This document shows, one piece after another, positions 1 through 64,000 of a stretch of 64,000 nt of DNA (positions are counted from its first letter, which is position 1; every line of letters starts with the position of its first letter). The notes beneath the pieces were generated by a model. It did no database searches. It was not told the origin of the DNA and worked only from the letters and a program-made list of their open reading frames with translations. The DNA is from Eledone cirrhosa (Eukaryota). The stretch covers positions 43,028,001-43,092,000 of the forward strand of contig OZ024745.1 of NCBI GenBank assembly GCA_964016885.1, given 5' to 3'. The position numbers and the translations under genes are program-made.

Positions 1-309
1 TATTTGGTATGCCATGTTACTATGATTAATTTATTCTAGCTTTTTCATCATGCAGCAGTTTAATAAGTTGGTGGACACTTCTGTAGACAATAGCCATTCT
101 GAATGCATCTTAGCAAACAATGCTCATCATTGAATTCATATGTTTTATCCTAACAAGTTTTGGATGCAACAACATGAATATTTTGATTATACAATCGTTG
201 CGATCATGACGGGTGGGGTGGGTGGAATAGAATTCAGAGTTATATTTGTGAGATGGTATTGTATTGATTCCACAGAGTTAAATTCAGAAATCTCCACCAT
301 GTCTATCAT

Positions 310-750
310 ATAAATTGCTTGAAAGAAAACTTTTCATAAGTTTATAATTATTTCAGACTTTAACTTAATTCTAGAAATGAAAGCTTTTTCAATGTTTACA
401 TCTACACAACATTTTAATCATTTTGATCATTAATCATTATCAGGTGTCTTTTAGACATGTAAATAGTAGTTGACTGGATTTAAATTGTGAACTAGAGTAA
501 TAACATCCTCATGTATTATGTTACTGATCTATGTATGTTATTAAAATAATTTTAAAATAAGTGTACTTAGTTTGAATTTATTCTAATACTATGTGCACAT
601 TCAAGAACCAGACACCTGATGACAATTAGAGTTCAAAGGAATCAAAACATTAGTGTATATGTAAATATTGAAACATTCTTCATCTCTAAGGATAAGTTAA
701 TAATCTGAAAAATTATATATACTTTTATAAACATCTCATCTCAAACATTT
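310..750. repeat. Old inverted repeat (~180-bp arms) containing two decayed minimal hammerhead motifs
   Basis: Reverse complement of 387-449 aligns with 610-673 (AGACACCTGAT.A...AAA..TT.GTGTA.ATGTAAA.ATTGAAA), and similarity extends on both sides. Confidence 0.6.
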
Positions 751-1973
751 AGAGGACTTTTCTGCTACTTGTGTTAGCCAGTAATTTCTCTACAGCCTTT
801 AGATAATCTGATGACAGCCAATTCCATATCATTCTTCATGTCCCACATCTTAGGGTTTTGATTTCCAGGATTCTGTAGTTGAACAATATTGAGATGTTTC
901 TTTCAAATCACATGTTCCCGATGATCAGTGAATGTGTCTCTGGTTAGCTCACACATAGTTTCCATCTGCATGAAGGAACATGTCTCACACAGTGATGACT
1001 AGGTACTTCTTGCTTACTATTCTTCTCTAGTCTCAAACTTGTATCCTTTCTTTGCACATTTCAATTTGCAGAGATATTGTTGCCATGTGTTGCAAGGTAC
1101 AAATTCTACCAAAGTATATGGTTAGTACTGTACAGTGAGCTGAGTGCAAAAAAAAAAAAAAAAAAAAAAAACTAACAAAAAACAACATTAAGCTGTCAAC
1201 AAAATTTCAACATCAATATTTCATAACTTCAAAACAATAAATTTGTTAAAACACACTTTTTCAAAATGAAAACATCTGCTAGCTATATCTAAAAGATCCA
1301 ATATCATTCTGCTTCTGGTAGATTATCAGATACATTCTAAAAGGTGGTTGTGCTAACCAACTTGGATGCAACAAAGTACTGGACACATTAAGGCAATGTG
1401 TACAATGTAAGTAAAAAGCACAACATAATGAAACAATATAAAGCACTAATTATCATAAACAATCAAAGATCATTTTACAAAATAAGAAGACAGCTTGGAC
1501 TCTACTTGCAAACAAAGTTGTTCACGTAAGCTTGACAAAAGCAGATGAAAAAATACAAGAATGATAAGAACATTTGTTAAAAGTTCAACTAAATATAATA
1601 ATAATATCACCAGAAAATACTTAACAGAAGCATACAAATTAAAAGACAAGACAAACTTTTAGAAATGGTGTTCAGTCTGGTGGTTACAGATGTAGCTAAC
1701 TTTATTTTTATTTATTTTAAAGATTTAAAATTCTTAATCAATATAGATGCATATTATAAACCTCCTTCTTCAAGCAGTCATCCAGTCAGCAAAGTATCTG
1801 CTGACAAGATATTTTTTATCTGCTCTGTGCCAAATAATTTTAATGCCTTCTGAAATCTGGGAGCAAATATTTAGTTATTCAACTTTGCTACTTCCCTCTA
1901 TGTTAATATCATTATCATTCCACAGATTAGAAAAGTGTCTGTTTTCCTATGAGAACATTCTGTAAAGTCTCCA

Positions 1974-2222
1974 TCATAAATGCACGAGTTTGGATAAGTT
2001 TATATGCCATGGAAGATGTAGAATTTGATATTCCAAGATTGAGACATCAAATGAGAGAAAAGAAACAAAATGTCTTTCTCTTAAACCATTTTTTCTCAGA
2101 TGAAGGGTTATCCCTGAAAATGTCAGATCCATCATCTTCCTATGGCATACACATTTATCCTTACTCATCAACTTCACTTTATAAGTTTTACTGATGTAGA
2201 CCACTATCAGTTTCCTTAAATT
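1974..2222 (-). other. EXD3: Candidate terminal exon of the EXD3-like gene (either ~82 extra codons or 3'UTR)
   Basis: ATACAG acceptor at 2223-2224; phase-0 frame open to a TGA at 1974; unique non-repeat sequence; no recognisable domain. Confidence 0.3.
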
Positions 2223-3559
2223 CTGTATTTTATGTCACAATCACAATATTTTACAAATAGATTTTAAACAGAACAGGAAACAGTAAACATTTTCTTATGC
2301 ATATCTACTATTACTTTTAAAAAAAATCTATTAGTTTGATATTCAGGAAAACTGTATTACTTCAAGAGTTATTCAACTGCATGGTAACTATTAGTAAACT
2401 TTTGCCAAAGTGCACAGTATAATATTATTTCAACTAGAAGTTGACATGAATCTATTATCAACTAGAGTAACTTTAGCTCCTCTGTACCTTATTGAAGAAA
2501 TAAGGATTTAATCAGATGAAGAGAACAAGAAGACATCATAAGTTCTTGTACAGCATAATCATTTTTCAGTTATGAGCCAGATGGGTGATTTGATAACAAA
2601 ATACTTGAAGATGTACAAAGTTAAAAGAAACGAGATGAGTTGACTTTTAGTGAATAATTGTTTGTTGTTAATGGTTAAATAACACAATTTGCAGTAAAAG
2701 TTTAGCACATTTCATAAGATCAACTATTGACTAATAGATTTTTTAAACTGGATATATTTATTTATTATTTGAACAACATATGCATATTCATCAAACAAAC
2801 AAGCCTGTTCAGTAGCATATGGGGTAGATCACCCCTCTAGCTTCTACCCTACATCTTGACACATGACTAGCCCCCATAAATATAATTATTTCAACTATCC
2901 TTACAACATATGATAGCAAGGGATCTTCAATGCAATTACTTGTAGGGTGCATTCAAAAGTGGCTCCTCAACCATAGTAAAGGCAACCTGTCTAAGAGAGC
3001 AGTAACTGAATAAAAACTGACACACTATACAAGGTGCATTTTAGTCTTGTTAGTCAACCTTTCTAGGGTTAGTGGCATGATAAAATGCACCCAGTCCATG
3101 CTGTAAAATGGTTGGAAGGGAGGGCATTAAGCCAATAAAAACATGCCAAAATCATGACAGCCACAAATACAATAAAAAAAGACCTTAATTGTATATACAG
3201 GACTGACACTCACCATGTTAGTGCTGCTCACAGTAGTGGGATAGACAGGTAGGAACATCTGACCATGTGTGAGAACCCCTCGACCGTCATCAAACGATCA
3301 CATCAACTCTCATCCTTTCAGATGCAGAAAACAGACATCAAACAACCCACCCACCAGTGGAAACTTTCCAATTCCTGCCAGGCGCAAAACTTCAGAGCTG
3401 CCACCATCAATGTTGGCACCATGAAAGGTAGGTCTGGTATTATTGTAGAGATGATAGAGTAGAAGTGTTTAGATATGTGCTGTATATAAGAGGTAAGATG
3501 GAGGGGATCCTCAGCCAGAATCCTAACGGGCAAGGAACACAGGTAAAAATTCTTCTGAG

Positions 3560-5120
3560 TGGGCTCTTAGAAAACTGGGTGTTGATGAATGGCTTGTGAG
3601 AGCTATACAAGCCATGTATAAAGAAACAGTCAGCAAGGTTAGAATTAACAACAAATATAGTGAAGAGTTTAGCATAAAAGTTGGTGTTCATCAGGGCTCC
3701 GTTCTTAGCCCCCACCTATTTATTATTGCCCTTCAGGCTATAACAGAGGAGTTCAGGACCGGCTGCCCATGGGAACTCCTATACGCAGATGATCTAATGC
3801 TCATAGCTGAATCAATGGCTGAACTAGAGAAGAAATTCCAAACATGGAAGCATGGCCTAGAATCAAAAGGCCTTAAAATTAACCTGTCTAAGACTAAAGT
3901 TCTAGTTTGTAGGAAGGAAAATAGGGCACCGGTTCCATCTGGGAAATGGCCATGCTCAGTGTGTAGGAAAGGAGTAGGCAGAAACTCCATCTTATGTCCC
4001 AAATGCAAAGGTGGGTGCATAAAAGATGTAGTGGGATCACAGGTAAGCTAACTAAGAACGTATATTTTATATGTGGCCGGTGCTCTGGTGCAATAAGTAG
4101 CAGCAAGTGCCTATAGAATACTAGCTCATTCCATTGCACAGATGGTTCTATAGAAATAGTGGACACCTTCCATTACCTGGGTGACAAAATCAGCAGTGGT
4201 GGAGGGTGCTCTGAAAGTACAGTAGCTAGAGTCAGAATGGGGTGGAAAAAGTTCAGAGAGCTTATACCACTATTGGCCGCTAAAGGGGTCTCTCTAAAAA
4301 TGAAAGGCAGGCTGTATGATGCCTGCATACGAACAGCAATGTTTCATGGCAGTGAGACCTGGGCATTGTGTGCAGAGGATATACGCAGACTGGAGAGGAA
4401 CGAAGCTTGCACGCTCCGCTGGATGTGTAATAGTAATATACGTGAACGGCAAAGCATAAACGAACTAAGGGAGAAATTAGGAATAAGAGGGATCAGATGT
4501 TGTTTACTCGAGAGAAGACTACGTTGGTACGGTCACGTGATGCGCATGAAAGATGACAGCTGTATAAAAAAGTGCAGGGTGATAAAAATAGACGGTAGCC
4601 ACGGAGTAGGCAGACCCAGAAAAACCTGGGACGACTTGATAAATTCCGACATCACACACTTACACCTCTCCAAGACAATGTCACTGGACCGAGACCTTTG
4701 GCGCTACACAGTAATACAGAAGACCCGCCTTGCCTAAATACAAAGCGAAACCTACAGTCAGTAGGAACCTCTAACAAAAATACACCCCCGTCCCACTACC
4801 CCCACCCCATCCACACCACACATTTCAATGTAAAGTTATGTTGGTACCACAACATCCAGTCCGAAACAAATGAGGACGTGTAGGTGTCACGACAAAAAAA
4901 CACACAGTCCACGCTGTAATGTGGCTATGTAGGTAACACGGTAAAAACCTCCCAGTCCACACTGTAAACGTGGTTGGTGTTAGGAAGGGCATCCAGCCGT
5001 AGAAAACCCGCCAGACAGTCCTATACGAGCAAGACAACCAATCTTGCCTCAAGTGGGAAAATTCCCGTCCAAACCCATGCAAGCGTGGAAGATAGACGTT
5101 AAACGATGATGATGATGATG
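3560..5120 (+). mobile_element. 5'-truncated RTE-clade LINE (RT domain, zinc-finger region, 3'UTR, (GAT)n tail)
   Basis: GVHQGSVLSP and LLYADDL RT motifs; RRLRWYGHVMR; GRPRKTW; tail GACGTTAAAC(GAT)n; frameshift and stop near 4010-4120. Confidence 0.95.
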
Positions 5121-5564
5121 GGTAACAGCACTGGGCTGAATGGAGTAGACATACTGTTGGCAGAGAAATGAATAGATAAAGTAGTTGAAGTAGTCAGAGT
5201 ATGTGACAGAATAATTAAGCTTAAACTAGACATAGCTAACAGCACAGCAACCACACTAACTTCAGAAAATCTTCCATCATCCTGATCTTCCATCATCCTA
5301 ATCAGGTGAACATATTAGTCAATTAAACTTCATATACACCAGGAAATGGAATAGACAACTGGTCGTGATTACTAAGATCAGGGACATGAGGTGTTTTGGA
5401 TTGCAAAGCAATCAAAATATTAGGGAAAGGTTGCTGTCACTGATGCTGAGAAGAAAGAGGCATGGAAATGTTATTATGAGTCGTAAAAAATGTTTAGTCG
5501 ACCCATTATAGGCATAAACAATTGAAGTTGACAGCTAGATAGTTGCAAATGCCATTAAGGATAT

Positions 5565-5948
5565 AATAATAATAATAATAATAATAATGAAATTATTGTG
5601 TACAGTGCTCAGGTGCACTACAACTCATCAAAGGTGCATGTATAGTACATAGAATAATGTACAAATGTCAGGAAAATGAACAGTGTATGAGTCATGATAT
5701 AATAACAATAACAATAATGAAATATTGTGTACAGTGCCCAGGTGCACCACAACTCATCAAAAAAGTGCATGTACAGTACATAGGGCAATGCACAAACATC
5801 AGTAAAATGAAAAGTGCACGAGTCATGATACACACATGTGTGCATGTGTATGGAAGGGGTACATCAGGTGTAGTTTTGGCGTATTTCGGGAAGCATGAGT
5901 GTCTTAAAGGATGCAGTGTCTCGGCAGCTAACAATTGACGCAGGCAAG
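5565..5948 (-). mobile_element. CR1/L2-group LINE 3' end with duplicated tail
   Basis: Reverse complement matches the 3' end of the element at 55745-56590; AGTGC-ACCTGA-GCACT stem-loop followed by (ATT)n, present twice. Confidence 0.8.
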
Positions 5949-6859
5949 TCAGTTGAATCATCAGGGTTGCTGAAAACATTCAGTGAAGTAGGGCATGTAC
6001 TTGTCATTTGTGTAGCCAATCAGGTAGTGCAGGAAGGTGTCATGCCCAATGACTGGTGTGGCAGTATCATTATCAACAACTACAAAAGCATGCAATTTAG
6101 ATTTGTACCATGGATGCCCTCTTCCTATTGAAATGAAAGCAGAAGTTCTTAGCTAAGAGCACATTACAAAGGTATGTAGTTTATATTTATACCATTACTG
6201 GGTGTCACCAATCCCCTTTTCCTAGTAAGAAAACTACAAAAGTTCTTAGCAAAGTGTAAACCATTATAGCTAGCACTCATTAATTTGGAGTAGGTACTAG
6301 CCTCTGTAGTCTTATATTAAGAAAGCTGGCTGTAACTGAATAATGAATGGTTAGTGAGAGCCATGCAAATCGTACAGAGTGGCTACTAGCAAGGTGAAAG
6401 CAACAATCAGTGCAGATAAGTATCCATCAAGGCTTGGTTCTCAAGTGTGATACTGCATGGTAGTGAAATATGGGCATTGAATGGAGAGGATGTGTAAAGG
6501 CTGGTCAGTGTAATGTTAGTACACATGAATGAATGAGCACAAATGAGAGAAAAACTGGCCATAAGAGGAATTAGATGTCATGTACAAGAGAGAAGACTTT
6601 ACTGATACAGACATGTGATGCATGTGGAGGATAATAAATGAGTAAAGAAATGCTAAATAGAAAATGTGAAAGGAACTTGCAGATGAAAAAGACCAAGATA
6701 TGGGAAGAAGTGGTAGAAATCTGATCTCAAGAGGATGAATCTCATGAAGAAAATGACAAAGGATCATAAGTAGCACGATGTTATGCTAGAGTATGGCTTG
6801 TAAGTATGGCAAAAATGGATGTAAAATGATAAATGACATTAAAGTTACTTTTCACTTAC

Positions 6860-6873
6860 CACAAACTTTTATG
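6860..6873 (-). CDS. EXD3: Candidate 14-nt microexon of the EXD3-like gene (HKSL + TG)
   Basis: TTTTGACTTGTTCTAG acceptor and GTAAGTG donor flank CATAAAAGTTTGTG; no homology support. Confidence 0.35.
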
Positions 6874-7159
6874 CTAGAACAAGTCAAAAGCAATTTTTAA
6901 ACATATTAAATGTGTCATAGTAGAGCTGAAGGTTTTTTTTTTATATCTGTTTTATATCTGTTGAGTTACATTATAGCTTGAATCTAAGGTTAAAAATTTA
7001 TGTTGGAGCTTGTTTTTACAGCTGCACTCTCTTTCTACAATCAATCCTTTAAGTAAGAATAGAAGTAGAGAAATATACAACTAACAGAGCTTATTTGGAA
7101 AAGTATAAATTATTTAATTATATGAAAGTAAAGAGATCTTATGTAGTACCATTAACAGA

Positions 7160-7349
7160 GGGTGGTGAATTGGCAGTAACGGTAGAGGGTTGGATGCCAT
7201 GCTTTCTAGCATAGTTACATCCCTTTACAGTCTGAGTTCAAATCCCGTCAAGGTTAACTTTGCCTTTCATCCTTACGGGGTCGATAAAATAAAGTACCAG
7301 TAATGTACTGGGTTATTGCTGGCCTTGTGCCTAAAGTAGAAACAATTAT
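7160..7349 (+). mobile_element. tRNA-derived SINE with Meta domain
   Basis: A box TGGCAGTAACGG, B box GAGTTCAAATCC, then GCCTTTCATCCTTACGGGGTCGATAAAATAAAGTACCAG; near-identical copy at 35400-35588. Confidence 0.8.
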
Positions 7350-8014
7350 CAGTATATGATACATTAGAGTTCAGAGTGAATTAAATCCTAGAAGAAAAGG
7401 CTTCTCTTACTTAGCTTATAGTACAATCAACAACGGCAATGTTATCATCATCATCATCATCATCATCATCACTGTTTTATATCTATTTTCTATGTTTGCA
7501 TGGGTTAGACAGGTTGTCATGTTTTGAGGCTAGGCAGGTTAGATGACTGTGGCTTGCTCATACATCCCATTCTGGCATGGCTTCTATGGCTGTATGTCCT
7601 GCCTAATACCAACCACTTTATAGTGTGTACTAGGCACATTTTATCATGCATGACACAGCAATTATCACCAGACAGGGTGGACTGGATGCTTTTTATTGTG
7701 GCACTACCACTTTACAGTGGGAGCTGTGTGCATTTTAACATGGCACTAGTATTACCAGTTTTCAATATTAAGATGTTTGTTGCATATATTTAAAGTTAAA
7801 TGCTTCTGTAATCCCATAGTCTAACTTATTCTGAAATTATAACATATCCTTATGGATTACTTTGGTCTGCTTATTTTAAAACTATAATAACTTAAATAAT
7901 TGACTGACTTTTTCACCATCATACCATTAAGGACACATATGTAGACAAACACATAACATATATTCATTAGCAAACATATTTGGCTTAAACAATTTAACAA
8001 TGCAATATAGTTAC

Positions 8015-8151
8015 CTCTTGCGGATCATCACAATCACTATCTATTCTGTTTAGAACACCACTTGAGGTATGTGAGTTAACCATATCAGATGAATCTTCAC
8101 CATTGTGTAAGTTAACTTTATGGAGCTGTAACAACACATAGGCATCTAATG
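8015..8151 (-). CDS. EXD3: EXD3-like exon completing Exo III, (A)LDAYVLLQLHKVNLHNGEDSS...DDPQE
   Basis: YAALDA completed across the splice junction; 137 nt, phase 1->0. Confidence 0.88.
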
Positions 8152-9110
8152 CTGCAATGATGAATCATTTGAACATTTCAACAATGATAAATAAAAATGA
8201 ATAACAAATCAAACGCTACTAACATTTGCAATTCCCCATACATTATCAATCACCATCATCATCATTTAACATCCAGTTTCCCTCCTAGAAATACAATTAA
8301 ACAGTTAATTTAAGTACCCCTATCTAGCAGCTAAGGCACATCTGGTCAAACTATGGCTAAAGAATTAGTCCAATTTACCTAGTTAAAAGTTGATATCACC
8401 ACTGTAAGCAACAGCAATCTTCAAATACTTGTTAATCATATAATAATTAACAATTATTTGAACATTATTGTTCTGAGGAACACAATATAAATGAACAAAT
8501 TAATGGATTTGAATCATATGAAAGTGAAAAAAAAGGGAAATTTGCAGTTCACACCTATAGATGTGTAGCTGGCCTCCTATGAGGTTGTATCTCACAGGTT
8601 TCTTTGATGTTTTAATGATAGGGTTCCCAGTCCTATCACAAAAATCAATGTGTCTTTCTCAAGAATACAACGCACTGCCTGGTCCAGCCTTATAAACATG
8701 AGACCAACACCCTAACATCTAGACCGGGCCGTTTCGGAGCTCCAGGGAGGCGCTGGAAGCCCCTTTAGTTTGGTAAGTTTTATAAGTCATATTTGTACGT
8801 CTCTTAGACAGCCAGTGTGAATGCATTTGAATGAAGAAAACAAATAAAATAAATAAAAGCTTGTCAACGAATTCCCTAGGGAGATAAAAGAAAAACAAAA
8901 GAAACAAAGAAAATGAAAATAAGGACAACGTCAACCTTGACAATAGTTACAAGAACAACTTCAACAGAAATGACAACAAAAAGAAGCAATGGTGGTGAAA
9001 CACACACACACACATGCATACACACTTAAATATAAATGCATGTATATATATACAAATGTATAAATACATAGCTATATGCATATGTAAATGTATGTATGTA
9101 GATTTATATA

Positions 9111-9448
9111 TTTCATTCATTTCATTTTACGTCAGCTTTTTCCCTGCTTGCAAGGGTGGGACGGGAACTGATTCTGGCTTGATTTCTACAGCTGGATGCC
9201 CTTCCTAACACCAACCTCATTTACAGTGAGTGCTGGGTGCTTTTTTGCCGTGGCACCTCCACAACCACTTTGCAGTGGAATGATAGGGACCCCAGTCCCT
9301 ATCATCTCATTTCTACAGCTGAGTAAACTGGAGCAATGTGAAATAAAGTGTCTTGTTCAAGGAAACAACACATCACCCAGTCTGAGTATTGAACTCACAA
9401 CCTTTCGATTGCAAAACCAATGCTCTAACCACTAAGCCATGTCCCTCC
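9111..9448 (-). mobile_element. tRNA/CORE SINE with RTE-derived 3' tail
   Basis: TGGCTTAGTGG A box, GAGTTCAAT B box, CCTTGAACAAGACACTT core; tail shared with the RTE 3'UTR; further copies at 19905-20283, 51598-52034, 62858-63193. Confidence 0.85.
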
Positions 9449-9464
9449 ATATATATATACATAT

Positions 9465-9536
<72 letters not shown>

Positions 9537-9652
9537 TTATATGATTCGCTAAGGTGAAAAGAATACTAGCTATAGACAATGGGATTTGCCAGACTCAATT
9601 TAAGAATAAATCAAGAAAATAAATAGAAACCGGAAATGTGGTAACTACCAAT

Positions 9653-9732
9653 CACCGAGGCAGCTTTGGTAATGCTGTTTTGCAAAATTAATTGTGAAGA
9701 GGTATACCAATTCTTGCTCATCAGTGGGTGAA
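9653..9732 (-). ncRNA. Second, mutated hammerhead copy in the inverted arm
   Basis: Reverse complement reads TCACCCA CTGATGA GCAAGAATT...TTTTGC AAAA CAGC ATTACCAAA GCTG CC TCGGTGA; GAAA has become AAAA. Confidence 0.7.
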
Positions 9733-9978
9733 GAATTAGTATCCTGGACACTTCTAAGTACATTAAAAAACTGAATAGTCTGCGTATATATAATAACGCA
9801 CATGGTATCTGGGTGATTGGTAGTTACCACAATTCCGGTTTGTATTTATTTTCTTGATTTATTCTTAAATTGAGTCTGGCAAACCCTATTGTCTGTAGTT
9901 AGTATTCTTTTCACCTTAGCGAATTTGGTCCCTTACGATTTGAACACATATATGTATATATCTGTGTTCGTTTTTCTT

Positions 9979-10903
9979 GGGTGACAAAATCAGCAGTGGG
10001 GGAGGGTGCTCTGAAAGTACAGTAGCTAGAGTCAGAACTGGATGGAAAAAGTTCAGAGAGCTTATACCACTATTAGCCGCTAAAAATGAAAGGCACGTTG
10101 TATGATGCCTGCATGTGAACAGCAATGTTGCATGGCAGTGAGACCTGGGCATTGTGTGCAGAGGATATACGCAGACTAGAGAGGAACGAAGCTTGCATGC
10201 TCCGCTGGATGTGTAATAGTAATATACGTGAACGGCAAAGCATAAACGAACTAAGGGAAAAATTAGAAATAAGAGGGATCAGATGTTGTTTATTCGAGAG
10301 AAGGCTACGTTGGTATGGTCACGTGATGCGCATGAAAGACGACAGCTGTATAAAAAAGTGCAGGGCAATAAAGATAGACGGTAGCCACGGAGTAGGCAGA
10401 CCCAGAAAAACCTGGGACGACCTGATAAATTCCGACCTCACACACTTACACCTCTCCAAGACAATGTGACTGGACCTAGATCTTTGGCGGTACTCAGTAA
10501 TAGAGAAGACCCGCCTTGCCTAAATACAAAGTAAACCTACTACAGTCAGTAGGCATCTCTAACAAAATACGCCCCCGTCACACCACCCCCACCGCCTCTT
10601 TCAATGTAAAGTTACGTTGGTGCCACAACATCCAGGCCGAAACAAATGAGATCGTGTAGGTGTCACGACAAAAAACACACAGTCCACGCTGTAATGTGGC
10701 CGTGTAGGCAACACGGTAAAAACCTCCCAGTCCCACACTGTAAATGTGGTTGGTGTTAGGAAGGGCATCCAGCTGTAGAAAACCCACCAGACAGTCCTAT
10801 GCGAGCAAGACAACCACTCTTGCCTCAAGTGGGAAAACTCACGTCCAAACCCATGCAAGCGTGGAACATGGACGTTAAACGATGATGATGATGATGATGA
10901 TGA
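9979..10903 (+). mobile_element. 5'-truncated RTE LINE inserted into the hammerhead element
   Basis: Close match to 4178-5120; MLHGSETW and RRLRWYGHVMR motifs; (GAT)n tail. Confidence 0.93.
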
Positions 10904-11163
10904 TTCAATTATAATATACGGCTTGGAAAAATCTCTTTCCTTATAAGAGACTATTTTGAGTTTCTAACTCAATATATACCTTTGATATATTCGGCTCCGT
11001 TAATTTGTTGAGCAAATTCAAATGTCGAGTAAACCTGGCTGCTATTTTTAGTGGTGTGAGTTTGTGAGACACGCTAAGCTCAGATACCATGTGCGTTATT
11101 ATATAAACGCACACTATTCAGTTTTTTAATATACTTAGAAGTGACCAGGATACTAATAATTCT

Positions 11164-11243
11164 TCACCCACTGATGAGCAAGAATTGGTATTCCTCTTCA
11201 CAATTAATTTTGCGAAACAGCATTATCAAAGCTGCCTGGGTGA
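11164..11243 (+). ncRNA. Type I hammerhead ribozyme with GCC cleavage-triplet variant
   Basis: Stem I TCACCCA/TGGGTGA; CTGATGA 11171-11177; stem II GCAAGA.../...TTTTGC; GAAA 11214-11217; stem III CAGC/GCTG; predicted cleavage after C11236. Confidence 0.85.
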
Positions 11244-11599
11244 TTGGTAGTTACCACAATTCCAGTTTGTATTTATGTTCTTGATTTATTCTTAAATTGA
11301 GTCTGGCAAACCCTATTGTCTATAGTTAGTATTCTTTTCACCTTAGTGAATCTGGTCCCTTGCGATTTGAACACATATATGTATATGTCTGTGTTCGTTT
11401 TTCTTTTATATTCAATTATAATATACGGCTCGGAAAAATCTCTTTCCTAGAGCTATTTTATTGTAAGAGACTATTTTAAGTTTCTAACTCAATATATACC
11501 TTTGATATATATATATATATATATATAAATCTACATACATACTTATATATATATATATATAAAAATCTACATACATACATACATATATATATATAAATC

Positions 11600-11631
<32 letters not shown>

Positions 11632-11771
11632 CATTCATACATTTACGTATGTATATAGCTATGCATTTATACATTTGTATCTATACATGCGTTTATATTT
11701 AAGTGTGTAAGGATATATATATATATATATATCATTATCACCTTCGTTTAATGTCCATCTTCCATGCTAGC

Positions 11772-11812
<41 letters not shown>

Positions 11813-11825
11813 ATATATATATTAT

Positions 11826-11859
<34 letters not shown>

Positions 11860-12168
11860 GCGCAGTGTGACAAGAAGCTTGCTTCCCGAACACATATTTC
11901 CGGGTTCAGTCCCACTGCCCAGACTGACCAAAGCCCTGTGAGTGGATTTGATAGACCGAAACTAAAAGAAGCCCGTCGTATATATGTCTGCGTGTGTCTT
12001 TGCGTTTGTGTTTGCCCTCCCACCAATGCTTGTTGGTTTGTTGACGCTCCAGCATGGGCGTAGTCCAGAGACAGAAAAAACTAAAGTATATATGTGTGTG
12101 TGTGTGTAGAAGAGGGATCTCAAACTCAAGGACACAAAAGGGCCATTACGTCCTGGAGGAGAGGCACA

Positions 12169-12227
<59 letters not shown>

Positions 12228-13596
12228 GTTGATATTTGGCGTTGTTGAAAAGAGCAGTGGCCTTTGACCTGGTAATAGAAACTGGAGTCAAAATTCTTTC
12301 TGTACCAAAACCAAGGCACAAGAGATTTGTGTGTGTATGTATATGTGTGCGTGTGTATATGTGTGTGTGTGTGCACGTTTATGTGTGTGTGTGCGCGTTT
12401 ATGTGTGTATCTATCTATGTATATATATATATATAAGGAATACAGATATTTCTTTCTTACTGTCACCAAGCTTCTCAATTCATTCATTGCTACTAAGTAT
12501 TTTATTGTGCAAGGTACTATTTTCCCCTGAGTTTGTGATTTCAGAGAAAGGTAAGAAATTTTTCATATTTTGCATCTTTTGTATTTTGACTTTACAGTTT
12601 GAATTGTAGAATTATCTATCCACTCAAAATATTACAACAGCTAACAGTGAAATTTTAAAAAAAAGAAGCTTTTTCGACTGAGATCAAATCTTTGAGAACA
12701 TTCACATCTATTTTTCAAAAATATATAATTTGAAATAGTTTGCTTTTGTTTTGAACTGAAACTTTTTTTGTATTTAATTTGTACGAGTATTTTTTAAAGA
12801 TTCTAACATAACTTGATTTGGCCCAGTAATCTACTGATATCAAAATCAGTAGTATATTGAAAAATGGAAAAATAGGGTAGGGGGACGTTTCGTGATTTTG
12901 AGGGGCAAAAGAGGGCGTTTGGCCGAATAAGGTTGAGAACCTTTGATCTAGACCATGTGCCTTCACAGTAACATCACGGTAAAAGACATGATCAATATGA
13001 ATATTGATATTAATGTTGATTTGAAGATATATGCAATGTTATTATGTTACATTTATCATCATTTCCCAACAGTTTTTTTCTGAAGAATATACATGTTATC
13101 AAAATGTACTAAACTTACTGTCTTCAAGGAATTATTCATTCTAAAACATATACAGTAACATATGAAGTACTTACACTCCTACTTACAATTCAAACGTTAT
13201 TCAAATGGTATCACAGTATCAAATGAGATATTAACTGCTGCATTTGCCTCTAATTCTCACACTCTTGCTACAACTACTACCACTGTGATGCTATTACATT
13301 TATAAAATATAGCCATCAAATATTAGCTGGATGTATCTAAGTTACCTTCGTCAGTAAAAAGAAAACCAGCAAAACCTACTTTTAATATAGCCCATCTACA
13401 AGTCAACACAACAGTTTGTACACTGTTGTTAAATTGTACAGATATATACATGTTGAGATCAAGAATTAACATCAACTTCAAAATTTTGCCACATTTTTAC
13501 CATTTTTGTTAATAACTAGTCTCTATGATATAAAAAAAAAATAACGACTAATAATTTTAAGTACTTCTTCAAGAACATTAATTTAATGTTACATAC

Positions 13597-13726
13597 CTGC
13601 ATAGATAACTTGACATTTTCGAAGAGGCCGCCTCTCCCAACAAGAAATTTGGTAAGCTTTATTTAAAGGACGACAAAAATATTGTTCTACCAATCCACTA
13701 AGGCCTTTATGTTTCACATTTAAGGA
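13597..13726 (-). CDS. EXD3: EXD3-like exon, SLNVKHKGLSGLVEQYFCRPLNKAYQISCWERRPLRKCQVIYA
   Basis: GLS.LV...L.K..Q.S.W.RRPL...Q..YA motif; donor strong, acceptor (GGAAG) weak, so the 5' boundary is uncertain. Confidence 0.88.
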
Positions 13727-14204
13727 CTTCCCAATTCAAGTGGAATTTGACGGAAATAAAAATAAACAAAAATTCACATTTATGACAAACAATTATATAT
13801 AACAGAATATTCTAAGAGAAGGTAAGTAGGAAGTTGTAATATTCATGTATTTCCCTTTCCAAAAGGCATTAGATATTTAATGTAAATGAAATAATATTTA
13901 TGATACATCGCAATTGTTTATAACTGTTTTATGTAAGTGGATAGAATAATTAGTAGTGTGACACTACAACGAAAATGAGTAATATATGCAAGATGTAGTC
14001 ACCTTAGTACATAACTCATCTAGACAATAGTGATGACGATGATGATAATTTATCAATTATTTTTTGGTTTCAAAATTTCTATCACACTGCTTGCAACCTG
14101 GTGCAACTGTGTCAGTGGCCATGTTACAAATATAGCCTTGAACATTTTGAGGCCAATAAATATATGATAAATGTAAAGTAAAGTTAACAGCCTTTGTGTG
14201 TTTT

Positions 14205-14520
14205 TTGAATGGCCAATTGTTTAAGAAGTTCTATTTGCAATAATTAGATCCTGGGTTCAATACCACTGTGAGGCATCTTGGGCAAGTGTCATTTACCATA
14301 GCCTCAGGTAGATTGAAGCTGTTTTAGAAATCTGTTAGAATGACTTCACCTGTGATTCAAAAGGCTATCCTTGTCACACACTGTGTTTTACTGAATCTCT
14401 CTGAGAATTACATTAAGACTACACATGTCTGTGGAATGTTCAGCCACTTACATGTTTATTTCATGCGCAGGCCGTTCCATTGATCGGACAGCTGGAACAC
14501 TCATCGTTGAAACTGATTTT
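14205..14520 (+). mobile_element. Older tRNA/CORE SINE family with a distinct tail
   Basis: GGGTTCAATACC B box, CTTGGGCAAGTGTC core; related copies at 38258-38560 (+), 63298-63565 (+), 27745-27890 (-). Confidence 0.65.
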
Positions 14521-15384
14521 CTATTAAATAGAATACGTACCAATCCAATATGATAGATTAAGAACACCCAGTAATAACTCTAAATGCAAAAGTATGAATT
14601 TCTAAATCTATCAAATCAAGCTGGAAGAAGAGAGGACAGGTAATGTTTGTAACATATAAAACAACAGTAATAGGCAAATGAAATATTTATCTCATTACTC
14701 AGAGATTCAGTTTTCTATAGTAAATGCTCCAAAGACACAATCAAATGTGAGTACTTTTCCATAGAGACACTGGTTCCTACTCCTGACAGCTCAGTAAAAG
14801 AAATACATCTGGACTTACCTTATCTGTCTAGCCATTTTCTTTCCACACACACACAAGTGAGAACACATTTTTTTTTATTGAACAAAGTTAATATTTTGTA
14901 AGGGAAGGGTATAGTGAATTAAATTAGTCTCAATATATTACTGGTATTTAATCATTGACACCAAAGGGAGTTAGGGAGAAAATTATATACAATACACTTA
15001 ATAATACTGTGTAACAAAAAAAATTTTTTTCTCTGTTCTTGGCTTGTAATCACTTTTTTGTGTTGCTTAGGTCCCAAATAAATAAAAAAAAGTGCTATTA
15101 AACAGTTAAAAGTTTGGGTTTGTAAAAATTCTAAGCTATTCACTCGAATTATTTGTATACTGGATTTTACATTGTATGTAAGTTTAATTTGCTTATGTTA
15201 AATGATTATTTTATATGTTTCAGGTTAAATTAAAATTATAAAATAAAGAGTAATACTTAAAGAAAATTATAAAAGTGCAATAAAGTATAAAATTGTTAAA
15301 AAGTGGATTAAAGAGATTTATTGATACTGGATTTTCGCACCCTGAATAAAGGGTTAAGTTGTGTTTTAAGCATTCGTCTCCAGG

Positions 15385-16424
15385 ATGAAGCAGTGGAACT
15401 TGGTCAAGGAGGAAGTGCAGGTGACAAGTCAGAGAAGTCAACACAAACCTTTCTCAGGCCTTTACACTCTTAGGGATGGCCTCTGCTTCTGCCATGACGT
15501 GCCTGGACTGTTTGACGTTATTGGGGTGCTGTTTGTGCCCAAGGAGTGGCGGCTATTTATAGACAGTTCCACCACAAGTTTGAAGGCTGTCCTCCTCCAC
15601 AATGGAAACAAGTTCCCGACACTGCCCCTAGCACATTCAGTCTGCCTGAAGGAAGATTACTACAGTGTGAAAGTCCTCTTGGAAGCTCTGCAATACAACC
15701 AGTACAATTGGGAAATCATTGGAGACTTCAAGATGGTGGCTTTCCTGCTTGGACTCCAAGTAGGCTTTATCAAATTCCAATGCTTCCTCTGCCTTTGGGA
15801 CAGCAGAGCCACCTCTGACCACTACAAAAGAAAGAACTGGGAGCAGCGAACAGAATTTGTAGTTGGGACCCGGAATGTCATGTGGGAGTCACTGGTTGAT
15901 CCCAGGATTGTGCTCATGCCGCCACTGCACATTAAGTTGGGGTTGATGAAGCAGTTTGTGAAGGCTCTCAACCAAGAATCAGCCACTTTTAAGTACCTTC
16001 TTGAGTTCTTCCCCAAGTTATCTGAGGCCAAAATCAAAGGTGGAATTTTTGTTGGACCTCAGATAAAGAAGGTGTTTGAGTCTAACGAGTTCTCCAATAA
16101 GCTCAATAGGATTGAGAGAACAGCATGGAACTGTTTCAAGGCAGTTGTTAAGGGCTTCCTGGGCAACTACAGAGCTGAAAACTACCAGCAACTGGTGCAG
16201 GATCTGATAAAGGCTTTTGGCGCCATGGGATGCAGGATGTCGCTTAAACTCCACATGCTGGACGCTCACCTGGAAAAATTGAAGGACAATATGGGCGCCT
16301 ACTCAGAAGAACAAGGCGAATGATTCCACCAAGATGTGAAAGAGATAGAGTGGAGGTACCAGGGCCACTACAATGAAAAAATAATGGGGGTCTATATCTG
16401 GGGGCTAGTGCGGGAATGTGACCT
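15385..16424 (+). pseudogene. Chapaev3 transposase remnant (312-aa ORF plus sequence past a nonsense codon)
   Basis: WRLFIDSS..SLKAVLLHNGN, CFLCLWDSRA, PPLHIKLGLMKQFVKAL and EEQGE*FHQD motifs; TGA at 16321-16323 stands where Arg is expected. Confidence 0.88.
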
Positions 16425-16794
16425 ACACACGACCGTGACTTCTGGCGTCACACAGTAATACAGAGTACCCGACCTCCCATGGGTACAAGCTGAAGCATAT
16501 AGACAATATGCCCCCACACCCCCCACCGCAAAGTGGTCGTGGAGGTGCCACGGCAAAAAAGCACCCAGCCCACACTGTAAAGTGGACGTGTAGGCGCCAC
16601 GAAAAAGCACCCAGCACTCACTGTAAATGAGGTTGGTGTTAGGAAGGGCATCCAGCTGTAGAAATCAAGCCAGATCAGTTCCTGTATGAGCAAGGCATGG
16701 TCAGCCGACCAGACACTGCCCACAACAGGACAACCCGTCTAACCCATGCTAGCGTGGAAGAATGGACGTAAAATGGTGATGATGATGATGATGA
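16425..16794 (+). mobile_element. RTE LINE 3' fragment inserted in the transposase C-terminus
   Basis: Matches 46303-46638; (GAT)n tail; CTACA on both sides as a possible target duplication. Confidence 0.88.
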
Positions 16795-17163
16795 CTACAA
16801 CCACAAATCGAGTCATTTCTGACATGTATAAGTTGCTTTATAAGTGTTATTTGTTTTTACTTGTTTGCTTTTGATAAGCTTGTGTAATAAAATAAATATA
16901 TACTCTGTTGATTTAATTATATGAACTGATAAATTTTAAAAAAATGTGTTTTTTCATGAAAAATATGAAAATTTCGAAATATCAAACTCCTGACCACAAA
17001 CCCAAACTTCTGATTAAATAATAGTGTTTTTTTTATAATAATGGGATATAACAAACTAGGAAATGACACTTAGAAAAAATATGTTACACGGTGTAATCAT
17101 CGGTTAATCTAATAGTCTCAATTATCTTTAATACCTTTATACATAATATATATAAAATAATAC

Positions 17164-17267
17164 CTTTTTAACTGTAGTCTGAAGATCAATGATGTTGGAA
17201 AATTCTTTAGTATCAATAAATGGGAATGTGACTGCAATTATATTTAAATCTTGTGTGAAACTATAAC
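17164..17267 (-). CDS. EXD3: EXD3-like exon with Exo II motif, GYSFTQDLNIIAVTFPFIDTKEFSNIIDLQTTVKK
   Basis: KLGY....D Exo II motif; 104 nt, phase 1->0. Confidence 0.92.
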
Positions 17268-18261
17268 CTGAAAGAAACAAAACCAAAGAAGTTAATGGTA
17301 TTATTTTCTTACAATAGGCACAGAGTCTTCAATTTATAAAGTTGAAATGAGAATGTGTTAGACACATTTCTTAAGAATATAAAACAACTGGATGTGGATT
17401 GTCGAGAACTCCTTTATTATTCATGAAATAAATTTAAAATATCATCAACTGTAACAAACAGCCAAATATAAATGACAAAATATTAGGCTGAATGAGCCAA
17501 AGAGAAAACTATGCAATTAATTGAACTGCTTCACATCTTTAAAATGAAATCCATATGCTTTAAATTCTAAATCTGAAGGCAGCGTGTCCTTATGAAGATA
17601 AGATGATGACTGATAAAACATTGATCAAATGAGTTCTTGATCAGATACCTTCAAGCCATAAGTGTATTCAAGTGTGGCTGATGAAAGATAACAATCTTTC
17701 TCCTCTCTGTCTACACTGCAGTAATTTAAATAGCAAGGAAATTTGACATGCTGTAATGGTTGACAGTTCAAACTTTCAAATCAAACAGCACCAAGACCTT
17801 GTCAAAAAACAGCCAATTGAAAGCTGATTTAGATCATATCAAAATAGATTAGAATTAAATATCTATCAAACATAATATATATATATATATGTATGAACCC
17901 ATATTTCCTGATGGTGCCGTAAGGGTACCGCCATAACATAAATGTCTTGGACCCTTAAACCTGGCAGAGCTTATCTCTTCTCCAAGTCTGAACAGCCAAT
18001 TTCTTCCAGAGAAGAGAGAGTGAGAAAGAGGAAGTAAGAAAGAGATGTAGAGGAAGGATTGACTCTGGTACTGGACTGGTACTTTTTTTTTTATCAACCT
18101 TGAAATGATGAAAGGCAAAGTTAACATCAGCAGGATTTGAGTGCAGAGAACCAGAATGAACACTGCAAAACATTCTATCTAATGTTCTAATGACTCTGTT
18201 AATTTGCTACCTATTAGACATAATAAATTGGTAAAATTTAAGAAAAAAATGATACACCTAC

Positions 18262-18398
18262 CTAATTTCACAACAGTTTTATTATTGAAGATTTTGTTAA
18301 AAAAGTATATCCACTCATCTTTTGAAACAATCTGTGCCAGTGTTATCACATCAACAATGTAGATACATTCAAGCAAGGCAAGTTGTATGAGTGCAATG
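18262..18398 (-). CDS. EXD3: EXD3-like exon, IALIQLALLECIYIVDVITLAQIVSKDEWIYFFNKIFNNKTVVKL(G)
   Basis: ALIQLA...Y..D pattern of WRN/EXD exonucleases; 137 nt, phase 2->1. Confidence 0.92.
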
Positions 18399-19568
18399 CT
18401 AAGATGGACAGAAAGAAAAAATACACATAGTGGTGTCTTTGAATTAATTTCCAAACAGTAAGCAAAAGATCATCATCATCACCATCATTTTACATCTGCT
18501 TTCCACACTGGCATAGATTTGATAGGTTGTCACAATCTGAGAGCAGACAGATCAGAGTGACCTGTCTTACTCATAGTTTCTATGGTTGGATGCTCTTCCT
18601 AATGCCAACCACCTTATAGAGTTTACTGAGTGCATTTTATCATGGCACCAACACTAGAGAGGTTGTCACATGTTCATCCAGACTGGTGGATCTTCTGATC
18701 AAATGAAAACAGAGACAGTAGAGGATTTAAGAAGACCCACTGGTCTGGACGAACATGTGACAACTTCAACCCATGCCAACATGGAAAGTCAGGCATACAT
18801 CACTCGCTTCAAAAGCATCTTAATGCTTCCTCTCACATGGTGATATGACCCCCACCCCCAACAACTTCCATCAATGCCTTCCTAGTTATAGTGCTACAAT
18901 AAAAATGTATGCAGCCCACTCTGTAAAGTGGTAGTGTTAGTGCCACAATAAAAAGAACCCAATACACCCTGCAAGGTGGTAGTGCTGGATTCACAATAAA
19001 ATGTTCTCAGTACATACTGTAAAGCAGTTGGCAATGGGAAAGGAATCCAACTGTGGAAAGTGGGTAAAAAATGGAGCAAGATGTGGTCACCTGACCAGTT
19101 GAGCCATAGTACCTAACAGCTTGTCTAACCCATTCAAGTATATAAAATAGATGTTAAACAGTGATAATTATGATTATGCAAAATATATTTTAAAAGGATG
19201 TTCTCTTTTTATTATTATTATCAATGTTGAAGAAATTTCTTAGTTAAAACAGAATAGAATTAAATTTAAAAATAAAAATTAAAGCGAATTAAGTGGTTAG
19301 AGTGAGTTTAACATAAAGTTTACCACAAAGATTATAGTTTGCTTTTAATTTAATCTAGACAAGAAAATACATATCATTTCTACCTCAAAATTTAGGGGTT
19401 ATCATTAGAAGTAATTTACTTGCACCAACAATGCATAAATTGCCAAATTATTCAGAACCTTCAGGAAAAACAAAGTTTATCAATCCCATCTAAAAATTGT
19501 CAAATTTTGAAATGCATTACATAAGAAAGTTTAAAATCTAAAATGAAGTAATGATAACTATAACTTAC

Positions 19569-19636
19569 CTGTCTCGGTTTGTCTCTGTATTAAATAAAGT
19601 CTGCCATTCTAGATCAACACCAACAATGGAACCAGG
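19569..19636 (-). CDS. EXD3: EXD3-like exon with Exo I motif, PGSIVGVDLEWQTLFNTETNRD
   Basis: VGVD.EW DEDDy Exo I motif; 68-nt exon. Confidence 0.92.
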
Positions 19637-19904
19637 CTGAAATATAATTTGCCAGTAGAATTGAATCTTTATCAACAGTTTTTTGGTAATATTATTTGGT
19701 TATATTATTTTTTTTACCATATTAACTATGATTGCAATAGAAATTAGAAATAGGTGCCATGGATATTGGTGAGGATAGGAAGGGACAGGAAAGAAATGAG
19801 GTGCTGCAGTATGTTGGATATACAATTAGGTGTGCCAGGATTCACACACACACCATCAACTGGTTTGAATGTTAAGTCCTTCCCTGGTGAAGAATGTACT
19901 ATCT

Positions 19905-20283
19905 ATTTCTATCTATTTCATTTTACGTCCGCTTTTCCCTGCTTGCAAGGGTGGGACGGGAACTGATTCTGGCTTGATTTCTACAGCTGGATGCCTTTCC
20001 TAACACCAACCTCATTTACAGTGAGTGCTGGGTGCTTTTTTTCCGTGGTGCCTACACGTCCACTTTACAGTGTGGGCTGGGTGCTTTTTTGCTGTGGCAC
20101 CTCCACGACCACTTTGCAGTGGAATGATAGGGACCCCAGTCCCTATCATCTCATTTCTACAGCTGAGTAAACTGGAGCAATGTGAAATAAAGTGTCTTGC
20201 TCAAGGAAACAACACATCACCTGAGAATTGAACTCACAACCTTTCGATTGCAAGGCCAATGCTCTAACCACTTAGCCATGTAC
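19905..20283 (-). mobile_element. tRNA/CORE SINE with RTE tail
   Basis: Near-identical to 9111-9448 and 62858-63193. Confidence 0.85.
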
Positions 20284-20797
20284 CATTCAACATAAACTTA
20301 TAATCACTAACCTCAGGAAAATAGATAGACAGAGACACAGGACAATCTGGAGAAGTTCTATTTGACATGTATGATGAGAAGGAATTAAAGGAGATAGAAA
20401 TTTATAGCATAGAGAACCAGATCTGTGGACAGAGCAATGAAGACAGAGGGTGATATGGCAGTGGAATAAAAGCTAAAACACAAGTCTAGATAGAAAAAAT
20501 GGGAAACAGGAAATGGAGGAACATAGCAAGGAGAAAAGCTTGTTCTGTAACAAGATGATCAGAACCATTCGGTGTTCTGGATTACAAATAAGGGATTACT
20601 AATTGAGGAAAATGCATGAGAGAGAGGATTAGACACATAAACCTAACAGAGAGATTAGCTATTCAAGTTGACACCTATATAGATGAAAGCAGGTTTAAGG
20701 ACATGAAGGGAAGCAAAGTAGCTGGTCCATCAGAATTAGTTGCTGAGATGCTGAATATAGGTCTCAATAGTAACAACTTAGAAGAAAATGAACTCAC

Positions 20798-20972
20798 TTG
20801 AGATAAATGTTCTATACAGTGTTGGAATTTCTCCTTATTGTTTATCATCAAAATCTTTGGTCGTGGATGAGGAAAATAATAATATGGATGGGTGGAATCT
20901 TCAACTTCGTCACTTTCTTCATCATCTGTTCTCCATAAAAGGTCATCTTTTGTAGCTTGCAGGGGTTCATTC
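20798..20972 (-). CDS. EXD3: EXD3-like exon, NEPLQATKDD...HPYYYFPHPRPKILMINNKEKFQHCIEHLSQ
   Basis: 175-nt exon, phase 2->0; YY..P motif preceding the exonuclease domain. Confidence 0.88.
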
Positions 20973-21039
20973 CTGAAAAATAAATTTCAACTGCTTTTTC
21001 AAATTAAACTTACAAACTAGTTAGTACAACTGCACAAAC

Positions 21040-21279
21040 TTAACCCTTTAGTTATCAACCCAGCTAAAACTGGCCCTGACTCTATAAAATAAAACAATCC
21101 ATTTTAAAGGTTTCCAATTTAAATTAAAATCTTCCAACATAATTTTATATAAGGACCATATATTAAATTACTATCGTATTAATGAAATAATTAATAATTC
21201 TATTAAATCCCTAAAAATTCTTCATTAATTAACTGAAATAGAGTGTATTTCATTAGAAATACTGTCATGAAAGGGTTAA
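21040..21279. mobile_element. Old TTAA-flanked piggyBac-like MITE
   Basis: TTAACCCTTT...AAAGGGTTAA ends; similar decayed copies near 28220-28573, 56600-56787, 59985-60250. Confidence 0.55.
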
Positions 21280-21618
21280 TTATAATCTATTATAGTTATT
21301 ATTGTTGAATATTTCCAATTAACTGTAATGAATTATATCAGTTAATTTAATAGTTAGGATTCAATCTATTCCTAGTATGTCCCAGGTATATATTTTATCT
21401 AAAACAAATGAAGCCAAGGTAAATATCACATCCAAAACAACAAGCAACTTGGCAAAGAGAGTTTCTTGTCAATTTTGAAAGCAGTAACAATAAAATATAA
21501 AGATTCTGTTGAATGGGAAGAGTAACATAAGAAATATGTAAGCAATTGCTGAAGGAGCATAAACAATTAAAATAAGGCATATTGCTTAATTAGGAACTAA
21601 GTAATAAGAGAAACCTAC

Positions 21619-21773
21619 AAACAACGTTGTCGTTCTTGTTGTAAATCAGCTGGCCAATCTTCATCATCAAGCTTAAAATCATTAGCAAATCTTGCAGCTT
21701 CTTCTAACATTCCTAGCAAGCAAAGTTTCTGTACCACTTTTTTCTGTGTACTTACACAACCTTCAGAAATGTA
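21619..21773 (-). CDS. EXD3: EXD3-like exon, YISEGCVSTQKKVVQKLCLLGMLEEAARFANDFKLDDEDWPADLQQERQRC
   Basis: 155-nt exon, phase 0->2, in frame. Confidence 0.85.
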
Positions 21774-22307
21774 CTTAGAAGAAAAACAAAAAACAAACAA
21801 TTAAACTTAACAAAGCAAACTATTATAATGATTAAATTGTTTTACAGATTTAATATCTTAATAATTTCTCATCTCATTTCAAAACAAAATATGTATAAAA
21901 TACAAAAATATAATGCTTCTTTCTAATGTTTGAACAATTACTTATTTTCTGTGGAGAAACATACCGTTTAACATTTTCCATTCTTGAAAAGGTTAGAAAG
22001 GTTGTCATGTTCTGAGCTCAAGTGACAAAAATATTTTTAAATAACCTTTGGTTTAAGTGTTTTCCTTCTCATTTTTAACAACTAAATTTAAACAAGTTAA
22101 ATTCATTTTCAACATGAAAATAACAGTAATTTCTTACATAGCACAAAGGAAACAATCAATTAAATTAACCCATGTACTTGTATTTTACCAACTTTGGAAG
22201 GACGAAAAGGCATTTGAACTTATAATCTAAAGAACTGGAACAAATACTGCAAGGATTGGGGGGGGGGGGTATTGTAGGGCTTTAGAATAACAAAGTTAAA
22301 AACTTAC

Positions 22308-22343
22308 CACAATCAAATCCCTCCAGTTACAATAACTCGTTTT
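22308..22343 (-). CDS. EXD3: EXD3-like exon, KTSYCNWRDLIV
   Basis: 36-nt exon; NW.D motif resembling EXD3 ENWTDHV. Confidence 0.85.
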
Positions 22344-22524
22344 CTAGAATTAAAATAATAAAATATATTTACTAAACCATAATAAAACAAATCAATTAAA
22401 ATTATCATGCAACTTGAGAAAAGGTTTATTCAGTTGGATAATTTTAGCTAAAAACAATTCAAATTAAAGAAATCATTTGAATTTAAAAAAAATAGTTAAT
22501 AACAAAGTAAAATTTTAAAATTAC

Positions 22525-22598
22525 CTTTTTGATATATAAATGTGAAACATATGAAATGAAACCCATTCTGTGTGATAATAACAAGTTGGGGCAGATAC
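22525..22598 (-). CDS. EXD3: EXD3-like exon, (G)ICPNLLLSHRMGFISYVSHLYIKK
   Basis: 74-nt exon; CPN motif as in the EXD3 N-terminal region. Confidence 0.85.
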
Positions 22599-23292
22599 CT
22601 GTAAAAAAATAATTAAAGTGATTATAAAACCCAGCCTTAATATTCATTCATTCTATATACATGCTTTTAAACCTAAAATAAAACATAATACTCCCTATGC
22701 TAATTTAGTTTGAACACCTTACATGTATTCCTATATTTGCTATTCATCCTTTAACTTCATTGGCATTAGCATATTAAAAGCTGTTTCCTGGGAGATTACT
22801 GAAACAAGTTAAACGATATGCCATAATTTGAGAAACAATCTTCAAGAAATGAAGCAACTTACTCTAAACATGGCAAACAGGAATATCCTGGAATTTAGAA
22901 TATCTTTTCTAATAATTAAAAAAAAATATTATTCCTCTCCTTCCCTTTGTCTGTTGACAAAACAGTTCATTCAAGTAGTGTAAGTGTGAGTAGCAGTAGA
23001 GCAAAACCATTGCAAAATATCATCATTATCATTTTACGTCCACTTTCCATGATGACATGGGTTTGATGGAGAGGTTGAGAGTTGAAGATTGTCTCCTTGA
23101 TATGAATACACAAACAAACTAGTGTTTATGCTTCAGACAAGATAATGACAGGTTTATGATGGATTGGGAAATGATCTAATACTGATCAGTCTGTAATTGC
23201 AACAACAACAGCCATGAAGATCATGATGATTCTAAATTACAACACTGGTAATTTTTATAAAGCAAAAACTAAAATGTAAGGTGATAACTTAC

Positions 23293-23381
23293 CTTTAGGA
23301 AATTCATACAACTTCACAATCTTACCCAACCACTTCTTAACAATATTTCGATAGTATCTACCTTGAAAACGTGAATGTCTC
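23293..23381 (-). CDS. EXD3: EXD3-like exon, RHSRFQGRYYRNIVKKWLGKIVKLYEFPK
   Basis: 89-nt exon, phase 2->1; strong TTTTCAG and GTAAG sites. Confidence 0.82.
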
Positions 23382-25864
23382 CTGAAAAATAAATAAGCAT
23401 TTAAGTTTCATTATCATCATCATCATCATTTAACATCCATTATAATAATAAATATATAAGGAAAAAATATCTTTGTCTGTAAAGATGAAATCTGGCTATT
23501 GTATATTAAACTATTTATGTATGATGTTCTTAGCACCAATATATTACATCATTTACAAACATCTATGCATTTGTTAATGATTAGAATGGGAAGTGAAAGC
23601 AAGAGGCAAAAAGGCAGAGACAAAGTGAGAGGGAGCACTACTTATACACAAATGCAATCAAACGCACTCCGTGATATACCGCGAACTGTAACTGGTGATG
23701 TTATCAGTAGCGATATTGGTTAATGCAGGTGGCAGTGGTAGTAAGGAGAAGATGAAGACTGTAGTTTGTTTTGTTTTAGTAATATTTATTTTCTTTTTAA
23801 AATATCAATTATTTAACATATGTGCTTTAGGTATTTAACTCTCGACAGCAAAACTGAATATTTTATAAAGAACTGTTTCCACTAACATTAGGTTATTCAA
23901 TGACAATTAACAAAGCACAGCCAGAGTAAAACATTTAATAAGATAGGGATGTACTTGTTACAGTATTTAGTTATTGACAGTTACATGTCTCATTCTAGGA
24001 AGTTAATTCAGGATTTTGTTAGGGTTGTCAGGCAAGGGAATCAAAGAGAAAAAAACTATCACTAAAACCACTGAATGTAAAGATATATTAAATTAATGTT
24101 ATAAATTATGATAAGTATAATTAATGGTATAATGATTCAAATAATACAATGATGAAATAACAAATATGTCAGAACAATTATTGTGTTTGAGTTTTCAACA
24201 ACTGTGGAATTTCCACAGAGCCAACTACTCAATATAAATATACTAACATAGGAAGTGAAGTGGAAAAGAAAATCTTGCATTATGTACCCTCCCTAGGGTG
24301 GTGGATTGGTGGAATTGGTAGAGTGTCAGACAAAATGCTTTGCAATATTTCTTCTGATTCTTTATGCTTGCTCTTTATAGAGTTCAAATCCCATCGAGGT
24401 CAACGTTGCCTTTAAGTGTCGATAAAATAAAGTACCAGTCAAGTAGTGCAGTTGATTTAATGGCTTATTCTTCTCTTAAATTGCTAGCATTGTGTCAATG
24501 TTACATGAATGATACACAGCAAAAACCCTCACTCTAGTAGTAGGTTTCCCAATCTTTGATGACTTCTCATGGCAACTTCACATATACAAAAAATTGCCAA
24601 AACTGCATCACAAATTCCTCTGAATGATAAGAAAATAATTCATCTCTGATCAGTTGCCAATTCTTTATAAACCTCAGGTAAAACACTTACAAAGTAACAA
24701 ACTATTCACATATCCAGGAGGGTACAGCTGCAACATACAATATACAAACATTCTTAACCATTAGCTAGTTGGCAAAGATTCATTCACTAGAGTTGTGTTG
24801 ATCTCCAATAGTCTAATGACAACTTCACATAACATTCCTAAAATAAGTTTCAACAAAACTCAAGATAACAGAGTACTGCTCACATATCCAGGACACTTAT
24901 TTATTTGTTTTATAACAGCTCTTTTATTTCTTTGAACAAACAAACCTCCACTCAATGCACCTGTCTCCCCTTGACTCCAATCCTCAAAACTCCCATTAAA
25001 TAATTTGTCTATTCCTTCCTACCCAAAAGTAGATCCCCTTGAAACTCACTCCCAACTGAAATTTTTCCTACAGGTGTCAATCTGCAGATATTCAAGTTCA
25101 ACATCAACCGCATTGACCTTGTCCATTTGAAGGAGTTTCAAAATTTTTTGACTAATTATGGATGATTATCTCTGTATTTGTTTTTGTATATAATTGGTAT
25201 AAGTACAAAGAAATATAGTACAAAATTTAGTTTTAATTTTTTTAGTTTTATTGAATTCTTCCATTGTTCCAATGAAAAGTTGGAATTTTAGCCAATGACA
25301 CTTTTTGGCACAACTAAGAGACTCCTTCACGAATCTTAAAGGAAATAAAAATAGAGACCACCTAAGATCTCAACTGTAAAAGGATAGAATATTGTAGTAT
25401 AGCCAATCTGACATTTTCAGCCCTGATAACCCTACAATCAGAATTACACCAAATTAGACAGCTAATTATTGACCCTCTTGATATGAATTTATGATACAAA
25501 ACTGTTCATTTTTTAAATGTTTTTCCTTATAATATACATTTCATAATAATTTTTTATTTTAGAAATTTTTCTCAAGTAATGTTCTAAATATCAGCTTATT
25601 AATGAAAAACTTAGTTATTTTATTAAATTCCACCAAATATTTGGTTTCAAAAATTAATTGAAACGCATTGGCAGTCAATGCATTTCCAATAAACAAGGCA
25701 ATGAAAGCGTTAATACTTAAGAAACCTAGATTCTTTCAAAACCATATTTTCTAATAAGAAAATAAATAAATATTTGTGACCATATTAATGAGCATGTACT
25801 GTTGGTAGATGTATGAGTAAGTGAATGAATGAATGCAAATATATAAAATAGGAAGTTTCATCAC

Positions 25865-26001
25865 CTGAGAACATCAGCTTCAAATTCTTCATCAAGCATG
25901 TTATCTAAGAATCGAACGACATTTTCTCTGTTTGATAAATCTTCTTCCATAAACTTATGAAATTTGCCCCACATATTTTTCAGTATAAAATTCAGACATT
26001 T
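25865..26001 (-). CDS. EXD3: EXD3-like exon, KCLNFILKNMWGKFHKFMEEDLSNRENVVRFLDNMLDEEFEADVL
   Basis: 137-nt AG/GT exon, phase 0->2, open in frame with flanking exons. Confidence 0.8.
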
Positions 26002-27531
26002 CTGCATTAATGTATTAAATAGAATAATTGAGATTAACATACCAGTTAAATTAGATTCATAGTAAAGCAGAATAAAATAATGTTTATTGTCTAAGGTCAC
26101 AACAAATACCCTAAAAGAATTAGACCTGTTCTAGAAAAGCATCAATACAACAATGTTCTATAAAAAAAACTAAAAAAAACTGTGAAAGTCATATATATGG
26201 AAAAATTACCATCATATCATGGTCCTATAACATACATTGCAAACCCAATATTAATTTAGAAATTTTAGATTTTAAAAAGATTGAAAAAAAAACTTTTTCT
26301 TCAATTATTTTTGGGCTGATTTGCATTACCTATCATTTTACTACAATGAACAATCCTATCTGAACATCCAGTAAAGTATCTTCTTCAGTCATTCAACTTG
26401 ACTATTATAGCAGGTAAAACTCTCTCAATAAAATTTCATCTATCTTTAAATTGCCTATTACATCAAGTAAATTTCCCTCAATAAACTTTCCTTTAGCTAT
26501 AAAATGTAGACTATTATGTTTTAGGTAATAAGCACTCTTTATTTTATGTCTGAGAAATGGGCAAAAATCCGAACCTTGCTTATAAGCTGAGGCAGTTAAT
26601 CAACATTGTTTAAATGGCACAGTTTTGTCTATTCCCATGAGTGGAGAATATTTTTATGAAGTTTCAATATGCTGATATTTAAAATGTTTTTAGGTGTTGT
26701 TGAGAGTATTATTTTTAAGTCTATTATATAGTGATTTTTTTAACCATTTCATCTATTTCTCAAATTTTTGTTTGTTTCTTTTAGCAGTCAACATTAGGGC
26801 CATCTTTTGAATATAACAGGCTTTTATTTAACATACAAATCGACTGAAACACGTGCCTTAAAAAACTTGCATTATGTGTATGTACCTCTACAGTATAAAA
26901 AATGATTGGCGTTTAATGGCAATCATCATCATCATCACCGTTTTACGTCCGTTCTTCCATGCTAGTATGGGTTACACTTAAAATAATAAACTGTATCAAA
27001 TATAGTAAAGCTGTATCATGTAAAGCAGATATTTTGACGTGATTTTACATAGATTTTGAAGTTGGTGAAAATAGACAAAATATTGATTTGTCATTTAATC
27101 AGAAGGCCAGTAAATTTAGGGGAAGGACAAAGTTTATTAAATCAACCCCAGTACTTGACTGGTACTCTATTTTATTAACAATGGAAGGATGAAAAGAAAA
27201 GCTGACCTTAGTGAAATTTGAACTCAGAATGTAAAGAGCCAGCACAAATACCTCAATGTCATTTTATCTGAGACTCTACCAATTCTGACAATTCACTGCC
27301 CCCAGAATATTGACCACGAATATAAATCTACTTCCAATTCTATTATCAATTTTTTTTGTCACATATTTCTCACCTTATACATGAGTATATATAGTAATTC
27401 TTGTGGCATTATTTAAAGCACCAGTAATGCAGAGGGGTTGATGTAATAGACTTTCCCCTCCCCTAAAATCGTTAGCCTTGTGCCAAAATCAGAAACCATT
27501 ATTTAAGAATAGGCAAGAAACAGATGCTCAC

Positions 27532-27603
27532 TTCTTCAAGACTGCTTGATAACAAACAAGTTTCTTCCGGTTGTGTTGGTTTTTCATTAACTTCAGTAGC
27601 CAT
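27532..27603 (-). CDS. EXD3: EXD3/mut-7-like exonuclease, putative first coding exon, MATEVNEKPTQPEETCLLSSSLEE
   Basis: TTTTCAG acceptor at 27624, ATG at 27603, GTGAG donor; phase 0 fits the next exon; the start codon is inferred. Confidence 0.65.
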
Positions 27604-28004
27604 TGTATGGGAAGAATAAATATCTGAAAATAAGAATAAGTTTGAATCAAATAAATATATTGACTTCTTGAAACCTTACATAAATCTATGACATGCTGAT
27701 ATCTTATGTGAAAAACAGAATGGTTCTCTGTCAATTTTGATTATGAGTGTTCCATCTGTTCGATCAATGGAACAGCCTGCTCATGAAATTAATGTATAAT
27801 TGACTGAGCATTCCACAGATACATGTATCCTTAATACAATTCTCAAGGAGATTCAGCATGACAGTGTCTGTGACAAGGCTGGTCCTTTAAATTTCAGGTA
27901 GAGGCATGTGTGTTGAGTAAGTGATCAAGAGAGAGGAGAGAGAGGGGGATCCAATAGCTGGTGAGTGAATTTCTTCCAGTCAGTCAGTTGACATTTTTTG
28001 AGAT

Positions 28005-28215
28005 GTAGACTAGAATGATAGTGTGTATGTAGTAACTGTCTTATTTCAGATGTTGACAGAGTGTATGTAGTAACTGCCTTATTTCAGATGTTGACAGTGT
28101 GTGTAGTAACTGCTTTATTCTAGATGTGGACAGTGTGTGTGTAGTAACTGCCTTATTCCAGATGTGGACAGTGTGTGTAGTAACTGCTTTATTCTAGATG
28201 TGGACATCTAGAATA
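28005..28215. repeat. Minisatellite, ~5 copies of a ~34-38-bp unit, ending in a hairpin
   Basis: GTGTGTAGTAACTGCCTTATTTCAGATGTTGACA repeats; terminal TTATTCTAGATGT-GG-ACATCTAGAATAA palindrome. Confidence 0.8.
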
Positions 28216-28659
28216 AGAGTTTAACTCTTTTGATACCAAACTGCTTGAAACTGAACCAGTTTCCTTGATCTGAAACTGTTTATCTTAAAGTGCTTATCAT
28301 CATTATCATCGTTTAACGTCCATTTTCAACGTTAATATGGGTTAGATGGGTCATTCCATTTGAGGTAAGTTGGGTCAGGTGACCATGTCTTATTCATATA
28401 GGACTTATATTTATCTGAAAACCTTCCATCATAATTATATGTAAGAACCTTAGTTAAGTCATGTTCCTGACACCATCTTAATAGTGAGAAAGTAGTCATA
28501 TTACTAAATCCAAATTATTTGAAAATCATAAGCTGGAGCTTTTACTAGCAATAGGGTAATGAAAGTATTAATTAAAGAGGGCCTGGGGAGAAATGAACAC
28601 ATTGTTGCTAAAAACCAGTCTTCATAGCAGTGAGAATAATGATAATGGATTCTGATTTA

Positions 28660-29307
28660 AACACATTGCAGGTATTGAACTCAGAATGTAAAGGGATGCA
28701 ACTCTATGTTGCAAAGCATGTTGTCACACACTCTACCAATACTGCCAATCCACCACCCATCACAGCAGTCATAATAATGATAAGGCTTTCTGATTTAGGC
28801 ACAAGTCCAATTTGTGGAGGTGGGGAGTCAATTACATTGACCTCAGCAGGATTTTGAACTCAGAATATAAAGTGTAATGGTATTTCATCTGACGCCTTAC
28901 CATTTCTGCCAATCCACCATTCTCGTGATAATAATTGTTTCTACTATTGGCACAAAGCCAGCAATTACCCAGTACATTACTAGTACTTTATTTTATCGAC
29001 CCCGTAAGGATGAAAGGCAAAGTTAACCTCGGCGGGATTTGAACTCAGAATGGAAAGGGCTGTAACTCTATGCGTCATAGCGTCCGACCCTGATAATAAT
29101 AATCATAATAATGGTTTCTGATTTATGCACAAGGCCAACAATTTTAGGGAAGGGGAAAACATTACTGGTACTTTATTTTATTGACTCATAAGGATGAAAG
29201 GCAAAGCTAACCATAGCAGGATTTGAACTCAGAACGTAAAGGGCCGTAACTCTATGCCGTGTAGCATGGTGTCCGATGCTCTACCGATGCTGCCAATCCA
29301 CCACCTT
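28660..29307 (-). mobile_element. Head-to-tail cluster of ~4 Meta-domain SINE copies or fragments
   Basis: Repeated GGATTTGAACTCAGAA and TGCCAATCCACCA segments (B-box and A-box complements). Confidence 0.75.
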
Positions 29308-30080
29308 AATAATAATAATCATAATAAAGAAAGATAAAGTGGTACATACTGTTATAATGTGCACAATACATATAGTTTGATAAGAGAACTTGCCGGTACA
29401 CTATGTTCTCTCTCTTTCTCCTATAATATGGTGGCTGATCCATCAGTATGTCCCCTCGTTCATCCTGTCTTCTATTTGTTTTCTTTCAGTTCAAAACAAT
29501 TCTATCTCTTTTGGTAGCAGCATCAATCCCTTTCTCTCTTTAGATCTCTTAATCTTCTTCTTTAACTGCCTTATTTTAGTCTGTCAAGCATTTCTACTGT
29601 TGAATACATTCAAAAGAAAGACATTCACTTAATTGACAATTAATTTCAGGCTGTTTAATTGACATGTCTTCCATCTGCTATTTTTTTTATCTCTCTGAAA
29701 CATCAATCAATCTTTTGTTCAAATAGGATGTCTTTGCTCAATTTACTAGACTTCTATTCCTCTCCTAGCTATGAGACTATATAATCACTAGGTTCTACTT
29801 CCAGAACCAATTAAACTACTTAGTAGTCCACCTCTAATAAATTAGGCAAAAATCTACATTACCTTCAAAACTGAGATGTTTAATCAGTGAATCACACCAT
29901 GTACTAGACTTATTTACATTGAATACGCAATATCAAATGTCAACTAGCAGACCTGTGCTATCAATAATGTTGGCAATCCAGGACTACTGGATATCAAACT
30001 GGGAAATTTATTTTGATGAATTAATAGTTTGCATAAGAGAAACCCTATAGTCAATGTTGATTACTGATATGCGGAAGTGA

Positions 30081-30286
30081 TTAACTCTTTAGCATTTACA
30101 TTACTCTATATATACTATTGTATTTTCGTGGTAAAGGATTTATCTCACATAATATCGAAGCTATGACATTTTGATATTATTTATTTTGCAAACAATACCT
30201 TAACATCAGTATGAGTAGCCAGTTTGAATAGAAAGAGGTGAGAGAATTCTGGCCGGATACAACCGGTTTAAATGCTAAAGGGTTAA
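30081..30286. mobile_element. Young TTAA-flanked piggyBac-like MITE
   Basis: TTAAC(T/C)CTTTAGCATTTA...TAAATGCTAAAGGGTTAA; copies at 42713-42941 and 63587-63791. Confidence 0.8.
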
Positions 30287-32804
30287 AGATAGGAAGGATA
30301 TTTGAATAATTTATTTCTAGAATATAATAACACAAATGTTCAGCATATATGTACAAATAGCATACAGTGTTAAATGTAAGAGTAACTTTGGAGAAATAAC
30401 TACTTACAAGGACAAATGTAGGGTTAGAAACCAGGACCTTGTGAACTTATTATTGTAGTAACATGACTGATATAGGAAATATATGCATGTGTATTTTTAA
30501 GTGTACAAATATTTTAAGAGTTACAGACGTATATATATACATATATATATGTACAAACACATATGGCATATTATTATGGTAGATTCGTCTCCAATAAACT
30601 TTCTATGTTTATTCCAATACCTCGTGGTGTGCAGAGGTTTGGTGATGCCCGGGACCAACTCTTTGATTGTATGTCCCTAAAACTCAAGTATAGGGCTTAG
30701 TACTTAGAAATGTGAGCAAGAAGACATTTTAAATATATACAGATGAAACATGAAATAAACACTTCAAATTAATATAAAATCAGCCACATTAGTTTTGTCT
30801 GAGCATACACATCGAATTTTAAATTAATATATTTTTCAGCCTTTTCATCTGGACAGAAAACTGGGCACATATTTTAGATGGGAGCTTGAGAAATCTAAGT
30901 GGGCATATTGAATAGAGGACTCTGCATGACTCTTTGGTTATAAGCTTCCAGCACCTGCCCTGATCAGTCACACCCTTTGCACACCATTGCCATATTCTGT
31001 ATAATTCTGAACATTCCAAATACTAATATCTTTGTCTTAGCTACTTGCACCCATTCTGCCACCATTCTTCCATTCTATAATTTGGAACAAGCAGAGAATA
31101 TGGACTATTCATGTTGTTTTGGAATACTAAATAGTAGTATTAAAAAGAGGGTAGCCACTTGAAGAAATTGGGAGGTTGAAAAAGATGAATGTAACATGGG
31201 AGTGAATTTATTAGTTTGTGCACACTATTGAACATTCTTGTTAAGTCACTGAAAATGAGAAATGGATGCTGATAACTCATAAAGTAATCTGTAAAGAAAT
31301 CATTTAAACAATGATTTTCCATGCAAGCATCAGTTAGATGGGTCTGTAAGGTGTCCCTGTCTTACTTTCTCTTTCTCCACGCTATCTTGCACTTTCCCTC
31401 TTCACTCTTAATCTCTCTTTAATACTCCTCTCTCTAGCGTTTCATTAGATTTGAAAGTTGCAGGCAGAAAATTAATTTATAAATACACTGGCATATATGG
31501 TTCTTAAGACTTAAGTTAATTGTTTTCTAATATGGGTTTTTAGAGAATTCTTTGTCAGTGAGTGAGAGGTACGACAACTCTGGCAAAATGGCCCCTGATC
31601 CAGCTATATTAATGGTGTACTTCGTAGTTATACAAACATTTTCAATAAAAGTTGCAAAAGAAATTGAATGAGTAGAGACTGCAGCCAGAGGCATTCGAGT
31701 CATTTGGGGGAGCTGGGATGCTGACAATGTTCTTGTCATTTTTTGTTGGCTCACGTATCAGGTGCTGCCTGCAAGGGTGCTTGCTGTTATCTGCAGCAAT
31801 GCTGCGAATGTGTTGGCTTACCTAAAACATTATTAGAGGGAAAGTCCAGTGCCACATGTTGTAGCATGCAATTGAGTGTGTGGGTTACCACAAAATAAAC
31901 CTTGCTCAGGCTTGTGCCTCGGAGGGAAACTTTCTAGGTGCAAAACCATGGTCATTCGTGACTGAGTGGGGCCTTATATAGATAACCATTTGGATAACAG
32001 CTTATTAGAGGACACTAATTAAGATGAGTTTTACTTAGGTTTATTTGGAATTCTAGAGATGGAAATAAGAAGACAGAGATATCTCATCTGATTCACTGAA
32101 TTCAATGAGTATATACATGTTGGGGTTAGAGTTCCCTTGGTGGTTCATGTCTGTGTGTTTGCAGAGGATTGAAATAGCATTTAGTGAATGAGAGGCTTAG
32201 GAAAATATTAGTTTTTAATAAAATGTCACATTTAATAGAAAAGAAAATTATTCAATTAGTAACTAATTGTCTTATATGGCATGACAGAATTTTGGACATT
32301 GGACCATAAACTTCTGGAAATAAACAAAGAAACAAAATCTATAAGGAAGTTTGTATATGGTCATTCGACATGTTTCAGTTTGTATGTGGTCATTCGATAT
32401 CCAAACCTCACTCAAAAAGCACCTTACCACCATCTACATAATGCAGTGAGGGGTACATTATACCAGAACAAAAAACGGGATGATCACGGCTGGAATGCCT
32501 TAGATCATAGTTGTCTTGGGGGTGAAACATTCATAAATAATTAACAGAAGCTTTCATACAATGAATTTTTCGTGACTGACTAAAGCAATGATAATACAAA
32601 TTATGTTACTTTTTACGTTTGTAAGTCAACATTTTAGATAGAAGCTAGCTGCCTTTTGCTATTTCTTTCATTGAAGATCACAGATTTGATTTTACAAGTG
32701 ATGAAATTTTTAACTTTAAATTGTAATTTTTAAATGTCCGTATATTTATTTTATTTTCCTAGGTCAGCACTAATAAAGCAGACATGATTAAAAGTGGGTA
32801 TCAT

Positions 32805-33141
32805 TATAGAAAGACACCGCTATTGATTTCAGGGGAAAATAATGTTTTTTGGGAGTGCTATCAATTAAACTTACTTCTTAATATGGGGCAAAGGACGTTT
32901 TTTTTTCCTGGAAAGGGGGTTAGAATTAAAGGGTAAAGAAAACTCCGGGAGGGGAGGGGCAAGTCCTTTGAAGCGAAAGAGAAAAAAAATGGTAAAGAAA
33001 ACTTAAGGATGAGGGAGTCCCCCTTTACCGGGAAAAAAGTCATTTGCATCATATTAAGAAATATGTTTATTTGATAGTAGACGAAAAAAAGGGAAAAAAA
33101 GAAAATATTTCCCTTTGAAATCGGTGGGGGTGTCTTTCTAT
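32805..33141. mobile_element. MITE-like element with ~35-bp terminal inverted repeats
   Basis: TATAGAAAGACACCGCTATTGATTTCAGGGGAAAATA versus TATTTCCCTTTGAAATCGGTGGGGGTGTCTTTCTATA. Confidence 0.6.
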
Positions 33142-34086
33142 ACATTTACCTAAAAGTGCGATCATTTAGTCCTTTTTTTTTTTTTTACATAGTGTATGTA
33201 AAATTACATTATCCAATGTGTCTGGGTGTGTTTTAAAGACGCTGAAGTGTTATTTGAGATGAGGCAATTATTTCTAGCGTGTAAAATGACTGCGCAGAGC
33301 TGCATTGGTTATATTTCTTTGTTTATTTACTATAGTAATGACAAATTAAGTCCCCTTGTTACGAGGTCCATCATCCAAAACTTTTGTCTTTTTAAATGTA
33401 GGTTTCTTTCTTCGCTTTTCATATTCACTTTTGTTTTAATTTTTCATGCGTAATATACGTTCAAACAAAAGTATTACTAGTATAAGTTGAGAATACTGCG
33501 GAAAAGAAGATGAAACTATAAGTGTTGATTATGTATCACTTGTCAACTGATTTGCAAACAAATCTGCAAAATTACGGTTATACGCTTCTGTAGACTTTGA
33601 TTATCTAAAATTAAAGGTTGCTCCTCAATAATTTATAAGAAAATTGGGCAATCGCTTTACAGACGCTAAATTATGAGATTGCAGAAATCTGTTTCTCGTG
33701 ATCATGTAAAAAATCAAGCATGTTTTGGATCGCGCGAATGCACTAAATGCTTATGCTATATCTAATATACATATTGAATGTTTAATTACATATTAATGGA
33801 GCACGGGAATTAAGCAGAAAAAATAGAATATAATGTGGAAATAGATAATATAGCTAGCATGTTGCATTTATCCTCCAATAATTCCAAAATTCGAGCGAAT
33901 GATTTGAGTGTAACGGTACATTACCTGAATAGAGCAAAGATATTAATTAAGAATTCTTATTTTACTAGTCATATTAGTTCATAATGAAAATCAGTGTATA
34001 GTAACGATCAATCACGAATTTGAATTATTGGGAAGATCTGTTTGTAAACAAATTATTAACAAGTACATGAGCAGTTAAATACTTAC

Positions 34087-34200
34087 AGCCGTTTAGCCCA
34101 GACAAATAACGAGCATGCGCAATTGCTACAGCGCAATATAATAATAACGGCTCACGTGGCAAAAATGTCCCCTGTGGGATTTCATTGACAGGTACAGAAA
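34087..34200 (-). promoter_or_regulatory. Probable promoter and first non-coding exon of the EXD3-like gene
   Basis: Locally CpG-retaining unique sequence; GTAAGT donor with GT at 34086-34085; NRF1-like GCATGCGC (34113-34120) and E-box CACGTG (34153-34158). Confidence 0.5.
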
Positions 34201-34217
34201 TTGTGCCTGGCTGTTGT

Positions 34218-34263
<46 letters not shown>

Positions 34264-34297
34264 GGGCAGTCTACGTCCCATCTCTTAGACTTACTGC

Positions 34298-34368
<71 letters not shown>

Positions 34369-34844
34369 ATATGTATACATATATATATTGTTTTTGAATT
34401 TGTGCTGCAAAATTTCTTATCTGGAAACGGGTGTTGAAACAGATATTGTTATACTTTAGGAGGGTCATGCTGCCAATAAAAACACAAGCACCTGTTGATT
34501 TTCACTTCAATTTATTATAAATTTCTGGTTGGTTGGTTGGTTGGCTGGCTGGTTGGTTCGACAACCGGAAAGTTGTTTATATATTGTCAAAGCTCTTTCG
34601 TCACACATTCTGTGACCTCCTCAGTGACTAGGTTTTTATTTTGTGTCTCTTCTTTGTTCTGTCCTACACTATCTTTTTGTGTGTGTTGTATGTTGTGTGC
34701 TTAGTTTGTGCATGTATTACGTCCGTGTGTGTGTGTGATTTTATTTATTTATGTTTATTTACTTGTCACTAGTTGGTTGTTTGTTCTATCTGGGTGTGTC
34801 TGATTTGTTTTGTTAAAATCCTGAAATATCGTGATCTGTTGGCT

Positions 34845-35215
34845 AACTACGTTTGGGGGAGTCGGGCTACTGACTGCTAGGTTCTTATCTTCACTGGTGG
34901 CTTGCCTAACCGAGGTAACTGGTGATGCTCACGAGGGTGCTTGGTTGTTCCAGCGCATTAGCCTCACCATCACCCAAGGTAACACTGCAAGCGTGCTGGC
35001 TTGTCTCAAAAATTATTAGTGATGTTTCCTAATGCTCCTCACAATATTGTTTTTGCTCTGGCAGCAGTTCGTTTTCCCACCCCTTTCACCTCCCTTTTGT
35101 TGTATGTGGTCCTAGATGTATGTTTTACCTGCTTTGCATATATTATATGTGTTTGAGTTTTTGTTCTGTAACCATTATATTATCATATTTTTTATACAAC
35201 TGTAAATAAAAGATT
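34845..35215 (+). mobile_element. 3' end of an RLE-type (CRE-like) non-LTR retrotransposon
   Basis: TFGG.G..TARFL...TGDAHEGAWLFQRISLTITQGNTASVLAC resembles the C-terminus of restriction-like-endonuclease LINEs; second decayed copy at 52555-52700 (-). Confidence 0.6.
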
Positions 35216-35399
35216 TTCTAATATTATTTTTAAAAAAACGAAAACAATCAAACACAAAAGTTAATATATCTGTGTATTTGCATTGATTCTGCCAACACAC
35301 AATTGGATTAGTATCTCTGTGCGATCTCTTGCCAAGTTAAGATAAATATATTTAGTTTTAACCAGCTTATTACCCTCTTTCCCTTTATTATTCTCAGTA

Positions 35400-35588
35400 A
35401 CGGTGGATTGGCAGTATCGGTAGAGGGTCGGACGCCATGCTTTCCAGCATAGTTACGTCCCTTTACGATCTGAGTTCAAATCCCGCCGAGGTTGACTTTG
35501 CCTTTCATCCTTACGGGGTCGATAACATAAAGTACCAGTAATGCACTGGGTAATTGCTGGCCTTGTGCCTAAAGTAGAAACAATTATT
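35400..35588 (+). mobile_element. Young Meta-domain tRNA SINE
   Basis: Intact A and B boxes, CpGs retained; ATTATTCTCAGTAAC repeated on both flanks (target duplication). Confidence 0.88.
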
Positions 35589-37009
35589 CTCAGTAACTAA
35601 TTAAATTAACTATCACTATTTCTAACCTAACACCTCCCTCCCACTACCAGTAAAAACACATGCACTATAGGACTTTCACTTGTATTATCATTAGTTGTTG
35701 GTTAATTTGTCATAGTTCTTTCTGTGACTTCTTCAGGGATCATTTCTTCTTCTTTGTGTCTCTTCTTCTTCCTGGTCTCATTCTGTTTACTCCCTCCTCT
35801 CTTTGCTATATTTAACAGAAGTGGTAGTGAGGGTTGTAATTGTATGTTATTCATGTTTGGATGTGATAATGTTTTTCTATGTGCAATAATTATTTTTTGC
35901 TCTTGAAGTAGATAAATTTGGTGAATGTTTTTGTGGTCTTTGTAGAATCAATGAAGAATTTTCCCAAACTATTGAATTTGTAGGGTGGAGACTTGGGCTT
36001 TGTATGTGGAGGACTTATGAAGATTGGAAAGAAATGAGGCGAGTATGCTCTGATGAATGTGCAATACATGAGCAATGAAGCATCAATAAACTGAGGGGAA
36101 AAGTGCACATAAGAGGCCTCAGGTGCAGTGAGGAGGAGATAAAATTGTGAGGGTATGAAAGATGACAGCTGCATAAAGAGATGCAGAGCACTTGAAGTCA
36201 AAGGAACCTTTGAAATGAGAAGGCCTAAGTAAACGTGGGATGACCATGGATTAAGAAAACTGGTGATATTTCATAATACTGGAAACTTGCCTTCTAATAG
36301 TGGGGTGAAACGAACACAAGGAAAATGGCCCCCACCTGTCCATATACTTCTCCCTGAACCCCTTCCACCCTAAACTCAAAGCATAGAGATGGTACAATAC
36401 TCAGGTTCCCCCACCTCTACCTGCCCATGTACTCCTGACTTCCTCATTCAACTCATGGAAAGTTAGGATGCACCTTAACTGATTCACCTTCCTTGCCAAA
36501 TCCTTTTACCACCCACACTTTCCCTGTCCAAACCAGGCCACCACAGAAAGTCAAGCACACCCCATGATCTGGAACCTCCACTCACCCACCCATTGCAAAT
36601 AGCCTAGAAAATGTCCCTTGCCACAGATGCACATTTAGGCTATCAATGGAAGCCAGGTACACTCCACAATATTTCAGACACCATCTACTTGTTTCATGGC
36701 CACCATACCAATTTCCACCAGGTGATCCTTGGATGTCCTGCCTTCCATTCCCCTCTAGATTCCAATCCAATGCTTGCTTTACCAAACATCCATCAGGCCC
36801 ATCCATCTTAACTTGCTATTAGTTGGTGTTTAGATGTTGTGATTCCAATATTCTAGCAGCATACTGTAATAAAATCAGTATGATTTTGAAATAGCAGTTG
36901 TCTTAAATAATCTTGATCTTGTGCAAGCATCCGCCTTTGAACCTAATATTGGCATTTCTTTTCTTGTGGAATTGATTACTATCTTGATGCTGTATATGGA
37001 AAACAGTAT

Positions 37010-37326
37010 TGATAGATAACTTGATTCTGTTCATATGAAAGACAGTAGTGTTAGATGACTTGATCCTCTTAATATGGAAGACATTACTGTTAGATGACTT
37101 GATTCTCTTAGTATGGAAGACAGCATTGTTAGATGACTTGATTCTCTTATGTATGGAAGACAGTACTGTTAGATGACTTGATTCTGTTATGTATGGAAGA
37201 CAGTACTGTTAGCTGACTTGATTTTGCTGTGCCTGGAAGACAGTACTGTTAGATGACTTGATCCTCTTAGTATGGAAGACAGCATTGTTAGATGACTTGA
37301 TCCTGTTATGTATGGAAGACAGTACT
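37010..37326. repeat. Minisatellite, ~8 copies of a 39-40-bp unit
   Basis: AGACAGTACTGTTAGATGACTTGATTCTGTTATGTATGGA variants. Confidence 0.88.
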
Positions 37327-37379
37327 GTTAGCTGACTTGATTCTGCTGTGCCTAGAAGACAGTACTTTTATTAGCGTTA

Positions 37380-37650
37380 ACTTTATTTCCCATGTTGCAA
37401 AATTTGTTTCTGATTGCATCATTGTAGCTAAAATACCAATTAAGTAGTTGTGCAATTTTCTTTCCAGGTGTGGTTTAAAAGTTTCACTTTTGTTTCATTT
37501 GAGACGAGATCTGCCATAAATACTAACTTAATAATCTTCCCTTGTGGATCACGTTCGAGTTCTTCCAAGTTACACTTGCCGACTTCTGAATTAATTTTGC
37601 TCAAAAAATTTCCAACTGATTTACCTTCGTCTTGTTGAAGCTGGTGCATT
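37380..37650 (-). mobile_element. Decayed LTR-retrotransposon (Gypsy-like) gag fragment
   Basis: LQQDEGKSVGNFLSKINSEVGKCNLEEL...IIKLVFMADLVSNETKVKLL resembles the gag major-homology region (Q..GESV..F...L......C). Confidence 0.55.
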
Positions 37651-39554
37651 ACTACACCAACTCCAGCAGTTCTTGCATCTAATTCAGCCTCCTGCCTTCC
37701 ATCAGTTACGAAAACGACCCAATATATTTGAACATCTCCACTTGCTTCAGTGGAACTCTACTCATATGCAGAGCACACTACACAAGCAGCAGCTTTATAC
37801 GATTAATTCACCACTTAGATTTTTCTCACAAACATTAACTTACAAATATTCAAATGAAACATCAACTATTTCAATGAAGGCAGTGAATTTGCAGGATTCT
37901 TAGAGCATTAGACAAAATGTTTTGCAGTATTTAGTTTTGGCCCTTTACATTCTGAATTCAAACCCTATGGAGGCTAACTTTGCCTTTCATCATTCTAGAG
38001 TAAAGTACTAATCAAGTAGTTGATTGATTTAATTAATTGATAATGGTGTCTCCCAGGCTTCTTTAAGCAAGAGACAATGGTTGAGAATCTTAAACAAGTC
38101 TTCATAGTGCTGCTTGATTTTTAAGTGTGGATGAGTAAATGCCAACAGCATTCCTGAGAGGAACAGTGAACTCAGGTACTATTTTAAAGACATAATAATT
38201 GAATCACTGCCACACAAATCCTATAATTAATGAGATATATAGCACATCCATCATCATGCAGCATGGCCGAATGGTTAAGAAGTTTGCTTCCCAATCATTA
38301 GACCTCAGGTTCAATTTTAGGCATGTATCATTTACCGTAGCCTCAGGTCAATGGAAACTGTTTGAAAGCCCATCAGATGGACTGTACCTATACTTTAAAA
38401 GGCCAGTCTTGTCAGACACTGTGTCATACTGAATCTTCTTGTGAATTACTTTAAGAGTAAATGTGTCTCTGGGTACATGTGTCTGTGCATTCTCAGTCCC
38501 TTACACATTAATTTCATAAGCAGTATTGCTCAAACAACTGCAATACTGGTGAAACCGATGTAAGTCCATTCTATTATCATACCCAACACAAGTAGACAAA
38601 GAAGATCAATTCCATCAGTCTGAAAGAGCATGCAAAGATTAGAGCTAATACCCAACTTCATCTGACTAACTTGTAAACAGAAACACACACTTTAAAATAG
38701 TGATGCTATTTTCTTAGTGTATCTTAGATGGTGCTAATGATGAAAATAAAATAAGTAGCTATGTAAGATAAAAGTTTTTAAGAATTTTATATGCTAAGAA
38801 GAGTGTATATAGTAAAAAGAAAAAATGAAAATATAGTTTTAGGAATGACAACATACAAATTAGAGAACAAGATTATTTTTATTGTAATAAAATTTGTTTT
38901 TCAAATTTGTTAAAGATAAATTGAAATTTAATTTCAAAAATTTTGATTTAGTCAGATTTTCAATTTAATTTTAAGTAATTTTGGTTCATTAAAACACTTT
39001 AGTTTCTTGAATTTGAAATTAAACCCCCTTTGCTCCCCAAATAAACAACAAAAAAATGAAAATAAAAAAAAAAAATGTATAAAATTTTTTATCACTGGTT
39101 GAAATCATTTAAAGTGTTTTTATAAAAATGCACAGACATTGAGGCAATGCAGTTGGTTGTGCTTGATAGCCTTCCAATTTATTTGAATGTTACTCAAAAC
39201 CAATCAAGAAATCAGGGACAAACAAGACTCACACTCCTTTACATAGAAATAATATGGAGTCAGAAATTCAATGCAAGTGTTATTGGTTTCCTTTTAATGA
39301 TCCATACATCCCTATATCTTAAGGGAAAGGAAAAACGAATGTTGTGATGTTCATGCCTGTTTTTTAAAAATATTAACAGCATGAGTAATGTGAACTCACA
39401 TCAACTAGAGCCCAAAATAGTTTTCCTTTATTTTATGTATTCATTCCATTTCTATCAAGTTACCAAAAAAAAGTTAAAACTTTTCTTAGAAAAAAATCAT
39501 TATTTAGAGAAATATAAAATTATCCTAAACCTCTGGACAGTGTCAGTATATGTT

Positions 39555-39609
39555 CTAAATTGCCTTAGGGCAATAACCTGGGCCTAAAGGTTCTGCTGGA
39601 ATGCCACGC
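39555..39609 (-). CDS. HEXA/HEXB: Beta-hexosaminidase last coding exon, RGIPAEPLGPGYCPKAI*
   Basis: TTTTAG acceptor; RG..A.P...G.C terminal motif; TAG stop at 39555-39557; AT-rich 3'UTR with AATAAA near 38880. Confidence 0.92.
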
Positions 39610-40122
39610 CTAAAATAAAATAAACATTAAGAGGAGAATATTTAAATCAAATACTCAGGAAATTTCAACACTTAAACAAGAAATTCATTAAAATAAACAA
39701 AAATATTTACTATTCTTGAGGGAAGAAATTGTATCTGTAGCATGTAGAGGTCAGCTAAAATTTCTGAATGGCAAAACAGACTAAAGGTTGCATATTTTGT
39801 TTGAATTCTTTGGTGGCACCAATGTTTAGAAACTGGTCTAACAGGATTTATAATTCTTATTTCTTTGGCAAGTGTTTGGAGTTCAAAAACAAGACCAATC
39901 AGAAATATTAAAATACTAGTGGACCAATGTTGTCAATTATGATGGCAATAATTTTAAGCATGTCAATTTTTGGAGTCTAGGATTGGTATGCCATGTATAC
40001 CAAGCTATCCTAGCTATCCCTAAAACATTTCATAACATGCAAATATTGATTTGTACTTCAGATGTATATGAAGCAAGTTTAAATTCAAGAATAGATGAAT
40101 ATAAAAAAACAGCAATTCTTAC

Positions 40123-40227
40123 CCATAAAGGCGACATCTATGATATTTTAAGCGATCCTCAGCAGAAGATGTATTTTTCACACTAGCAGCACTCCATAAT
40201 CGTTCAGCAACAGCAGATGCTCTTGGC
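40123..40227 (-). CDS. HEXA/HEXB: Beta-hexosaminidase exon, PRASAVAERLWSAASVKNTSSAEDRLKYHRCRLY
   Basis: 105-nt exon; PRA.AVAERLWS motif. Confidence 0.95.
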
Positions 40228-41562
40228 CTGTTTGTTTTTGTATTTTTTAAAAAGTAATAATTCATATATACAAGAGAAAAAATGTTTGCTACATGATATG
40301 AAAAAACAAACAAACAAACAGAAAATACATTAGACACAAGCAGACACCATAAGTAACAAACAAAACTAAGTACAATTTTGGAGAGATGAAAGATAGAAAT
40401 AGCTTCAGTATTGTTTTGATTCATAACAACGAGGCACTAATTTTGCCAAACAAAGGGTTCAGAGGCCCCTTTCAGTTGTGTTAAAACATGATAACCTCCC
40501 TAGTGCTGGTGTCATGATAGAATGCACTCAGTAGAGTGTGGGACAATAAGCAAGGTGTGGGATCCCGGCCTGTTTGTGAGGGTAGTAGACCCGTCTCAAT
40601 ACTGACTTTGTCTGAGAAGACCCATCCAACTTTTGCCAGCAGGGAAAGAGGACATTAAATGATAATGATGGTGGGAGAATCTTGGCTGGTTTTATTTTCT
40701 ATGCCAAAGACATATGCTAATTGTATGTTCAAAGATATATGTGTGTATACACCAATATTCATGTTTTTTCTGTAGTAGCACACATCAGTGCTTGACAATG
40801 TATATAAATGTAGGTAAATGCATACATGCAAATCATGTTTACATATTCATGAAAAACTGTGACATGATCAACATCACCATCACTGTTTAACATCTATTTT
40901 CCATGGGTTAAACAGGTTACCATGTATCAATGCCAGACTTATCAGATGACTATGTCTCACTCATACACTCTGTTTTGGCTTGATTTCTATATCTGGATGC
41001 CCTTCTTTAATGCCAACCCTTTTATATTGTGTACTGGGAGCTTTTTATCATGGCACCAGCAACACATTATAGAGGGAGTTGGGTCAATTTTATTGTGGCA
41101 TCAGCCTTACCCCATTATTACCCTAGGTTGTGCATTGTGTTTTTGGCTAGGTTGGGGAGGCATTGATAAGAGTTGGGTGGGCTAAGAATGAGAAGGGAGC
41201 TGTATATATGAATATAAACATTTAAGGATCTACAATCAATAATTTTTCTATTTTCAATACAAAGTGACAAATGAGAGTCTGTAAGTTGGGACAGAGGTGT
41301 TGGTTTGAAGAGCATTGGTTTTTCATCAATGTTTACACTCTTTGATGATAATAACTGGGGAAAGATATAAATACACACACACACAGAGGTCTACTGCTAC
41401 ATCCCAGTCAACAATACTCGTCGACTTATATCTCACTGTAATTATTGAAACTATTATCAAGGATGTAAGAGGTACAAGTTTTTTTTAAGTAGTTTAACTC
41501 TTAACATACTGTGAGGATCTAGCAGAAAATATCTTTAAAAAATTGTTTCTTAATGCAAATAT

Positions 41563-41762
41563 TCATAATGTTACATGGCAGTGAGACATGGGCATTGTGT
41601 GCAGAGGATCTGCGCCGACTGGAGAGGAACGAAGCATGCATGCTCCGCTGGATGTGTAATAGTAATATACGTGAACAGCAAAGCATAAATGAACTAAGTG
41701 AGAAATTAGGTATAAGAGGGATCAGATGCTGTTTACTCGAGAGAAGACTACGTTGGTATGGC
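41563..41762 (+). mobile_element. RTE LINE fragment
   Basis: MLHGSETWALCAEDLRRLERNE...RRLRWYG. Confidence 0.88.
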
Positions 41763-41868
41763 ACAAGGCTAAAAAATTTGGCAGGGAAGGGAAATTCAAT
41801 TAAATCCAGCCTTGTGCATTACTGGTGCATTATTTTATTGTCCCCTTAAGAATGAAAGGCAAAGCTAA

Positions 41869-42668
41869 TCATCATCATCATCATCATCATCATCACCGTT
41901 TTACGTCCGTTCTTCCACGCTAGCATGGGTTAGACGGGTTGTCCTGTTGTGGGCAGTGTCTGGTCAGCTGACCATGCCTTGCTCATACAGGAACTGATTT
42001 GGCTTGATTTCTACAGCTGGATGCCCTTCCTAACACCAACCTCATTTACAGTGAGTGCTGGGTGCTTTTTCGTGGTGCCTACACGTCCACTTTACAGTGT
42101 GGGCTGGGTGCTTTTTTGCCATGGCACCTCCATGACCACCTTGCGGTGGGGGGAGTGGGGGCATATTGTCTATATGCTTCAGCTTGTACCCATGGGAGGT
42201 CGGGTACTCTGTATTACTGCATGACGCCAGAGGTCACGGTCGTGTGTCATTGCCTTTGAGAGGTGTGATTGGGTAAGGTCGGCTTTTATCACCTCATCCC
42301 AGGTCATCTTGGGTCTCCCCACTCCGCGGTTTCCATCGACTTCTAGTGCTCCGCACCTTTTTATGCAGCTGCCATCCTTCATACGCATCACATGTCCATA
42401 CCAGCGCAACCGCCTCTCCTGCACACACCATTTGATTCCTCTTATGCTCAGTCTCTCTCTCAATTCATTTATGCTTTGTCGTTCACGTATATTACTATTA
42501 CACATCCATCGGAGCATGCAGGCTTCGTTTCTCTCTAATCTACGTAAGTCTTCCACCTTCAGCGCCCAGGTCTCACTACCATGCAACATCGCTGTTCGGA
42601 TACACGCATCATACAGTCTGCCTTTCATTCTGAGGGAGAAGCCTTTTGCAGCTAGCAGTGGTAATGTC
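41869..42668 (-). mobile_element. 5'-truncated RTE LINE nested in a Meta SINE
   Basis: 163-aa ORF 42179-42670 with RTE C-terminal motifs; (ATC)n tail at 41869. Confidence 0.93.
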
Positions 42669-42712
42669 AACAGGATTTGAACTCAGAATATAAAGGTCCA
42701 TAACTCTATGCT

Positions 42713-42941
42713 TTAACCCTTTAGCATTTAAACCGGCCATATCCAGCCAGAATTATCTCACCTCTTTCTGTTCAAACCAGCTGTAACCAACCACTCATAC
42801 TGACGTTAAGGTATTGTTCTCAAAATAAATAACATCAAAATCGCATAGATTCGATATTATGTGAAATAATTATATGAGGTAAATCCATTACCACGAAAAT
42901 ACAATAGTAAATATAGAGTAATGGAAATGCTAAAGAGTTAA
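42713..42941. mobile_element. TTAA MITE nested in a Meta SINE
   Basis: Reverse-orientation copy of 30081-30286. Confidence 0.8.
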
Positions 42942-43022
42942 AGCATGTTGTCCAGCACTCTACCAACACTGCCAATCCACCACTAGTTTTTATCCACAAT
43001 AAAGAATAGCTTCAATACTTAC

Positions 43023-43114
43023 CAAAGTCTAGAAAGTAGGTTGGTTTCATCAACATATTCTCCCCACATACAAACTTCACCTCCAATTACCAGATTTTTT
43101 TTGTTTACTAGTTC
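43023..43114 (-). CDS. HEXA/HEXB: Beta-hexosaminidase exon (G)[29 protein letters not shown](W), with apparent +1 frameshift in an A8 run
   Basis: [14 protein letters not shown] motif; exon is 92 nt whereas phase 1->2 continuity needs 91. Confidence 0.9.
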
Positions 43115-43185
43115 CTATGCAAATAAAAAGTCAAAATAAAAAGCATAAATAGAGACAAAAATATGCTAAATATTCTAAGATGTAA

Positions 43186-43411
43186 TTAACTTTTAACATA
43201 CTGTAATGATTTAGCAGAAAATATCTAAAAACACATTTGTTAATTCAAATGTTTATAGTATTTTTCCTACTGAACTGATCATTATAAACATTTACAGTAA
43301 ACTAAAGTAAAGATTTTAATTTTTCATGTGATGTAGTCATATTGCTGTTTTGTATTTTTCAAGAACATATTGCTAATGCAGTTTCATGTGGTACAGGACG
43401 TTAAGAGTTAA
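43186..43411. mobile_element. Second TTAA-flanked MITE family
   Basis: TTAACTTTTAACATACTGTA ... TACAGGACGTTAAGAGTTAA; partial copy at 41493-41565. Confidence 0.55.
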
Positions 43412-43505
43412 ATACTGGCATTTATTACAGCACTCAATTGTTTTTACCACTCCAACAATTATAATTAGTAAAATAATCTACTTGAATTCATTTAATATTA
43501 CTTAC

Positions 43506-43677
43506 CAGAAAAATTGTGTGGATCACATTTATAATATTTTTCCCAGTCAGATCCATATGAAATGTAGTTAAGGTACCAACATGATGAAAGCAAAACTTTA
43601 TAACCCATCTCTGTTACCTTAGCTAGTTCATTTTGGTAGCCACTTTTCCAAATATGCACCACAGTATCATTTTGAAC
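43506..43677 (-). CDS. HEXA/HEXB: Beta-hexosaminidase exon, [11 protein letters not shown]...[27 protein letters not shown](G)
   Basis: 172-nt exon, phase 0->1; WYL..ISYG.DW motif. Confidence 0.95.
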
Positions 43678-43789
43678 CTAAAAAGACATTACACATGCAT
43701 CAATGATTAGGATTAGAAAACAATGAACTTAATTCAAAGTAAATATTTCTATTTTTAAATGAGACCAAATTAAATTAAATGACAATAAA

Positions 43790-44148
43790 AGGGGTTGTTT
43801 ACATCTTCAACTGGGGATCATCTTCCACTTCTAAAATGACTTATATCCATTTGTAGATTGTTGGTTTCTTTGGGGCATACCCCCATAAACTTGCTCCAGA
43901 GCCTCAATGATTTGGCTGCACTTCCACCTTAGCTTCAACATGAATTTGATGTTTTGATGGAGGCCATGCTGCTGGAGCAGGTGCTGATTTCCGACTGGTA
44001 GCGCTGCATTGCAACATGCATTTAAGAGTTCATGTTAGAACATGTTATGACACATTAGAACGAGAACATACAGGTGCATTGAGATCAAAATCCCTGCATA
44101 TCAATTTTAGCTATGTACTGTTTCCACAAACGTTTTGAAGCCCCCTTG
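43790..44148 (-). mobile_element. Mariner (irritans/Hsmar2-like) 5' fragment
   Basis: TA followed by CAAGGGGGCTTCAAAACGTTTGTGGAAA TIR; NIKFMLKLRWKCSQIIEALEQVYG..PKKPTIYKWISHFRSGR helix-turn-helix remnant. Confidence 0.78.
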
Positions 44149-44152
44149 TATA

Positions 44153-44157
<5 letters not shown>

Positions 44158-44221
<64 letters not shown>

Positions 44222-44250
44222 AGAGAAGTGAGAGAGAGAGAGAGAGAGAG
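44158..44250. repeat. (AG)n microsatellite
   Basis: Direct inspection. Confidence 0.95.
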
Positions 44251-44261
44251 ATTGTACAAAC

Positions 44262-44334
44262 TTTAGCTAGGTTATCAACAACTTCTTGCCAGATTAGATA
44301 GTGCTTATTTCCCCGTGCAATGATGTCCAATATT
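44262..44334 (-). CDS. HEXA/HEXB: Beta-hexosaminidase exon, ILDIIARGNKHYLIWQEVVDNLAK
   Basis: 73-nt exon; WQEV.DN motif. Confidence 0.93.
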
Positions 44335-44406
44335 CTGAAATGTCAAAATTGAAAACATTCATTAATGTAAAACTTAACAAAATCAAAAAACAACTATATG
44401 TATATA

Positions 44407-44870
44407 TCATCATCATCACCATCATTGTTTTTACATCTGTTTTTCCACATTTGCATGGGTTGGATGGGACCTTTCAGCATAGCATTTCTCCACTCGCCAC
44501 ATTTCTTTGTCATCTCTTCTGTGTGTCTCAGTGATTTGAGGTCAGCTATCACAACCTCTGCCTAGGTCTTTCTTGGTCTACCTCTACTGTGATTTCCTTC
44601 CACTAGCATTTCCTGGCACTTCTTCACCCAACAATCATTGTCCATGCACATCACATGTCCATATCAACACAGTCTTCTTTCCTGCACACTATCTTGGATT
44701 CTTCTTAAATCCAGCATCTCACTCAACTCGTCCAAGCTCTGTCTTTCTCTCACATATACATTGTACATCCAGCCTCTGCATCTCCTCTGCAGTCACAGCC
44801 CATGTTTCACTACCATGGAGCATCACACTTCACACAGGTGTCATACAGCTGTCCTTTTGTATGTAGAGAG
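44407..44870 (-). mobile_element. Old RTE LINE 3' fragment
   Basis: Reverse complement resembles 46660-47220; (ATC)n tail. Confidence 0.75.
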
Positions 44871-45237
44871 AAACCTATATATATATATATATATATTATT
44901 AATAGTAATAAATGGAAAATATCACTATAGCATCATAAATATGATGCTATAGTGATATTTTCGATTTATTACAATTAATCGATTTATTACAATTAATAAT
45001 ATTATAATACTCCATAAAAATTTCTGTAGAGTGCTTCATATCTGTTATGAACATAACTCTGTTGAATATTCATCAACAAAGCATATAACTCATTGTTTAT
45101 ATATATACACACATACCCACATATATATTATATACACACACACACATATATACACACACACACACACACATATATATATACACACACACACATATATATA
45201 CATATATACACACACACACACACACATACACCCACAC

Positions 45238-46638
45238 CCACTTAGAAAACTAGGAGTAGATGAATGACTTGTGAAAGCTGTACAAGCCATGTATAGGGGA
45301 GCAGTCAGCAAAGTTAGAATTAGCAATGAGTATAGCGAGGAATTTAGCGTATAGGTCAGTGTCCACCAGGGCTCTGTTCTTAGCCCTCTCCTGTTCATCA
45401 TAGTCCTGCAGGCGGCGATAACAGAGGAGTTTAAGACTGGATGCCCATGGGAACTCCTGTATGCAGATGACCTCACACTTATAGCTGAATCTATGGTAGA
45501 ACTAGAGAAGAAATTCCAAACTTGGAAGCAGGGATTAGAAAGAAAGGGTCTCAAAGTCAACCTGACAAAGACTAAGGTCCTTGTAAGTAGACGAGAAAAC
45601 AGAACCCAGATCCTCTCAGGAAAATGGCTTTGCTCAGTATGTGGGTACACAAGAGATGTAGCGGGATCTCAGGAAGCTTAATTAAGGATGTAAGCTTCAC
45701 ATGTAGCAGCTGTGCTGGGACAGCAAGCAGCAAACAGCCACAGGAAACAAGTACCACCAATCTATGGGAGGGCTCTGTAGAAACAGTAGACAGCTTCTGC
45801 TACCTAGGTGACCGAATTAGCAGCGGAGGTGGGTGTTCGGAAAATACAATAACTAGGGTAAGAACGGGATGGAAGAAGTTCAGGGAGCTACTGCCACTGT
45901 TAGCTGCAAAAGGCTTTTCCCTCAAAATGAAAGGCAGACTGTATGATGCGTGTATACGAACAGCAATGTTACATGGTAGTGAGACCTGGGCGCTGTCTGT
46001 GGAAGACTTGCGTAGATTAGAAAGAAACGAAGCCTGCATGCTCTAATGGATGTGTAATATACACGAATGGCAAAGCATAAATGGATTGAGAGAGAGACTG
46101 AACATAAGAGGAATCAAATGGTGTGTGCAGGAGAGGCGGTTGCGTTGGTATGGACATGTGATGCGTGTGAAGGATGACAGCTGCATAAAAAGGTGCAGAG
46201 CACTAGAAGTCGATGGAAACCGCGGAGTGGGGAGACCCAAGAAGACCTGGGATGAGGTGATACAAGCCGACCTTACCCAATTACACCTCTCAAAGGCGAT
46301 GACACACGACCGTGACCTCTGGCGTCACGCAGTAATGCAGAAGACCCGACCCCCCCACGGGTACAAGCCGAAGCTGAACCATATAGACAATATACCCCCA
46401 CACCGTCCCATTGCAAAGTGGTCGTGGAGGTGCCACGGCAAAAAAGCACCCAGTACTCACTGTAAATGAGGTTGGTGTTAGGAAGGGCATCCAGCTGTAG
46501 AAATCAAGCCAGAATCAGTTCCCGTATGAGCAAGACAAGGTCAGCCGACCGGACACTGCCCACAACAGGACAACTCGTCTAACCCATGCTAGCGTGGAAG
46601 AATGGACGTAAAACGGTGATGATGATGATGATGATGAT
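45238..46638 (+). mobile_element. 5'-truncated RTE LINE (family A)
   Basis: HQGSVLSP, LLYADDL and RRLRWYGHVMR motifs; (GAT)n tail; several stops. Confidence 0.94.
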
Positions 46639-46659
46639 ACACACACACACACACATATA

Positions 46660-47221
46660 AGCCATAGTATCTAGAATAAGGACGGGTTGGCAGAAGTTTA
46701 GGGAGCTGCTTCCTCTGCTGACAAAGAAGGGTACCTCTCTGTGTATGAAAGGACGGTTATATGATGCCTGTGTGAAATGTGCGATGCTGCATGGTAGTGA
46801 GACATGAGCAGCAACTGCAGAGGATATGCGATGGCTGAAGAGAAATGAAGTAAGCATGCTCAGTTGGATGTGCAATGCCAATGTACGTGAACGACCAAGC
46901 ATAGATGAGTTGAGAGAGAAACTGTGTTTAAGAGGGATAAGTTGTAGTGTGCGGGAGTGAAGACTGCAATGGTATGGACATGTGATGCGCATGGAGGATG
47001 ACTGTTGGGTAAAGAAGTGCCAAGAAATGCCAGTAGAAGGAAGATGCAGTAGAGGAAGACCACAAAAAACATGGGTAGAGCTAGTGTGAGTAGACCTCAG
47101 ATTGCTGAAGCTCACGGTGGAGATAGCAAAAGACCATGACAAGTGGAGAGATGCTGTGCTGAATAGGACCCACCACACCCTTGCAAGCAGGGAAAAGCGG
47201 ATGTAAAATGATGATGATGAT
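46660..47221 (+). mobile_element. RTE LINE 3' fragment (family B, very short 3'UTR)
   Basis: MLHGSET and WYGHVMRM motifs; ends CCACACCCTTGCAAGCAGGGAAAAGCGGATGTAAAA(TGA)n. Confidence 0.85.
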
Positions 47222-47245
47222 ATATATTATTTTATATTATATTAT

Positions 47246-48027
47246 ACTAGCCGAATTACCTGCGCCTTGCTGCGTTCCAACATTTGTTTTGTAAGAAAAT
47301 GATGATTGATTTTAAATCAGTGATATAATTTATGGAGAAAAACTCTGCATTTCAATATTACTCAATGTAAAATGTAATGCATGAAAAATTGGAAAACATT
47401 ATTTTTTGTAATATATCAAATCAAAATTACATTATTAAATCTTATCCTTATTTTGTTTCTTGTAAATAATTTTTTTAAAAATATCAATTCAAAACTTTTG
47501 TGAATAGGCATCATATCTTGTCATTTACCTATGGTTTAAATTTCATATAAATCAAAGGGGAAAAATTTTCACCGGGGGTTTTGTGCCCCCAGAAACCCTT
47601 TGATTAAAATGAAATATACTTATCCAAGTACCCTGGGCAATGTAGTTTCAGAATATATATGGTTATGGGGTCTCTCTCCAAAACCATAGGAGTGGTTCGT
47701 GAAATCTTGTTCCATTTATTGGCCAAAATTTTCACTATAGGGGGTTTAACCCCCATTAGGGTGTCTTAATATTATTGAAATTTGCTGAAATTTTGTCATT
47801 TACCTATGGTTTAAATTTCATATAAATCGAAGGGAAAAAATTTTCAGCAGGGGTTTTGTGCCCCTGGGGAACCCTTTCATTAAAATGAAATATACTTATC
47901 CAAGTACCCTGGGCAATGTAGTTTCAGAATATATATGGTTATGGGGGTCTATCTCCAAAACCATAGGAGTAGTTCATGAACAAACAAACAAACAAGAATA
48001 CAACTTTATATATATATATATATAGAT
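47246..48027 (+). mobile_element. Non-autonomous Helitron-like (Lep1/HINE-type) element with internal tandem duplication
   Basis: Begins ACTAG followed by a GC-rich short hairpin; ends (CAAA)n...TTTATATATATAGAT; 47519-47703 duplicated at 47794-47979. Confidence 0.6.
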
Positions 48028-48249
48028 TTCCGTAGTGCAAGGGGGACCAATGTTGTCTTGCATATTGGTGCTGAGTCACTGTTTTGGAGTGTGCATACAT
48101 TCCAAGAATCAAGATGTAGTCGGTTCATTTTCTTCATATTCTTACAGCATATACTTGATAACCAGACAACTACATCTGGCTGCCAAGTTAGAAATGTGAC
48201 TAAGCAATGTTTAGGGAATCCACAAGCAGTTGAACTATGAAGTGTGGAG

Positions 48250-48845
48250 TTACTATGTGTATGAAGATGAATAGAGCGGGAAAGTGGTGGGGGTGGAGTA
48301 AATATTGGGAAGCATTCAACACCGAGGGCTCTGAGTGCCTTATAAACACAGGCATGCACACAAGTCATACAAGCACACACGCATCCTCAAGCAAGAGCCC
48401 CGGAAAGTGTGTGTGATGGTGTGTATATGACGGTTATTTGTGTGCTGAAGTATATATGTGTTGGGTGGTAGATACAGGTGTTCTGAATGTAAGTGTGTAT
48501 TGTGTGGTTGCTAGAGTTATGTGTGTGTATGTCTATGTGTTTGTGTGTGAGAGCAAGGATAAAGGGAGGTCATAGAAACTGTGTGTGTGTATGGTGGGGG
48601 AATTGAGTTCAATTTCGAAAGTAGTTCCAACGTGAAAAATTTAGTTCTACTCGGTTATGGTGAAAGTGACTGGGGATCTGTGTTGTAAAATGATGCCTGA
48701 GACAATGAGGTTTTGAGTAGAGTGGTTGGAGGAACAGAATTGATGTGTGACAGGGGATCTTTTCCAAGTCGTATGTCTCTCAGATGTTCTGCGAATCAGT
48801 CTGCCAGATGGTGGCCTGTATGACCCATGTATATAGAGGGCATTA
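48250..48845 (-). mobile_element. Penelope-like element 3' fragment (GIY-YIG endonuclease remnant and downstream region)
   Basis: PSIYMGHTGHHLAD*FAEHLRDIRLG resembles the PLE YIG.T.R.L..RF.EH motif. Confidence 0.7.
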
Positions 48846-49185
48846 AAAAAGTGATTTATAGGGTAACATTATTGAAAGAAGAACAAACTAACAAAAACTA
48901 CATCAACTACATCGTCATTGTTTAATGTTAATTCTCCATGCTTGTATAGGTTAGACACATTGCCACATACTGAGGCTAGACTAATCAGGTGATCACATCT
49001 CGTATGCTCTGTTTTTTTACTTGGTTTCTATGGCTAGATGCCTTTTCTAATGCTAACCACTTTACAGTATATAGTAGGAGCTTTTCTCATGGCATTAGTA
49101 CGACCACCTAACAGGGTGCTCTTTTGTTGTGACACCAGTAAGACATGTACTAAATATATAAAACATCATGAAACATAGTACTTAC

Positions 49186-49272
49186 TTCTGCATATAGTAT
49201 TGTTCTAGTTTATAATATGAAGTTCCAAATTTCATCTTTCGCATAAATTTAGATATATCAGGATTACTTTCC
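49186..49272 (-). CDS. HEXA/HEXB: Beta-hexosaminidase exon, ESNPDISKFMRKMKFGTSYYKLEQYYMQ
   Basis: 87-nt exon, phase 2->2; same size as human HEXA exon 9. Confidence 0.94.
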
Positions 49273-49616
49273 CTATAAAAAAAAAATTAAATTAAAAAGA
49301 TACTATAGTAAATGTTGATTTATATAGAACATGTCATCAAGTAATTACACGTTATTGAAGGGTTCTCATAATTTTGTCTTTTGCTATATATTCATGAATA
49401 TTCAAAGCATTTTGTAGGGAGCATGTTAGGTAGATATGAATATCATATAATCATAAATAGAAAGCTAATACTGTACAGATCATTATGAAAATTTGCAGTA
49501 TTAGAGTAAACACTTTCATTTTTAATATGATGCAGTCATTTGTACTTTGCAAAAATGTATTACTAATGTAGTTTCATGCAATACAGTGTGTAAAGAGTTA
49601 ACCTTCATTGTTCCAA

Positions 49617-50766
49617 AATGACCACTTTACAGTGTGGACTGGGCACTTTTTGTCACCAAAATGACTACTTTACAGTGTGGACTGGGCACTTTTTGTCACC
49701 AAAATGACCACTTTATAGTGTGGACTGGAACTTTTTGTCATCAACATGACCACTTTACATAGTGGACTGGGCAATTTTTGTCACCAAAATGAGCACTTGA
49801 TAGTGTGGACATGGGCACTTTTTGTTACCAACATTGACCACTTTATATTGTAGAGTGGGCACTTTTTGTCATCAACATTGACCACTTTACAGTGTGGACT
49901 GGGAACTTTTTGTCACCAGCATGACCACTTTGTAGTGTGGACTGGGCACTTTTTGTCACCAACATTGACCACTTTGTAGTGTGGACTGGGCACTTTTTGT
50001 CACCAACATTGACCACTTTGTAGTGTGGACTGGGCACTTTTTGTCACCAACATTGACCACTTTACAGTGTGGACTGGGCACTTTTTATCACCAACTGACT
50101 ACTTTACAGTGTGGACTGGGCACTTTTTGTCACCAACATGACCACTTTACAGTGTGGACTGGGCACTTTTTGTCAGCAAAATGACCACTTTACAGTGTGG
50201 ACTGGGCACTTTTTGTCACCAGCATGACCATTTTATAGTGTGAACTGGGCACTTTTTGTCACCAAAATGACCACTTTACAGTGTGGACTGGGCACTTTTT
50301 GTCACCAACATGACCACTTTACAGTGTGGACTGGGCACTTTTTGTCACCAACATGACCACTTTACAGTGTAGACTGGGCTCATTTTGTCACCAACATGAC
50401 CACTTTATAGTGTGGACTGGGCACTTTTTGTCACCAACATTGACCACTTTACAGTGTAGACTGGGCACTTTTTGTCACCAACATTGATCATTTTACAGTG
50501 TGGACTGGGCACTTTTTGTCAGCAATATGACCACTTTATAGTGTGGACTGGGCACTTTTTTTCACCAAAATGACCACTTTACAGTGTGGACTGGGCACTG
50601 TCAGCAACATGACCACTTTACAGTGTAGACAGGGAACCTTTTGTCATGGCTCCAAGATGACCACTTTACAGTGTGGGCTGGGTGCTTTTGTTGAGGCTCC
50701 AAAACGATCACTTTACAGTGTGAACTGAGTGCTTATGTTGAAACTCCAAGATGATCACTTTACAGT
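49617..50766. repeat. Tandem array, ~27 copies of a 41-42-bp unit derived from an RTE 3'UTR motif
   Basis: ATGACCACTTTACAGTGTGGACTGGGCACTTTTTGTCACCAAC repeated head to tail without spacers. Confidence 0.95.
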
Positions 50767-51597
50767 GTACTTCACCTTTGAATAAAACCTTTCAGCTGAA
50801 ATATTAGGTTTATTGAATATGTTAATCTTTTGTTTTTATTGCTATTTATTCCAAACCACATTAACATGGCTTTCTAAATCCCTAACACCTTAGTGCCAAT
50901 GTTGTCTACTATAGCCTAAAGTTGACCTATGCCATGTGAGTAAAATTTGGTAGATAGTAACTGTGTGAAAGCTTGTGCACACGTGTGTGTATGTCTGTAA
51001 TAGGTTTCTATCTGGGTTCAAAATCAGCAAATTTTGATTTGGTTTCAAATTACATGGAGAAAAACATCTGACCTTTGCCAACAGACTGTAACAAAGAAAA
51101 AAAGTGAAAGTCTGTTGTTCATAACCAATCATGTGTGATTCCTCTCTACAATATAAAAAGAGGCTTGGAAAACCCCAAAACATCAATGGGTACACAGACA
51201 TTCAATAAAGTCTCTGTTAAAAGTCATCTCAGGTCCCAAATGTTGCCTGCACACACACATACACACATATGCACACACACACACACCACTTTCAGTTCTG
51301 AATCAAAATCAAACTCATTTCCTACCCTCAATTCATGAAACTGCACACACACACACACCACTTTTAAATATCACATATTTTCTGTTATTGTATCATAATG
51401 ATTCAATGTAATTATATTTATTACTAAAGTTATAAATGTTTATAATCTAAGTGATGTGTTATTGTTTTTGATGTGTCTTTCCTACCTTCGCCGCCTCACA
51501 TCCTCTACACTTACACACATCTACATTCAGTTCATGTGTCTGTGTGTATGCCTGTAGGTGAGTGTGTTTGTATGTGTGTGTGTGTGTATGTGTGTAT

Positions 51598-52034
51598 GAA
51601 GGCACATGGCTCAATGGGCTTGCAATCGAAAGGTTGTGAGTTCAATTCTCGGACCGGGTGATGTGTTGTTTCCTTGAGCAAGACACTTTATTTCACATTG
51701 CTCCAGTTTACTCAGCTGTAGAAATGAGATGATAGGGACTGGGGTCCCTATCATTCCACTGCAAAGTGGTCGTGGAGGTGCCACAGTAAAAAAGCACCCA
51801 GCCCACACTGTAAAGTGGACGTGTAGGCGCCACGGAAAAGAAAGCACCCAGCACTCACTGTAAATGAGGTTGGTGTTAGGAAGTGCATCCAGCTGTAGAA
51901 ATCAAGCCAGAATCAGTTCCCGTATGAGCAAGACAAGGGCAGCTGACCGGACACTGCCCACAACAGGACAAACCGTCTAACCCATGGTAGTGTGGAAGAA
52001 CGGACGTAAAACGGTGATGATGATGAGGATGATG
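51598..52034 (+). mobile_element. tRNA/CORE SINE with full family-A RTE tail
   Basis: Head as in 9111-9448; tail matches 46410-46638. Confidence 0.88.
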
Positions 52035-52036
52035 CA

Positions 52037-52248
52037 TGTGTCACGACAAAAAAAAACACACAGTCCACGCTGTAAAGTGGTTGTGTAAGAAACACAGTAA
52101 AAAGTTCCCAGTCCACACTGTAAATGTGGTTGGTGTTAGGAAGGAGTATACGAGGGAGATGCAGTCACCCGATCAATCTTACCTCAAGTGGTACAATTCC
52201 CATCTAACCCATGCTAGCATGGAAGATAGATGTTAAACGATGATGATG
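52037..52248 (+). mobile_element. RTE 3'UTR-only insertion
   Basis: Matches 4884-5120. Confidence 0.75.
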
Positions 52249-53139
52249 TTTGTATGTGAATGTGTGTTTGTATGTGTGTGTATGTGTGTGTATGTTGGTG
52301 TCTATATTTATTGTTTATGTCCTTTAAAAAAAAAGAACTCAATATATGTTACGATCGATCTCAAATTCAAATGAAAGATATGAAAATTACTGGAAAGCAA
52401 AAAGTTTGATTTCAATTATATAATGATATAATAAATTTATTCATTATATAAATTACATAATAATTTTATTCATTATATAAATTATATAATAAATGTATTC
52501 ACAAGCAAATGGTCTGTAGGGGAGGAGAAAACCTGCATCGTAAATCATACACCACACGGGGTGCTGGAGTTTCCTTCTAATAATCTTTTGAAGCAAGTCT
52601 ACACACTTGCAAAATTGCTGCAAGCACCCTCACAAGCATTAACTGATGTGTCAGTAAGGCAAGCCATCAACAATGGCAAGAACTTTGTTGTCAGAGGCTC
52701 AGCTTCCCAATCATCTCAAATACCAGATGCTGAGAAAAAAACTAACAAAAAAAAAACCAGTTTGCCATAACAAATACTAGGCGGTCAATTGGCAGAATCG
52801 TTAGATTGTCCGATAGAATGCTTTGCAGTATTTGTTTTGGCTCTCTGAGGTAAATCCCACCAAGGTCAACTCTGCCTTTCATCCATTCAATATTGTTAAA
52901 AAAAGTACCAGTTAAGTATTGGAGTCAATTCTTTCTCTATATCTCTTTCTCACTTTCATTCTCTCACTCTCTCTATCCCTCTCAGGCCTGGAGAGGAAAT
53001 GGTCTCCATCAGGATTTTAAAAAAAACAATGTACTAGAAATGCTGATGTCAATATGGCGCCTCTATGACTCCCTCGGGAGTTACAAGAACATGCATGCAT
53101 ATCAAATACTAGTATAACAAATTGAACAATAATACTTAC

Positions 53140-53344
53140 CAGCATTCAAAATTAACTTCATCTCCTCCTGCATGGATATATTTATCAGGAAAAATCATGC
53201 TGAATTCGTAAAGTAATTTCTTCATAAAGGCATATGTTGTATTCAAAATTGGATTGATAGGACCATATTTCCCATTGGGAGAGGCTTTATTGAAACATGG
53301 TGTAAGAAGTTCTTTATGAGAAAGACCCCAAGACTTAGTATGAC
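53140..53344 (-). CDS. HEXA/HEXB: Beta-hexosaminidase catalytic exon, HTKSWG...YIHAGGDEVNFEC(W)
   Basis: 205-nt exon, phase 1->2; intact H.GGDE catalytic Asp-Glu pair. Confidence 0.96.
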
Positions 53345-53884
53345 CTGAATTAAAAAAAAAAGATTACATATATGCTAGCATGCCTGTTTGATTAAGGAGT
53401 TTGCTTCACAACCATTTAGTTTGGAGTTTAATCTGTTTGTCATATGTTGTATGGAAGATATATCCAATCAACTCCAGCACATAAATACAGGAGTTACCTT
53501 ATAAGCCGACCCCACTATTTTATATCTGACAAATAGGTAAAAATCCAAACCTTATTTACATAGAATTTGAAGTTGGCAAAAATTATCTAAATATTGACCC
53601 CGAATATAAGCCACTCCCCTTTCTACCATCAAATTTTTGGTCACATATTCCTCAGTTTATATTTGAGTATATACAGTAATATACTAAACACACATGTACA
53701 CACACACAACCACTTTTTTATGCAGAGACACATGAATGCATGTATGCCACTATACACACACATACACCCTCTCATATACCATGCTATTTTTTAAACTTTT
53801 ATGATATAAAAATCCATACCTGATGTGTTTAAGTCTGGTTACATGTTAAGCCACTGTGGCTCCATAGTGGATGCTTTCAACCAT

Positions 53885-54262
53885 CATGCCGTCACAATAG
53901 ACGTCACCTCCCATGTCATGCCGTTACAATACAGTTCACCTCCCATGTCATGTTGTCACAGTATAGGTCACCCCTCATGCCATGCTGTTACAGTGCAGGT
54001 CACCTATCATGTCATATTGTCACAATACAGGTCACCTCTCATGTCATGTCACACAGCAGGTCACCTCTAATGTCATACTGTCGCAGTGCAGGTCACCTCT
54101 CATGCCATGCTGTCAGTGCAGGTCACTTCTCATGTCATACTGTCACAGTGCCGGTCACCTCTCATATCATGCTATCTCAGTGCCGGTCACCTCCCATGTC
54201 ATACTGTCATAGTTACAGGTCACCTCTTATGCCATGCTGTCACAGTGCAGGTTGCCTCCTAT
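53885..54262. repeat. Minisatellite, ~12 copies of a ~31-32-bp unit
   Basis: CAGTGCAGGTCACCTCTCATGTCATACTGTCA variants. Confidence 0.88.
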
Positions 54263-54619
54263 ATCATGGTGAGTTCAATGAGATAATTAAGCATGACATA
54301 GATTCTGATAGCTTCTCTTCACATCTCAAGCCGGTAGGGTTGGGCCGAGGGATGACAAAAGACCAGATGGTGTTGCATCCTTCCCATTTTGCAGAAGGTA
54401 GGCCCTCAATTGGGGCACAACATGTGACACTTTCTCCAGTATTCTTCCACATTATCCAGGCTTATATCATTGGGGTATTAGTGCTTAAACTACCAAACTT
54501 CAATGATACCAGACCTTTTCCATCCATAGAAGTTACTTTCTTCATTCAAAACACTGACCACCTTTATTTTATCAATCCAGGTAAGATGAAAAGCAAAGTT
54601 ACAGTTTTAAAACACATAC

Positions 54620-54728
54620 CTGGTGTGTCTAACTCTGGTACCACTCTAATGCCTAACAAACGAGCCTTTTCAATAATTTCCTTCACATCAACTTGAGTGT
54701 AAACATGTGTCACAGGATTAAATGCTCC
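54620..54728 (-). CDS. HEXA/HEXB: Beta-hexosaminidase exon, [36 protein letters not shown](G)
   Basis: 109-nt exon, phase 0->1; GIRV.PE.DTPG motif. Confidence 0.95.
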
Positions 54729-54764
54729 CTGTTAATGAAAACAGAACAAAATTATGAATTGTTA

Positions 54765-54811
<47 letters not shown>

Positions 54812-55744
54812 ATGAGAGTAAGTGCTAGTTATTGGGTAGGTGTGAATATGGGTGTAAATGATTTTATAAAATTTGTTGGAATTCTTTAGGGACTACACAG
54901 TATGTATGAAAATAACAAAGTAAGGGATTTCACTTATGGAAAAAAACATGTAAGTTGGTTATATTGTTGTAGTTTATTTTATTGAGTTGGCAGTTAGATT
55001 AGATCTCTAACATGATTTGGCTTGGCTGCAATTTTTAATGAGGGAATACAATATTTTAATATCATTTTAATTTATGATTCTGTGGTATTTGTGGCAGGAT
55101 GGAAAGTGTTTGTGTAATAATTTCAAGAATAACATCAAAAATAGACTGAACAATGGGGCCAATACATGTCCAGAATGCAGCACTATAGTTCAAAGGATTC
55201 ATTACTGTATGTCATAGCATGTAGTATGGTCCTCAGACAGATAGTCATGCTATATCTGCAAAACTTGATATCTAATACAAACATTGTGATTCAGGTCAGT
55301 ACAGAGCTTATCTAGGACAACACAGCAATACTACTATTGTCAAAACCACTTGCAATGTTTGAGAGGACATAAACATAAAACCTGAAACTGTTCCTGGTTT
55401 TATATTTATATTATCTGCTTAACAAGTGTGCTATACTTACACATATCTGTGTTTTCCTCGGCTTCTATTGTATGGATGGACAGACAGAACAAAATTTGTT
55501 ATGCCGACATACATGGATGAAGTGTGCGACAAAACTAGTTGTTGTTCCAAAATAGAAATTTGCCTGGAAAATTACGTCTTTCATCTATGCACAGAACCCG
55601 AGAAATATTTTCGAAATTGATGGATTGAATGTGGTAAATGCCGTGTTCCTGTCTGCTTTCAATGTGCCACAGACTTTCTGAAGATCCCAGCTCAAAAAAA
55701 GGGACACCATATTTTTATGATGGATGGACTCTGGGAAATGGTCC

Positions 55745-56590
55745 AGCTACCAAATTGGTCCTTTCAGTGCTTGTGAATGTGACCTGGACATTGTTGTCAA
55801 CATCTCTAAAATTGTCACGAAGGCCGAGGGTGTCTTAGCTTCACTCAGTAAGACCTTTGTCAGCCACTTTCCAGCTATCTATTTAAAGCACTATATATCT
55901 ATGGTGCATCTACACTTAGAATTTGCATCACCAATCTGGAACTCTTATCTTGCTCAGAATATTGATCTCCTGGAAACTGTTCAGAAACATGCAACCAAAT
56001 GAATAACCTCCATCAGGCATCTACACCTTGCTTCGCTGGGCATTGATACATTACCCTATGTACTATACATACACTTTTGATGAGTTGTAGTGCACCTGAG
56101 CACTGTACACAATAATTTCATTATTATTATTATTATTAAAGCTCTGACATCTGGCAACTGACTTGATAGACACTCACAAGATTATTAACCATCTTTCCAA
56201 CAACTCTGGATACCTTTTTGAATTCCATATGTCTAACACCCATGGACATGTTTTCAAAATCAGAAAGCATTACAGCTCCCATGAATTTCGGAAGCATTTT
56301 TTCATGCCCAGAGTTGCTGAAGCATGGAACAAACTACCTGGATCAGTTGTTAACTGTTGAAGCACTGCTTCCTTCAAAACTTCCATGCTTCCTGAAATTT
56401 GTCAACACTACACCTTATATTCTCCCTCTATACTCATGCATGTGTGTGTGTGTGTGTGTGATGTGGTGGTGGTGGTGGTGTGTGTGTATCATGACTCATA
56501 CACTGGCATTTGTATATTATTCTCTGTACTAAACATGCACTTTTGATGAGTTGTAGTGCATTTGAGCACTGTACACAATAATTTTCATTA
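55745..56590 (+). mobile_element. CR1/L2-group LINE 3' fragment with an extra tail copy inserted at ~56050-56137
   Basis: HLEFASPIWNSYLAQNIDLLETVQKHATK and RKHFFMPRVAEAWNKLP motifs; stem-loop plus (ATT)n tail. Confidence 0.85.
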
Positions 56591-57117
56591 TTTATCTGCT
56601 CCTTTTAAAGTGTACATATTTATATTAAAACTTGCTATCATAATTTTATGTAAGAACCTTCATTAAGTTAAGTTCCAAACATCAACTTAGTAATGAAAAG
56701 TTCCTCAAAATTGTTGACTATTTTCAAAATTAACTGAAACAAATAGGCAGAGTATTTCATTTGAAATATAGCAATGAAATGGTTAAAACTCTCAAAGTAG
56801 AAATTATTTACTGCTCTGAAGTACTACAGCACTAAAATTAACAAGTGATGAGTTCACCTTCTTCTGGAGAGAGTTTGACTCTGTTAGACTAATTTGTCAG
56901 AGATAAACTACATGAAAATAAAATCTGCAGTGGTGCTTCAAAATGACCCACTGCTAAGTTGTTGTTGTATTGAGAGGGGCGAGGGGGAGGGGATATTAAA
57001 CTACCATAAGCAAAAAAAGAAAAAAGAAAAAAGAAAAAAGAAAAAAGAAAAAAGAAAAAAGAAAGAAAAAACAATTAGAAAGAGGATAAATAATGGGGAA
57101 AAAAAATCTATATTTAC

Positions 57118-57219
57118 TTTATTGCTGAGTTCTGGGAAGTAAAAACTTTCATATGGAAATGATTGGTCATCAACAATGTGCCAATGAAACACATTCAATT
57201 TGTTCTGTGACATGACATC
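57118..57219 (-). CDS. HEXA/HEXB: Beta-hexosaminidase exon, [34 protein letters not shown]
   Basis: 102-nt exon; [14 protein letters not shown] motif. Confidence 0.96.
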
Positions 57220-57971
57220 CTAAAATAGTAAGTAAAAATAATACCATCATTTTCCTTATAATTTTCATTACCAAAATTTCATTACACTGTAAATGTGGTT
57301 GGTGTTAGGAAGGGCATCCAACCATAGAAACCAAGCCAAAATCAGTCCTGTGTGAGCGAAACATGGTCCGCCGACCTGATCTCTCATAAAGGGACAGCCT
57401 GTCCTACCCATGCTAGTATGGAAAATGGACGTTAAACAATGATGATGATGATGATGATGATGAAAATCATCATCATTGTCCTCAACATAATCACAACAAT
57501 GCCCCACCAACATCACTACCATCATCATCATATTGAATAATACAACACAATGAGTAACACAACTACATGAGCTGTGATACAATTCCATGAACAATGGGTA
57601 TTTTCATGAGATTCTTCTATTAATGACAATTAGTTGAGAGCATTGTAGCTGACAAATTGGCAGAGTCATTAGAACGTCAGATAAAATGCTTTGTGATATT
57701 TGTTCCGGATCTCTGCACTCTGAGTTCAAATCCTGCTGAGCTCATCCTTTCAAGGTCGATAAAAAAAGTACCAGTCCATTACTGGGGTCGATTCTTCCAC
57801 TATATCTTCTCACTTTCACTCTATCACTCTCTCTCCTTCTCTGGAGAAGATGTTTATAAGGCAGTGAATTGGTAACAAGAGATGCTGATAACAGATAATA
57901 CTGAGATTAATACCGAATGAAAAGCAACAGAAATTACAGATGTAAGCTGAAGAAAATGTCTGTTTTCTTAC

Positions 57972-58082
57972 CAGATTTTTCAAGATTATTTCTTTAGAAA
58001 GAAAATGCCTTGATGTGTCAAGCAGTAAACCTCTGTGCTTGAACCTGGGATAATCTTCAACCAGGGTTTCATTGATGAGAAA
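57972..58082 (-). CDS. HEXA/HEXB: Beta-hexosaminidase exon, [37 protein letters not shown]
   Basis: 111-nt exon with canonical splice sites; [17 protein letters not shown]20 motif; same size as human HEXA exon 5. Confidence 0.96.
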
Positions 58083-59570
58083 CTATAAAGAGGGGAAAAA
58101 AGATCAATAAAATAATTAAGAATTAATAAATACAGAGGAATAGCAACAAACATGCTGTGATGAAGTTCACCTTCCCTGCTTTGCTGTGATTATGGACGTA
58201 TAAGTATAGACTGGAAAGTAGAGAAAGTTCAATATATTCAGACTGTCATATTGCACCCTATACAATTCATCACTGCATGACACAGTATGCAGTATGATCT
58301 TCAACTAAGCGGAGATATAGTATAGCCAGGTAGATGAATCTGTGGATCACACCTCATCATTTAGCTAATTTCCTGTGTGTTATAGAATTACTCAAGGCTG
58401 ATCTGAGGTTACACAATAACAACCACCACCACAACAATAGAAAATACAGCCACTTAGGAGCCTCTACACGTTTGCTTGCACTGCTAGAAAGAACAGCCAC
58501 ATCTCCATCAAATCACACCCATAACAGCTTGTCAAAAGACGCAGAACAGATATGTCATTGCTGGAATGACCTTTGATCACATATGTCTGTTCTATCTTAT
58601 CTGATGCTAAACAATAAATGACTAATATTTGCAAAGCTGAAATCTCAGTTTGTCTTTGATAACAAACTAAGGAATCAAATGTTACTACTCCATCAAATGC
58701 ACACATTTGAATACTCTCTTGGCCATATTTTGAGTAGAAGTTGCTGATAACTTTTACCTATGAGGGTTAAAGCAGGCAATGACTAAGAGTGCAAAGGGTA
58801 AAGAACCTCTTCAGTCATGATCATGGGTTTTGTACCTAGGAAGTTTCCCTGTAAGACACAAGCCTGGGCAAGGTGTTTTTGAGGAAGACCAGCTGTCGTC
58901 TGTGCATACAAGTCTCCCCTTTCCACACCACCAATGTTGTCCAAGGGAAAGGCAAAGGCCGATACAGCTTGGTACCAGTGACATCACAGCTCATTTCTAC
59001 TGCTGAGTGAACTGGAACAATGTGAAATCAAGCGTCTTGTTCAAGGACACAACACATCACTCGGTCTGGGAATCAAACTTACAATGTAGAAGTAAAATAT
59101 AAAGACAACTGGGGTTAGCTTGAAATGTTGTCTGGCTTTGTATCATTTTAGAAAATTCAAGGATTCCTATACATCTGTTTCCTCTACTATGTTTCAGTGG
59201 GAAGACTTTGACAATCTTATATATTTGATAGATATAAATGCCTTCAAAATCTGTTGGCTACAGCAGGATGTATGATATCCCTAAAAATCTTAATATTTGA
59301 GAAATGTTTCCAGGCAAAGAAAAGCAGTACGTTGCAATACTTGACACAGACAATCAGAATTTGCAGGCCTATCATATCTCTAATGTCAACTTGAATCACA
59401 CCAAATCATTGGGTCCTTGAGATTGAGTGTAATGATTGGCAAAGCTGCTCAACAGATTTATTGTCCCAATTATGATATTTCCTGAACTTGGGTTATTCTT
59501 TCACTGATTCTTCAATCATAACAAAAATATTTAAATGAATAACTTTGAAATAAATTATTACAATATTTAC

Positions 59571-59686
59571 CATTCCACTTTCAGTCCGGTATATAAGTTG
59601 GCTAAATGTTTCCAATCCATGGAGTGCTCCCCAAACACTAGGAGCAAATAACAACGAAGAGCCATCACCCTTGATGCTAAGCTCAT
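59571..59686 (-). CDS. HEXA/HEXB: Beta-hexosaminidase (GH20) coding exon, [38 protein letters not shown]
   Basis: AG/GT-bounded 116-nt exon, phase 1->0; [12 protein letters not shown] motif typical of hexosaminidases. Confidence 0.93.
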
Positions 59687-61942
59687 CTAAATGATAAAAA
59701 TAGATTTTCAGCATAAATTTCTATACATGTGAAAATTTCAGCATCAAAATGTTCAATACTAACAAGGCACTAAAGGGTCCATCAGATCCAGACAGTTGCA
59801 TATTTTATCAGTGTAGACATATTAAAATAACTGTATTTGTTCAAACTAATGACTAGAACTTATGTAATTATGTTACTTAAGTTTCATCCAAGAAGAATGA
59901 AAAAAGTGCAACTGCAGAAAGATGAAAGGCAAAGTAAGCCTGGCAATATTTGAATTTAGACAGTAGACAGAGTCTAAATTTTCCCATTTTGATACACCCC
60001 CCACCCCCCTGCAAAAAAAAAATGCTTTTAGTTCTATGAAACAGTATTACTCATTTTAAAGGGTTTTAAATTAGAATCCTCCAACATAACTTGGTCTAAG
60101 AACCTTTTGTTAAATTATGTTACAAATACTATCTAATATATAATTGTAATAATGAAATAATTTATAATTTTAGTAAAACCTTCAAATTCTTTATTAGTTA
60201 ATTCAAATGTAGCATATTTCATGAGAAATACAGTAATGAACGAGCTAATGTGCCATTATTGCTAGCTGTAATGGCACAGTAATGAACGAGTTAATATGCC
60301 ATAAAAATCTTGCCAAACAGAGAGTTGGAAGAACCCTTCAGTTGTGTCATAGTTATAACAACCTCCCACATGGTGTTGCCATGATAAAATGCTCTTGGTA
60401 GATGTTTGGACTGTATGTAAGTGAGATGTGGAACCCCCGTCTGACTAAGAGGTCAGTAGACCCACTTGAGTACTGACTTGGTCTATGAATACCTGTTCAA
60501 CCCTTGCTAGCAGGGAAAATGGATGTTAACTGAGAGTAAAGTTGAGAATAAGAAGAATTGAATATAGCATGCAAAGGAGATGGTATGGGCATGTGATGTG
60601 TAAGGGGAGCGAAAATTCCATAAAAGAAAAAAGTGCTGAACACTTGAGGTATATGGAACCTGTGAAACAGAAAGATCAAGGAAGAGACATGGAACAAAGT
60701 TGTGAAGATTAAACTAAATAAACTGAACCTCATGAAGGACTGAGCTGACTGGTGATATCCCATAATATAAAAGACTTGTATACAAGTTTAAACAGTGCAA
60801 CACTAAAAAATAGATGTGATGAGAGACTAGAAGCTACGGTGTTTGGCAGTCAAAATTGAACAGAGACAATAGAAGATTTGAGGGGACTCTTTAGTCTAGT
60901 TTAACATGTGACAACCTCTTTAGTGCTGGTACCACAATAAAATGCACCCAGAACATCCTGTTGGTACCACAATAAAATGTACCAAGTTCACTAAGTAAAG
61001 TTATAGGGTTGTAGTCATGAAAAATGCACCCAGCACACTCTGTAAGATAGTTGGAGTTAGAAAAGGAATCCAGCCAAAGAAACCATGTCAAATATGGAAC
61101 GTAATGAGCAAAATTGGTTGCTTTAGCCCATCTAGAGTCTGACCATGACAACAAATAATCTGTTATCTTTTCACTAGGTATGTTTCTTTCACTTGGTATA
61201 TTGATGAATTCTTTACTTCATCATCATCATTTAACATCTGCTTTCCCTGCTGGCAAGGGTTGGACTGGTTTACATAGACCAAGTCTGTATTCCCCTTATG
61301 TATGATCATATCGAGTGCAGAGTAGAAGTTGTTGTGTCTTTTGAAACAAACTGACGGGTCCTCCTAACCCCTTGTTTGGCAAAGTTTCTATAGCTTGATG
61401 CTCTTCCTAACACCAACCGCTTTACAGCGTGTACTGGGTGTTTTTACTGTGTAGATCATCAGCACTGGGGAGGTGTTGTGTCTTTGATACAACTAAAAGG
61501 CGCTCTCAACCCTTTTAAGCATGGTTTCTAGAATGGGGTGCCCTTCCTGTTGCCAACCACTCTTATGGAGTGTACCAGGTGCATTTCTGTAGCACCATCA
61601 CTGGAGAGGTTGTTGGTCACAGACTCAAGTGTAGAGCCCTCTCAGCACTGGGAGGGTGCAATAGGGGAGAGAAATAGGTATGAAGTTGTAGGTACATGTG
61701 GGGATTTGGTAGGGCAATAAACTATAAATTTGCTGTTGACTGTTTGGTGTATTTTTTAGTACTTTTTGAATATTCTATGAAAGTTATTTTATAGAATAAA
61801 GCTTTTAATTGAATGTCCTATTGTATGACACAAGCTGTCTTTTAGGTTTTCATAAGGTCATCATCATTTTATACCCCCTTTCAACACTGGCATGGGTTGG
61901 ACATGTTGTCATCATCTGAAACTAGATGGGTTAGTGCAACCA

Positions 61943-62390
61943 ATCATCATCATCATATCATCGTTTAACATCCATCTTCCATGCTAGCATAGGTTGGACG
62001 GTTTTGTTCCATTTGATATGGGATTGGTCGGAAGACCGTGTCTCGCTCGTACGGAAGTGTCTCTGGCAGGTTTTCTATGGCTGGATGCCCTTCCTAACAC
62101 CAACCACTTTTACAGTGTGGACTGGGAGCCTTTTTACCGTGTCTCCTACACGACCACTTTACAGTGTGGACTGAGTGCCTTTTGTTGTGTCACCAACACA
62201 GTGGATGGAAATGGAAGGATGGGGTAGGGTGTGTTGTATATTGGGTTAAGAGGTGCCTACTGACTATAGGTTTTTATACAAGGGAAGGCGGGTCTTCTAT
62301 ACAACTGCATGGAACCAAAGATCTCGATCCAGTGACATTGTCTTAGAGAGGTGTAAGTGAGCAAGGTCAGTTTTTTCAGAGAAGAACACC
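61943..62390 (-). mobile_element. RTE LINE 3' fragment
   Basis: Reverse complement similar to 4640-5120. Confidence 0.8.
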
Positions 62391-62857
62391 AAAGTTAAAA
62401 GTTCAAAGATTTAGGTTTGAATAGGTAATTAATACCGACAGTGTAAGAGATAATTAAATGAAGAGTTAATGAGAGCTAGGGAAGTGATGTACTACATTGA
62501 CCTAAAAAGTAACCACTGCTCTAAGACTTACGACTATTTTACAAAACAACTTGGTGTAATGAACATACATCTATAGCTACATGAGAGTATGTTGGATATT
62601 ACCATATTGTCTTTTTAAAATTAAATACCATATGTTTAAATGACTGTATAATTTGTTAATAAAGAGCACAGATAAAACAAAATACACAGAAGCAGTGTAG
62701 AAGTATATAAATAATAATTTCTACTATAGGCACAAGGCCCGCAATTTGGGGGAGGGGAAAGTCGATTAAATCGACCCCAGTGCATTACTGGTGTTTTATT
62801 TTATCAACCCCGAAAGGATGAAAAGCAGGATTTGAACTCTGAAGTATATAAATAATT

Positions 62858-63193
62858 CATCATTTCATTTTACGTCCGCTTTTTCCCTGCTTGCAAGGGT
62901 TGGACGGGAACTGATTCTGGCTTGATTTCTACAGCTGGATGCCCTTCCTAACACCAACCTCATTTACAGTGAGTGCCAGGGTGCTTTTTTGCCATGGCAC
63001 CTCCACAACCACTTTGCAGTGGAATGATATGGACCCCAGTCCCTATCATCTCATTTCTACAGCTGAGTAAACTGGAGCAATGTGAAATAAAGTGTCTTGC
63101 TCAAGGACACAACACATCACCCGATCTGAGAATTGAACTCACAACCTTTCGATTGCAAGGACAATGCTCTAACCACTAAGCCATGTGCCTCCA
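62858..63193 (-). mobile_element. tRNA/CORE SINE with chimeric RTE tail
   Basis: Near-identical to 9111-9448. Confidence 0.85.
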
Positions 63194-63586
63194 TTGTTTC
63201 TACTTTTGACACAAGGCCATCAATTACCTAGTGCATTACTGGTACTTTATTTTATCGACCCCGTAAGGATGAAAGGCCAAGTTAACCTCGGCGGGATTAG
63301 GCAAGTGTCATTTACCATAGCTTCATGTCGACTCATATCTTGTGAGTGAAATTGGATAGACGGAAATTGTTTAGAAGCCCAGCAAATGGACTGCACCTGT
63401 AATTAAAAGTACAGCTTTGTCAGATACTGGGTCATGATAAATCTCACTGAGAATTACGTTAAAGGTTCATGTGTCTGTGGAATTCTCTGCCACTTTCACA
63501 TTAATTTCATGAGCAGGCTATTCCATTGATCAAACAACTGGAATACTCATTATCAAAACCAACAGAGGTCTATTGATTGATTGGCC

Positions 63587-63791
63587 TTAACCCTTTAGCA
63601 TTTACATTACTCTATATATACTATTGTATTTTTGTGGTAAAAGCTTATCTCACATAATATTGAATCTATGAGATTTTGATATTATTTATTTTGAGAACAA
63701 TACCTTAACATCAGTATGAGTGGCCAGTTATAACAGAAAGAGGTGAGAGTATTCTGACCGGATACAACCAGTTTAAATGCTAAAGGGTTAA
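63587..63791. mobile_element. TTAA MITE
   Basis: Copy of 30081-30286 with intact TTAACCCTTTAGCATTTA ends. Confidence 0.82.
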
Positions 63792-64000
63792 GTATATATT
63801 CTTGGTGTATAAGGGGATACATGTGAGTGTGTGTGGCTACAAGAAACTTTTCATTTTCAATCTTTTAACCTTTTACAATTACTTTAACATTCTTGTAGTG
63901 CCCATATCTTCTGTAGGTGATTGAAAGCTCTCAAACTGGCCAACAGGAGGGAAAAGAAGCATAAAAAAAAGAGAAGATAAAAAATGGAAAACAAGGTCAC

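Follow-up and report, generated by a model that had tools for sequence, protein, structure and literature searches.

Penelope-type elements (PLEs) are described as inserting in a distinctive layout, in which a full copy follows a truncated tandem copy and an inverted truncated copy lies alongside (PMC8557442). Hammerhead motifs occur in these elements, and the accessible text of the same paper states their role as unclear. In one in vitro system PLE hammerheads were dispensable, and a look for RNA reads that terminate at the cut of its element found none (PMC11167929). Supplements aside, no report of an excess of genomic ends at PLE hammerhead cuts was found in the open literature.

Here we analyze one such insertion in a 64,000-nt stretch of the Eledone cirrhosa genome (the window; contig OZ024745.1, 43,028,001–43,092,000) together with its repeat family. 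The original prediction held that the truncated direct copy at this locus began at a ribozyme-generated 5′ end and proposed a histogram of 5′ endpoints across genomic copies as the test. That histogram is nonrandom: 10 of 33 ends read between unit positions 245 and 258 fall at position 247, the first nucleotide after the predicted cut. The window locus by itself proves little.

Layout of the insertion and its hammerhead motif

The insertion is of Penelope type: a 520-nt noncoding repeat set between (TA)n tracts, in the order inverted arm, truncated direct copy, and full direct copy. We use the full unit (10,991–11,510, forward strand) as reference, so that unit position p corresponds to window position 10,990 + p. 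At the left edge, a (TA)/(CA) microsatellite (9,448–9,542) adjoins the reverse-strand arm (9,543–9,811), which is 5′-truncated, represents unit 91–362 reversed, and shares 93% identity with the full unit. The first direct copy occupies the forward strand from 9,810 to 9,978 (unit 247–415, 96% identity) and resumes at 10,903–10,990 (unit 420–520). Together, the partial tandem (a pseudo-LTR) and the adjacent inverted truncated copy give the window locus its Penelope-like form. At the 3′ end, an ATATAT overlap at 11,505–11,510 leads into a (TA)/(TACA) microsatellite (11,505–11,631), as had been described.

Between the two parts of the first direct copy lies a later, unrelated insertion of 924 bp (9,979–10,902) that ends in (ATG)n and has a genomic depth far above that of the 520-nt unit. 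At its edge, 4 nt of the unit are missing. Its reading frame is broken and is presumably LINE-like; the 116-aa frame gave no Pfam match. No reading frame longer than 120 aa overlaps window 9,400–11,700, the unit holds short frames only, and it encodes no RT or endonuclease of its own. Outside the element, AT-rich sequence at 9,019–9,111 resembles the right flank (11,619–11,709) in inverted orientation at 88% identity, with another repeat intervening before the element; this likeness may reflect an inverted duplication of target DNA during insertion or simply similar low-complexity sequence.

A type I hammerhead motif with a long stem II spans 11,164–11,243 on the forward strand. Its stem I arms lie at 11,164–11,170 and 11,237–11,243, the core CTGATGA at 11,171–11,177 (unit 181–187), GAAA at 11,214–11,217 (unit 224–227), and a GCC triplet at 11,234–11,236. 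These positions of stem arms, core, and GAAA place the predicted cut after 11,236, that is, between unit 246 and 247. An Rfam scan of the window at gathering score gave zero matches, and the complete hammerhead emerged neither from free folding (z −1.1 to −1.8) nor from a consensus fold of three sequences. We call the hammerhead because the core is exact and compensatory pairs occur across copies: among 81 copies the first pair of stem I is A-U in 65 and G-C in 12, and stem III pairs alternate between G-C (57) and A-U (6) and between C-G (61) and U-A (6).

The triplet at the cut is GTC in 107 of 137 arms and GCC in 7. At the window locus, both the full unit and the inverted arm, which covers the hammerhead and has GAAA decayed to AAAA, carry the GCC variant; C245 is the sole rare allele that these two share. 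NHH sites are reported to cleave much more slowly than NUH sites (PMC3138052 and PMC3923133, in the parts available). By that analogy, GCC is a poor cleavage triplet compared with the family's GTC.

The first direct copy matches the unit from 9,809 (unit 246), with TGGGTGATTGG beginning at 9,810. A CTG shared by both arms at 9,809–9,811 had been described as a microhomology spanning the cut. It is present, but measured against the usual GTC the shared stretch widens to TCTG (9,808–9,811), which places the true end of the first direct copy anywhere within 245–249. A lone coincidence with the cut inside a 5-nt interval is by itself no more than chance; the family histogram exceeds chance.

Arm ends across the repeat family

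A genome DNA search with the unit returned 3,325 first-look candidates, 40 of which were scored; most of the best 30 loci showed the full Penelope layout of full copy, upstream truncated copy, and inverted truncated arm. Outer ends clustered at unit 428–437 and 515–520, two clusters that resemble the two internal start sites reported in PMC11167929, as far as its accessible text describes them. Microsatellite priming, as predicted for the window copy, extends across the family, with 132 of 190 outer ends lying in TA tracts and followed by (TA)3+. Arms of the same locus shared 28% of rare alleles, roughly eight times the 3% found between loci, and we therefore take both arms of a locus to derive from one source molecule, which the sequences would allow to be either one RNA species with two starts or a new cDNA that was itself copied.

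Three further features of the family stand apart from the end analysis. Six loci (L176–L181) have an identical arm junction, from unit 41 to 274/275 with 5-nt microhomology, either a joining hot spot or copies from one composite source. A related 560-nt tandem repeat at L221 (4,385–5,520), about 65% alike to the unit, comprises two complete units that are 97% alike; in its hammerhead, stem III is long and the core is of the U3-A8 variant. An apparent cluster at 164 was discarded, as its members had no upstream sequence in common.

Arm ends were mapped with genome-wide exact patterns that combined a conserved downstream anchor with upstream letters set to "not consensus," thereby selecting arms that stop in between; five short windows of the unit's 520 positions were sampled in this way. 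The window's own junction is uncounted because it fails these pattern filters. For ends at 245–258, 63 of 906 anchor-exact arms matched. All 63 were read and sorted by eye: 33 were arms that end in this interval, 5 had larger internal deletions, and 25 read through with small changes and were excluded before counting. The 33 ends in this 14-position window were distributed as follows: 10 at 247, 1 at 245–246, 2 at 248, 1 at 250, 4 each at 253, 254, and 255, 2 each at 256 and 257, and 3 at 258. With a weight of 1.3 for chance matches, the binomial P value of the count at 247 is 0.0006. A strict script placed 8 of 34 ends at 247 (P = 0.011), a procedure that disfavors 247 because it halts at the first unexplained mismatch. 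All ten arms ending at 247 have different partners; with four others from two additional searches, the distinct insertions that begin at this nucleotide number 14.

Corrected rates per position were 1.3 at 228–243, 0.9 at 245–246, 17.9 at 247, 1.1 at 248–252, and 5.7 at 253–258. Base composition suggests a filter pass rate of 0.56; with the count adjusted accordingly, the cut is where about 18 of 906 arms (~2%) terminate. Both arms end at 247 in two palindromes (L083/84 and L096/97), and in four of the five larger internal deletions the right edge coincides with the cut (L064, L069, L154, and L173); two of these deletions jump to 183–186, beside the paired stem I arm. In addition, the 8 nt that directly follow the cut (TGGGTGAT) occur three times upstream of the arm at L168, as if a cDNA end had realigned repeatedly, and L094, L095, and L141 have short 247–254 deletions whose left edge lies at the cut, with TGG microhomology.

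Control windows set the scale of this excess. The upstream window 228–243 held at least 3 ends among the matches listed, counted in the first 100 of 313 rows, and the window 179–192 gave 2 rows. The window 260–274 returned 99 rows, of which 62 were read as loci and the remaining 37 were taken as read-through on the basis of the match itself; by strict counting, 268 had 6 ends, 273 had 12, and 274 had 14. Positions 273–274 adjoin the search anchor, and two recurring microhomology joins make up 9 of the 14. The pile at 247 is matched or exceeded elsewhere in the unit, at 268 and 273–274. Against the 253–258 shoulder alone, 247 is raised about threefold (P = 0.01).

Several candidate patterns did not hold. 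The first 30 loci gave the impression that the cut was a hard 5′ boundary, which tandem-enriched loci ruled out: of 14 tandem arms extending upstream to position 260 or beyond, 11 cross the cut, 2 stop at 256–257, and 1 stops at 248. A supposed cluster at 182–185 did not appear in the genome-wide pattern (2 rows, from one subfamily anchor only). Junctions at the cut do not have significantly shorter microhomology (at least 3 nt in 2 of 15, vs. 33 of 129 others; P = 0.52), and 3′ ends show no peak there, with L107 and L121 alone among 40 rows.

A Neptune-type partner element

A GIY-YIG search of the genome returned 10,596 candidates. Among six long frames scanned, four encoded an RT with a C-terminal GIY-YIG domain and two an RT only. 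Three loci of the 520-nt family are hybrids with one RT + GIY-YIG element (the L212/L223 type). At L107, unit 110–246 in sense orientation is fused exactly at the cut to a segment that covers the partner's stop codon and 3′ UTR and matches it at 99.6% across 534 nt; at L023 and L070, the partner's 3′ end appears as a continuation or as an inverted arm. The partner's linker, CNDNRCGTC, fits the Neptune CX2-5CxxC motif given in the accessible text of PMC8557442, and by this motif the partner would be a Neptune-type autonomous PLE. In 36 GIY-YIG loci, no terminal repeat common to the unit and a PLE was found; unit-like matches in L191/L221 and L212 proved to be separate insertions of a related repeat, not an autonomous parent.

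The partner's 3′ UTR contains a minimal hammerhead of the type described in PMC4209133, as far as the available text allows comparison, and a pile of ends at its cut was predicted before counting. By eye, with 30 loci read, 46 of 94 rows start within −2 to +1 of the cut. Exact read-through was found in 2,682 arms, so that ~3–4% of arms end at the cut. Because the bases at −1 and −2 are T, these starts cannot be told apart; 22 of the 46 represent a single hairpin fold-back junction, and a start that is unambiguously at +1 is seen in only 3. In the upstream control, any one position held at most ~12 of 100 rows listed, from 122 in all, again by eye. This replicate supports the cut-end excess but does not prove it.

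Two further observations concern the partner. A frequent head-to-head junction, larger than the pile at the cut and a point against the replicate, recurs ~70 nt upstream of that cut, in at least 7 pairs among the first 100 matches listed (spacing 159–160 bp); it may represent a palindromic mini-element or mark the 5′ end of an RNA. Near position 1500 of L283, two partner arms, each ending at the cut, flank 15 nt containing CTGTCTGGGT; this is the sequence around the 520-nt family's own cut, and its presence there may be chance.

Explanations for the cut-end excess and comparison with known systems

Judging from the arm ends, hammerhead cleavage is probably the cause of the family spike at 247. 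The account that we favor as a whole goes further and is correspondingly tentative: a repeat with Penelope layout is inserted by a Neptune-type enzyme, and ~2% of arms end at the predicted cut by way of a self-cleaved minority of templates. The PLE enzyme would nick a TA tract, and copying would begin inside a longer-than-unit transcript at AT-rich unit 520 or ~435. Two arms of one source molecule would then be joined head to head, often by 1–5 nt of microhomology. The majority of templates would be intact at the hammerhead and be read through; on cut RNA, the polymerase would run off at 247 with subsequent end joining, or alternatively the product might fold back or jump to an upstream fragment still held by stem I.

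For the window copy itself, the claim of a ribozyme-generated 5′ end fares differently at its two levels: the family has the expected peak at the cut, whereas the individual copy has microhomology and GCC. The copy fits the cut-end class, yet its membership is doubtful, and by our rough estimate from its junction a ribozyme-made end is rather unlikely. Chance is at least as likely, because 3–4 nt of microhomology crosses the cut and both other hammerheads of the locus carry GCC. Such microhomology is what an uncleaved template would yield. By the same triplet analogy, cleavage in the upstream unit of the source would be unlikely if its triplet was GCC too; if that unit had GTC, an upstream cut combined with a refractory downstream site would fit neatly. 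Passage over the downstream hammerhead, also part of the original prediction, agrees with read-through as the family norm, and the religation offered as its alternative is needless.

A circular template, which had been raised as well, is compatible with the data, and its retrozyme form is a possible but less persuasive reading. Here, loci with two hammerheads would be transcribed and cut to 520-nt monomers running from 247 to 246, which would persist as ligated or nicked circles; copying around the circle would generate tandems of more than one unit, and fall-off would occur at 247 when the circle was nicked. Circles have been demonstrated in the case of other retrozymes of animals (PMC7229834), and a proposal of circles has been made for PLEs (PMC4209133); the family has features to match. 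Copies agree exactly on the 520|1 join, some loci have two full hammerheads (L042, L046, L051, L054, and L058), and the deletions with an edge at the cut point to jumps over a nick. Successive units diverge by 5.0%, vs. 5.3% for same-lap arms (21 loci), as if near identical at birth, but young tandem source loci would give equal unit identity. Also against the circle, three-lap arms are rare (2 of 309, in a biased, flank-limited sample), and the partner shows the same few-percent pattern with units spaced ~4.2 kb apart. In addition, the GCC of a circle must derive from a site that underwent cleavage, which the NUH preference disfavors unless the change arose in cDNA.

A broader synthesis, in which germ-line hammerhead cleavage is fossilized in Penelope-type ends of both the repeat and its Neptune-type helper, with 2–4% of cDNAs running off at the cut, some jumping over the nick or arriving at the cut end from another RNA, and with nicked or ligated cut-to-cut circles as templates, strikes us as improbable in its entirety. 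We give similarly little credence to an explanation without cleavage, in which the polymerase stalls on the folded ribozyme, microhomology or hairpin fold-back sets the junction, and the match to the cut is structural; the shoulder would precede stem I, a stop would fall at the three-way junction, and the window copy, with its GCC and its microhomology across the cut, would be an ordinary microhomology join. Raised end rates at 253–258 and 268–274 do look like structure- or microhomology-driven stops, one junction recurs in six loci with 5-nt microhomology, and hammerhead mutants left in vitro insertion unchanged (PMC11167929, available text), but stalling accounts poorly for single-nucleotide precision at a site named beforehand (10 ends at 247 against 1 at 245–246 and 3 at 248–252), for the lack of a pile at the other junction edges (228–243, among the matches listed, and 179–192), and for partners at 247 that are unrelated, with L107 coupling a different RNA to C246.

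If cleavage is the cause, the nucleotide-precise excess would mean that it occurs on templates in vivo without being the main route. Other genomes rich in PLEs lend themselves to the same histogram of ends, and the sequences of the hybrid insertions speak directly for PLEs as candidate helpers of retrozyme-like repeats.

Among described systems, the family most resembles endonuclease PLEs of Neptune type and their nonautonomous derivatives (PMC8557442, PMC3846280, and PMC11167929, as far as their accessible text goes). The likeness comprises truncated and full tandem copies with an inverted 5′-truncated copy, a hammerhead in the repeat, (TA)n insertion, two alternative 3′ ends, and palindromic or microhomology junctions. 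Unlike those elements, the repeat lacks an ORF, its 3′ ends lie ~85 nt apart rather than differing by a 30–40 nt tail, and a search for extended similarity between it and the partner's terminal repeat found none. With animal non-LTR retrozymes (PMC7229834; bioRxiv 10.64898/2026.07.22.740005; accessible parts) the family shares a short, low-GC, noncoding head-to-tail repeat with a type I hammerhead and coexistence with PLEs proposed as helpers, but its members mostly span under two units and have inverted arms. The window locus also departs from retrozymes in having only one complete direct hammerhead, with the first copy beginning at the cut; the retrozyme arrangement does occur at a few loci of the family, L046, L051, and L058 among them. 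As for the HDV-like ribozyme of R2 (PMC3774820, available text), the cut is read from genomic 5′ junctions and chance microhomology joins occur; in R2, however, full-length elements have their 5′ end set by the cut, whereas here the cut is internal to the unit and marks ~2% of arms. On these sequence features, we classify the repeat as a nonautonomous Penelope-type, retrozyme-like element: the kind is already known, and the family is new.
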